DNA of 64,000 bases from Mustelus asterias (Eukaryota). The position numbers and the translations under genes are program-made. Positions 1-64,000 of the stretch are shown piece by piece. The stretch spans positions 42,284,001 to 42,348,000 of the forward strand of contig NC_135809.1 of NCBI RefSeq assembly GCF_964213995.1. Direction: 5' to 3'. The stretch's first letter is position 1; each line of letters starts with the position of its first letter. Under the pieces are notes generated by a model that made no database searches, was not told the DNA's origin, and was given only the letters and a program-made list of their open reading frames with translations.

Positions 1-969
1 TGGAAGACCTAGTGAGAAGTTACTTGGGGGACCTGGTGATAAAGTAATCAGCCCATGCATAGTACAATACTTAAAGACTATTCATTACAATAAACAAAAG
101 ACACATATACACAAACAGGACTATAATGATCTATGACAGTTAAGTATAAGGTCTATGAAACACAGCCACACAGCTTACGTATAAATTACCCTTTTTGGTC
201 CAAAGTATATTTAAAAGATCTGAAAGCTTTAATAACATCCTTCTTCCTAAACAACATCCACTTCAAGAGATCTAGAAGTAAAGGCCAGCTTATAGTTAGC
301 ACACTGTACACAATTGAGGAGTTATCCTAAGAAACGCCTCTTCTTGGTTCAGCGAAGATATAGTTTTAACTGCCTACCAAAAGGTTTCTGCACTTTTGCT
401 TCTTGTCTGCTAGGTTCTAAGTGGCTGGGTGGAATCTGCCCCTCTGCTTTCCAGAGTGTTGGCAATTGTACTATTTTTCCCCTTTGATTGTTCTGTGTAT
501 TTGCTGTCAGTTAACTCAGCTTCTGTGGCTCTAAAAATTAACATATGTATGCCTCCCCTCGATGGCTCAATCACCTAATTAGGGCATTTTGTATCAGCAC
601 GACAATACATTCTCCTGGTCTGTCTGAAACCTGCTAATCTCATCACTGGGAGACGCATCCTGTGATGCCTTTTGAAATCTACATGTAGGTTTTGTTACAT
701 TTTTGGCATTGCTTGCTATTGGCACATCCATGACACCATATTCCTTGAATTTCTCTAATTATGTTTATAGCACTATCTCAGCACTAAAATAACCACACAT
801 TACATCATCTGCCATTGTCTTGACACTATCCATGACACCATTGCCTTAAACGTTTCTATCAAATCTGAAAAAGTCTTACCTTGTATTTGTTTTCCATTAC
901 ACCAGACAGCATCCCAGCTAATCTGCACCATACCCTCTCAGTTATTCCCAGAGTAAAGAGTCCAAAACT

Positions 970-1820
970 GAACATAAGAACTAGGAGAAGGAGTAGGCCA
1001 TTTGGCCCCTCGAGCCAGGTCTGCCATTCAATAAGATCGTGGCTGATCTTTTTGTGGACTCAGCTCCACTTACCTACCCACTCACTATAACCCTTAATTC
1101 CTTTGCTGTTCAAAGATTTATCTATTCTTGCCTTAAAAATATTCAACGAGGTAGCCTCAACTGCTTCACTGGGCAGGGAATTCCACAGATTCACAACCCT
1201 TTGGGTGAAGAAGTTCCTCCTCAACTCAGTCCTAAGTCTGCTCCCCCTTATTTTAAGGCTATGCCCCCTAAGTTCTGATCTCACCCGTCAGTGGAAACAA
1301 CCTCCCTGCTTCTATCTCATCTATTTCCTTCATAATTTTATATGTTTCTATCAGATCTCCCCTCATTCTTCTGAATTCCAATGAGTATAGTCCCAGTCTA
1401 CTCAGTCTCTCCTCATAAACTAAACCTCTCAACTCTAGAATCAACCAAGTGAATCTCCTCTGCACCCCCTCCAGTGCCAGTATATCCTTTCTCAAGTAAG
1501 GGGATCAAAACTGTACATAGTACTCAGGTGAGGCCTCACCAGCACCTTATACAGCTGCAACATAACCTCCCTGTTTTTAAACTCCATCCCCCGGCAATGA
1601 AGGATAAAATTCCATTTGCCTTCTTAATTACCTGTTGCACCTGCAAACCAATCTTTTGCAATTCATGCACAAGGACACCCAGGTCCCTCTGCACAGCTGC
1701 ATGCTGCAATTTCTAACCATTTAAATAATAGTCCATTTTGCTGTTATTCCTGTCAAAATGGATGACCTCACATCTACCAACATTGTACTCATCTGCCAGA
1801 CCCTTGTCCACTCACTTAAA
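970..1820 (-). mobile_element. CR1 LINE 3' fragment (RT C-terminus plus 3' UTR)
   Basis: Minus-strand ORF pieces RKDILALEGVQRRFT and RGHSLKIRG...RRNFFTQRVVNLWNSLP; closely similar to the 3' part of the + copy at 4616-6822. Confidence 0.93.
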
Positions 1821-3297
1821 CAGTAGTTCAACTCTAGTCTTATGAAGGGTTTACATAGAATCATCATTACCTCTGGACTTTTCCATCCTAACAATTGACA
1901 TAGTTTTTCATTAGTTTTTCCCATGCCCTTCAGTAAGAGCACAGGTGCAAGCCTTTGTCCTTGGCTCCAAATGAGGTTGATGTTAATTTGGTTCATCCAA
2001 TCTATGTTGATGCTTAGATTTTGTGTGCCAAAATTGTTCTGATCACATTTACCCACCCTATTCTCATATCCATTTTCTGTCATTGCCATTCCAACCTAAT
2101 TTTGATTACAGACAGTTCCAACCTCAACCACTAACTTGGAAATGAATTCCACAGACTCACATCATGCATAAATATTTCCCTTCCCTGACGTTCTTAATCT
2201 ATGTGCAATCTTGCATCTACAGGAAACTGTTTTCATCTACCTTACATCCTTTCATAATTTTAAACGCCAGTTTCTTGGTATCAGAAGGAAAGAAAACCAT
2301 GCTTATCACATACACACATTTATTGTGGGGCCCAATGAAGCAGAGAGAAAACTTAATTCTCAAGAAAAGTAATTCTTCAGGTTTGCTTGTCATAGCAGTT
2401 AGGGATCAGGGAAGATTTTTTGATTGGCTCTAGGTCTCAATTTTTGACCTTTCGACTTCCCGGTATGTGGGTGGGCAGCAGGGCACAGTAAGATGGTAAG
2501 CGCATAGAGAAGAGTCCACTTAAAAATGGAGCACACATGAATGAGGCTTGACTGCCTTTTCTCACCCTCAATACATAAAATATTTAGTTTTTTTCTGAAA
2601 TGGAAAATAAGACAAATAATGGAAAAAACCTATGTCAGTCACAACATGCAAAGTGGCTGAAGTGGGTTAATGGATGAAAATAATAAAAATTCCTGCAGCT
2701 GAGTAACCAAAGATGCACTTAAATTTAATGGGCCTTTTATAATTGCACTAGAATTTATTGGGGCCACTGAGACCAGATGCCATTCTAAGTACTGTTATAA
2801 ATTATTCTCATGACCACTGACTCAGCACTTGCCTCTCAAAACTGAAGAACATAACAAGACTGGCATCTATTGGTTTCAACTGAACAGGAATTCCAATTTA
2901 CTTTTAAATAAATTAATCTGTGCTAATATTTAAAAACAAGAACATATTTCACATTCTACCTACTTTCACAAGGTGGTACAAATTGATGTTCCCATTCACC
3001 AGTCTAGCATTGGTTGCTGTCTTAATCTTCCATTAACTTTTCTGTGATAATTTATTGCCTTTTGATTCTTTCTGCCTTATTATTGATGCCTTTATACACA
3101 GCATCGCCATAATATATCAAGAACTACATTTTGCTTGCCATATTGCAGATATTGTTGTGTTTTAGGTTTGCTTTTGTAGAGCCCTGATCACAATACCTGC
3201 ATCCAATTCATTATTTTCTAATATTTAAAATGTAGCATGTCTAATTTACGATGATTTTTGCATATTGAATAAAACCTATAATTTATATTACCGCCTT

Positions 3298-3830
3298 CAT
3301 TAAAAAGGGTGCGATAAATAGGCCAGGAAATTATAGGCTGGTCAATCTGACTTCAGTGGTGGGCAAATTATTGGAAGCAAAGAGTTGGTGGATGTTTTTG
3401 CGAATGGAAAGCAGTTTCTAGAGCTGCTCCACAGGGCTCAGTGGGGCCTTTGCCGTTTGTTGTACATATCAATGATTTGGATTTAAATTTGGAAGGCATG
3501 ATCAGGAAATTTGCAGATGACACAAAAATTGGCTGTGTAGGTGATACTGAAGGGGTTAGCCATTATCTCCAGAATTATATCAATGATTTGGATGAGTGGG
3601 TGGAAAAGTGGCAAATGGATTCAATCCGGAAAATTGTGAGGTAATGCATTTGAGGAGGGCAACCAAAGCAAGGGAATACTCAATAAATGGGAGGATATTG
3701 AGAGAGGTTGAGGAAGAGAGAGACCTTAAGAGTGCATGTCCACAGGTCCCTGAAGGTGGCAGGACAGATGGATAAGGTGGTAAAGAACATATGTGGAATG
3801 CTTTCTTTTATTGCGTGATTATTGAATGTC
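3298..3830 (+). mobile_element. Decayed, internally deleted CR1 ORF2 fragment
   Basis: NYRxVxLTSVVGKLLE-like segment, then GPLxFVxxINDLD...KFADDTKIG and WQM motifs. Confidence 0.85.
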
Positions 3831-4615
3831 TTGGGATATCATAATGTTGACACAGTTGCTCAAAAGATGAGAAGCCTCTCTAAACAGGTTGCCCATTCCT
3901 GAGAGTCCCTGATTCCTCCAAATGCCAAAACCATGGTCCATAAGACCTGGAGGAAAATCTGGGTTACCCTGTAGAGGAGAGAGAGCAGAAGTCAACAAAT
4001 CAAATCATGGAACATCTTCCACACTCTGAGTATAAGTGATTATTGGAGTCTCCAAGAAACAGTTTGTAAATTCTGGCTGACCAGTTTCAAAATTGAACCA
4101 AATGGAAGTGAGTCTCCTTTTAAACATTCTCATATAAATCTAAGATGGGGGGTTAGCTGATACAATTTTATATTTGGCACACCAAGGCACCTGTTGAACT
4201 CAGAAGTTGTAATATGGCCAATCTTAAGCCAGGTCTCTTTTTTCCATATGAAGGAGCAATATCCCTCATTAATTTCCTTCAGGGCCTCAGCAGAAAGTAA
4301 AACTGGTAATATCTGTAGAGGGTACAGCAACCTAGGTAATACATTCATCTCAATCAGTGCTATCCCACCCAGCCATAATATAGGTAGAGAGGACCAGCAA
4401 TGTAGATTTCACTTCATAGATGCAAGTTTCCCTGATACAACTGATGGAATGAGGGGTAATAGAAATATCCAAATAGGTAAACCCTGAAGGGGACCATCTG
4501 AAGGGGAAGGGAGCAATGGAGGAGATTACCCCCTAAGCCTTCCTAATGGCATGGCCTCAAACTTAGCAACATGATTTTTTATAACCTGAGGAGGAAACAA
4601 ACCAACCCACAAACC

Positions 4616-6822
4616 AACAAAGGAGACTATAAAGGGATGAGGGAGGAGTTGGCCAAGGTGGACTGGGAGCAAAAACTTTATGGTGGGACAATTGAGGAAC
4701 AGTGAAGGACTTTCAAAGCGATCTTTCACAGTGGTCAGCAAAAGTATATACCAGTGATAAGGAAGGACTGTCGAAAAAGAGATAATCAGCCATGGATATC
4801 TAAGGAAATAGAGGAGGGTATCAAATTGAAAGAAAATGCATACAAAGTAGCAAAGATTAGTGGGAACCTAGAGGATTGGGAAATCGTTAAAAGTCAGCAG
4901 AAAGCCATGAAAAAAGCTATAAACAAAGGTAAGATGGATTATGAGAGTAAACTAGCTCAGAATATAAAAACAGATAGCAAAAGTTTCTACAAATATATAA
5001 AATGAAAAAAAGTGGCAAAAGTAAACATTGGGCCTTTAGAGGACAAGAAGGGGAATGTAATAACTGAAAATGAGAAAATGGCTGAGGCATTGAACAGGTA
5101 TTTTGTGTCGGTCTTCACAGTGGAAGACACAAATAACATGCCAAAAATTGATGACAAGAAGGCTATGGCAGGTGAGAACCTAGAAACTATTATCATGAAA
5201 GGGGTAGTGTTGGGCAAGTTAATGGGGCTAAAGGTAGACAAGTCTCCTGGTCCTGATGGAATGCATCCCAGGGTACTAAAAGAGATGGCAGGAGAAATAG
5301 CAAATGCACTAGTGGTAATTTACCAAAATTCGCTGGACTCTGGACAATTCGCAGATTGAAAAACAGCAAATGTGACGCCACTGTTTAAAAAAGGAGGTAG
5401 ACAAAAGGCAGGTAACTATAGGCCGGTTGGCTTAACTTCTATAGTAGGGAAAATGCTTGAATCTATCATCAAGGAAGAAATAGCGAGACATCTGGATATA
5501 AATTGTCCCATTGGTAAGACACAGCATGGGTTCATGAAGGGAAGGTCACATTTGACTAATTTGGTGGAATTCTTTGAGAACATTACATGTGCAGTGGACA
5601 ATGGGGAACCTGTGGATGTGGTGTATCTGGATTTCCAGAAGGCATTTGACAAGGTGCCGCACCAAAGACTGCTACATAAGATAAAGGTACACAGTGTTAC
5701 GGGTAATGTATTAGCATGGATAGAGGATTGGTTAACCAACAGAAAGCAAAGAGTGGGGGTAAATGGGTGTTTTTCTGGTTGGCTATCAGTGACTAGTGGT
5801 GTGCCTCAGGGATCAGTGTTGGGACCGCAATTGTTTACAATTTACATAGATGATTTGGAGTTGGAGACCAAGTGTAGTGTGTCAAAATTCACAGATGACA
5901 CCAAGATGGGTGGCAGAGCAAAGTGTGCAGACGATGCTGAAAGTCTGCAAAGTGATATAGATAGTCTAAGTGAGTGGGCGAGGGTCTGGCAGATGGAGTA
6001 CAATGTTGGTAAATGTGAGGTCATCCATTTTGGTAGGAACAACAGCAAAATGGACTATTATTTAAATGGTAAAAAATTGCAGCATGCTGCTGTGCAGAGG
6101 GAACTGGGTGTCCTTGTGCAGGAATCTCAAGGAGTTTGTTTGCAGGTGCAGCAGGTAATTAAGGAGGCAAATGGGATTTTGTCCTTCATTGCTAGAGGGA
6201 TGGAGTTTAAAAACAGCGAGATTATGTTGCAGCTGTATGAGGTGCCGGTGAGGCCACACCTGGAGTACTGTGTACAGTTTTGGTCTCCTTGCTTGAGAAA
6301 GGATATACTGGCACTGGAGGGGGTGCAGAGGAGATTCACTAGGTTAATTCCGGAGTTGAGAGGGTTGGCTTATGAGGAGAGACTGAGTGGACTGGGGCTA
6401 TACTCATTAGAATTCAGAAGAATAAGGGGAGATCTTATAGAAACATATAAGATTATGAAGGGAATAGATAAGACAGAAGCAGGGAAGTTGTTTCCACTGG
6501 CGGGTGAAACTAGAACTAGGGTGCATAGCCTCAAAATAAGGGGAAGCAGATTTAGGACTGAGTTGAGGAGGAACTTCTTCACACAAAGGGTTGTGAATCT
6601 GTGGAATTCCCTGCCCAGTGAAGCAGTTGAGATTACCTGATTGAATGTTTTTAAGGCAAGGATAGATAAATTTTTGAACAGTAAAGGAATTAAGGGTTAT
6701 GGTGAGCGGGCGGGTAAGTGGAGCCGAGTCCTCAAAAAAATCAGCCATGATCTTATTGAATGGCGGAGCAGGCTTGAGGGGCCAGATGGCCTACTCCTGC
6801 TCCTAGTTCTTATGTTCTTATG
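4616..6822 (+). mobile_element. 5'-truncated CR1 LINE inserted in the L1 RT region
   Basis: ORF2 pieces with KSPGPDG, QHGF, YLDFQKAFD, GVPQGSVLGP and F(T)DD; in-frame stops at about 5005, 5359 and 6640; tail gttcttatgttcttatg. Confidence 0.95.
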
Positions 6823-8594
6823 TACAATGTCAATAATAGCAGGAACAGAGATTTCCGGCTTTCCACTACTAGCCAAACCAAATATCAAAGCATTATGTCT
6901 AATTGCCGCGACTAAGAACTCAATAGGTACTGCAAGCAATAGGAATAGCGGGCAACCCTGCTTGGTCCGCCACTGCTAAAGACTAAAACTATTCGTGAGA
7001 ACTGCTACAAATAGATTTTTATAAAGCACTTGTTAACTCCTCCCCACCCCCCACCACCACAAATCCAAATTTCTGCAGCGCACAGAATAAATAGTTCTAT
7101 TCTACCCATCAAATGCTTTCTCTGAATCCAATAAAATCACCAAGCTGTCTACCGCTTGTTTTTGAGAAACCTGAATGATACTTAATAATATCCTAACACT
7201 GTTGCATGACTTTCATCCTCTTATAAACTCAGTCTGATCACCCTGGATAATCAAGGGAAGATTTCAAATCTACATTTAAAAGTGAGATTGGTCTAGAGGA
7301 TGCTCGTTCTTCTGGACTCTTGCTTGTCTTCAAAATTAGAGAGATATTCAATTCTCTAAGTGACTGAAACAACTGCCCTGCTTAAAAATGAAAGGTTATA
7401 CAGACTAATCAGAGGTTCTACTAGCATGTCTTTGAATTCCTTATAAAATTCACTTCCAAAACCATCAAGTCATGGAGCCTTACCAGACTAAGGATCCCTC
7501 AATGCAGCTAAAATCCCACTCAGAAATCGGAGTATTTAAGAAATTGTCGGGAGTTCAACAGAAGAGAAAAATTGTTTCATTTGCATTAATGCATCGAAGG
7601 ACTGATCTGTTTTATATAAATCGACATAAAAGTTTTTAAATGCCTTATTAATATTGTCAGTCTTACGCATTGTATTGCCCTTTGAATACAGTGCAGAGGA
7701 AATAGCGTCTTCTTCTTTGTAAAGAGAACTAAATATCTACTTGGTTTATTTTCAAACTCAATTTTTGTTTCACAAATGTTATACTTCTTTCAGCACATTG
7801 AGTCAACAAGGGGTCCAGTGCTGGTCGGATTGCGTTAATTTCTTTCAGCATTAAATGGCTAGGATTCTTACCATACTCTATCTGTTTCTGCGAATTTTAC
7901 TTCTAGCTGGCACTGTCGCTCCAGCATTTTACACTTTCTGGTGACTATATACAAAATAACCAGTTCTCTTGCAAAAGCCTTGCAAGTCTCCTACAGGATT
8001 GAGAGGCTGACTTCAGAAAGAGAATCGATCGAATAAAAATGTTCAAATTCGGATTTGAAATAAGAAGTAAAGTTATCATCTTTAAGCAGAGATGCATTAA
8101 ACCTCCATAATCTAGATTGTAAATATATCGCCTCGAGTGAAAATTCCAGGAAGACAGGAGCACGATCAGAGATCACAATACACTTGTACATTAGGAAAGA
8201 ACTGAATGTAACATTGTTTTTGGCATGAAAAAATAATAATTCCTCGCATTACAGGGAACAGGGAAGGCGGCAAATTCTGTCTTCGGGGTGTAACGTTCTC
8301 CAAATATCCCAATTCCTCGCATACAGATACTAATGCCTTCACCTGTTGAGTAGGTGGCTTTCTAGTTATAGGAAGCTTGTCCATCAAAGGATTTAGGTGG
8401 CAGTTAAGTCCCCTCCTGTGAAAGAATTTGTTGATGCTAATTCAGAAGTTACAAAATCAGAAGAATAATTTGGAGGGCCATACACATTTATTATCACAAT
8501 ACTTTCTCCATGCAGCATTCCTTTAACAATCACAAACCTTCCCCCTTTATCTTTCACACAGTTCTCAGATCTAAATGGCACATTTTTATTAAAA

Positions 8595-8771
8595 GGGCAG
8601 CACTGTGGCAGTGGTTAGCACGACTGCCTCACAGCTCTAGGGGCCCAGGTTCAATTCTGGCCTTGGGCGACTGTACATTCTCCCAGTGTCTGCATGGGTT
8701 TTTTCCAAGTGCTCCGGTTTCCTCCCACAGTCCAAAGATGTGCCGGGTTAGGTGGATTGGCCATGCTGAAA
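8595..8771 (+). mobile_element. HE1/V-SINE-type tRNA-derived SINE, 3'-truncated
   Basis: gggcagcac..gtggttagcac..gcctcacagc..ggttcaattc (A/B boxes) plus the V-SINE core ctccggtttcctcccacagtccaaagatgtg. Confidence 0.85.
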
Positions 8772-9859
8772 TCCAGACTTTACAGTCAACTGCAACCTGT
8801 TACTAGAGACATTCAGCAGAGGGATCTGAATTGTTGTCTTCCACAAAGCTCACGAAAGCCTTGGCTTTAGCCAGGATATCACAAGTTTTTGTAGAGTTGT
8901 TGAATGTGACCCTCAATATGGCAGCAAACAGCAGAGCATATCGTGTTCCAATGGCCTCCAGTTGTCTTCTAACTTCATCAAAACCCTTGTGCCTATCTTG
9001 TACCACCTTTGAAAAATCTTGAAAAGAAAGAGACCTTCGCTCCATCATAGAGCAAGGCCCCACCATTCTAGCTGCCATCATTATTTTTGAAGATCTTTGA
9101 AGTTATGAAAACACATAATTATGGGCCAGGATCATTGGTTATCCCTCGGTCTCAATGCAAGTAAATGGTCTGCCCTTTCTAATTTAATGCACCCAGTTTT
9201 CATTTCTATGTTAAGAAAGCGTGGTAGCCAGCTCTCAAAAAGTTTAATTCGAAGCTCACCTTCAGCTCCTTCTTTCAAACTAAGGACCTGAACATTTTTT
9301 CTTTAGATCACCTAGATATTCCGTCATACTGAGCAGTTGTTTTTGCATGGATTGTAAATGGGCCTCTACCAAGGAAGTTGCATTTTCCACAGTAAAAATT
9401 CTCTCCAAGCTTCATCAAGCCTTTTATCAGTATTCTGCACTTGTAGAGCTGAGCCCTGATATTTTGCACTCATAGACCGAGTTTCTCATCAATGACTTCG
9501 ATAATATTAGTAGTCATCAGTTGTAATGCTTTTCAAAATGTTTGGTCAAGAGCCGGCTCTTTCACCAAGTCACAATGTTGAAGAGTCGACTCCACCCTAG
9601 TTGTCTCTGGCTCTCTCTCTTTTCATTGGTTTTCTTAACATTTCTCAGAATTTTGTCAGCAAAGTTCAACCAAAAATCTTCCAGGGACAAAATATGGAGT
9701 TTTCACTTCCGAAAAAAACTGAGTACAAGCTGAATGAGCAAAATAAATGAAAGGATTTCTAACTGATTAGCACCAGAGCTCACAGGAAACACAGCTATGT
9801 CATTGCTCGCATCACGTGACCCCCACTGCTTAATTCTTGAACGCTTGACCTTTGCTCTA

Positions 9860-10330
9860 ACTTCATAGCTGCTCACTCAGTAGTTTGCAATCTCAATACC
9901 TTGATTGATCCTGACCCGAATTCCAAATTCAATATTCCATCTATCACCAGGATGGCTTAAGTGTACTTCTTCAATACTGCACACCTCTGATCTCTTAAAC
10001 CAGAACAACCAAAACCCTTATGCGTAAATTGTTATTTTAAGACTCGAATTTTCCAGTGGTCACTTCACAGATCTTCCAAGCTCCACCTTTCCAACTCACC
10101 CAAAAGCATGTTTCTACATTCAGTCAAATATCAGGATGTGTTCAACCATCACTCCAACTGAAGAAGAATTTTTCACTACCTTTCTTTTAGATGGAATAAC
10201 CCCTTCCCTTCATCCCATACTGGCACATCCAGTAACTCTTCAGTTACATAACCAACCCATACTCCACACCAGCTCTATCAAATGCCAAGCATTCCTATGT
10301 TAAAATAAAGTTGTCTTTCAGCTTGTTCTT
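9860..10330 (+). mobile_element. Very old L2-like LINE 3' fragment
   Basis: Faint remnants of the VRNLG..FD..HI..IT..SRLD coding pattern; heavily decayed. Confidence 0.4.
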
Positions 10331-11305
10331 GTCTCTTAAATCTGTCATAGTACACAGAATGCTAATAAACATCTGAACTAGAAATTACACCATTGTTTAA
10401 GTCAATCCAAACAAAGCAAGCGCTACTATTTGGTTACCTTCAGTCAATTGTCTTGAAGGAAGAGTCAATATGTATGTATTGAATATGGACATGAACATAA
10501 ACAGTGATCTATCCTGTCTACGTCTGATTGGATGCTGCTTCAGAATTTAGTTGGCAACTATTTTCCGAGTATTATTACCCAGAACTGTTCAAATCAGAAT
10601 TAGTCTGAAGTTGTTGAAGAGACAACTGAAGGACATGGCCCTCACCTGAAAGGTTTGACACCATTTGTGTTCAACAGCATTTATTTGTCCTCATTCAATA
10701 TCTATTATACTCAAAAACAATTATTTAGTCATTATTTGACATCAATTGCACTCAAACCATCTGGCTATCATTTAACCTTACAAGCATCATAACTGATATC
10801 AATGTTATCAATTGCCCCAAACCACAACACTCAAACATTTGCAATTAGCAACATCACTTGAGCATTCAGACACTAAAAACAATCATAGTTTATTGTCCGT
10901 ATTTCTAAATTTTGATGCTTCAAACATCACAAAACTAAGCAAACTTCAGAAAAAGCAGCCTGTTTTGATGAGTTGCTGTTATGTTTTTCTTATAATCCTT
11001 AACCAGTGCAACTCATCAACCACCCCCACTGTGAACCGAGTTATTTTCTCCCCAACCAGAAATTTTATTCTGCCTCTCCAAACTGCTCCCATAGCGGAGT
11101 AAGTTTCAAAAGTCAAACTTGTACAGTAATGAGAGGCAACGTAAGGCAGCACTAGATCACATGACCAAACGTTTGGTTCAAGAGGTTAAATGGGTTTCGG
11201 AGATTCAAGGAAAATCACAGACCACTTTCCCCACAATTCAGGCTTCTGAACCCGATTTAACAATGATGTTGGGATCCTGAGACCTGTGGGAAAAATCCTG
11301 GTCTG

Positions 11306-11441
11306 GGGCCAAAATTCTCCCATCTCACCTGCCACGGGAATTATAGCAGGAGACACAGAAAATTCGGCAGTCCATTTAAAGGCTGTTGAGCTCAGGCGGG
11401 AATTTCCAGTCTTGGGACGCACACGGCCAGAGAATCCTGCT
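11306..11441. mobile_element. Short (about 130 bp) MITE-like repeat, copy 1
   Basis: Aligns in reverse complement with 61798-61916 (aattctcccatctcacctgccacgggaat; gttgagctcaggcgggaatttcc; ggccagagaatcc). Confidence 0.6.
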
Positions 11442-11499
11442 CAAGATGTCTGAAATGGAGGGTGCAATTTCCTGGTTCTGCCAAAGGGTGAGGTCCACT

Positions 11500-12206
11500 G
11501 CTGCTCGACCAGGAAATCTCGGCAGGAAGGTCTTTCAGTCTTCTCATGTACAAGGCCCCAAGCACTCCTTTCAGGTGAAGTAACATTTCACTTGCACCAA
11601 CTTCAATTTGGTCTATTGAATTTGCTGCTCACAATGCAATCTCCTCTACACTGGGGAGACTAAACGCAGACTGTGAGATCGCTTTGCTGAACACCTTCGC
11701 TCAGCCCGCAATCATGATCCTGACTTTTCTATTGCTTGTTATTTCAATTCAGCATCTTGCTCTCGTGCCCACATGTCCACCTTTGGCTTGCTGTAATGCA
11801 CCAGTGAAGAGCAACACAAACTGAATGAACAACACCTCAGCTTTCAAGTAGGCACATTACAATCTTCTGGACTCGACACCGAGGTCAACAAATTTCAAGT
11901 GTGACTTTTCTCCTCCATCTTTACATTTTTTTTGACTATCCCAAACAATTTTTGCTCCAATGCGAAAACCCTCTCTCCCCACCATGTCATCTGTCATTTA
12001 TTCTTAGGTTTTGCGACATCTCAGTTGCAATCCTTTTCAGTTAAATCACTGATCTTCTAGTCTGTTCCACCCCCTCTTACACAGTATATAATTCAACATA
12101 AGCTTCCTCCTCTTTAGTTCTGAGCAAGAGTCAAGTGGACGCGAAACATTAACTCTGTTTTCTCTCCTTGCAGATGCTGCCAGAGCTACTGCATTTTTCC
12201 AGCATT
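11500..12206 (+). mobile_element. Decayed Penelope-like element 3' end (GIY-YIG domain plus pLTR)
   Basis: Frame reads FQVK*HFTCTNFNLVY*ICCSQCNLLYTGETKRRL*DRFAEHLRS (GIY-YIG). Ends in the ctga...cgaaac..gttaactctg..cagatgctgccaga..ccagcatttt pLTR-type motif. Confidence 0.82.
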
Positions 12207-14100
12207 TTAAGAACATAAGAACATAAGAAATAGGAGCAGGAGTAGGCCATCTAGCCCCTCGAGCCTGCCCCGCCATTCAACAAGATTATGGCTGATCTGA
12301 AGCGAATCAGTTCCACTTACCCGCCTGCTCCCCATATCCCTTCATTCCCTTAGCGATCAGAAATCTATCTACCCTCTGAGAGAAGAAGTTCCCCCTCAAC
12401 TCTGTTCTGAACCGGCCCCCAATTATTTTGAGGCTGTGCCCTCTAGTTCTGGTTTCCCTTCTAAGTGGAAATAATTCCTCTACCTCTACCCTATCCAGCC
12501 CCTCCATTATCTTATATGCCTCTATAAGATCACCCCTCAGCCTTCTAAACTCCAACGAGTACAGACCCAATCTGTTCAATCTCTCCTCATAAGCTACACC
12601 CCTCATCTCTGGTATCACCCTGGTGAATCTTCTCTGCACTCCCTCCAAGGCCAATATATCCTTTCGCAAATAAGGGGACCAAAACTGCACACAGTACTCC
12701 AGTTGCGGCCTCACCAGTGCCTTGTATAGTTGCAGCAAGACCTCCCTGCTTTTATCTTCTATCCCCCTCACGATAAAGGCCAACATTCCATTCGCCTTCT
12801 TGATCACCTGCTGCACCTGCAGACTGAGTTTTTGCGATTCGTGCACAAGGACCCCCAGGTCCCTCTGCACAGTAGCATGATGTAATTTTTCTCCATTTAA
12901 ATAATATTCCAATTTACTATTATTTCTTCCAAAGTGGATAACCTCACATTTGCCAATGTTATATTCCATCTGCCAGATCCTCGCCCACTCGCTCAGCCAC
13001 TTCCTTTTTGTCCACTTCCTTTTTTAAACAGCGGCGTAACAGTAGCTGTTTTCCAATCAGCCGGCACTACCCCAGAGCCCAGCGAATTTTGATAAATAAC
13101 TACTAATGCATCTGCTATTACCTCAGCCATTTCTTTCAGTACCCTGGGATGCATTCCATCCGGGCCCGGGGACTTGTCTACCTTCAGTCCCATTAGTCGA
13201 CCAAGCACTACCTCTTTAGTAACAGTAATTGTATTAAGGACCTCACCTCCCACCAACTCTCGATCTCCAATATTCGGTAAACTATTTGTGTCTTCCACCG
13301 TGAAGACTGACACAAAGAACTTATTTAAAGTCTCAGCCATTTCCTCGTTTTCCACTATTAAATCTCCCCTCTCGTCCTCCATGGGTCCAACATTCACTCT
13401 AGCCACTCTATTCCTTTTTATATATTTGTAAAAAACTTTTACTATCATTTTTTATATTTTGAGCTAGTTTAGTTTCATAATCTATCTTTCCTTTCTTAAT
13501 CGCTTTCTTAGTCGTTCTTTGTTGTTTTTTAAAGCTTTCCCAATCCACTAATTCTCCACTATTTTTGGCCACTCTGTACGCATCTGTTTTTATTTTAATA
13601 CTCTCCTTTATTTCCTTCGTTATCCATGTCTGGATATCCCTTTTCTTACATTCCTTCTTTATCACCGGAATATATTTTTGTGAGTACTTAAAAAAATCTC
13701 CTTAAAAATCCTCCACTGTTCCTCAGCTGTCCTACCTACCAGTCTGCTCGCCCAGTCTACATTAGCCAATTCCGCCCTCATCCTATCGTACTCCCCTCTG
13801 TTCAAGCAGAGGACACTGGTTTGGGACCCGACTTTCTCACCCTTCATCTGTATCAGAAATTCAACCATATTATGATCACTCAACCCCAGAGGATCCCTCA
13901 CAAGAAGATCCTTAGTTCTACCTGTCTCATTACACAGTACCAGATCTAAGATAACTCGCTCTCTCCTAGGTTCTGTAACATACTGTTCAATGAAACTATC
14001 CCGACAGCATTCTAAGAACTCTTTCTCAGGCCCTCCACGTCCAATTTGAGTCGACCAATCAATATGCAGGTTAAAATACCCCATGATTATTACCTTTGTT
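12207..14100 (-). mobile_element. 5'-truncated CR1 LINE with internal deletion of the RT core
   Basis: ORFs 13662-14132 (EN: DLVL, SDHN), 12993-13448 (KSPGPDG, TPLFKKG) and 12307-12969 (RT C-terminus); (taagaaca)n tail at 12207-12230. Confidence 0.94.
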
Positions 14101-14129
14101 TCTGCATTTGTTTCAGATTCCAGCATCCA

Positions 14130-14810
14130 CAATATGTTACTTTTATTTTCAGAAGTTCCTCCACTACTGAACTCAAACTGACCAGTCTGTAGTTGTCGGC
14201 TTTATCCTTGCACCCCCTTTTGAACAAGTGTGTAACATTCCCACTTTTTCAGTCTTCTGGCACTACCTGTGACTAATGAAGACTAAAAGGCACCTCTGCA
14301 ACTTCCACACTCTCCCCTCAGTATCCTTGGAGACATCTCATCCAATCCTGGTACCCTATTTGTTTTATGTCAAGATAGCCTAAAACCTTCTCCCTCTCAC
14401 TTGTAAATTCTTCAAATATAGCAGTTACCTCCTCTCTCACTTCAGCCTGGGTAGCATTTCTTCCTTCATAAAGAGAGATACAAAGTACTCATTTAATATT
14501 TCTGCTATTTCTCCTGGTTCCACATGCAAGTCCCCTTCTTTATCCCAAATCAGCCCTACTCTTTCTTTTACCACACATGTATTTTTCATATGCTTATGGA
14601 AGTCTCTGCTCATGATCTCTCCTTGCTATTTGCATTACTTTTTTCACTTCCCCTCTGGTCCTTCTATATTCAGCTTGATAAGACCATAGACATGGGTGCT
14701 GAACTAGGCCATTTGGCCCATCGAGTCTGCTCCGCCATTCAATGAGATCATGACTGATCTGATGTGATAATCCTCAATGTCACTTTCTTGCTTTATCCCC
14801 ATAACTCTGT
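14130..14810 (-). mobile_element. Old CR1 fragments (ORF2 remnant plus a 3' UTR piece)
   Basis: gaactcaaactgaccagtctgtagtt (NYRxVSL remnant) and the CR1 3' UTR motif ggccatttggcccatcgagtctgctccgccattcaat. Confidence 0.7.
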
Positions 14811-14955
14811 AGAAGGGAATTTCAAATCAGCTAGTGAGATTCACAGACAAATGTAGTCTTTATGGAGACAGGATAGCAAAAAAAGAGGTTAAATGATTCT
14901 TTATAACAAGTTAATATGAACAGTTCGCTCATATAGTTCATAAGATACTGAATGC

Positions 14956-15229
14956 GGGCGGCACGGTGGCGCAGTGGTTAGAACTGCTGCCTCACAGCGC
15001 CAGGGACCCAGGTTCGATTCCTGGCTTGGGTCACTGTCTGTGTGGAGTTTGCACGTTCCCCATGTCTGCGTGGGTTTCCTCCAGGTGCTCCGGTTTCCTC
15101 CCACTGTCTGAAAGGCATGTTGATTAGGTGCATTGACCCGGACAGGTGCCGAAGTGTGGCGACTAGGGGATTTTCACAGTAACTTCATTGAGCATTGTCA
15201 GCCTTACTTGTGACTAATAAACAAACTTT
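14956..15229 (+). mobile_element. Full-length HE1/V-SINE-type SINE
   Basis: gggcggcacggtggcgcagtggttag (box A), ggttcgattcc (box B), V core, tail ttcacagtaacttcattg...gtgactaataaa. Confidence 0.92.
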
Positions 15230-15999
15230 GCTTTAGTATTAAAACAGATGAATATGATTTTAAAGTATATATACTGAAGTATTGAATGTATTTTAATATA
15301 TAAAATATATTGTTGCCTCAGTCAAAAAGAGCAAATGCTGCAAAGTGTAATGGTAAGGTCAGAAGGTTAGAGCGACAAGCTGGGAATCCATTAGTTAGCA
15401 AACGTATGTATTGGAAAGTTACAAGTTTTTGAACAAATGTTGTACCTTTATAGCAGCATACATTGTCCAGACATAAGATAATTAATTCCTCAGGCCCAGG
15501 AATCACGTATCTTCGTGTCTTGGCAATGTGCCTGTGGGAAAGGTTCATCTATGGAAAGCATCCATAGTTACATAGCAACCAGGAAATGGGTTTAGCCAAG
15601 ATGGGAGGATGTCCGAATTCAATGAACTAATGAGATATCATTGTACTGAGTGGCAGATTGAAACTGACTGAAGTATCTTGTCAAGAAACTGTACTGACAT
15701 GTGAACACGAAATGAAATTGATTCCAAGCTAATGAAGAGGTGTATTTTAGATAACAAAAGGGTATAACCATTAAGTATTTTGGCTACAAACCTAGATCTC
15801 AGGAGGTTTTTCAGCTTTGAACCTGAGCTGTTTAACCATTTGGAGACCTCCGAACGGCCGTACATTTTTGTTTGGATGTCCTGTTTGATTTTATGTTTTA
15901 AAATAAATTTTGTTACATCTTTTGAACAGAGACTTTGCCTTTTGCGAGTTTTTAAATAGAGTCGAAGTCTATAGGCATAAATTGGCCACCTTTTAAAAA

Positions 16000-16865
16000 T
16001 TCTCGATTCCCTTATTGATTTAAAATCTGTTTATCTCACCCTTGAACATACTCTAATGGTAAAGAATTCTACAGATTCACTGCCCTGAGAAGAAATTCTT
16101 CCTCATTTCTGTCTTAAATGGGCAACCCCCGATACTGAGATTATGCCCTCACGTCCTAGACTATCCCACAAGGGTCAACAATCACTCAGCATCTATACTG
16201 TCAACTCCCCTGAGGATCCAATACATGTCAATAAGATCATCTCTCATTCTTCCAAACACCAATGTACTACCAGTACATCCACTATCTCTGTAGCTATTCT
16301 CTTTAATATCTAAGGACGTAATCTATCATCAGGTCCAGGGGACTTACTGGCATTTAGGCCCATTAGTTTCCCTGGTACTTTTTCCACAGTGATAGTTATT
16401 GTATTAATTACCTGCCCCTTTTTGTCCCTTAATTATTAAACATTTTTGGATTTCTATGCGTCAGTCTTCATGGTACAAGACACTAAGTATGTATTTAACC
16501 CTCTACCATTTTCTGGTTCCCCATTATTATTTTCCAGGTCTCATTCTCGAAGGGGCCTATGTTCACTTTGGTTACTATTCCTGTTCGTATACTTAAGAAG
16601 CTCTCGCTGTTTGTTGGTTTTTATATTACTTGCTAGTTTACCCTCAGTTTACTTCTCCCTCTTTACTATTTTCTGGTCATTTGTTGTCAGTTTTTAAGAC
16701 TTTCCCACTCCTCTGGCTTACCACTAATCCTTGCCACATTTTATCTTGTTGTATCACTTATATATCACAATATCTACTTTTTCCATTCTGGTCCTTCAAT
16801 ATTCAGCCTGATTCTCCATTCTATTTTCTACCTGACATCTGTCATACACGCACTTCTTCCTTTAC
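16000..16865 (-). mobile_element. Old CR1 fragments
   Basis: 3' end remnant (gaattctacagattcactgccctgagaagaaattc) and a KSPGPDD remnant (atcaggtccaggggactt). 16790-16860 resembles 61950-62020. Confidence 0.72.
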
Positions 16866-16966
16866 ACCTTTTCCTTTTCTCCCCCCATCCTCCAACCTCT
16901 TTTCCCATCCCCAACCCATCTTTCACCTTCCTCCTCTTATCTTCCTCCTCCCCTCTGCACCCCCAT

Positions 16967-17386
16967 TTGATCCACTGGAGCAAGCTGAGAGGGGTGATTG
17001 AAGGCAGCAGTGCTGGTGAGAGATTAATTGAATTGTTTATTTATTTAATTAGTCAGCTAGTGTGTGTATTTTTTTGGCCTTTACTTTAACAGCAGTTTTT
17101 CAAGTTTAAAGTGAAAACTAGAAGTGGGCAGCAAAGGAGTCTGGGAAGGGTTTTTATTTTAACTTTAAAAGTCAGTTACCTGGGAGGTTCCCCCTCATTG
17201 ATCCACTGGAGCAAGCTGAGAGGGGTGATTGAAGGCAGCAGTGCTGGTGAGAGATTAATTGAATTGTTTATTTATTTAATTAGTCAGCTAGTGTGTGTAT
17301 TTTTTTGGCCTTTACTTTAACAGCAGTTTTTCAAGTTTAAAGTGAAAACTGGAAGTGGGCAGCAAAGGAGTCTGGGAAGGGTTTTT
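16967..17386 (+). repeat. Near-perfect direct duplication of about 190 bp (period 231) in the CR1 5' UTR
   Basis: ttgatccactggagcaagctgagagggg...ctgggaagggttttt at 16967-17155 and 17198-17386; I see one substitution (ctagaag/ctggaag). Confidence 0.93.
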
Positions 17387-17579
17387 TAAGCGCGTGAAGT
17401 ATAAAAGGTAGGCTGCAGTATACAGCGGGCAGCGTCGGGAGCGGGCAGTGGAGTGTGTGGGAAGCAGAGTGTGAGCTATAAGACTTTGGCTCACAGGGCT
17501 TAGGCTGAAAGGGCGAGCAGGGGTGAGTTGAATTCACTTTTGCACTTTCTACCTGGTACTGGCAAGGTATCTCGAGGGG

Positions 17580-18506
17580 ATGGGTGTGCAGGCAGTGCAA
17601 TGTTCCTCTTGCACTATGTTTGAGGTGAGGGACGACGACAGTGTCCCTACTGATTACACCTGTGGGAAGTGCACCCATCTGCAGCTCCTCCAAAACCGTG
17701 TTAGGGAACTGGAGCTGGAGTTGGATGAACTTAGGATCATCAGGGACGCAGAGATGGCCATAGACACAAGCTTTAGGAATACAGTTACTCCGAGGATTGA
17801 AAACAGATGGGTGACGGTGAGAGGGGCTGGGAGGAAGCAGTCCGTGCAGGGATCCCCGGTGGTCGTTCCCCTTAGCAACAAGTATTCCGCTTTGGATACG
17901 GTTGAGGGGGATGACATACCAGTGGGGAGCCGCAGTGAGAGGATCTCCAGCACTGTGTCCGTCTCTGTGGCTCGGGAGGGAAAGGGGGAGAGCGGGAGGG
18001 CGATAGTTATTGGGGACTCGTTAGTTAGAGGGATAGATAGGAGGTTCTGTGGCAGCAAAAGAGACTCACGGATGGTATGTTGCCTACCGGATGCCAAGGT
18101 CCGTGATGTCTCAGACCGTGTTTTCCAGATTCTGAAGGGGGAGGGGAAACAGTCACAAGTCGTGGTGCACATTGGTACCAATGACATAGGTAAGAGAAGG
18201 GACGGGGATTTAAAGCAGGAATTTCTGGAGCTGGGCTGGAAGCTGAGAGCCAAGACGAAACATGTGGTCATCTCTGGTACGTTGCCGGTACCACGTGATA
18301 GCGAGTTGAGGAACAGGGAGAGAGAGCAGTTAAATATGTGGTTGCAGGGATGGTGTAGGAGGGAGGGTTTCAGATACGTGGATAATTGGAACACGTTCTG
18401 GGGAAGGTGGGACCTGTACAAACAGGACGGGGTGCACCTGAACCAGAGGGGCACCAATATCCTCGGAGGGAAATTTGTTACGGCTCTTCAGGGGGGTTTA
18501 AACTAA
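17580..18506 (+). CDS. CR1 ORF1p: CxxC-x16-CxxC zinc finger, coiled coil and SGNH/GDSL esterase domain (308 aa)
   Basis: CSSC...CGKC, LQNRVRELELELDELR, esterase blocks IGDSLVRG, HIGTND and DGVHLN. This is the known esterase-type ORF1 of CR1-clade LINEs. Confidence 0.93.
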   Translation: MGVQAVQCSSCTMFEVRDDDSVPTDYTCGKCTHLQLLQNRVRELELELDELRIIRDAEMAIDTSFRNTVTPRIENRWVTVRGAGRKQSVQGSPVVVPLSNKYSALDTVEGDDIPVGSRSERISSTVSVSVAREGKGESGRAIVIGDSLVRGIDRRFCGSKRDSRMVCCLPDAKVRDVSDRVFQILKGEGKQSQVVVHIGTNDIGKRRDGDLKQEFLELGWKLRAKTKHVVISGTLPVPRDSELRNREREQLNMWLQGWCRREGFRYVDNWNTFWGRWDLYKQDGVHLNQRGTNILGGKFVTALQGGLN

Positions 18507-18565
18507 TTTGTCAGGGGAGTGGGAAAGGGAGTTGAAGTCCAGAAGTCAGTGAGGGTGGTGAGGTA

Positions 18566-21400
18566 TTGGGGAAGGTATCAGGGTCAAGGGTGGGTACTGG
18601 TAGACAGGAAGGTGGGTTGAAGTGTATCTACTTCAATGCAAGGAGCATCCGGAACAAGGTAGATGAACTTGGGGCGTGGATTGGTACTTGGGACTACGAT
18701 GTTGTGGCCATTACGGAGACGTGGGTAGAACAAGGACAGGAATGGTTGTTGGACGTTCCGGGGTATAGATGTTTCAGTAAGTGTAGGGAAGCTGGTAAAA
18801 GAGGTGGAGGAGTGGCATTGTTAATCAAGGATAGTTTAACGGCTGCGGAAAGGCACTTCGTGGGGGATCTGCACACTGAGGTAATATGGGCTGAAGTTAG
18901 AAATAGGAAAGGAGCGGTCACGTTGCTAGGAGTTTACTATAGGCCCCCAAATAGTAATAGAGATGTGGAGGAAGAAATTGCTAAGCAGATTATGGATATG
19001 TGTGGGGGTCACAGGGTAGTTGTCATGGGGGACTTTAACTTTCCAAATATTGATTGGAACCTTTGTAGGTCAAATAGTTTGGATGGGGCAGTTTTTGTGC
19101 AGTGTGTGCGGGAGGGTTTCCTGACACAATATGTGGATGGGCCGACTAGAGGTGAGGCCACATTGGATTTGGTACTGGGAAATGAACCGGGCCAAGTGTT
19201 AGATTTGGTTGTGGGAGAGCAATTTGGAGATAGTGACCACAATTCGGTGTCTTTTGTTATTGCAATGGAGAGGGATAGGGCCGTACGGCAGGGCAAGGTT
19301 TACAATTGGGGGAGGGGTAATTATGATGCGATTAGGCAAGAATTAGGGGGCATAAGTTGGGAACAGAAACTGTCAGAGAAAGGAACTAATGAAAAGTGGA
19401 ACTTTTTCAAGGAACAAATACTGGATGTCCTTGATAGGTATGTTCCTGTCAGGCAGGGAGGAAATGGCCGAGTGAGGGAACCATGGTTCACAAAAGAGGT
19501 GGAATGTCTTGTGAAAAGGAAGAGGGAAGCTTATGTAGGGATGAGGAAACAAGGTTCAGATGGCTCGATTGAGGGTTACAAGTTAGCAAGGAATGAGCTG
19601 AAAAAGGGGCTTAGGAGAGCTAGGAGGGGACATGAGAAGTCCTTGGCGGATCGGATCAAGGAAAACCCCAAGGCTTTTTACTCTTATGTGAGGAATAAAA
19701 GAATGACCAGGGTGAGGTTAGGGCCGGTCAAGGACAGTAGTGGGAACTTGTGTATGGAGTCAGTAGAGATAGGCGAGGTGATGAATGAATACTTTTCTTC
19801 AGTGTTCACCAAGGAGAGGGGCCATGTTTTTGAGGAAGAGAAGGTGTTACAGGCTAATAGGCTGGAGGAAATAGATGTTCGGAGGGAGGATGTCTTGGCA
19901 GTTTTGAATAAACTGAAGGTCGATAAGTCCCCTGGGCCTGATGAAATGTATCCTAGGATTCTGTGGGAGGCAAAGGATGAGATTGCAGAGCCTTTGGCGT
20001 TGATCTTTGGGTCCTCGCTGTCCACGGGGATGGTGCCAGAGGACTGGAGAATGGCGAATGTTGTTCCTCTGTTTAAGAAAGGGAATAGAAATGACCCTGG
20101 TAATTATAGACCGGTTAGTCTTACTTCGGTGGTTGGTAAATTGATGGAAAGGGTCCTTAGGGATGGGATTTACGACCATTTAGAAAGATGCGGATTAATC
20201 CGAGATAGTCAGCACGGATTCGTGAAGGGCAAGTCGTGCCTCACAAATTTGATAGAATTTTTTGAGGAGGTAACTAAGTGTGTTGATGAAGGTAGGGCAG
20301 TTGATGTCATATACATGGATTTTAGTAAGGCGTTTGATAAGGTCCCCCATGGTCGGCTTATGATGAAAGTGAGGAGGTGTGGGATAGAGGGAAAGTTGGC
20401 CGATTGGATAGGTAACTGGCTGTCTGACCGAAGACAGAGGGTGGTGGTCGATGGAAAATTTTCGGATTGGAGGCAGGTTGCTAGCGGTGTGCCGCAGGGA
20501 TCAGTGCTTGGTCCTCTGCTCTTTGTGATTTTTATTAATGACTTAGAGGAGGGGGCTGAAGGGTGGATCAGTAAATTTGCTGATGACACCAAGATTGGTG
20601 GAGTAGTGGATGAGGTGGAGGGCTGTTGTAGGCTGCAAAGAGACATAGATAGGATGCAAAGCTGGGCTGAAAAATGGCAAATGGAGTTTAACCCTGATAA
20701 ATGTGAGGTGATTCATTTTGGTAGGACTAATTTAAATGTGGATTACAGGGTCAAAGGTAGGGTTCTGAAGACTGTGGAGGAACAGAGAGATCTTGGGGTC
20801 CATATCCACAGATCTCTAAAGGTTGCCAGTCAAGTGGATAGAGCTGTGAAGAAGGCCTATAGTGTGTTAGCTTTTATTAACAGGGGGTTGGAGTTTAAGA
20901 GCCGTGGGGTTATGCTGCAACTGTACAGGACCTTGGTGAGACCACATTTGGAATATTGTGTGCAGTTCTGGTCACCTCACTATAAGAAGGATGTGGAAGC
21001 GCTGGAAAGAGTGCAGAGGAGATTTACCAGGATGCTGCCTGGTTTGGAGGGTAGGTCATATGAGGAAAGGTTGAGGGAGCTAGGGCTGTTCTCTCTGGAG
21101 CGGAGGAGGCTGAGGGGAGACTTAATAGAGGTGTATAAAATGATGAAGGGGATAGATAGAGTGAACGTTCAAAGACTATTTCCTCGGGTGGATGGAGCTA
21201 TTACAAGGGGGCATAACTATAGGGTTCGTGGTGGGAGATACAGGACGGATATCAGAGGTAGGTTCTTTACGCAGAGAGTGGTTGGGGTGTGGAATGGACT
21301 GCCTGCAGTGATAGTGGAGACAGACACTTTAGAAACATTTAAGCGGTTATTGGATAGGCACATGGAGCACACCAGGATGATAGGGAGTGGGATAGCTTGA
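18566..21400 (+). CDS. CR1 ORF2p: APE endonuclease plus reverse transcriptase (944 codons; true start uncertain, track start is TTG)
   Basis: FNARSIRNK, ITETW, GDFN, SDHN, KSPGPD, QHGF, YMDFSKAFD, GVPQGSVLGP and FADD all intact, with no internal stop. Confidence 0.95.
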   Translation: MGKVSGSRVGTGRQEGGLKCIYFNARSIRNKVDELGAWIGTWDYDVVAITETWVEQGQEWLLDVPGYRCFSKCREAGKRGGGVALLIKDSLTAAERHFVGDLHTEVIWAEVRNRKGAVTLLGVYYRPPNSNRDVEEEIAKQIMDMCGGHRVVVMGDFNFPNIDWNLCRSNSLDGAVFVQCVREGFLTQYVDGPTRGEATLDLVLGNEPGQVLDLVVGEQFGDSDHNSVSFVIAMERDRAVRQGKVYNWGRGNYDAIRQELGGISWEQKLSEKGTNEKWNFFKEQILDVLDRYVPVRQGGNGRVREPWFTKEVECLVKRKREAYVGMRKQGSDGSIEGYKLARNELKKGLRRARRGHEKSLADRIKENPKAFYSYVRNKRMTRVRLGPVKDSSGNLCMESVEIGEVMNEYFSSVFTKERGHVFEEEKVLQANRLEEIDVRREDVLAVLNKLKVDKSPGPDEMYPRILWEAKDEIAEPLALIFGSSLSTGMVPEDWRMANVVPLFKKGNRNDPGNYRPVSLTSVVGKLMERVLRDGIYDHLERCGLIRDSQHGFVKGKSCLTNLIEFFEEVTKCVDEGRAVDVIYMDFSKAFDKVPHGRLMMKVRRCGIEGKLADWIGNWLSDRRQRVVVDGKFSDWRQVASGVPQGSVLGPLLFVIFINDLEEGAEGWISKFADDTKIGGVVDEVEGCCRLQRDIDRMQSWAEKWQMEFNPDKCEVIHFGRTNLNVDYRVKGRVLKTVEEQRDLGVHIHRSLKVASQVDRAVKKAYSVLAFINRGLEFKSRGVMLQLYRTLVRPHLEYCVQFWSPHYKKDVEALERVQRRFTRMLPGLEGRSYEERLRELGLFSLERRRLRGDLIEVYKMMKGIDRVNVQRLFPRVDGAITRGHNYRVRGGRYRTDIRGRFFTQRVVGVWNGLPAVIVETDTLETFKRLLDRHMEHTRMIGSGIA

Positions 21401-22097
21401 TCTTGGTTTCAGATAAAGCTCGGCACAACATCGTGGGCCAAAGGGCCTGTTCTGTGCTGTACTGTTCTATGTTCTATGTTCTATATCAGGTTACAGGGCC
21501 AGCCAGAAACCAGAAGCGACGTTTCCCAGATGGTCCTGCTACAGTTTTGAAGCCAATACAATAATAATGAGGACCGTTGGAGAGAAGTAAATATTGGTGA
21601 AGTCTGGAGGAGGAGGAAGTTAAACGGGCCCTAAATCCTGGGGGCTGGTTGGGTGGAAAGTATGGCCCCTGAGACTAAAATGAATGAAGAATGAATTCAT
21701 TCTCAAGTATATAATGTGTAGCAGAATAATTTTTTTGGGACTAGATATTAAGTAATTAATTTCTTTGTATTTTTCAAATACAGGTTACTGAGTGATTTGG
21801 GTCGTTTAGAGCGCATTATCAAATTTGATGTTAATATCAGTCCAACTTAAAACTTTTGCTGTCAAATCGTAATTAAGAGCATTGAGCACACTTGAATGCA
21901 AAATTGGTGTTAAAATCTTTGGTTTGGGATAGTGCCCATTGGGAGTAAGAACATAAAAAAAGTGTAATTCTGAATTATTTTTGAGGTACAAGGATACCTT
22001 GAACCTAGTTTTTCTGAGCCATATATACCTGCACAGTGGACCAATTCTGCTAGATCAAGCAACCCGTTCAATACTGGTAGAGTTAAATGCAAACATC

Positions 22098-22172
22098 AAT
22101 GTTAACTCTGTTTCTCTCTCCACAGATGCTGCCAGGTTTACTGCGTTTTTCCAGCAGTTTCTGTTTTATTAC
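22098..22172 (+). repeat. Penelope pLTR-derived short repeat fragment
   Basis: gttaactctgtttctctctccacagatgctgccagg...ttccagcagtttctgttttt, the same motif as 12148-12206 and 62880-63060. Confidence 0.7.
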
Positions 22173-24509
22173 TGACAGAGTTAGCCCTCCCATGCACCAA
22201 AACTGCATTTGCAGGTATCCTGGATTCCTGGACATGTCACCCTAACTTTCTCCTGACAGAACTACTTTGTGAGTTCACAAATCCCTGAACTGCAGTTCCA
22301 GTGTTCTCTCATCTCACAATTCTTCCAGTGCTCTCACAGACCCTGGATTCTAGAGCTTGGGTTCTGGGTCTCGTTCCACTCTAAATAGAGCTAAATCCTC
22401 AAGCCTCACCCTCGCACCACCCAAATTTAGAACTACCATGCAATGCTCCTAGATGTCGCTTCCCAGTGCTCCCAAATTCAGTACAGTCCTAAATGCTGGA
22501 ACTGTGTGCCTTGCAATACTACTTGGCATTGTAGTGCTATATATATAAAACCTCTGACGCCCAGAGTTCAAGAGAGTAACTCACTGCCACTTTCTGGGGC
22601 ACTAAGGAAGGAAGGAATCCAGAGAGGGTTTAGCTGGCAGTTTTACTAGAACCGTCAGGTCCCTGGAGTCTGTAATGGACATGCTCATGTCCTTGTGTCT
22701 AGACTATGTATCACAGAAGTTCATCTGAGCAGCAAATTCACAACAACTTGAATTTCAAGTTTTATAAAATGACTGCATTTCACTAAAATGGCTTTCCATA
22801 AAGCCTCTGGGTGTTCACAGTAATTCTGTATATTTTTTCTCTATGCATTTTTATCAAGAGCTCTTAGCACTTGATGAAGCAAGGGTTTATAATGCTGAAG
22901 TGACTTGATATCACGAGAACCCTAAAAGGGCATGCAGCAACCAACATATCTTTACAAGAAATTTTATACAATCCATTTCTAAGTATGCAATAACATTCAG
23001 ACAGATGGCAGCAAACAGAAGTATTACAAATATTTGAAAGACAGATTGATATCACTTGAGAGTCTAACCATACACCAATCCACACAATGTTTTCTATGTG
23101 ACTGGTAATACAAGCCATGCTTTAGAATACTTGACAACTCCGTAATGCAATATTGTGTTGAGAAGTTTAGGATGACATTTTTTTTTAAACTTAGTGAAGC
23201 AAGAAATTGTTACATTGTCCTTTCTCCTCTCAGAATTTTAAATTATTGGCTGGATTTAATGCAACCCCTTGCAGTGGAAACCATTGCAGCTGGACCCACT
23301 TAGTTGTGGGAAAGGTCTTACCTAAGTGTCCCAGCAGCATCTAAACCTCTCACAGTTAAGTCAGAGGTTGCCGAGGGTTTCCTAGTTGGATGCTCATTAA
23401 TGAGCCAACTGACACCTATTATCCAATTCCAGCACAAGTCAGTGTTCATTCAGGCATTAAATGAGAGATGTATGGCTTTCCTGTGCCCCCAAAAAGCTGA
23501 CCGGCAATGACATACCTCTGAAAGCTACTCCATCATGCCTTGCCAGCAAGGTTTATCATGACCGCAATACAATTGGTGGTATAATGGTGACTACAAATAT
23601 GACTCCTTTAATGCCACCTGGTCTCGACAAGCTTTATGCATCTTATTCACTTTGAAGCAATAAAACCTGTGGTGGAGTACACTGAAAGCAAATACGTGTT
23701 TAATGAATATGTAATGAAAAATTGCTCATTAGAAAATTTGTTCCCCATAAGCAAAAACCTACCACCTGCAAGGTTCAATTTCTATAGATTATTTCATGCT
23801 GCATGATACTTGTGCCAAAACTCCGTAAATGGCTGGCGACAATGACCTCATATGCATATATTATTCTTCAGTAATGGAGTTGTTACATATTCTACACAAC
23901 AGATACTGTGCCGACTGGAATTCCAGTACAAACTCAATGATTCCAAGAACGATAACTTAAAAGTCTAATTACTTTATGAGATCTGGCAAGGTAAGAGGAG
24001 CCAGCCAGATCATCCAAGAATGTACTGAACTAAGCATGTCTGCAACTCAAAATCAGCACTTGCTCATATGACAGCACAGAACTCTTTTATAACTTAAGCT
24101 CTAAGATATGCGTTGCTTAGTTCATTTATACCATGCTCATTTGATAGGGTCTAACTGCATCTCAAGCCAACTGAAGATCATGCTTTTATTTTAAAACAGC
24201 CCATATCAGCAGAGAGAGAAAGATGACTGACTTTCCAGCAACTTTTATATGGAGAAAGTATTAGGGCTTCAGGTGAGGCAGACCACACAGGCAGTCGGAA
24301 ATGGGGAAAGAGGGATTTGTTTTAACTGGGGTTCATAGTGACATTATGCCTTTCTTCCTTCTCATCCTTTTAAACCCTGCAATATCTGGACCAAACAGCA
24401 AGTGAACTCTGCTCTCAGAAGATTCATTCTAATCCAACTTCCTCCTCAAGATACTGCCAAGGAAAAAGCAGAAGTGGAATAATTGGCGTATCTGCAAATT
24501 GTCAAAGAG

Positions 24510-24790
24510 TATGCAGAAATGCAGTGTATTTCTTAAATGGATGGAGATTATAAAATGTCAATATCGTAAGAGACCTAGATACTCTTAGTCATAAGTCATT
24601 GAAAGCTAACATTCAGGTGCAACAAGCAATTAGGTGGCAAATGGTATATTTGTCTTTATTGCAAGGAGATTTGCGTACAGGAGTAATGGAGAATTGCTGC
24701 ACTGGAAGAGGCTTGGTGAGACCACACCTTGATATTGTGCGCACTTTTGGTCTCCTTATTCAAGGAAGGATATAGTGGCCATTGAGGGTG
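24510..24790 (+). mobile_element. Old CR1 ORF2 fragment
   Basis: WQM..N, LVRPHL..FWSP remnants (ttggtgagaccacacctt...ttttggtctcc). Confidence 0.7.
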
Positions 24791-25725
24791 ATGTTTTGGC
24801 CGCAACTGTCTTCTGGGTAACGAATTCCACAGGCTTACCACTCTCTGGGTGAAGAAATTTCTCCTCATCTCAATCTTGAAAGGTTTACCCAATATCCTGA
24901 GACTATGACCTCTGGTTCTGAACACCTCCACCATTGGGAACATCCTTCCTGCATCTATTCTTTCTAGCCCTGTTAGAATTTTATAGGTTTCTATTAGAAT
25001 CCCCCTCTAAACTCCAGCGAACATAATCCTAACCAATTCAATCTCTCCTTACAAGTCAGTCCCACATCACAGGAATTAGTCTGGTAAACTTTCTCTGCAC
25101 TCCAATAGAGCAAGGACATCCTTCGTCAGATAAGGAGACCAAAACTTCACACAATATTTCAGGTATGGCCTCACCAACATCCTATATAATTGTAGCAAGA
25201 CATTCCTGCTCTTGTACTCGAATCCTCTCGCTATTAAGGCCAACATACCATTTGCCTTGTTTACTGTTGCTGCACCTGCATGCATACCTTCAGCAACTGG
25301 TGTACGAGGACACACAGGTCTCCTAGCACATTTCCCTCTCAATTTGTAGCCATTCAGGTAATAATCTGTCTTCCTGTTTTTGCCAAAGTGGATAACATCA
25401 CATTTATTCACATGACACTGCATCTGCCGTGCATTTGCCCACTCACTCAGCTTATCCAAATCACACTAAAGCATCTCTCCATACTCCTCACAACTCATCC
25501 TCCCACCCAACTTTGTGTCATCTGCAAAGTTGGAGATAATACATTTAGTTCCCTCCCCTAAAACATTAATATATATTGTGAATAGTTGGATTCCCAGCTC
25601 CAATTCCTGCAGTCCTTCACTAGTCACTCCTTGTTATTTGGAAAGAGATCCGTTTATTCCTACTTTTGGTTTCTTTTCTGCCAACCACTTTTCGATCCAT
25701 CTCAATACATTGTACCCAATCCACC
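24791..25725 (-). mobile_element. CR1 RT fragment, decayed
   Basis: ORF pieces RTRGHSLRI..RRNFFTQRVVSLWNSLP and DKLSEWA..ANGMLALIARG..LVRPYL; FADDTK at about 25520. Confidence 0.88.
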
Positions 25726-26087
25726 ACTAGCACTCCCATCTCTAATGACTGGCACAATTCCTATTCTTTTGCCGACCACTAGCTTCATTGAGCTAGCACT
25801 GCCCCAGGATTCTCTGACCTCTAGTTTCCTGACTGCACATAACTATAAAAGGCTCCCAGGGCTTCTCCTGAGCCTTAACCTTCTCCCGCATGGAACCAGT
25901 GACATTCTGCCACTTTCTCAGCTGCATAGAACTTCTCCTGCGCCCTAACTGCCTGGAGTCTAACAGCTCCAAGAGCTTCTCTATGAGCTGCAAACTACAT
26001 GGGGTCCAAACCGCAACACCCAGCTACAAATAATGGTTCTCAGGGCTTCTCCCAGCTCTAAGTGCCCAGAGTCTGTGAACAGTTTCT

Positions 26088-27283
26088 GGTTGCTGTGACA
26101 GGGTTGTGTGGTGTCGTGGTCACTGTTCTCCTGAAGGCTGGGTAGTTTGCTGCGGACAATGGTCTGTTTGAGGTTGTGCGGTTGTTTGAAGGCAAGAAGT
26201 GGGGGTGTGGGGATGACCTTGGCGAGATGATCGTCTTCATCAATGACATGTTGAAGGCTCCAGAGGAGATGCCGTAGCTTCACCGCTCCGGGGAAGTACT
26301 GGACGACGAAGGGTACTCTGTCCACCGTGTCCCGTGTTTGACTTCTGAGGAGGTCGGTGCGGTTTTTCGCTGTGGCGCGTTGGAACTGTTGATCGATGAG
26401 TCGAGCGCTATATCCTGTTCTTATGAGGGCATCTTTCAGGGTCTGGAGGTGTCTGTTGCGATCCTCCTCATCCGAGCAGATCCTGTGTATACGGAGGGCT
26501 TGTCACGACACCACACAACCCTGCCACAGCAACCTCTGCAAGACGTGCCAGATCATCGACACAGACGCCATCATCTCACATGAGAACACCATCCACCAGG
26601 TACACGGTACATACTCTTGCAACTCGGCCAACGTTGTCTACCTGATACGCTGCAGGAAAGGATGTCCCGAGGCATGGTACATTGGGGAAACTATGCAGAC
26701 GCTGCGACAACGGATGAATGAACACCGCTCGACAATCACCAGGCAAGACTGTTCTCTTCCTGTTGGGGAGCACTTCAGCGGTCACGGGCATTCAGCCTCT
26801 GATATTCGGGTAAGCGTTCTCCAAGGCGGCCTTCACGACACACGACGGCGCAGAGTCGCTGAGCAGAAACTGATAGCCAAGTTCCACACACGAGGACAGC
26901 CTCAACCGGGATATTGGGTTCATGTCACACTATTTGTAATTCCCCACAGCCTGCCTGGACCTGCAGAGTTTCACTGGCTGTCCTGTCTGGAGACAATACA
27001 CATCTCTTTAGCCTGTCTTGATGCTCTCTCCACTCACATTGTTTGTATCTTAAAGACTTGATAGCTGTAAGTATTCGCATTCCAACCATTATTCATGTAA
27101 ATTGAGTTTGTGTCTTTATATGCCCTGTTTGTGATCAGAATTCCCACTCACCTGAAGAAGGGGCTTGGGGCTCTGAAAGCTTGTGTGGCTTTTGCTACCA
27201 AATAAACCTGTTGGACTTTAACCTGGTGTTATTAAACCTCTTACTGTGTTTACCCCAGTCCAACGCCGGCATCTCCACACCAT
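26088..27283 (+). mobile_element. Penelope-like element (Neptune-type, Cys-rich linker plus GIY-YIG) with inverted 5' segment (26088-26502 on the minus strand)
   Basis: Minus arm QALRIHRICSDEED...RVPFVVQYFPG...HDTTQPCHSN. Plus arm HDTTQPCHSNLCKTC...VVYLIRC..WYIGET..LRQRMNEHR, then the pLTR with a hammerhead-like motif and aataaa. Confidence 0.92.
27144..27190 (+). ncRNA. Minimal hammerhead-ribozyme-like motif in the Penelope pLTR
   Basis: CTGAAGA (27152-27158), short stem ggggc/gctct, GAAA (27175-27178), palindromic AAGCTT. Hammerheads are an established feature of Penelope pLTRs. Confidence 0.6.
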
Positions 27284-27426
27284 CATTACACATACCCAGA
27301 TCTAAAATTGCTTGCTTCCTGGTTGGTTCCAAAACATATTGTTCAAAAGAAACTGTGCTGAATACACTATGAACTAATGTCCACTAGGCCATCTTTGACA
27401 ATTTGATTTAAAGTATAAAGTTGTTT

Positions 27427-27743
27427 AAAGTTTATTTATTAGTGTCACAAGTGGGCTTATATTAACACTGGAATGAAGTTACTGTGAAAATCCCCTAGTC
27501 GCCACACTCTAGCACCTGTTTGGGTACACTGAAGGAGAATTTAGCATGGCCAATGCATCTAACCAGCACATCTTTTGGACTGTGGGATGAAACCAGAGGA
27601 CCCGGAGGAAACCCAGAGGACCCGGAGGAAACCCACACAGACATGGGAGAACATGCTGTCTCCACACAGGCAGTGACCCAAGACGGGAACCGAACCCAGG
27701 TCGGTGAGGCAGCAGTGCTAACCACTATGCCACCGAGCCGCCC
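27427..27743 (-). mobile_element. HE1/V-SINE-type SINE with an internal 20-bp tandem duplication
   Basis: Reverse complement of the 14956 and 34396 family; ccagaggacccggaggaaac occurs twice at about 27593-27633. Confidence 0.9.
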
Positions 27744-28827
27744 CCTATAAGATTAAAATCCCCACAATTAAAGCAGTACAAGGATACTGTGCCTTTAAGA
27801 AATGTCTCAGTCATGAAAACTGGTACAATCAGTTTGATCTCAATTTCCTCGGATTAATTTCTATTGTTTTGGCTATGTTACATGCTTCATATATGGCTTA
27901 GACATTTAACTTGGTAGTTGCGTCTAAGACTCCCAGGTCTGTTTCGGCTGCATCCACATCTTTTTCAACATCATTCATGGAACGTATGCATAATGTGTCA
28001 AGTTGGTTGTGGGGTAGCGTGTGCAGCAGCGGGTCCAGGTGGCGATGACCGGATGGAGGATCTGGGAAATGGTGGCCATGGTGTAGGGTCACAGCATTCA
28101 GGTAGGCAGTCAGTACAAGTCGGGAAGGTAGCTGTTACAGATCGGAGGGGAGGGTATGATGATGGGGGCTAGTCGGCATGTTGGGGGGGGTGGGAGGGGA
28201 GGTTTGTATTGGGCAGGGGTTTATTGGGGAGTCAGCTGAGGAGTTACCCACAGGCTCAACTAGGTTTTAATCTGTCCAACATTTCCCAGGTAACTATTCA
28301 AGTGAGTACTGTGCAACCATTCAAAGTCTCCAACTCTAGCTCAGAGTCAGAGACATTAGCCGAGTGTCACAAGGAGCAAGGGCTCATCGGAAGTTTAAAC
28401 TTCCTAAGCAGTTCCCATAGGTCCATCATTCAGGACTTCCATAGGATCCTGATGCGCATTTAGTCATAGATCCAACCTCCTGCAATTTGGAGACCGGAAA
28501 ATTTGTTCCATGATTTTTCAGACGAGAAAATGTTGGTTCATTATATATGACAGTATTCTCTGGGTTGATTCACAAACATAGTCATGATTTGGATTTAAAA
28601 GTTATCTGGAAATGGAATTACATTGCACGACAGAATACATGTCAAGCATCTCTATGAATATTGGCTTAGTCTTCTGAGACTGAACAGAATTCAACTAATG
28701 ATTACAAACAGCATGCTTTAAAAAGGTTGACAGGTTGATCTTATAGCCAGTATTAATCAGTTAAAATGTGTTCAATTTTAAAATGGAGAGATTACTCTTA
28801 AGCTGAAGTGTTAGAACACCAATTTAC

Positions 28828-28968
28828 CTTCCGTAGTTGTGCTTCGAGTTTAGTGCATTCCTCCTTCTGCTGTTCAAGAGATATCTCCAGTGATTTCAGC
28901 TTGGAATCCTTCTTCAGTCCAGATGAAGCCAAAGATGAGGCATGCTCTTTCAGGTCCAGGAGCATAGC
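28828..28968 (-). CDS. ERC1: Next internal coding exon of ERC1, 47 codons, phase 0-0
   Basis: Translates to AMLLDLKEHASSLASSGLKKDSKLKSLEISLEQQKEECTKLEAQLRK, matching the ERC1 LLDLKEHASSLASSGLKKDS motif. TAG acceptor at 28969-28971, GTAAAT donor; 141 nt. Not listed in the ORF track. Confidence 0.92.
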
Positions 28969-29035
28969 CTACAGCATTAAATTTATCAGTGCTTTTATTC
29001 AAACATTGTTAACATAATGATATGATGCCAGCTGA

Positions 29036-30125
29036 TGTTACTACTGGACAGTCAGGTCTCAGAATGGAACCTTGGCTCGATATACCATAACAATTTTTTA
29101 AAAATGATGTGGATGAACATAGCCACAGAACCGCGAATTAACTTTTAACAAAAGAATAAAACATTTATAAAGATGAATAGATTAACTGTAATACACTACT
29201 CCCTCGCTACCACAACACTTTTAAGACACATTGCACTCTGAAACCAAGTGGAAGATGCCACCCAATATAACTCCTGCAGATTTCTCATTCCTCCCCCCCC
29301 CACCCTTGCTGGTACTCGTCTAGTCTTACTGGAAATCAGACTTCTACACAAGTGTTTCCAGACTCTACTCTCAAAGAAACACACTTTGAATCATCCCCAA
29401 ACAAAGTTTTCTCTTGGATGTCTTCACCAAGGATCCACTTCAAGGACTTCAATCTCTCCTTTCATTCAGTATTCCTCTGCCTTGGATTTCCAAATGCAGT
29501 TACACAATCTCTCAGGTACCCCGCCATGCCAACAGAACACCACTGCTTCACAGGCTGTATTAAGGTGTCACCGACTTTAGGATTACTTCAGATATCTGGC
29601 TTCTCACTAGCTGATTTCTGCAAGTGTGCATCTTTCACCTCTCTGTCTCTAACTGAGAGCCTCCCTCTGCCCCTTTTTTAACTTCAGTGAACAGTACCTT
29701 TCACTTCAGTCTTCCTGGGACTACTCTTCCATTCCCTGTTTTTTAAAGAACTCTCTGTTCTCTTGTTTTCTACAACTTACTCGACGGTCCTGCCTCTGCT
29801 GGTAGTTTCTGAGAGAGTTGCTTTCTTCTCAGATACCTGGTTCCAATTGAACCACAAGTATGAGGCCCTGGTTGATAAGCAAGAGCTCAGCTTCTTCACC
29901 TCTATAATTGCTTTTACATCGTAAACCTTTCATTACAATGCAGCCACAGTTTAAAATGAAACCAAAACCCACAGGCAGGCAAGCACCTTTGTTTAAGATA
30001 AAGCAATCTAAAGTTTTAACTTTTCTCATGCAGAAACACAAAATTAAACTTAGTTAAAGCTATACCTTATTTCTGTTACACACAAATACAAATATAGATT
30101 TCTGAAAACTACCTGTTTCCTGACA
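29036..30125 (-). mobile_element. Probable solo LTR between two ERC1 exons
   Basis: Begins tgttac and ends tgaca (TG...CA), non-coding, and its start resembles the element at 57469. No clean TSD. Confidence 0.4.
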
Positions 30126-30572
30126 ATAGCTTACGCAGGGAAATTTCCAACCTGTTTTAGATTTTCATTTCAAGTTCCTCCATTCTCGTTGCCATTTCTG
30201 CCCTGAATTTTCTGACTTGTACCTACTCTAAAATTGCTCCACCAATTTTTCTACCCATACCAATGGTCATTTTTGACTAGCATCTCCCAATGACTCCCTA
30301 GTCAATCACAAAAATTTCAACAGAATATTGCAAGAAGTATTGTAAATAATTGATATCTGGAATTTATTGCTGTGATTCACCTCGAATTTGAGACAACCTG
30401 TGATTCCAGTTTTGTTGATATATCCCATTGAGTTAGCTAAATTGCTCAATAAGGTCATTCCATGGCATCCATTATTTTATACATATCGCTCTTAAACAAG
30501 AAACATTCATGTTTGATAAACTTCCTCACTTTACATCACATACTACTACATGGAAAAGCATTTATTACTCAC

Positions 30573-30713
30573 CTCCTTTTCTGAGACATCTCCTTGGAGA
30601 CCACTAACCCGTTCTTTAACTTCTTTTAACTCCTTCTTGTAAGCATCAATTTCTTCTAGCTTTTCTCTTTCATCTCTGTCTCGTTGGTCTTTAAGCCGCT
30701 CAATTATTCTCTC
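30573..30713 (-). CDS. ERC1: Next internal coding exon of ERC1, 47 codons, phase 0-0
   Basis: Translates to ERIIERLKDQRDRDEREKLEEIDAYKKELKEVKERVSGLQGDVSEKE, directly continuing the previous exon. CAG acceptor at 30714-30716, GTGAGT donor; 141 nt. Confidence 0.93.
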
Positions 30714-32189
30714 CTGCAACAAGTTAGTACAATCAATCAAGTATTAGTGAGAAAAATAAATCATGTTTACTCATGGTGATTAATGAGACAGATGTTATTA
30801 TCCAAAGGAGATATAATTTTGTGCATCCTCTAAATCTCATGCCACCAGAACTGTTGCCCTTGAACTCAGGTCAACTGATGCCATAAAAAAAAACACTAAG
30901 AAGCTTGAATTATTGTACAACTAATCTCCTTTCGCATACACTACCAAGTTACCACAAAATTCACAAGGCATCAAACTTTGTTATTCACAAAGTAGCTAAC
31001 TTGTGCCTCAAAGTAACTAATCTCTGACTTACTTTGTTACACACACAAGTATTCGAAAGGTATCAAAACTTCACAAAATATCCAAACTCGCAGCTTAAAC
31101 TTAAAGATACAACCAGTGGCGAGGTGAACTGCTCAGATTCCCTGTTGGTGGGGTTTCTTCCAATGGCTCCAAGTCCCAGACTCGGGGTCTTGCTGCTTCT
31201 TGTACAGTGTTTGATCCTGCGTTCCTGCTGTCGATGTCTCAGTGTCTCTTCTCCTTATAGAAATCCTGTTAGCATTGATCACGCTTCCAGTCACTTACTC
31301 CAAGGATAGGCACCAAGTCACATTTGTTTTGGTCACGAATACAGAGGGTCGTGCCTCTGACAGGAGGTCGTAATTCTCTCGCAAACACAACACACAGGGA
31401 TTTGTGTTCAATCACTGTCTATTCGACGCATAGCAACAGCTACTGTCCAATCAATTCCCAGGTTTGTTCCATTGCTGCACATCCTATTCTTTGCTGCTTC
31501 ACCATCCTTAGTCTGGTAGAGTTAGCCCATTTAACAATCAGGCTTTTGCTGGAGTCTTTATGAATGCCCATCAGGCTGCAGAACGTAGGAACAGAGGTCA
31601 GGCATCCAATCAGATCATAGATTATCTTCAAATTCTCTTTATTTACAATGTTTTTCCTCCATATTCCTTGATCATGTCCATAACAACAATTTCAATCTGC
31701 ATCTTGAAATTACATTTTATCCAGCTTCCATTGGCTTTTGGAGAACAGAGTTCCAAATTTCCATGTTACTTTGTGTGGAACACTCCTTCCCAATTTCACT
31801 CCTAAATGGCTTAATTCCAATTCTGCCTTGCTCTGGTTTCCCCAACCAGAGGAAGTGGTTGCTTTGTATCTCTGCTGCAGAAGCCTTCTATCATTTTAAA
31901 TAACTTGATTTGATCACACCTCAGCCATCAAAACTCTAGGGAATACAAATCAAGTTTGGGCTACCTTGTCCTCTTAATTTAACCCTTGAAAACCAATGGA
32001 CTGGATTTTATATTGCCAAATCAGACAGGCCACTCTCACCGGCAAGAGTGAAATAGGGCACCATGATACAGGGTTGACAATTCAACATCACCATGCCAGT
32101 CTCCAAAAACACGGAAGGCAAGCACAGGTGTGGAAATCAGCAGTCCATGTGTCATTTTGAACTTAATTACCAAGCTATTATTAGAACCA

Positions 32190-33110
32190 TATATGCAAGA
32201 ACTTTTTTTAAATTTGGAAGGAAACTGCATTATTTGAACACTTGGAAGCTAACCTGGATTATCATTTAAAAAAGTCATAAGCTCATGTTGGACTGCCAAC
32301 AAGCATGTCTTTTCTAAGAATTCACATGACTTCAGCTAACTGACTAGCATGGCCCTTGAGCAGGGAGAGCTATTTGCTTATTTGAACTGCTATTACTTTA
32401 ACTTGATGAAAATATAAAAGCCCTAGTGATTTACTGGAAACAACCTGATGGAGTTGTGCTTCAAATTTTGAACCTGTTTTGTGAACTGAGTTGGGAATGT
32501 ACTGAAGGGGAAAGCTGCCTAGTTTGCACTCTTCTTGCCTTGCCTGAAATACATGGGATTGTCAATATCCAGCCAAGAATCTTCATCTCAGTGAAACTCA
32601 TCTGTATTTGGAAACCCGAGAGGCTGATACAAGGGAGATTGATCTGGCTCTATTCTCCTCTATGCCGAAGCTACAGGGGTGAAACCTCCAGGTATCTAAT
32701 ATGGCTAGCAACCTGTCTTCACATGAGTGAGTACCAGATCAATAGCATCAAAACCTGCAAAATATATTCTTTTTTACTTCAATGGCTCATCTCTCTTTGT
32801 TTGTTATGAGTCTGCCTGAGCACATGTACTCACCCATGTGTGCACTGGAGAATTTTAAAAAGGGTAGGTAGTTAAACGTCAAGGTTACAAATTGTGTGTT
32901 AACCAGTTCTTGCAATTAGAAGTTTTGTTCATAACAAATCAAAGTTTATTTAAGCCTGGTTAAAGTTATTTTTTTAATTTTGGGTCTAACAGTAGCAAAG
33001 GTAAATAATTGCCCAGATTGCTGAGTGAATTAAACTTTTAAACTAATGGTGCAACCTGTGGAATAGTGGAGCTAGATAAATTGTGCACTCCTCCCAGCCT
33101 GGGTGTAACA
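32190..33110 (+). mobile_element. Probable LTR remnant
   Basis: Ends ctcctcccagcctgggtgtaaca, an LTR-like ...TAACA terminus. The 5' boundary is not resolved. Confidence 0.35.
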
Positions 33111-34395
33111 CCTTTGAGCTTGTTAACAACTGAAAATTTTCATTACCCACCGCATTTTTTGGGCATCTGCCATGAAAAGGTTTGGGAATGCTTTTTGGCA
33201 GCTATGACGAGGCGGCACCATGGCAAAAAAAAAAGACCTGCCACTGGGACCATGGCTGAATGTAACAGCAGATTCTGCTGCTGAAGGTGGTGGTGTCTGC
33301 AAGTCTTAAACTCATTTGAGCCTCCAATAAAAAATGCAGAGACATTCAGAGAGCAGGGGGCCTTTAAACTTGTAGCCATGGCCGATTTCCTGCTCGCAGC
33401 ATTTCCTCTCTGCCGCATGACGTTCCTGCCTGCAGTCCCAATTGCGTGTGGAGCTCCTCTTTAGACCTCTAATTGGCTTCTTTCCTGCTGGACAGCTTGT
33501 AATTGGCCATGCTGAGATGGAGGGAGAAAGCAGACCATTCTCGGTTCTATTTATTTCATGTGACAGTCAATAATCATCTCCCCAGGACCAGGAATTCAGT
33601 GCAAATTTTAAACAATATCATCAAATGCAACTTTACACTGTAACCAAATTAAAACATGAATGAATCAATTTCATAATCCAGCAAATGATTTATATGCGCT
33701 ATAATACAACATTTCTTCAAGGTGCAAATGACCAAGGAGAACCTTCCTTCTTTTTATCTGGCAATATCCCAAAAATCATCGACCTTGGAAGAATATCAAC
33801 AGAGCAATCTTCAGAAAAATTTGTGGAAACAAAATTCTGGTCAACCCTTAACTGAATGAAATTACAGATTTCCTCCTGTATTCTAGCCTCAAGAAAACTG
33901 AACAAAAATAAAGAGTATTCACATAGTTGGAGACATTAAGAACACTGGGGAATGTTTTCCTGTGAGTAATATGCTCATAGTCTCAACTGCCTCTATGAAG
34001 GATCTGTTTACAATTTCTTTACACACAGCATGCACAGGAGATTTATTCTCTACAATTAGGTTTAGTATGTTAACCTAACAACAAACTAATGTTAAACTAA
34101 GGTTTTAACTTTGGCACAAATGTAGCATTGAAATTAATAGGCTAACCATGTTCAGTATTATTAGAATAAATTGTACAGCAAAATCTGGATTCAGAACATA
34201 CTTAAAGGCAGAATCCATAGGTGCTTTCCAATCCATCCTGCTACTCTGCAAGCTGGGTTACACCAGTGCCTCACTGATAATTCGTTGATAAATTCAGTTG
34301 CGAACTTGTTACCAACTAAACAGACCAGAAAAAGTTATGGCAGGTTCATTCAGGTGTAAATGATTTTTAATGGCATGAGAAATCTTAAATACTAG

Positions 34396-34672
34396 GGGTG
34401 GCACGGTGACACAGTGGCTAGCACTGCTGCCTCACAGCGCCAGGGACCCGGCTTGAGTCTGCACATTCTCCCTCTGTCTGCGCGGGTTTCCTCCCGGTGC
34501 TCCGGTTTCCTCCCATTGTCCGAAAGATGTGCTGGTTACGTGCATTGGCCACGCTAAATTCTCCCTCAGCGTACCCGAGCAGGCGCCGTAGTGTGGTGAC
34601 TCGGGGGATTTTCACAGTAACTTCATTGCAGTGTTAATGTAAGCCTACTTGTAACACTAATAAATAAACTTT
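34396..34672 (+). mobile_element. HE1/V-SINE-type SINE
   Basis: gggtggcacggtgacacagtggctagcactgctgcctcacagcgccaggg, V core, tail ...cctacttgtaacactaataaataaacttt; box B partly deleted. Confidence 0.92.
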
Positions 34673-35604
34673 AAAAACTCTCTGGCATTAGAAATTTAAA
34701 AGTCTGGAACTGCATTCCCTCAGAATTTACTTATTGTTGGGATTTTAAAATAATTCAACATTAAAACTTTCTTTTTTACCTTAGCTTTCTGTTTCATCTC
34801 ACTCTGTTAATCAGATCTTTCTGTCCAACTCTATTTTGTTTTTATACATGATTTTACACGGAATGAAACATAATTCATACTTCCTGGTTTAGACTCTCGC
34901 AGTAAGAATTCTTGCTCTCTTCACTCACGCCACAGATTCAAAGTAGAGGATACTGTGCTGGATCAGATGTCCAATGACATTTCCACTAACTGTGAAATCT
35001 GCCCACTTTTTGATATCTAATTGTCTCATTCATTTAAGGATAATGAGGGGGGAGGGGGTTACTGCTACTTGTACGAATCTGGCTGATGTCGTTCAGTAAA
35101 TAGTCAACCTCTCACTGATATAGGATTACCTTTTTATACTTCCTAAAATGGGATACATTTAAACTTAGAGCTGATAGCTGCTCTAAGATCGGGAGCAGCA
35201 GATCCAAACAAAAAACAAACAATTCCAAACATGTCTAAAATGCCATAACCTTGTGCTCAAAGTAATAAAAACTGTGATCCTGCCATCTTTACACTGTAAA
35301 TTAAAGTAAAATGTTATATTAAAATGGATTCTTGACAAAGAGTGGCAGTATTTTTTTCACATGTCTATCCATAGGTTTTCATTAGGGACAAGTGATTAAG
35401 AACAAGGAGGAAAAATAGCAAAAGCCTTGATGTCTGACATGATAGATCAAAAGGTGAAAACCTTTGAGCTATAGAACACGATGATAAATCTGTATCACAC
35501 GATCATTGTCAATGCGGGGGGAAAAATACTGTCCTGGATTGTATCTGACCCAAAATGAGTAAGAAAAAAACTCCATGGGTGTACAGAATGTTAAGTAACA
35601 CCAT

Positions 35605-35920
35605 TGGTTTAGTGGTAGCACTGTCACCTCTGAGTCAGAAGGTCAAGCATTCAACCCCCTTCAGAAATTTCAACACATAATCCAAAATGGCACTGTTGGA
35701 AATACTATTGTTCAGATGAGATAATAAACAGAGATTCTGTCTGACTTCTCAGGTGGATGTAAAAAATCATTTGACATTATTCAAAGAGTAAGGGTATTCT
35801 CAGTGGCCTGATCAATTTTTATATCTCAATTAACATCGCTGAAATAGATCAGCTGCTCATTTATTTCAATGTACTTTGTGGAAACTTACTGTATGCAAAT
35901 TACCTATCCTGCTTCCCTAA
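35605..35920 (+). mobile_element. Deu-domain SINE (SacSINE1/AmnSINE1-related), old copy
   Basis: tRNA-like head gtggtagcactgtcacctctgagtcagaagg, then ttcagatgaga...ctcaggtggatgtaaaa...ttgtggaaacttactgt, as I recall the Deu core. Confidence 0.7.
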
Positions 35921-35929
35921 TGCAGACTT

Positions 35930-36265
35930 GAATGCAGGATTTAAATTATCCTACTATAGACAGAGATAGTAATAGTGTAAAGAACAGAGAGCAGCAAGAG
36001 CTCTTACAGTGTGCTCAGCAGAATTTTCCGCATGAGTATATTTCTAGTCCAACAAGAAAGGAGGCATTGCAGGACCTGATTCTTGGGGATAAGGTAGACC
36101 AAGTAGAACAAGCATCTGTTGGGGAGCATTTTGGGGCAGTGATCATTGTATCACAAGGTTAGGTTCGTTAAGGAAAAGGACAAAAAATAATCCAGAGTAA
36201 GAATTATTAATTGGGGGAGATCCAACTTCAATGGGGTGAAAATGGAACTGAGCATTAGGGATCCT
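35930..36265 (+). mobile_element. CR1 endonuclease-region fragment
   Basis: DLNYPTID...SPTRKEALQDLILG...VGEHFG(S)DH remnant. Confidence 0.75.
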
Positions 36266-36309
36266 GTCCTGACAAGCAGATGGTAAAGGTGCACCCAAGA
36301 AACAAAAGA

Positions 36310-39300
36310 TAATATTTCTCCAGGTTGAAAATTGGAATATCAGGACTATACGTCCTGGCATGCATCAGGATTTGCAGTGAGCAGACAATGTACATAAGAT
36401 GCTATGGCATTGAACAATGTCAACATTACTGTTCTCTAACATACTACATTGACTGATACTGAATGAATACTGATGGGCAAAAGTGTAGATGTCCACCGTG
36501 AACAACAGCCTGAAGCAGATAATTGAGGCACCTGTTGCAACTGTGAACGCCTCATATCTCTGTGTCTAACATTTGAAGGATACTTTGTCAATATCATCGA
36601 TGCTTATGCACCAACCTTGCATGCCAATGCTGAGACAAAGATTACTTCTAAACCACTCTAGACAATATCTTGGAGCATCCGCCAAATGAAGATAAGGCAT
36701 TTCTCTTAGGACACTTTAATGCAAAAGCTGGGTCAAACTCAGTTTTATGGCAAAAGTGCCTCAATCATCATGGAGATGGAAAATAGACAATGGCTACTGG
36801 AATTTTGTGCAGAGTGGACTTTACATGATCAACAACTTCTTTCAGGGCAGATATCGGTACAAAGTGTCACCTGAGGTCTGACCACTGGCACCAACTTGAC
36901 CTGATCAACAGAATGCACAACCTGTCCAGTGCAATTTGTTTGTCAGTAGCAAGGTGAAGGTGCAACCACAGAAAATAAACAAGTCCAAGCAAAATGACAT
37001 GCCGTGCATCAATATTCCATGCATGAAGAATGGCAACAAAGGTCATAAGTTCACCGAAACTTTCAGGCAATCCCTTCCATCAGATAATGCTAATGAAGCA
37101 TGTAAGTCTCTGTGGTCAATCACCTATGAAGCTGCAGTAACCAAATTTGGCAAAGGAAGAAACAGGTAGAACGACTGCTTCAACGCTCACCTGTCATTTT
37201 AGGCTTACAACTTGTCTCCTAAAGCAGGTGACAATCTGACTGTAGATACGGCAATTGTACAGAAAGAGAAAGGTAATGTGTTAACAAGTATTGGATCAAT
37301 CTATGAAAAGAAATACAAACCGCCAATGACAATGATAACCTTCGCACTATGAATGATAGTATCAAAGGAGCACAGCCCCACCATCACCAAAATTGCTCCT
37401 TTGAAATCCACAGATGAGAAAGTGCACACTGACAGGAACAAGCAAATCATCCACTAGATAGAGCACTGTTCCGAGCTATACTCACGTGAGATGGATATCT
37501 CCCTGCTTTGATGACCTTTTGCAGTTACCTGTTACATGTGACCTTAATGAATTTTCATTACTTGGGACTGAAAAAGCCATTGACTCCCTAGTAGTCAGGG
37601 AAGCACCTGGAAAGGACGGAACATCAGCTGAACTACCAAAATATGGAAAGCCCCACTTGCTGCTAGATCTCCACAACCTCCTCCTCTGCTGGAGGGAAGG
37701 CTGTGTCCCACAGAATATGCATGACGCAAACATCACATGACATAAGAACAAAGGTGATCAAGGGATTGCAACAACTACTGGGGCATAATACTCCTTAGCT
37801 TCACTGGCAAGGCTTTGGCCAAGGTCATTCCAATGCGGCTGCACCGACTAGCCATCAGAATATACCCAGAGACATAATGTGGCTTCAGAGCAAACAAATC
37901 CACAATAAACATGATCTTCTCCCTACATCCGCTTCAATAGAACAGGTAGCAGCAAACACCAATGTACATTGCTTCTGCGGATCTCAAAAAAATATTCTGA
38001 AACTGTAAGCTGAATGGCCCTCTACCAGATGCTAGGGAAAATCGGCTGTCCTCCCGAGCTTCACAGTCTCATGCAATTCTTTCATGAAAACATTAAGTTC
38101 AATGGGTACATCTCTTGACAGTTTTGAGATCAAGAATGGGATGAAACAGGAGTACTTCTTAGCCCCTCCTCTATTTTGTATCTTTTTCTCTGTCCTCCTT
38201 GTTAACTGAATCAATTAAAGTTAAGTACATACAAGTGGAGGGCAATGACCAGATGGTTACTTGAGCACATATTAAGAGCCACTTTTGGGGTCAGGAGATA
38301 TATACCTGCAATGTTGCAGTCTATGAATAAATCTATTCCAAGTTAAAACTGATTTTAGATTCTTCCTTCACCAACTGACTTTCAGGAGTATAACACTCCT
38401 GACCCATGCTTTTCCTGATGACATGGAAGGAGTTCTACATGCAGAGCAGGTTCAAAAGGGTTGGATTGCCTACCTCTGCTCCAAGTTTCTATGATTAGAC
38501 TCCTCAACCTATCCAGACTGAAGACCAAGACAAGAGTGTGGCATGTTCTGATCAGAGAACATCTGCATGCCAACACTGCTGCACTAGTTGCCCAGACAGA
38601 AGATTACTCTTCCTGATAGTTAATCACCTTAAAGGTGCCAAAGTCATCAAGAGAAATTAAATCAACAAGCAGTTTTGGTCAATAGTTTCAACTCAACATG
38701 GCTTCTTTATCTCACTGTTAAACAAGAACCAAGTCTCTGAATTTGACTTGAGTTTGCTAATAACTCGATGCATTAATGATATCAATAGCATAGGAACACC
38801 GAGAATTCATGAAGCCACTTTGCTAAGATTTACTACTACTATCTGATCTTAATTGCCTTAGTATCCATGGGAATAGGTTAGCACATTGTTGTAAATTGTC
38901 GATTACAATATAATTGGTTAGAGGATGCAGCAAGTTTTGTACAACTGCCATATATTTCTGCAAGCATGTGTTATTGTTCATAATGAAATGTAACCTCTGG
39001 GGTCTAACAAGACACAGACATTTGTCTCAGCGTACGTGACACTAGCGACAGAGGTGGGGTGACACCAGATGACCCTCAGTCATAGCCAATGAAGAGTGAA
39101 TTTGGGCTATTTCCTAACAAGGTAATCAGAGAGGTAGAATTAAGGATACAAGTTGAAAACTCGGTCTTCCTTGGCACAGTTCCACTATTGCTTCTGTGGA
39201 GTAATTCTTCTGCCACGTAGTTCAACATCATTTCAGAAACAGCGGAAGACAGACTTTCACTGTGCTGTCAGCACTCAAGAAACCTGGGCCTTGAGGAATA

Positions 39301-39950
39301 AGAAACTTCCATGCTGTCTTTACTGCTTTTTGTTAACTACATATAACACTTTGTGAATAAATTCTACTTGATTAAAAATACTGGTCATTTGTACCTTGTT
39401 AGGTCAGGCACAACTGAGGACGCATTGTTATCAATTAAGAATTTGGAAATTAGATATTTTAATTAAAAGGGTTTTAGATCTCAAACCATCTTAACAACTT
39501 ACAGCATCTTCCTCATCACATGGAAAGCCAAAATCACCAATGAAGCAGTCTTTTTTCGGGCCAACATGTTGAGCATACTATCACTAATCAAGCAAAAGAG
39601 ACTTTGCTGGATTGTGCATGTATACAGGATGAGAGATGATCACGTCTCCAAGAGACCAGCAGAGTGCCCAAAGCTCTGATTCAAGAATCTCAAAAAACGT
39701 CCTCAACATCAATTATAAGTGGGAAACTCTAGCTGACGATTGATGCAAATGGCAACAACAACTGTGGACAGGATTCAATACCATCATGACATGTAGTTTC
39801 AAAAACTCCAAAGATGACACCAGCCCTGCAAACAAGGGGTGAGCAAAGACCATGCTGTGCCATCAGCAAGGGATGACCTAACGTGGCACTCATGGCAGAT
39901 TGTACCTTTCTAGAAACTACTTGCTCATCCATCAGAAGAACTGCAGATGA
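36310..39950 (+). mobile_element. Heavily decayed RTE-clade (BovB-like) LINE with internal insertions
   Basis: In order: NWNIRT (36330), AYAPT (36600), APGKDG (37600), DANI..KNKGD..DCNNY.GI.LLS (37720-37800), CGFRA, GCPP, NLSRLKTKTRV (38505), W..KITNEAV (39520). Confidence 0.8.
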
Positions 39951-40329
39951 TCTCAGCTAGCCTGAATGTTCTGAGCCTGCAGTCCGAACATCCCTCTCAG
40001 AAGGGAGGGTGCCAATTTGTAAAGTGCACTTTTGTATTAGGAAATTATTTGAGAAAAATCCAAATTGTGTGGAGTTGCCTTTTGGGAATCATCCAGTCAT
40101 AACACATTATAGATGTTGCATTATAATGCAAAGAATTTTACAGGTTTCACACCAAATAAAACAAGCTAAAATCATGCACTCCTGTTTCAATGATGCCTAT
40201 TCTTTGCAACTAAAATGCTGTATTAGAGTTGGATGCATTTTATAATCAGCACCATTGCTATGCCAGAAGAGAACATAATTCTTTTAAATACACTCCACTC
40301 TGGTTACAAGATATTTTGTTGATGGATTT

Positions 40330-43045
40330 TCCGATACTGGGGGTGTCGGGGAGATAAAAAAGCATGAGAAACAGCGAGATGGAGAGTGGAGCCGGGGAAA
40401 TAAAAGAGCCTTACCTTGATCCATTACACAGGGAGTATTGTGGGAGCTGCACTTGGTGACATCACAAGTTCAAAAGTGATGTTTTGGACAGAAGGGCTCC
40501 TGATTGATAAATGGTGGTCTGGTGATTTTTTTCCTTACCTTCAATTTCCATTCATTTTCATACCTATGAAGTTTTAGAGTAGTGGGATTTCGGCTAATGA
40601 TTGACTAATACAGTGCTGGGATTTAGAGTAGTACCTAGGCTGTTGTTTACAGATTAGTGTATTTAGTACTTTTATAGTGAGAATCGAACACTAGGGACCA
40701 TCTAGTTAGCTGTAAATTAATTTACTAGAAATACATTTTTCATTAAATAGTTGCTAGAGAGCAAAAATGGCAGTCAGCAGGGTAATAGGCTTCTCCTGTA
40801 GAATTTGGGATATCCGAGACAGTTCAAATGCCTCTGACAACTATATCTGCAGTAAGTGTGACCAATCGCAGTTCCTGTCAGACCGCATGGATCGGTGGGA
40901 GCAGAGTTGGACACACAGGAGCATGCAGGCTGTGGAAAGCATCGTAGTCAGGAGTTTGAGAGATGAGGTCTCACCCAAGGTTCAGGCAGATAGATGGGTA
41001 ACCACAAGAAGGGGCAGGCAGACAGTGCAGAAGTCCCCTGTGGCTATCCCTCTCACTAACAACTTTCCGTTTTGGATGTTGGGGGGGAAGGCGGGGGTAT
41101 TGCCTATCAGGGGAAGGTGATAGCAGTAGCCAGAGAGGTGGTGCCACCACTAGCTCTGTTGTACTGTAATAGGGGACTCTATAATCAGGGACACAGACAG
41201 GCATTTCTGCAGGCGCAAAACAGACTCCAGGATGGTGCATTGCCTCCCTGGTGCCTGGGTCAAGGATGTGTGTCTCTGAGCAGGTGCAGAACATTCTCAA
41301 AAGGGAAGGTGAGCAGCCAGAGGAAGTGGAAGACATTGGCACCAACAACATAGGCAAAAAGAGTGACGAGATCCTGCAAAGGGAGTTAGGTAGTAAGTTG
41401 AAAAGTAGGACCTCTAGGGTTGTAGTCTCAGGATTACTCTGTGCTATATGCCAGTGAAGCTAGGAATAGGAAGATAGTACATTAAATATGTGGCTAAAGG
41501 GCTGGTGTAGGAGGGAGGGCTTCAGATGTGTGGATCATTGAGATGTCTTCCAGGGCAGGTGGGACCTGTACAAGGAGGATGGGTTGCACCTAAACTGGTG
41601 GGGCACCAATATCCTGGCAGGGAGGTTTGCTAGTGTCACTCAGGAGGGTTTAGTGTGGCAGAGGGGTGGGAACCAGAGCAATAGGTCAGCAAGTGAAATG
41701 ACTGAGGGAGAGTTAGAGACTACAGCCAATGAGACTAAGAGGAAGAACAGATTGGGAAAGGTTACTGAAAACAGCAGGACTGGCGGTCTGAAATGCATTT
41801 GTTTTAATGTGAGGAGGATAACAAGAAAGGCAGATGAACTTAAAGCTTGGATTAGTAAATATAACCATGATATTGTAGTAATTACAAAGATCTGGTTGAG
41901 AAAGGGACAAGACTGGCAGCTCAACATTCTGGGATTTAGATGTTTCAGGTGTGACAGAGAGGGATGTAAAAGAAATGGCGGAGTTGTGTTACTGATGAGG
42001 AAGAATATCACAGCTGTACTGAGGGAGGACACCTTGGAGGACTCATCCAGTGAAGCCATATGGATAGAGCTCAGGAATAGGAAGGGTGAAATCACTTTGA
42101 TTTGATTGTACTACAGGCCTCCCAACAGCTAGCAGGGAATAGAGGAACAATTATGTGGACAGATTATGGAAACATGTAAAAACAACAGCGTTGTTGTGGT
42201 GGGTTATTTTAGCTTACCCTATATTGACTGGGACTCCCTTAGTGCCAGGAGCTTATATAGGAGGGTTTCTTGAAGCAATGATCCAACTCGGGAAGGGGCC
42301 ATACTAAACCGGATATTGGAGAATGAGCCCAAAGTTTCAATGGGGGGGGGGGGCATTTCGGGAACAGGGACCATAATTCCATAAGTTTTAAGTTATGGAG
42401 AAGGATCAAAGTAATCCTCGGATGAAAGTACTAAAGTGGGGGTAGGCTAACTACAACAAACATTAGGCAGGAACTGGGAATGGAGATAAGGAATGGTTGT
42501 TTGAAGGTATATCCACATCTGTCACGTGGGAATCTTTTAAAGGCCGGTTGATTAGAATTCAGGGCCAGCATGTTCCTGTGATACTGAAGGATAAGGATGG
42601 CAAGATTCAGGAACCTTGGATGACAACAGAAATTGTGAGCTTAGTCAAAAAGAAAAAGGTTTAGAAGACTGCAGACAGACGGAGCCCTCAAAGCACATAA
42701 AGAAAACAGGAAAGAACTTAAACAAGTTAGCAGGGCTAAAAAAACCATGAAACGTCTTCAGCAGACAGGATTAAGGAAGAATCCCAAGGCATTTTATACA
42801 TATATAAGGAGCAAGAAGGTAGCTAGGGAGAGGATAGGTCCACTCAAGGTCAAAGGAGGGAATCTATGCGTGGAGCCAGAGAAAGTGGGTGAGGTCCTTA
42901 ACAAATACTTGGCATCGGTCTTCACAAAGGAGAAGGACACAGTGGATGCTGAGTCTAGAGAGGGGTATGTTGATATTCTAGGGCATGTGGGTGTGAAGAA
43001 GGTGGTGTTGGGTGTTTTGAAAAGTATTATGTTAAACAAGTTCCA
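40330..43045 (+). mobile_element. Decayed CR1 (5' UTR, esterase ORF1, EN and tether; RT lost)
   Basis: ORF1 remnants CSKC, DRWVTTRRG, IGTN and HLN..GTNILAGRF; ORF2 GLKCICFN, WIELRNRKG and NPKAFYTYIRSK. Paralogous to 16967-21484. Confidence 0.9.
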
Positions 43046-43187
43046 AGGACAACAACAGAGGACTAATTAAATGGGAAACACCCACCTCCTCTAGTAATCC
43101 AGGGAAGCTGCATTATTTGAAGAAAATGCCACATTTTAAATAATATAAAGGTGTACAAAACCTCAGTTGGGGAAACACTCAGACCTT

Positions 43188-43700
43188 GGATGCGATCTTT
43201 CTGCCCTGCTGCGCTGGTTGAGTAGCAAGCCCACATGAGCAAGTGGCAAAAATAATTGCATTCGCGCCCGATTTCTCACCCCTCGCAATATTGCCAGCCG
43301 TGGCCTGCCGGGCGCGACACTGATTTAAATATTTATAAACTTATTTCAATATCTTTAGTGAGCCCAGGAGCTTTACAACCTCGCTGGTGGAGGTCCTCAC
43401 TGGCGAGGATCACACATGGTCCCCACCAACAGGGACCAGATGCGATGGCCTCACCAGTGGGACTGGAGACCATTGAAGTCCCCCAGGTGGTCGAGTGCAG
43501 TGCCCGCACTATATGGGAGATCAGGGCGCATGCCTAGCAGTCTGCAGCCGGCCTCCCTGGCGAGCTTAGGCCTCCTGCCCACCCCATTCCCCCAGCCCAA
43601 ACCGGTGTGAAACTCCCAAGTGCCAAAAAAATTGACAGAGTGTGAGAAAATTGCGTGGGGTAGCTTGCTGAAAAAACAGGAGTGAAACACTCCAGTTTTC
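43188..43700. repeat. GC/CpG-rich interspersed repeat, possibly MITE-like
   Basis: Abrupt GC/CpG-rich block with a central gatttaaatattt core in AT-rich flanks; family not identified. Confidence 0.35.
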
Positions 43701-45929
43701 AGACTTTTGTGACACAAAATTCCTTCCTCCCTCCCCCCTCACTTCTTTCCAATTTAAAGAAACCGCTTCCCCGTCACCACCCACCACTTGATCCCACCAC
43801 CCTTAGCACTCTGTATCACCATCTTACTCCTGCCGGGTGTCTTATTACAACTACAATTTCCAATCCATTTGAGAGAAAACTCCTAATACCATACATTTAA
43901 TAATGGTTCCCCTTCAAACTCACTAACAGCATTCCCATATTCAGCAAGCCTCCTTGTTAACTCCCACATACTGACACTGCTATTCAGGTGCTGCTAACAC
44001 CCAAATTTACATGCCCACCACCGTCACATCCAAATTTGCCTCCCAGGATTCTAACACTTCAAAACCCCTTTCCCTTCCTCCCCCACATGAAGTATGCCAT
44101 CCTTCCATATACCAGGTTCTCACTGCAATTGTACCACGGAAGCTTTAATACATTTGCACAAAACACGAAAACCATTCCCCCCTCGCTGCCCTCACATTTG
44201 CGCCATCTTTCTAGCTCTCCTATACCCTTGCATCCCTCCTGGATGATCCCATTCCCAATAATTCCAAAATCTGAGGGCCCCCTCCAATCACAGCCATCCA
44301 CAGCATCCCATAATAGCACTTTAGTACTAAATGCTGTTCCTACAGACTTCCTCTGTAATCTTAATGTGGTCCAGGGATAGAGGGCAAGGAATAATTTGAT
44401 CTGATCTTTTACGAAATTATTATAATTTAATATTTTAATTCTGCCTTTAATTATATGTACTATGACATATTATTCGTAAATTTCTCACTACATTGCTCAT
44501 GGAGAGTCACAGCATTTGCAGAAAAATGAATGCCAAGTGGCATCTTAAAGAGATTTACATGGGTTAATAAATTAAATTCCATTGTCATCAAATGATTTCT
44601 GGGTTTCTTACTGATGCCGTTAGTATGAATTTTACTACACCGCCCATTATTTCATCAAAACTGTAAATGAGTACTTTGAGTTTATACAATTTTCCTTACT
44701 TATTTCTATTGTTTACCATTTTGAAACTTACAAAATCACAGCACGATAAAGTTCAAGATACACAAATTACATGTCAATATCTGGCTTTTAATGGTGAAAT
44801 AATGAGGTTTAGCAGACTTTAACATCAATGTACAGCAAGACATCAGAGCCATCGGCTTACATGGTTGAACATGGAGCCTGTGATTCAGTACTAAAAGGAC
44901 ACCAATTGTAAAAACACATTCAAGGACATAATTTCCTGATTTGCCAGGCACTATACTACACTGGGGACAATTATGGAGTTAGTTAGCACAGGAAGGGGTT
45001 TTTTTGGTTTGTCATTACCGTGGAGGAGAATCATGTGTTTGGTAGAATCGGGGCCTGGAATCTGATGATCAGCACCCTAGCACATTTTGCATCAGTGTCA
45101 GCAGTGAGGTTGCAGCTCTGAGCAGGAAGAGGAAAAACCCCCAAGACCAAGGAAAAATGTCAGAGTACACAAAGACAATCCCATGAATAAAGTTACTCAT
45201 GCTATGAAATGTGCACTTTTGTATACCATCATAGTTTGGTCATTAGAAGATTTAGCTAGAGACGAAAACATGGTCAAAATTTATTTTGAGTGATTCAAGT
45301 ATTTCATTAACAAGCCATGGGGGGGTAGCTGACATGGGGTTTTTCTATTATTATGTGCTAACATATGGTTTTTATATTATATAAGATTGACAGAGTTTAT
45401 CCATTGTGACATATTGAGGAATGGATTTTTCATTATAAAAGCATGACACAGAAAGTATGATTAATTATCGTATACTTAAGATCACACACATAAACATATC
45501 TCCTTTATTCTGATAGTTCTCGCAATGTCCTTTACAGGTGCTCAATTCAAAGCTCTGCCAAGGATACTCCCATAAGCAACAATGTCGGATGACTCTCTTC
45601 ATCATTTACTCCATAACTCCCTGTGGGGAAACTACCTGCTCTCTGCTTTCCAGCTTCTTATGAAGAAAAGTTTAAAAATTGGAACTCTCAATCTGAATAA
45701 TCTTATCGCTGTTATTAATTGTCAACCATGTTAACACTAGAACAGGTAATAATCAAAAGAGCTGAAGAGTTACAGTTGAAATATGTTAACAGTGTCACTA
45801 CCGAAATATTTATGACTTACCAAACATGGTGTTGCATTGGAGAGCCTTATTGTGTGGGCTTCCTGCCTGCATGCTTTGCTCCATTTAATTTTAAATTTCT
45901 ATTTGAACCAAACCACACCAACAACTCAC

Positions 45930-46067
45930 CTTCTCTGCAAGAGCCTCCTCTAAGGTTGTAAGGGCAGTATCTGTATTGGTGGTATCTGCCTGCAGCGATT
46001 TTACACGCTCTTTCAGACTAGTCATTTGTTTCTCTTTATCCCTCAGTTGTTCCTGCAGGTTCTCAAT
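45930..46067 (-). CDS. ERC1: Internal coding exon of ERC1 (ELKS/RAB6-interacting/CAST family member 1), 46 codons, phase 0-0
   Basis: Translates to IENLQEQLRDKEKQMTSLKERVKSLQADTTNTDTALTTLEEALAEK, nearly identical to the human ERC1 segment as I recall it (ERC2 has DKQLTNLKDRVKSLQTDSS). CAG acceptor at 46068-46070 and GTGAG donor at 45925-45929 on the minus strand; 138 nt. Confidence 0.93.
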
Positions 46068-47032
46068 CTGCAAAATATATATTTTTTAAAAGTCAGATTA
46101 ATGGGAAAAATAGACATTGATATGAAATAATGAACAACATTTCCACCAAATTAAACACAAGTTGTAGTGAGAATTTAGAAGGGCTGTAAAATAGAATTGT
46201 GTACAGGAAGAACAATAAGCCAACTGGCTTCTTTCCATGCTGTAAACTTCTCAGGTTCTGGAAGCAATTTAGAATGTAGATCTTACCAAGTATCATTATT
46301 TAATTAGTCTTATTGTATACTCTGTGTTTATAAAGACAAAACCTAATCACTTCTGTTGATATTAAAAGGAATATTTCCAGTTTAGCATATCCTGCGAGTG
46401 GCAAGGTTGCCCTCTGGAGTGAAATTTAAGAATATATTGCACTCTGGCCAATCACACTACCAATACAAAATACATACCAATAATCTGCTACAAATCCAGT
46501 TCAGACACACAAATCCAGTTATTACAATGACATAACAATGGTACTTATATTGTCAATGCTTGTGGTAAACATTGAAGATCAAGAGTTTTCACTTGCCAAT
46601 GGCTGATATTACAACACTGTCCTTTCACTTTTATCTGTGTTCATGCTCAGCACAAGTTTGATGGGATGACAATATTTTTTTTCAATTCAGAGTGTAAAAC
46701 AAATGTGGCTAATTTCTCATCAGTTCTGACCAATCTTGGGTCAAACACCAAGCCTGATCATAACTCAGAACCAGTGCATTAAATCATGAATCTCATTCAA
46801 GTAATTCACTTAGATGGTTGACGGGGCAATAGGAAATATTTAGGGTGATGCACTTGAGAGAAAGTCATTTTATTTATATTTTGATCAAGCAGTAACAGTG
46901 GGAGCTTTATTTTCCATCTGATACATAGGTGGTACGTGAGTATCTATTAATTCCCAAAATCTAAGAGTGTAATCCTATCAGCTCAATGGCCAAAAACTTT
47001 TATATCCTTTTTTGTTTTCAAGAATGACAATT

Positions 47033-47240
47033 AAGTTTTATTTATAAGTGTCACAAGTAGGCTTACATTAACACTGCAATGAAGTCACTGTAAAAATCCC
47101 CTAGTTGCCACACTCCAGCGCCTGTTCGGGTATACGGAGAGAGAATTCAGCACGGCCAATGCACCTAACCAGGACATCTTTCGTAGTATGGGAGGAAACC
47201 GGAGCACCCGGAGGAAACCCACGCAGACATAGGGAGAACA
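47033..47240 (-). mobile_element. HE1/V-SINE-type SINE, 5'-truncated
   Basis: Reverse complement of the V core and tail (gtcacaagtaggcttacattaacactgcaatgaag...ggaggaaaccggagcacccggaggaaaccc). Confidence 0.9.
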
Positions 47241-47329
47241 TAAATTATCGGTATTGCAAATTGTCAGAGTGACTGAGTTTAACAGTCTGAAGATACAGAA
47301 TCAGCATGTGCAGTCCAAATAGCAAAGAG

Positions 47330-50300
47330 TGATACAGCTTGATGGGCAAATTGCCGTCATTGTGAGTGATTGGTAGTAAGCTCCGACACATAGATTACAT
47401 CCCCACCAAAGGGAAAACAAGGTATGGCCTCAGCCTTGTCATCTTTTACAAGCAGAACAATCAGAAGGCCTTTGAGACAAACGTCTGTTAGTTGGACACT
47501 GATGAAGGTTCGGCCCCTCTACGAAACTCTCTCCAAACCCTGTGGCCTGGGGTTCCGCTCCTCCTCTGCGACTGGATCCTGAACTTCCTAACCCACAGAC
47601 TACAATCAGTAAGGATAGGCAACAACACCACCACCACAGTCATCCTCAACACTGGTGCTCCACAAGGTTGTGTCCTCAGCCCCTTACTATACTCCTTATA
47701 CACCTATGACTGTGTGGCCAAATTCCTCTCCAACTCCATTTTCAAGTTTGCTGATGACACCACCGTAGTGGGTCGGATCTCAAACAATGATGAGACAGAG
47801 TACAGGAATGAGATAGAGAATCTGGTGAACTGGTGTGACGACAATAATCTCTCCTTCAATATCAACAAGACGAAGGAGATAGTCATCGACTTCAGGAAGT
47901 GTAGTGGCTAACATGCCCCTGTCTACATCAGTGAAGTAGAAATAGTCGAGAGCTTGAAGTTTTTAGGTGTCCAGGTCATCAACAACTTGTCCTGGTCCCT
48001 CCATGCACACGCTATAGTTAAGAAAGCCCATCAATCCTTCTACTTTCTCAAAAGACTAAGGAAATTTGGTATGTCCACTATGACTCTCACCAACTTTTAC
48101 AGATGCACCATAGAAAGCATTCTGTCCGATTTATCACAGTTTGGTATATCTCCTGCTCTGTCCAAGACCGCAAGAAACTATAAAAGGTAATGAACGAAGC
48201 GCAGTCCATCACTCAAACCAGCCTCCCACCCATTGACACTGTCTACACTTCCCACTGCCTCAGAAAAGCAGCCAGCATAATTAAGGACCCCATGCACCCC
48301 AGACCATCTCTTCCACCTCTTCTGTCAGAAAAAAGATACAAAAGTCTGAGGACATGTACCAAAACGACTCGAAGAACAGTTTCTTCCCTGCTGCCATCAG
48401 ACTTTTGAATGGACCTACCTCGCATTATATTGATCTTTCTCTATACCCTAGCTATGACTGTAACACTACATTCTGCACTCTCTCCTTTCCTTCTCTATGT
48501 ACAGTCTGCTTTGTCTGTGTAGCACACAAGAAACAATATTTTTCATTGTACACTAATAAATGTGACAATAATAAATCAAATCAAAATCAAATCAAGTTCT
48601 TGAATGAAATAAAAAAGAAAGATGATTTATTAAATTCATATCAGGTATGGTAAGAATTTCAGAAAACCAATGGTCATTCTATGGAAGAATATGTTATGGC
48701 TTCAAGAGATTGTATAAAAGATTGATGAAATTCAATTTGGAGAGGCCCTGGGATGGTGCTATTATACAAGGAATTAGGTATTAGTGTTTAAATTTAGATT
48801 GTGTTCAAGTGTCTCATATGGACAGGCAATTGGTTCGAATGGATATTTGGTTCTTGGGTCAGATGTCTTTGGCTTTAAAAGAATTCCTGGAAAAACAGTT
48901 AATTCCATCAGACTTTATGGAACAAATGAGACATTCTGTGGTGACATGAAGAAACGACTGCCAGATTTTGAAAAAGTCACCAGATATCAGGCTGCTGTCA
49001 AAATACTAGAAGGTTTTAAGGCAGAGTGAGAATGAAAGCACTTTCAGCAGATCTGATTATTACTATGGAAACAAAATTAAAAGAAAAATAATTGGCAAAT
49101 AAATCCCAGAATGCCCAAGCGACAATTAGCAGGCGTTTCAGATCTGATTCAATGTATCATCATGCACAGAGCAAGGGGCAAGGTCCTCAAAATGACACAT
49201 GGCAAAAAGAATTCAGAGGAAGAATACTACAATCTCTGTAGAGACCATTAACATTTAAAGGGAAATTCGAACACGTGTGATTAACTAAAATAACTACACC
49301 ACAAGGTTTCACATCTTAAAATCAAATCAAAAATTAAACAAAGCTGTGCTACCAACTTACTACTATATTTGCAAGTCTTTAACTGGGTTGGAATACATAA
49401 TAATCATGCAAACTTCACCATTATAACAAGAGGTTACTGGTGCAGGCATGATGTGTTGAATGGCCCCTTACTGTGATGTAATCTTCCTATGGTTCAATAA
49501 AGGCAATGATGAATCCAATTGGTCACAAGGATGAATGTGAATTCATCACATTCCTGCAATGAATGAGTTTGTTGTAGACTTCTTTCATTGTGGAGTATTA
49601 GGTAGTATTCAAATGTCAACAGTATGCGGGACAGATTGGTGATCATCCAAGGATCAATGCAAGATTAAAGAATATAAAAGACTCCTTGCTTCTAGGTTTG
49701 CTGATGACAGCACATTGTGGTCACTAAACAGAGTTGTAATTCCATACAAAATAGTTGGAGTAAACTTTTGACAAGAACTAATGTAGTCTTCAGTGGTAGA
49801 TTATGCTGCATAAATGATATATTGACATGGAGCATGACACAGCAATTATTTTTTAAGTCGATTGATATCACAGCTACCCAGTCATGACATTATTGAACAC
49901 CCACCCCCGCCCAACAAAACCTTGTTTCTTGAGTGTTGGACATGTATTAATGACATCAAACGATAAGAATTAGAGAGCAAAACAAACTGTCCTAAAGTTA
50001 CTAATAAAACACAGGATTTAAATAATTGGAGAGTTTAGGGTTTATTTTGTGGTACCAGATAAAGGTCAACTAGCTTTGTCACGTGGATGGATTTGTACTG
50101 AAAACATCCTTGAAGGTGGGACCTTTATAAGGCTAAAGTGATTTGAAGAGTGATAAAGATGTTAGAGTGGACTCTCCCACAGAGAGGTACCCTTAATTTT
50201 TTTTAAACACTTTTGGCCTCATACTCATGGGAATTAAGGTCAATTGACATAAATGTTGCATTTTTTCATGTTGCATGTTTCAGAAAATTGTTTTGCAACT

Positions 50301-51728
50301 GCCAAAAAAGATAGCCTATGGAAACTAAACAAATTTGGATATGACCTGAATGATGCTTCCAGGGTATGGTATTTTCCTGTGCTGTTTTGTTCAAAATACA
50401 ATGCGTACAACTCAAGAGAGATCCCGTGATGGTATCATAAAGAAAAACTTGAGGCATCTTCATGATGCATGTCAATGATTTCTTACCAGATGGTACTGTG
50501 CATTTTGAGAAGTGTGTTATAAATAAAATTAGAATAGAATTTAAAGTTAGAAGTCTTTAAATATATTGGGTTTTTAAATATATTGACTTAGATACTAAAC
50601 AAAGAAAGTCTGAAAAAACTTCATATCAATAATTCGATTTAGAGAGCTGGCACTTCCAACCTGATTAATCATGCCAGGTCATTACAGAAAGATATATCTA
50701 AAGAGAGAATAATTGTGAATTTTCAATGGTTAGCTAACTGAATTGCTTGTGCAATTCAGACCTGGCCAGATGCTAGTTTTGATGTGTTGGGGGTTAAGAC
50801 AATGATGAAACAGCCTAAAGTTGAGAATGTTTTCAGGGCTAATAAAGAATTACAAAGTTAAATCTGGAAAAATGTATTCTTAAGTTCCATTCTTAGGTAA
50901 CCCAATGAACATGAAGCTAATAATTTTTAGCAAAGTTTATCTTCCTAATGGGTATTCTAGTGCAGCTGATTTCATAACATTTTGGTCGAGAATGGGAAAT
51001 GCTGCCCTCTAGATTGAAATGCTAGGAAAATAAAAAGGTGGTTAAAAGTACTTTTGCTGCCAAAACACTGGCTCTTGAAGAGGCAATGAATATAAGATTC
51101 TATTCAGCAAATATTTTAAGAGAAATTCTATACAATGGGCATACTGAAGACAGTGTACCTATTGAATGTTAAAGCAAATGTCCACTGCATGAAAAGAGCG
51201 AGTTAAAAAGTTACAAATTGACCTTGCTGGCTTGAAATAACTGCTGGACAGAAAATAAATCTCTAAAATTAAATGGGTGAATACAAGTTATTAATGGTCA
51301 GGAGTGTCTTATATAAAGGAATACACATGTAAAGAAATTGTTCGGGATTCTTGAGGATGGTTATATGCAATACTTTGCACAGAATATGGAAGTCTTATTT
51401 AATTTGTTCGCAAATTCTGGTTGTACATATATCTTTTTTGAAGAGAGAAGGAAATCTGTTAATTGTATATTAATTGCATTCCATTGTATCCAAATGTTGG
51501 GCATGAACTGCAAATTCACATCTGTTGCATATATAGAAACAAACTGAAACTGCAGTTGTTGGGTTATGGGGTATATGCTTGGAATGTGTATCTCTAAGTT
51601 AAGACTTATAAGATGTAAAGATTGGCTCCCATTCCAACCTTCACCTCTTAGCATTTTGATATACTGTATAACAATATATTTGTCACCCATGAAATTTATC
51701 TCGGATGTGGAACCATAAAAGGTTTACA
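47330..51728 (+). mobile_element. Decayed Ty1/Copia LTR retrotransposon (GalEa-like), interrupted by a Rex1 fragment; 3' LTR about 51457-51728
   Basis: Frameshifted remnants: gag KDDLLNSYQVW/MEEYVM (48620-48700), protease GVL..STVCG..W (49590-49640), RT VRVDSPT (50160), LNDASRVWYF (50345), GIFMMHV(D)DFL (50453), WPDASFDV (50762), RNase H VVKSTFAA.TLALEEA (51038) and IDLAGLK (51217). Polypurine tract gaagagagaaggaaa precedes tgtta. Confidence 0.75.
47528..48596 (+). mobile_element. Rex1/Babar-type LINE, 5'-truncated
   Basis: [75 protein letters not shown]; (aaatc)n tail. Confidence 0.9.
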
Positions 51729-52068
51729 GCAGTGGTGTAGTGGTATTGTCAATGGACTAGTAATCCAGAGATCCAGGCTAATGCTCTGGGAACCTAGTTT
51801 GAATCCCAGCATGGCAGATGGTGAAACTTGAATTGAATAAAAATCTGGATTTAAAAGTCAAATGGTGATATGAAACCATTGTTGTAAAAATCCATCTGGT
51901 TTACTAATGAACTTTAGGGAAGGAAATCCTTACCTGTTCTGGCCTACATGTGACTTCAGACCCACAGCAATGTGGTTGACTCTTAAACTCTGAAAGTTAA
52001 AGGGCAAATCAGGATGGGCAACAAATTCTGGCCCAGCCAGCGGCGTCCACATCTTGTGAATAAGAAAG
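51729..52068 (+). mobile_element. tRNA-derived SINE of a second family with a LINE-type tail
   Basis: Head ggtgtagtggta..ggactagtaatccagag..gtttgaatccc; tail gggcaaatcaggatgggcaacaaattctggcccagccagc..cccacat, shared with the fragment at 58020-58075. Confidence 0.75.
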
Positions 52069-52079
52069 CGAGGGTATCT

Positions 52080-52630
52080 AGCTTGTCCTGTTTGTGCCAG
52101 ACAAAAAAACAAGCCAACCAATCTAATCCCACTTTCCAGCATTTGGCCCTGCAAATTACAAAACTTCAGCTGAATATCCAGACACCTTTTAAATGAGTTG
52201 AGGGTTTCTGCCTCTACTACCCTTTAAGTCAGATAGTTCCAGGCCCTTACTACCCTCTGGGTGAAAAGAAATGTCCTTGTCTCCCCTTTAATCTTTCTAC
52301 CAACCACTTTAACTCTATGCCGCCTCATCAGTGACCTCCCTGCTAAGCTAAATCGGCCCTTCCCATCCACTGCATCCAAGTCACTCAAACTTTTGTATAG
52401 CTCAAATCAAATCTCCCCTTTGCCCAAGGAGAACAGCTCCACCTATCCAATCTCCCCTCATAGTTGCATTTTTCCAGTCCTGACAGCATCCTAGTAAATC
52501 TCCCCTATACCTTCTCAAGTGCAACTGCATCCTTTCTGTAATGAGATGGGTAGACTGCACTCAGCTGAAATTGTGGCCTAACTAATGATTTATATAATTC
52601 CAGCAATACCTCCCTGCTTTTATGTTCATG
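52080..52630 (-). mobile_element. Old CR1 3' fragment
   Basis: ttccaggcccttactaccctctgggtgaaaag and cctagtaaatctcccctatacc (QRVV and RRFTR remnants). Confidence 0.75.
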
Positions 52631-55479
52631 TGACATATTGTATCAAAGTGAAGGAAAAAAAAGAGACAATTTGATTAGTCCCATAGTGAAGACAATATTT
52701 CCAGTTAAAAATAGTAAGTTGCTAACTAGCTATAATTATTAGTTGTTGTTTAATTGTTTTAGACATATTTTCCAGTATTTTTCAGGAAATGCATGGCTAA
52801 GCATTGGATCAGTAGCTTACATGGTCACAGCATATCTGAATGGTAGACCATATGGTCATTTCCTTCCCCTCTTTTTGTCTCTTCATGAGATTGGATCGTC
52901 TAATCTATGATTCATAACTTCATTGAAAAAACAAATGTCATCCATATTTTCCTTCCTTTTCTGTATACCACATTTCATAGGTAAATCTGAAGTGGTAATT
53001 CTCTAAGCAAAGAGGATTTATTTACTTCCAAAATCGCAGTCTAAAAGTTTTCTGCACAAACCAACAATAGAAGTTACTGTACATGGCTAGCTCCCAAATC
53101 TTCCAACAATACGGTTGGAATACCATTGAACTGCATATTTAGAAATGTCCTTTATTTGCAGTTGAAAAAAATGCAACAAGTTGCGAAGAGCAAAAATGTT
53201 ATTCCCATAAGGTGCAAAAATCTGAAGTATATATTCAGATATTGATAGAATCCCATGAAACTAAAGAAAAGGTATGTTCTTCTGGATTAGGTGCATCCTG
53301 ACGTTGTGATGTATGCATGTGTAATATTAATCTTTAGTTTCATCGGCTAATTAAATATGCACTGAACTTCTTCAAAAGGGCCCTCTTAAAGCAAGTAGAC
53401 ACCAAGGTGGCTGCCATAGGTCACCTGGTGGTATTATCTAGTATTACACAGTCAGTTTCTGGAAGTTTCCAATATGGATTACAATTAGGACATTCCAAGA
53501 CAAACCTCAAATGGAACGTCACACCTGTTGATGTCAAGAATTACTTCAAAGATGAACTGAAACTTGTAACTGGCTCCCAACATTTGAATTTCACCAAAGC
53601 TATTTTTCAGGTAGAGAAAAAGTCCATCCAAAGAACGGTGTATTCAGAAGTGATGGCTGGAATATTAATGAAAAATCACCTAGGTCATAACACAATAGCC
53701 AAGGTTGGTCGAGGCTTCAGATGTGGGAAAGAAAGGCTAAGTCCTGAAACCAGTCCTCATTCAGTCATAACAATGTGAAGTGGAATTCCGATTTATTCAC
53801 GATGTATGCTCCAACTCAGTTTGAAATTTTAATCAAACAGTTTTTGCATACGAGAGAGGATCATGAGAATGGTATAGATGGACAATGAACTTCTCGTATA
53901 TTTTAACGCAAGATGTCAAATCTTGGCTATTGCGAATTTTCAGCATTGCAGACTTGGGTCAACAGTTCTCTTAAACAAGAGCAATGAGACACACTGGGCC
54001 AATTAAACTATTCTAAAATTTCAAAAGTCAAAATATTGTCTACCAGGGAGAAAATATAGATTTCTTTGGTTTTGACAGATAGGATTCAATTTGGAAGTCA
54101 TTTGAACTTCAATTGGTCAATTGTTTATGGCTGTTATTTGTTTGCAAGTTCAACATTGCAAACAGACTATGAACGGTACAGTTTGTTAAACTGTGTATTG
54201 TATACTGGGAGAAATCCAACAATTTATTACTGGCAACTCTGTTAAAAAAGACATTGAGAAAATGTCATTGCTACTCCATTTCCCAGTCCTTTCTTAAGGT
54301 TATCAACTTAGTTGATGTCAAGTAAATTCTGGTTGGAGTCCAAACTCTTCAAGTTACTGCAGCAATCCTCAACACAAGGGAACTTATAACTTAACTAATC
54401 ACACCTATTTATTTTTTGTCCAACATTTGCATCAGGTGGACTGCTGGTTTCATTCTTATTAATAAAAAGTAGCATTATAAATTCTGCACCATCAAGACAA
54501 AATGCAAAATTAACAATTCAAATAAATAGTGTACAAATATAAATAGTATTGGGAGGTCTAAACATTCCAAAAATATCTGGCCTGCAACGAGTATTGGCAA
54601 ACTTTACACAAGCATGCCAAGGTATTTTCTTGGCCGATTAGAAGTTTGGCTGAAGATCCAGTTCTTGGCTTTTTTAGTAATTAGCTGCAAAATTGAGTTC
54701 TTCAGGCAGAATTACATTTTTACAGATGCACTTTTGGATGGAGTTTTGTTGGGATTAAAGTCTCCAGACTCTAATTTTGGAAGCACACTGCTACAATTCA
54801 AGCTTCTCCAGAAACTTATTCTCAAATCTAACAGGACAAAAAACTCTTCTGCCAAATTCATGTTTCTTATGAACTGAAAATAATAGCATATTAATCTGGG
54901 ATAATATATCTAGGAACATAAAGATTCCATCATTCAGTTAGATTAGGCTGATATGCACCTGAATGCCATTTATCTGCCCTTTATTAGCAAACCTTGAGGC
55001 CTTATCTAACAATAAATTCTCAGTAATGAAAGGTTCAATTGTTCTAGCATCCATAAGTTTTTTAAGGAGTTCCAATTTTCCATGATCTTGATTTCATTCC
55101 AAAATGTCAAAGTTCTAATTTTATTTCCCTTGTTCGTAATTCCCCAGAGGAAATAGTCTCTCCATATCTACCTGAACAAATCAATGGGTTTAAAATACTA
55201 TTTCAGCTGAATAAAAACCCATTCCTTACTTGTTGAACTGTGTGCAGCAATTCGAATGTATAAATCTGTCATTTCAAAAGAGTGTTAATTTTGGTCATGC
55301 CAAAAATTTAGTTACAGACGAATCTACAAACAGGTTTATTCAGTCATTTAATTATGGCATGTTTTTGAAATTAGCCCAAACAGCAGCGGTTTGGAACCTG
55401 CTCATGAAAGAATTCAACACTAAAAGCTGCAAATCAATTAATTTCACTCTTTCTTCTGTGTAAAAAAGTGCGGTTTCAG

Positions 55480-55822
55480 GTTCCACATACGAAACTTGGG
55501 CACAAAATTCTAACATTAACAGTGTTGCACTTTTGCTGTTAAAGCATGGTCCCATCTGCTGATTTAAGCAGAAGTAAAAGGTCCCATTGCACTATTGTGA
55601 TGAAGACCAGGGAAGTTAGCCCGGATGTATGATTAAGTGTTTCTGATTCAATTAGCAGAACTAAAATAAATTGTCTGGTCATAATCACATCATTGTTTGT
55701 GGAAACTTAGTGTAAACAAAATGGCTGCAACATAAGAACAATTATTACACTTGGCTGTAAATCCACTTTGGAATATCCTGAGGTTGCGAAAGTCACGATG
55801 TAAATGCGGGTGTTTATTTTCC
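55480..55822 (+). mobile_element. Deu-domain SINE, old copy
   Basis: gtaaaaggtcccattgcactatt...tttgtggaaacttagtgt..aaaatggctgc..cactttggaatatcctgaggttg; similar to 35605-35920. Confidence 0.65.
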
Positions 55823-56364
55823 TTCAATAAACAAGCTAGTCATTTGAATTGCACCTCAGATATTTGAAACGTCATCAAATTCTCAGAAATCTAGTTAGTT
55901 ATTACCTTGAAGGAGAGAACCTGTAAAAGACACAGTTCATTTTATGAACAGCAAAATTCCTAAAATGACACGACCTACTACCTGACTACGGGCAATTAGA
56001 TAATGCCATGGCTTAATAGTTCAGTAAAGCGTGTTAAATTATTTTTATAGTTTGGGCGTTTGAGTAATTGTTTTTCCACTATTTTACAGTGATTCCTATT
56101 TTAATAATCAGCAGTGTGGTATAAAGGTGTTCAGCACAGCAAAGGCTAATGTGGGGCTGGAGAACAGTATCGCCCGCACTATGACGCAGAGAGGCGCATG
56201 ACAGAAAATAGGAGACAGAGTTGTATAGTCAAGGAGACAGCAGCATGAAGTTAACCCCTAGTTTGGACTATACTTTGTACAGATGTAAATAGTTGTTACC
56301 AATCAACAGTACTGTTCAGCCTTACAAGCTTCTGAATTGCTTAGTGAGACCTACTGAATAAACA

Positions 56365-57290
56365 TACAAATTAGCAGTAGGCCACTCAGCCCCGTCAGCC
56401 TGCTCTGCCATTCATAAGATCATGGCTCATCTTGTCGCAACACCAACTCCACAGTCCTGTATGTACATATGTGTCTGTTTATCGAGCTCTGTTTAAAAAT
56501 ATTCAAAGACACTGCTTCCACACATCCCCCCCCCCACGAAGAGAAAATATTCATCTGCCTTAAATGGGCGCTCCCTCATTCACCTTGTCAAGATGCCTCA
56601 GAAATTTCTATGTTTCAATCAAGTCATCTCTTACTCTTCTAAACTCAAGTGGATACAAACCAAGTCTTTTCAAGTGTTCCTCAGAAGACAACACTCCCAT
56701 TCCAGGTATTAGTCTAGTAAATCTTTTTTGAACTGCTTCCAATGCATTGGGGCGGCAAGGTGGCTAGCACTGCTGCCTCACAGCGCCAGGCACCCAGGCT
56801 TGATTCCCAGTTTGGGTCACTGTCTGTGTGGAATTTACACGTTCTCCCTGTATCTGTGTATCCTCCTCACAGTCCAAAGATGTGCAAGTTAGGTGAATTG
56901 GCCATGCTAAATGTTTCCTCCGTTTACCCAAACAGGTGCCGGAGTGTGGCGTCGGGGGAATTTTCACTAACTTCATTGCAGTGTGAATGTAAGCCTACTT
57001 GTGACTAATAAATAACAAAAAACATCCTTCCTTAAATAAGGTGACCAATACGGTACACTGTGGCCTCACAAACCTCTCTACTTTTATATTCAATTACACT
57101 CACAATAAATAATATTCCACAAGCTTTCCTGATTATTCTCTGCACCTGCATACAAACTTCTTGTAATTCATGCACTATGGCACCCAGATCACAGCAAACC
57201 AGAGCTCTGCATTATGTCACCTTTTACATAATATGCTTTTTTTTATTTTTCCTGCCAAAACGGACAACTTCACATTTTCTCACAATACAG
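56365..57290 (-). mobile_element. Old CR1 3' fragment split by a SINE
   Basis: 3' UTR motif gtaggccactcagcccc..gccattcataagatcatggct; CR1 sequence resumes after the SINE (catccttccttaaataaggtgacca). Confidence 0.75.
56749..57015 (+). mobile_element. HE1/V-SINE-type SINE inserted in a CR1
   Basis: ggggcggcaaggtggctagcactgctgcctcacagcgccagg...gtaagcctacttgtgactaataaataa. Confidence 0.9.
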
Positions 57291-57468
57291 CCTTAGTTCA
57301 AAACTGAACAAAAGAGATGAATTCGACATCAAGGCAACAGATGCTTGGGAACACCACCGCCTGCATTCACCATCCCGACTTGGAAATACATCTGCATTCC
57401 TTCGCCATCGCTGGATCAAAACCTGGAACTTTCTCCCAAACAGCTTTGTGGATGTACCTACACCACAC

Positions 57469-57980
57469 TGTTAGGATACGGATCAGAAACCCAAAGGTAT
57501 ATTATGAAGTCAGACTAAACCCCAACTATTTGCTATTTTTGGCATTGAGAGGATATGATGTTTCACTCCAGGCACGATTCTACTGACAAACTGGGAAGCT
57601 TTTATCAAAATAAACTTTATTTAACAACACAGTTTAACTATAACAAATGAATGAGCTTAAATGTGACAAGATACAATTCTTAACTGCTAACCCATCCCTA
57701 TGAGTTCCAATTCAAGCAATATTCCTCTCACAGACTGAAGCCCCCTCTTCAAAATCCGTTAGCAAACACGCACTTGCATACTTGTATTCAGGGTGCCAGT
57801 CCTAGAGTTCGCAGATTACTCCAGAGAGTGAGAGCGAGCGAGAAAAGTAAATCTAAGTAAACACAAATGCATTAACTCTGTTTAGACAAACATACCATTC
57901 GTTAAAATGAGTTATGATCCTGCAATCTCATCATGGAGCTGCATGTTTTTTCCATACAAATCAGCACCTTGTAAAACAGA
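57469..57980. mobile_element. Probable solo LTR inserted into a LINE 3' fragment (57320-57468 and 57995-58075)
   Basis: Starts tgttagga and ends about ...gtaaaaca. The flanks look like the two halves of one LINE tail (tgtggatgtacctacaccac | gactcaccaccacctt). Confidence 0.45.
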
Positions 57981-58513
57981 ACTGAATTTTAAACAGCGAC
58001 TCACCACCACCTTATCTAGGACAATAAGGGATGGGAAAAACAATGCTGGCTTAACCAGCCCTGCCCACATTATGGGGTAGCAGTTTAACACTTTTCACAT
58101 TATCTCACAAAGACAGCTGCTGTGGACAGGCAGGCAGGAAGGATAAGAAATTGAACTCTCCTAGTTTTCACTGTTCTATCAGAATTGACAGTGAAGAAAA
58201 TTAAAGCTTTCAATGGGGAAAACAGTTTTCCCAGAGTTGACTAACATTTAAAGGGATCCAATAGAGCAATCTCTGGAATTCTAAATCGTTAGGACTGCTG
58301 CAAATTAAGAGAAAGAGGGAATTCATCAAGGCACACCATGTTGATGACAACTGTATGTGGAAACTTGGAAAAAGTGGAACAATTGCAAATTTCAACCTAA
58401 TCGTTAGGGAGAGGTGACCTTCTGCTGGAAAGCTGGGAGTGACAGTCAGGAGGGTTCATTGAATGTTAACATACCTGTCAGATGCATAGAGTTGAGAAAA
58501 GTGTTTCCTAGCT

Positions 58514-59426
58514 CAGTGATTTCCAACTGCTATACCACAGCACACTAGTGCGTCATGGCCTGCTGGCGGAATCTTTTGGTGAATGCAGTACGGGCAGTGA
58601 AGGGCAAGCAGGTACTGGAAGGAAAGCAGCCATTAGGCCTGGTCTTGGAGTGCAGCCTCAGACACCCTGTGGCACTGACTAGCAGGTACATTGAATAAAG
58701 CAATAGAATAACCCAGATTCACCCCAACTTCCAAATGGTTAAACTGATTGATTCAAATTCACTGCTAAGTGCTGGCTGGCATCTCCTGCCCTGGTACAGC
58801 CAAATGACTCTAAAGAAAAAATGTAAAATAAATGACTTCTAGTACTCCACCGCCAAAGAAACTTTAGCCAGTGTCTCAGGCTGGCTTGGTTATTCTCACT
58901 TCCCAAGTATTGCTCAGCCCCATGATGGACTTTAGCAAATGGGACCTGGTCATTTTCCAAGTTGAAGTTTTCTCAGATTAACAGGATCTCTAAAGAGTCA
59001 TACATGGATCCTTTGGCAGCACCAGGGTGGGGATGCAGGCCAGCACTCACCAGTGAAGAGGTTCCCCGGTAAAGACAAACTTTTCTGTGCGCTTGAGTTG
59101 TGTCGTTTCCATGCAGTTGGATCAATCGGTTTAACCATTTGGAAGTTAGGGGAAAATCTGGGTTATGTTGCTTTTATTTGATGTACCTACCAGTCAATCC
59201 CAAGGCTGGGATCACAGGCCAGGCCTGGCAGCTGCTCTTCTTCCAGTCTCCACTTGCTGGCCCTCTGCCACTCTTCAAGTTTGTGCACCTACTGATCATA
59301 ATCTTAGTAAATCTAAGTAAATATGACATTTATGAACAATGGAATCAGCTGAAAATAGTGGGTGCGCCATGGAGTTACTTGTCTCATCCAAGTGTGCCAT
59401 GTTACTGAAAAAGTTGGGAAACACGG
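58514..59426. mobile_element. Non-autonomous hAT (Charlie-type) DNA transposon
   Basis: Imperfect TIRs cagtgatttccaac / gttgggaaacacgg; 8-bp TSD tcctagct (58506-58513) and gcctagct (59427-59434) with a central CTAG. Confidence 0.75.
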
Positions 59427-60129
59427 GCCTAGCTCATATTTCAGTTGTGTTAGTTAATGCAAAATGTAATTTTTCTAGTTTGATGTATTAGCTGCTCATT
59501 AATTAATGTTTTATCTATGTTGATTTTAGTTTGTTTGCTACAGAAAACATCTTTTAAAGTGAAATCTTGTCCACCATTTTTTCATTGATTGTTTGGGACA
59601 ATCATCTCTTTTAAAAAGTTATCAGTCTCTATGGGGATCCTAACAACCATCTTAAAAAACAAACCGCTTTCCTGACAGCTGTATGGGCTAATGCACTGCC
59701 AAGAATGGCACTGAGCCTTACAGATCAGCAGGTTAACAAATTCCATCCCTTGGTCTGTTTTAAGTTAGCTCAGACAATACTTGGAGCACTGCCATAAGCC
59801 TCAGCAATCTGGGGTTGGGAAGAGAAAGAATCAGTGAGAAGCCTCTCCCTCCAACGTGATCCAGTGACCCCTGCTGCCAAGTTCACAATTGATTCATTTT
59901 AACATGACTGTGGTTTTATCCATATTGAGCATACCAGACTATGAACCAAAATCTTTCTTGTGAGGAACTATTCCCTCTTATACAGGCACTCACTACCATA
60001 TCTGAACTCAGGGAGTTTACAGGAGAACATTTTGCCCAGTTGCTCTCCTCCTCAGTGCAGGGACACTCCACCACCCACATGATTTTCTCATTGTTGAACC
60101 TAGCTGCAGCTCCAAACTAATGTTACTCT

Positions 60130-62832
60130 TCTCAGCTGATTCTATACAGAATTGTTGCAGTGCAGGAGGTCAGTCGGCCCATTGTGTCTGCACCAGCACT
60201 GCAAATGAGCATTTCACCTAGTGTTACTCTCCTGCCTTCTCCTTATTGCCCTTCAGTTTGTTTTTTAAAAAATAATTATCTAATTCCCTCTTAAATGCCC
60301 CCATTAAACCTGCCTCCAGCACTCTCTCAGGAAGTGCATTTCAGACCCTAACCACTCACTGTGTGAAAAATTATTTTCTCATATCTCTTTTAACAGACTA
60401 GGTGAAAAGGTAAAACTGCGGCAGATGGATTTAAATCTAAACAAGCATGAGGTTATTCATTTTGGACCGAAAAAGAATAGATCAGAGTACTTTCTCGATG
60501 GTATGAAGTTAAATACAGTAGATGTCCAAAGAGACTTGGGGGTTCAGGGGCATAGACCTTTAAAATAAGAAGGCTAATGGAATGCTAGCCTTGAAATCCA
60601 GAGGACAAATACAAGGATGCAGAAGTTATGCTGCTGCTATATAAAACCCTGGTTAGACCCCACTTAAAAAGTACTGTGAGCAGATCTGGGCACAACACCT
60701 TAGGAAGGATATACTGGCCTTGGACAGAGTGCAACGTCGGTTTCCAAGAATGATACCTGGAGTTTAGGGTTTTAATTATAGGAGAGATTATACAAATTAA
60801 ATCTGATTTCTCTAGAATTTAGAAGATTAAGGGCTGATTCAATCAAAGACTTCAAGTTACCAACAGGAAAATACAGGGTAGATAAAGATAAACTGTTTCC
60901 ACTGATTGGAAATTCTAGAACTAGGGGGCATAGTCTAAAAATTAGACCATTCAGGAGAGATGTTAGGAAGCACTTTTACATACAAAGGGTGCTAGAGGTT
61001 TGGAACTCTCTTCCACAAACATCAGTTGATGCTAGATCAGTTGCTATCTTTATTTAAATCTGGGTTAGATTTATTTTGTTAAGCAAAGGTATTAAGGGAT
61101 CTGGGCCAAAGACAGGTATCTGAAGTTAGGCCACAGATCAGCCATGATCTCATTAAATGGTGGAACATACTCGATGGGCTGAATGACCTACTCCTGTTCA
61201 GATGTTGACTCTTTTGTCGGTGACTTTATATGTGTACAGTCGTTCATGGTCCTTTCAGTAGGAACAGTTTCTCTTTATATACTTTGTCCAGACCCTTCAT
61301 GATTTTGAATACAACGATCAAATCTCCTCTCAGCCTTCATTTCTCCATAAAAATAATCCCAACTTCACGAATTTTACTTCATAACTCAAGTTGCTCATCC
61401 CTGGAAACATTGTTGTAAACCTCTTCTGCACCCTCTGCAATTTCTTCACATCTTTCCGAAATGCAGTGCCCAGAATTGTACATAATGTTTCAGCTGAGGT
61501 CTAACTGGTGTCAAATACAAATTGAACATTAGCTCCTTGCTCTTATACTCTATGCCCCTATTTGATAAAGCCGAGGACATTGTTTTTTAACTGCTGTCTC
61601 AACCATCCTATTATCTTTCATGACTTATGCACATATACACGCAGGTCCCTCTGCGCTGTTCCCTATCTCCGTGCATAAATTCCCTTTTTGATCCCTAATT
61701 CGCTGTTTGTTTTACCACCCTTTGAGTATTTAGATAGCTGTAGAAAACTTGGAATTCTTTTTTTATATTGCCTGCCAGTCCTTTTTCATACCATCTATGG
61801 GTGGGATTTTCTGGCCACCCGAAAACCAGAAAATCCTGCCTGAGGTCAACGGGCCTTGGCATGGTTTGCCTCCCGCCCATTACGATTCTCGTGGCGGGCG
61901 TGATGGGAAAATTCCTCCCTTTGTTTATTCCTTTCCCTTCTGAACTTTGATATTCAGCCTGGTTCTCCATTGTATTATCCACCTAATACCAGTCATAAAC
62001 ACACTTTCTCTTCTTTATCTTCATTTCTATCTCCTTTTTCATCCAGGAAGCTCTGGATTTATTGGTCCTATCTTTCCCTTTTGAGGGAATATACCTTGAC
62101 TGTGTCTGAACCGTCTCTTTGAAGGTAGCTACCATTTCTCCTGCCAACATTTGGTTCCAATTTATTCAGCTTAGGTTCATTCTTACCCCATTGAAGTTAG
62201 TTTCCCCCCAAATAATTCTTACTCAGGATTGTTCATTGTACTTTTCCATGGTCATCTTGAACCTTGTGATATAATGATCAGTGTCCTCTAAATGTTCTTC
62301 CACTGACAGTATCTATTTAGCCCACCTCATTGTCGTGAACTATGTTTTGCAGTGCCTCCATTCTTGTTGGACTGGACACATTCCTTAACACACTTGAGGA
62401 ACTCTTGCCCAACTCTGCCCTTTATATGGCCATTATATTCAGGTAAAGTCCCCAATTATAACTACTCTTTAATTTTTGCACCTCTCTGGAATTTCCTCGC
62501 AGATTTGCTCCTCTACATCCTTCCTACTAGTTGATGGCCGAACAACTACACCAGACAATGTAACTGTATCTTTTTTGTTCTTTAGCTCTTTCTTTAGCAG
62601 TATCAAACATATTATGTCCTTGACCCCTTTGGGATATTGTTCTCCAACACTGCAATGCTTTCCTTAATCAATATTGCCACCTCTTCCTCTTTAGTTCATT
62701 TTGAACCTTTCCTGAACATTTTGTATCCAGGAATATTTAATACCCAGTCCTGCCCTTTCTTGGGCCAGGTTTCTGTTAGAGCCACGCTGCCATAATTCCA
62801 CATGGCAATCTGCACCTGTAATTCACTGATCT
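60130..62832. mobile_element. Cluster of CR1 fragments: 60130-60390 (-), 60400-61205 (+), 61230-61680 (-), 61680-62832 (-, EN/tether)
   Basis: WQM.FN..K.EVIHFG, LVRPHL and 3' UTR gatcagccatgatctcatt on +; VALTETW..GQDWVLNIPGY on - (62696-62878). Confidence 0.82.
61798..61916. mobile_element. Short MITE-like repeat, copy 2, inserted in a CR1 fragment
   Basis: gggattttctggcc...gggaaaattcc termini; reverse-complement homolog of 11306-11441. Confidence 0.6.
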
Positions 62833-62851
62833 TACATACATACACAGTAAT

Positions 62852-63065
62852 AAAAGCAAAATACAGCCAATGCTGCAAATCAGAAATAAAACCAGAAAAT
62901 GCTGGATAAACTCAGCAGGTCCGGCAGTAGCTGTGGAGAGGGAAACAGAGTTAACATTTCAAGTCCATAGAACTGTACTGAAAGGGTCATAAGGAGTCGA
63001 AACAGTAACATCATTTCTCGCTCCACTGATCTGCTGAGTTTATCCAGTATTTTCTGTTTTAATTA
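62852..63065. repeat. Palindromic element made of inverted Penelope pLTR-type arms
   Basis: cagaaaatgctggataaactcagcag (about 62893-62918) pairs with ctgctgagtttatccagtattttctg (63031-63056). Confidence 0.75.
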
Positions 63066-63077
63066 CATACACAGGAA

Positions 63078-63294
63078 GTAAAAGTAAAGGTGCCATAGTC
63101 CCAGATGACTATAGGCTGCTCTCCCCTTTGAGACGGGGAGCTGACTGATGGTCATTTAACCTGAGGATCATTATGCTTTGAATAAAGGGCAAAGTTGAGA
63201 AGGCAGGGCTTTCATGAATAAGTTCAGCCAGTACGGGAATTGAACGCATGCTGTTGATGCTGCACTGCATCACAAATCAGCCATCCAGCCAACT
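63078..63294 (-). mobile_element. tRNA-derived SINE of a third family
   Basis: Reverse complement reads cagttggctggatggctg..(box A-like)...gttcaattccc (box B-like)...tail ctatggcacctttactttt. Confidence 0.6.
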
Positions 63295-64000
63295 GGAGGC
63301 CTGTGACTAGTGGTGTTCCGCAGGGCTCTGTATTGGGACCTCTGCTGTTTGTGATTTATATAAACGATCTGGAAGAAGGTGTAACTGGGGTGATCAGTAA
63401 GTTTGCGGACGACACGAAAATGGCTGGACTTGCACATGGTGAGGGACATTGTCAGAGGCTACAGAAGGATATAGATAGGCTGGAAATTTGGGCAAAGAAA
63501 TGGCAGATGGAGTTCAATCCAGATAAATGCGAAGTGATGCATTTTGGTAGAACTAACGTACGGGGGAGCTATACGATAAATGACAGAACCATAAAGGGTG
63601 TAGATACGCAGAGGGACCTGGGTGTGCAAGTCCACAGATCCTTGAAGGTGACGCCTCAGGTGCAGAAGGTAGTGAAGAAGGCATATGGCATGCTTGCCTT
63701 TATAGGACGGGGCACAGAGTATAAAAGTTGGGGTCTGATGTTGCAGTTGTATAGAACGTTGGTTCGGCCGCATTTGGAATACTGCGCCCAGTTCTGGTCA
63801 CCACACTACCAGAAGGACGTGGAGGCTTTAGAGAGAGTACAGAGGAGGTTTACCAGGATGTTGCCTGGTATGGAAGGGCTTAGTTATGAGGAGGGATTGG
63901 GTAAACTGGGATTGTTCTCACTGGAAAGATGGAGGATGAGGGGTGACCTAATAGAGGTGTATAAAATTATGAAAGGCATAGATAGGGTGAACGGTGGGAA
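63292..64000 (+). mobile_element. 5'-truncated CR1 RT fragment running off the window
   Basis: VTSGVPQGSVLGPLLFVIYINDLEEG..SKFADDTK..WQMEFN..LVRPHLEYCAQFWSP. Confidence 0.93.

Follow-up and report, generated by a model that had tools for sequence, protein, structure and literature searches.

The window analysed here (64 kb of Mustelus asterias NC_135809.1) contains a full-length shark CR1 LINE, raising the question of how the enzymes encoded in its second open reading frame are translated. Among the LINEs of birds, CR1 predominates (it makes up 11.8 % of chicken chromosomes, according to the section of PMC11835228 drawn on here), and the translation of LINE ORF2 is called an open question in the corresponding part of PMC3894237.

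The element is located on the forward strand and comprises (i) a 5' UTR (16967-17579) starting with a tandem ~231-bp unit, (ii) ORF1 (17580-18506; ATG at 17580, 308 aa) encoding a Cys motif, a coiled coil and an SGNH esterase and ending with G-G-L-N-stop, (iii) ORF2 (18497-21400) encoding an APE endonuclease (EN) and a reverse transcriptase (RT), and (iv) a short 3' UTR (21401-21484) with, as read from the sequence, a (GTTCTAT)-type microsatellite tail and no poly(A). Sister copies align from 16967 and possess either one or two of the 5' UTR units, two of which are identical at 188 of 194 bases compared. The ORF1 esterase was recognized by Pfam (PF13472, E 1.6e-12), and ORF1 matched the profile of the ORF1-encoded protein PDB 4c1b (E 5e-37); a helix is predicted for residues 29-69 and a folded domain for residues 141-304, with the last predicted helix ending at residue 304. 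Homology of ORF1 to bird, turtle and squamate records, together with the anatomy typical of CR1, suggests assignment to the CR1 clade with esterase-type ORF1 rather than to L2. The same two-ORF plan is described for vertebrate CR1 LINEs with esterase-type ORF1 (type IV, CR1 subgroup 7 in the pertinent part of PMC4120745; ZfL2-1 esterase, PDB 4c1b), which share with the window element an ORF1 composed of Cys motif, coiled coil and SGNH esterase, an APE-RT ORF2 and the microsatellite tail.

ORF1 ends in the potentially slippery heptamer T_TTA_AAC (18497-18503), which stands in exact X_XXY_YYZ phase and directly adjoins the TAA stop (18504-18506), just as the earlier note had read it. The heptamer followed by TAA or TAG was found in all 16 lineage representatives (12 shark and 4 bird-like, the non-shark DNA consisting of a few bird-like metagenome contigs only), a count not to be read as independent trials, since the lineages are related to one another. 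Exact heptamer plus TAA/TAG is present at 149 of 177 loci; seven related S5 copies carry TTTAAAT instead. The stop is TAA in 6 lineages and TAG in 10, but TGA in none. Conservation extends beyond the requirement to encode Leu-Asn: TTA and AAC are fixed in the 16 representatives, TTA accounting for 28 of their 218 ORF1 Leu codons (13 %), and a T precedes TTA whether the codon it completes specifies Gly, Ser, Cys, Thr, Asp or Ala. Among 29 near-invariant control columns of the same lineages, only one retained a single codon and 28 varied synonymously. Identity across the C-terminal 90 residues of ORF1 drops to as little as 21 % among heptamer-bearing representatives. A pattern of heptamer, TA and GGGG had a single match in the window against an expectation of 0.06, and 4 of 100 shuffles also reached one match; this pattern was drawn from the site itself, and the real test is therefore the conservation across lineages.

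ORF and Pfam analyses confirmed that ORF2, with its EN (PF03372, E 1.6e-22) and RT (PF00078, E 7.3e-33) domains, lies in the -1 frame relative to ORF1. Its first ATG is indeed situated at 18992, behind the NARS and ITETW motifs of the endonuclease; however, counting from the heptamer makes it codon 166, and counting from 18536 codon 153, rather than codon 143. The heptamer and the endonuclease are connected by a linker (18504-18616) of 113 nt in the window copy and 92-230 nt in other lineages. Linker length and sequence differ among lineages. Nine lineages have a clear modal length, and in all nine it maintains the -1 frame; S5 and S6 lack a clear mode. At the level of individual copies, 133 of 187 are in the -1 frame and open, 38 are off-frame and 16 contain a linker stop. 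An open linker was one of the criteria by which lineage representatives were chosen, and for this reason the combined probability (product) of open frames across linkers is given no weight. Upstream of the heptamer, the -1 frame is closed at a distance of 2 or 5 codons in 10 of 18 representatives; likewise, 10 of 18 have no in-frame ATG ahead of the first EN motif. The window copy itself cannot form a fusion protein because of a TGA in its -1 frame (18533-18535). This stop had been suspected to be copy-specific and proved to be private to the window copy: 0 of 48 family copies and 0 of 18 further sister copies carry it, the position being occupied by TGT, TGC or TTG in all 48 and by TGT in all 18 (retrieved with a distant query). 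The -1 frame is open from the heptamer in 46 of the 48 family copies, and remains so for 967 codons in two sister copies (L237, L238).

G-runs had been noticed about 10 nt downstream of the heptamer as a candidate stimulator. They begin at 18514, i.e., 10 nt after the heptamer, and form the G-rich motif GGGG-R-R-W-GGG-R-A (18514-18525; +11 to +22). Conservation applies to this two-run motif, whose majority sequence reads GGG at +12-14 and +18-20 in all 16 lineages, at fixed spacing, whereas the third and fourth runs of the proposed series are not conserved. GGG represents 31-37 % of the Gly codons in four ORF2s. None of the 16 representatives could form a three-tier G-quadruplex, and only 4 could form a two-tier one; a conserved local hairpin was not found (mean folding z of 0.11 over 16 representatives, using a fold model without pseudoknots), and duplex scans revealed no long-range partner common to the representatives.

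The synonymous conservation of the heptamer and the private nature of the TGA support, at the sequence level, the earlier proposal of a Gag-Pol-like product, and this CR1 family probably expresses ORF2 by programmed -1 ribosomal frameshifting to yield an esterase-EN-RT fusion. Most ribosomes would translate ORF1 and terminate at TAA/TAG, releasing ORF1p. A minority would pause while UUA occupies the P site and AAC the A site, slip back by one base, bypass the stop and continue through the linker, generating an ORF1p-ORF2p fusion of ~1,270 residues with the predicted junction ...G-L-N followed by L-I-C-Q-G... in the window family. The pause is probably caused by the adjoining stop together with the linear G-rich motif 10 nt 3', the latter most likely acting via a bound protein.

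The main rival is termination-reinitiation as in SART1 and L1, in which ribosomes stop at the end of ORF1 and restart in the -1 frame at a UAAUG, a nearby AUG or a non-AUG codon, thereby producing a separate ORF2p; we regard it as unlikely for CR1. A UAAUG overlap would also place ORF2 in the -1 frame (SART1, as covered in PMC3894237), and L1 ORF2 is thought, in the relevant part of PMC5009743, to start independently of its AUG. The window family reads TAATT instead of the SART1-type overlap. Reinitiation could operate where TAATG occurs (2 of 16 representatives, S5 and S8) or where an in-frame AUG lies four bases past the stop (3 of 4 bird-like representatives). Eight of the 16 representatives have UGGGA, a motif linked to calicivirus reinitiation, 96 nt 5' of the stop, but it follows from Trp-Asp codons and is absent from the other 8. 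Reinitiation is further disfavoured by the free variation of the codon overlapping the ORF1 stop (ATT, ATA, ATG, GTG, GTT, GAA, GAT, GGT, GAC, GCT); the two TAATG lineages are not sisters, and no ORF2 start codon is common to all lineages. Moreover, it does not account for the fixed TTA and AAC codons or the preceding T.

Splicing from a donor in ORF1 to an acceptor just past the stop (CAG|GGG at +11) would yield a shortened, in-frame ORF1-ORF2 mRNA, in which case the conserved bases would serve as branch point, acceptor and G-run enhancer. The sequence ACTAA is branch-point-like and 13 of 16 representatives have AG at +10/+11, but this AG is missing in S3a, S3b and B2, a pyrimidine tract is lacking, and no more than 8-9 nt separate the putative branch A from the AG. 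A donor-like site 429 nt upstream, in frame with the acceptor in 6 of 16 representatives, follows from conserved M-V-C codons, and its use would remove half of the esterase. The X_XXY_YYZ phase and the Q-G-N ending of distant ORF1s (see below) are also left unexplained, and splicing appears very improbable. Contigs from four runs, of presumed RNA origin, one of which spans 17484-19229 without a gap, showed GT..AG ends in 0 of 15 joints among those listed (of 26), a result neutral on splicing, as such contigs drop rare forms. Least probable of all is that no RNA signal exists, L-N and F-K-L-x-x-x-G-x-G then owing their retention to protein constraints or shared ancestry and the heptamer being coincidental. 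In favour of this reading, 31 of 44 proteins ending in LN have a tail of 26 residues running from the DGxH motif to the stop, related lineages have codons in common by descent, and the element is G-rich (GC skew 0.45). It is disfavoured by the synonymous variation in the control columns, by the predicted position of L-N behind the last helix and outside the fold, and by the C-termini other than L-N of two esterase homologues (L056, L057) behind which no long ORF was seen. It also leaves ORF2 expression unexplained.

The same U_UUA_AAC, with the structural protein first and the polymerase in the -1 frame, operates in coronavirus/arterivirus 1a/1b and retroviral gag-pol (PMC5009743, in the part concerned). 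These sites, however, use a hairpin or pseudoknot close 3', whereas in CR1 none is conserved and the stop follows the heptamer directly. In the PRRSV nsp2TF frameshift (nsp1beta plus PCBP on CCCANCUCC), also covered in PMC5009743, stimulation comes from a short linear motif located 11 nt 3' of the site of slippage; the CR1 motif starts at +11, but is G-rich rather than C-rich, and its binding protein is hypothetical. SART1 (UAAUG coupling) and L1 (ORF2 reinitiation) share with CR1 the bicistronic LINE RNA and, for UAAUG, the -1 frame, but yield separate proteins. Among APE-type non-LTR elements, TRE5-A and TRE3-A of Dictyostelium are stated to require a -1 frameshift for ORF2 in the pertinent section of the review PMC5911963; these amoebozoan elements differ by targeting tRNA genes and by another ORF1. 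A literature search, beyond whose reach the founding CR1 papers lay, returned no report of frameshifting in CR1, and a keyword look-up in the accessible portions of PMC3905857, PMC4120745, PMC4316615 and PMC8665684 retrieved neither the word frameshift nor a CR1 junction signal.

More tentatively, one may speculate that an ancient cassette (U_UUA_AAC, stop, 7 free bases, G-rich motif) extends across jawed-vertebrate CR1, that its G motif, free of structure, attracts a protein of the host or the element which sets the ratio of ORF1p to ORF1p-ORF2p, as a G-rich analogue of the PCBP system of arteriviruses, that distant families switched to G_GGA_AAC or A_AAA_AAC, and that RT is thereby tied to the esterase ORF1p as a Gag-Pol-like fusion. 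Distant ORF1s, available as protein sequences only, end with Q-G-N, which fits a different slippery sequence, G_GGA_AAC. DNA of the Q-G-N families was not found in viral contigs, plasmids or phages, and a shark genome search returned only the window's own family; genome-contig matches were bacterial esterases or chance matches. ORF1 relatives were likewise absent from viral contigs.

If frameshifting holds true, the CR1 enzyme would be a fusion with ORF1p, ORF2 annotations from an internal ATG would be truncated, and 'intact' CR1 copies would have to be judged by their junction. The cassette of ~35 nt may also lead to a novel stimulator of frameshifting that depends on a protein in vertebrate cells. 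Natural in-frame fusions were sought among longer proteins, but the 9 matches, those with names being gene models from birds or frogs, were not informative. For the pattern of an in-frame junction at 41650, the sole match among 279 loci was L042, a bird-like metagenome locus without ORF1 C-terminal match.

The window carries a full-length LINE (~16967–21484, plus strand) with an ORF1 at 17580–18506 (plus strand; 308 aa, ending in GGT TTA AAC TAA) and an ORF2 at 18536–21400 (plus strand), open in the −1 frame. Pfam assigns an SGNH esterase to ORF1 and an APE endonuclease and reverse transcriptase (RT) to ORF2; the ORF1 profile matches PDB 4c1b (E 5e-37), and the named relatives of ORF1 come from sharks, rays and skates. 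Overall this is a CR1 of the ordinary esterase type, fitting passages that describe such elements (PMC4120745, PMC3905857, PMC4316615). ORF1 retains the esterase motifs GDS, GTND and DGxH and has CCLPDA where most relatives have CCLPGA (17580–18503). The 5′ UTR of the element begins with a tandem ~231-bp unit (16967–17428; one or two units in sister copies) resembling rodent L1 monomer promoters, and TATAAAAG follows the units at 17400.

The heptamer T_TTA_AAC (18497–18503), its phase with ORF1, the adjoining stop and a TGA at 18533 all lie where the earlier note placed them, as does the first −1-frame ATG at 18992, which is codon 166 counted from the heptamer and not 143. Further loci were gathered by searching the genome with divergent ORF1 proteins and metagenome contigs with an ORF1 alignment. 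The first 197 loci included 16 without the ORF1 C-terminus and four duplicates, leaving 177 to be scored, anchored by queries minus their last six residues. TTTAAAC plus TAA/TAG was found in 149 of them; the others comprise 11 with TTTAAAT, 8 with a changed stop, 7 with something else and 2 that are cut off. Seven of the 11 TTTAAAT copies (L101, L106, L108–L110, L112, L117) form one set of near-identical damaged copies of shark lineage S5, with common ORF1 stops, mostly on small contigs and in some cases with a tandem repeat in the linker between ORF1 stop and endonuclease; they appear to have multiplied through duplication of DNA and not through retrotransposition.

Copies were sorted into 12 shark lineages and 4 that are termed bird-like because a kittiwake protein is their best match; 18 representatives served for comparing ORF1 identity and linker entry, 16 for subsequent analyses. 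Within the C-terminal 90 residues of ORF1, identity is 47–97 % among sharks and 21–35 % between shark and bird-like representatives (n = 18). The heptamer is nevertheless present in 16/16 representatives, the −1 frame reading TTT AAA CTA throughout, and its conservation together with the stop extends beyond Leu-Asn coding, as the earlier note had considered: among control columns from the last 150 ORF1 codons (the same degenerate amino acid in 13 or more of 16 rows, n = 29), 28 use several codons and a single one (Cys) only one. The lineages are related and no independent draws, a relatedness equally shared by the control columns. TTA accounts for 28 of 218 Leu codons and AAC for 37 of 87 Asn codons in the representatives' ORF1. 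The codon preceding TTA specifies Gly, Ser, Cys, Thr, Asp or Ala, with T as its third base in the majority sequence of every lineage.

The linker spans 92 to 230 nt and is mostly unalignable between lineages, yet its modal length falls in the −1 frame in all nine lineages with a clear mode (113, 116, 119, 137, 137, 179, 125, 134 and 128); S5 and S6 copies are too decayed to yield one. The −1 frame proposed to be open toward the endonuclease is so in 133 of 187 copies with measurable linker, with 16 further copies in −1 with a stop and 38 off-frame; copies were placed by resemblance to a junction template, which favours the motif and not the frame. Among the 16 representatives, which were chosen partly for an open linker, linker stops total 1 in the −1 frame, against 32 in frame 0 and 67 in +1. 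Since 10/18 representatives have their −1 frame closed 2 or 5 codons before the heptamer, with no ATG in between, a start of ORF2 inside ORF1 is generally impossible. An in-frame ATG ahead of the first endonuclease motif is absent from 10/18 representatives and lies at codon 3, 4, 22, 25 or 38 in the other eight. Judged from these reading frames, ORF2 would be entered at the junction. A second CR1 copy in the window (40767–42959), old and broken, with 77 % to lineage S10, is devoid of five bases of the heptamer-stop block (~41645–41675), so that its ORF1 end is in frame with linker and endonuclease; this loss is probably a private deletion.

The TGA at 18533, which had been presumed copy-specific, is private to the window copy. 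Over 321 bases, 18535 is one of just two positions at which the 29 best other matches depart from the window; as these matches were chosen by similarity, the codon was also counted in all 48 family copies (TGT 46, TGC 1, TTG 1). It is likewise TGT in 18/18 copies brought in by a distant protein query (20 loci, two without readable junction). The reading frame from the heptamer remains open for 967 codons in two sister copies, one of which differs from the window at just 19 of 3,821 bases, indicating a young family.

On these comparative grounds, the feature is real and quite probably represents programmed −1 frameshifting at the CR1 ORF1/ORF2 junction, as first read. Reinitiation after the ORF1 stop by UAAUG coupling, as a passage describes for SART1 (PMC3894237), likewise yields the −1 frame; lineages S5 and S8 carry TAATG, and 3/4 bird-like representatives have an AUG four bases past the stop. 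However, S5 and S8 are not sisters, the stop-overlapping codon is ATT, ATA, GTG, GTT, GAA, GAT, GGT, GAC or GCT in the remaining 14 representatives, and fixation of TTA and AAC would have no cause, rendering reinitiation an unlikely general route; in some lineages, both processes may be in use. Splicing of ORF1 to ORF2 could draw on an in-frame donor-acceptor pair in 6/16 representatives, but with the acceptor missing in three and no pyrimidine tract it is hardly credible. Protein constraint alone, with no RNA signal involved, fails the codon control and is the least probable explanation.

A candidate stimulator of −1 frameshifting follows the stop: seven variable bases precede GGGG-R-R-W-GGG-R-A at +11 to +22 from the heptamer, and this arrangement keeps its length from shark to bird-like lineages. 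GGG encodes both Gly residues of the motif by majority in 16/16 lineages (15/16 and 16/16 in single representatives); the GGG share of Gly codons in four ORF2s is 31–37 %. Local folding near the site was no better than in shuffles (mean z 0.11, pseudoknot-free model), a three-tier quadruplex is possible in 0 of 16 representatives, a two-tier one forms in the model in 4/16, and no recurring long-range partner was found in the downstream sequence of 26 longer loci, of which many are broken. The linear G motif recalls, at similar distance, the linear stimulator of PRRSV, where nsp1beta and PCBP bind CCCANCUCC 11 nt 3′ of the shift site (section of PMC5009743). By analogy, the CR1 motif may bind protein.

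Beyond these lineages, LN ends 36 of 52 ORF1 homologues, and 147 representatives at 50 % clustering include 57 ending in LN, 9 in GN and 2 in KN, many of the others being fragments or belonging to different families. Records named as snake, snapping turtle, lizard and monitor are among those ending in LN. Amino acids whose codons are unable to end in T (E, K, Q, M and W) precede LN in 1/36 and 1/57 proteins, compared with 18 % and 15 % over positions −10 to −4, a crude background. All nine GN-enders read Q-G-N; if encoded by CAG GGA AAC, this end would form G_GGA_AAC, and K-N would fit A_AAA_AAC. A search for DNA of these families yielded none, and both sites are predictions from protein. Structure prediction for ORF1p ends the last helix at residue 304, leaving G-G-L-N as a tail beyond it. 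Two esterase homologues on contigs of Sedimenticola metagenome-derived bins (L056, 3800–4378; L057, 3821–4372) end in RKA and SMK and lie behind three long overlapping ORFs, a layout that may reflect a eukaryotic DIRS/Ngaro-like element, i.e., host DNA in the bins. Protein record P0007, a shark-type CR1 ORF1 70 % identical to that of the window, is entered at NCBI as a Pseudomonas aeruginosa SGNH hydrolase on a 4-kb contig; this labelling probably stems from contamination.

Frameshifting to −1 is as such a known mechanism, stated for Dictyostelium TRE5-A and TRE3-A in part of PMC5911963. The larger part of a frameshifting review (PMC5009743) does not mention CR1, and searches of an open-access library found no report of CR1 frameshifting; founding CR1 papers outside those searches may already mention the overlap, which makes it uncertain whether the site is new to the literature.

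The 10 window ORFs of at least 170 aa include no long non-repeat ORF. Many further CR1/L2-type ORF2 fragments are present (4619–6703, 12370–14668, 60362–63992 and others). An RT fragment on the minus strand at 24815–27061 is accompanied by ORFs with a YIGET...LRQR stretch, which we take to be a GIY-YIG-like motif; this region is probably a Penelope-like element.
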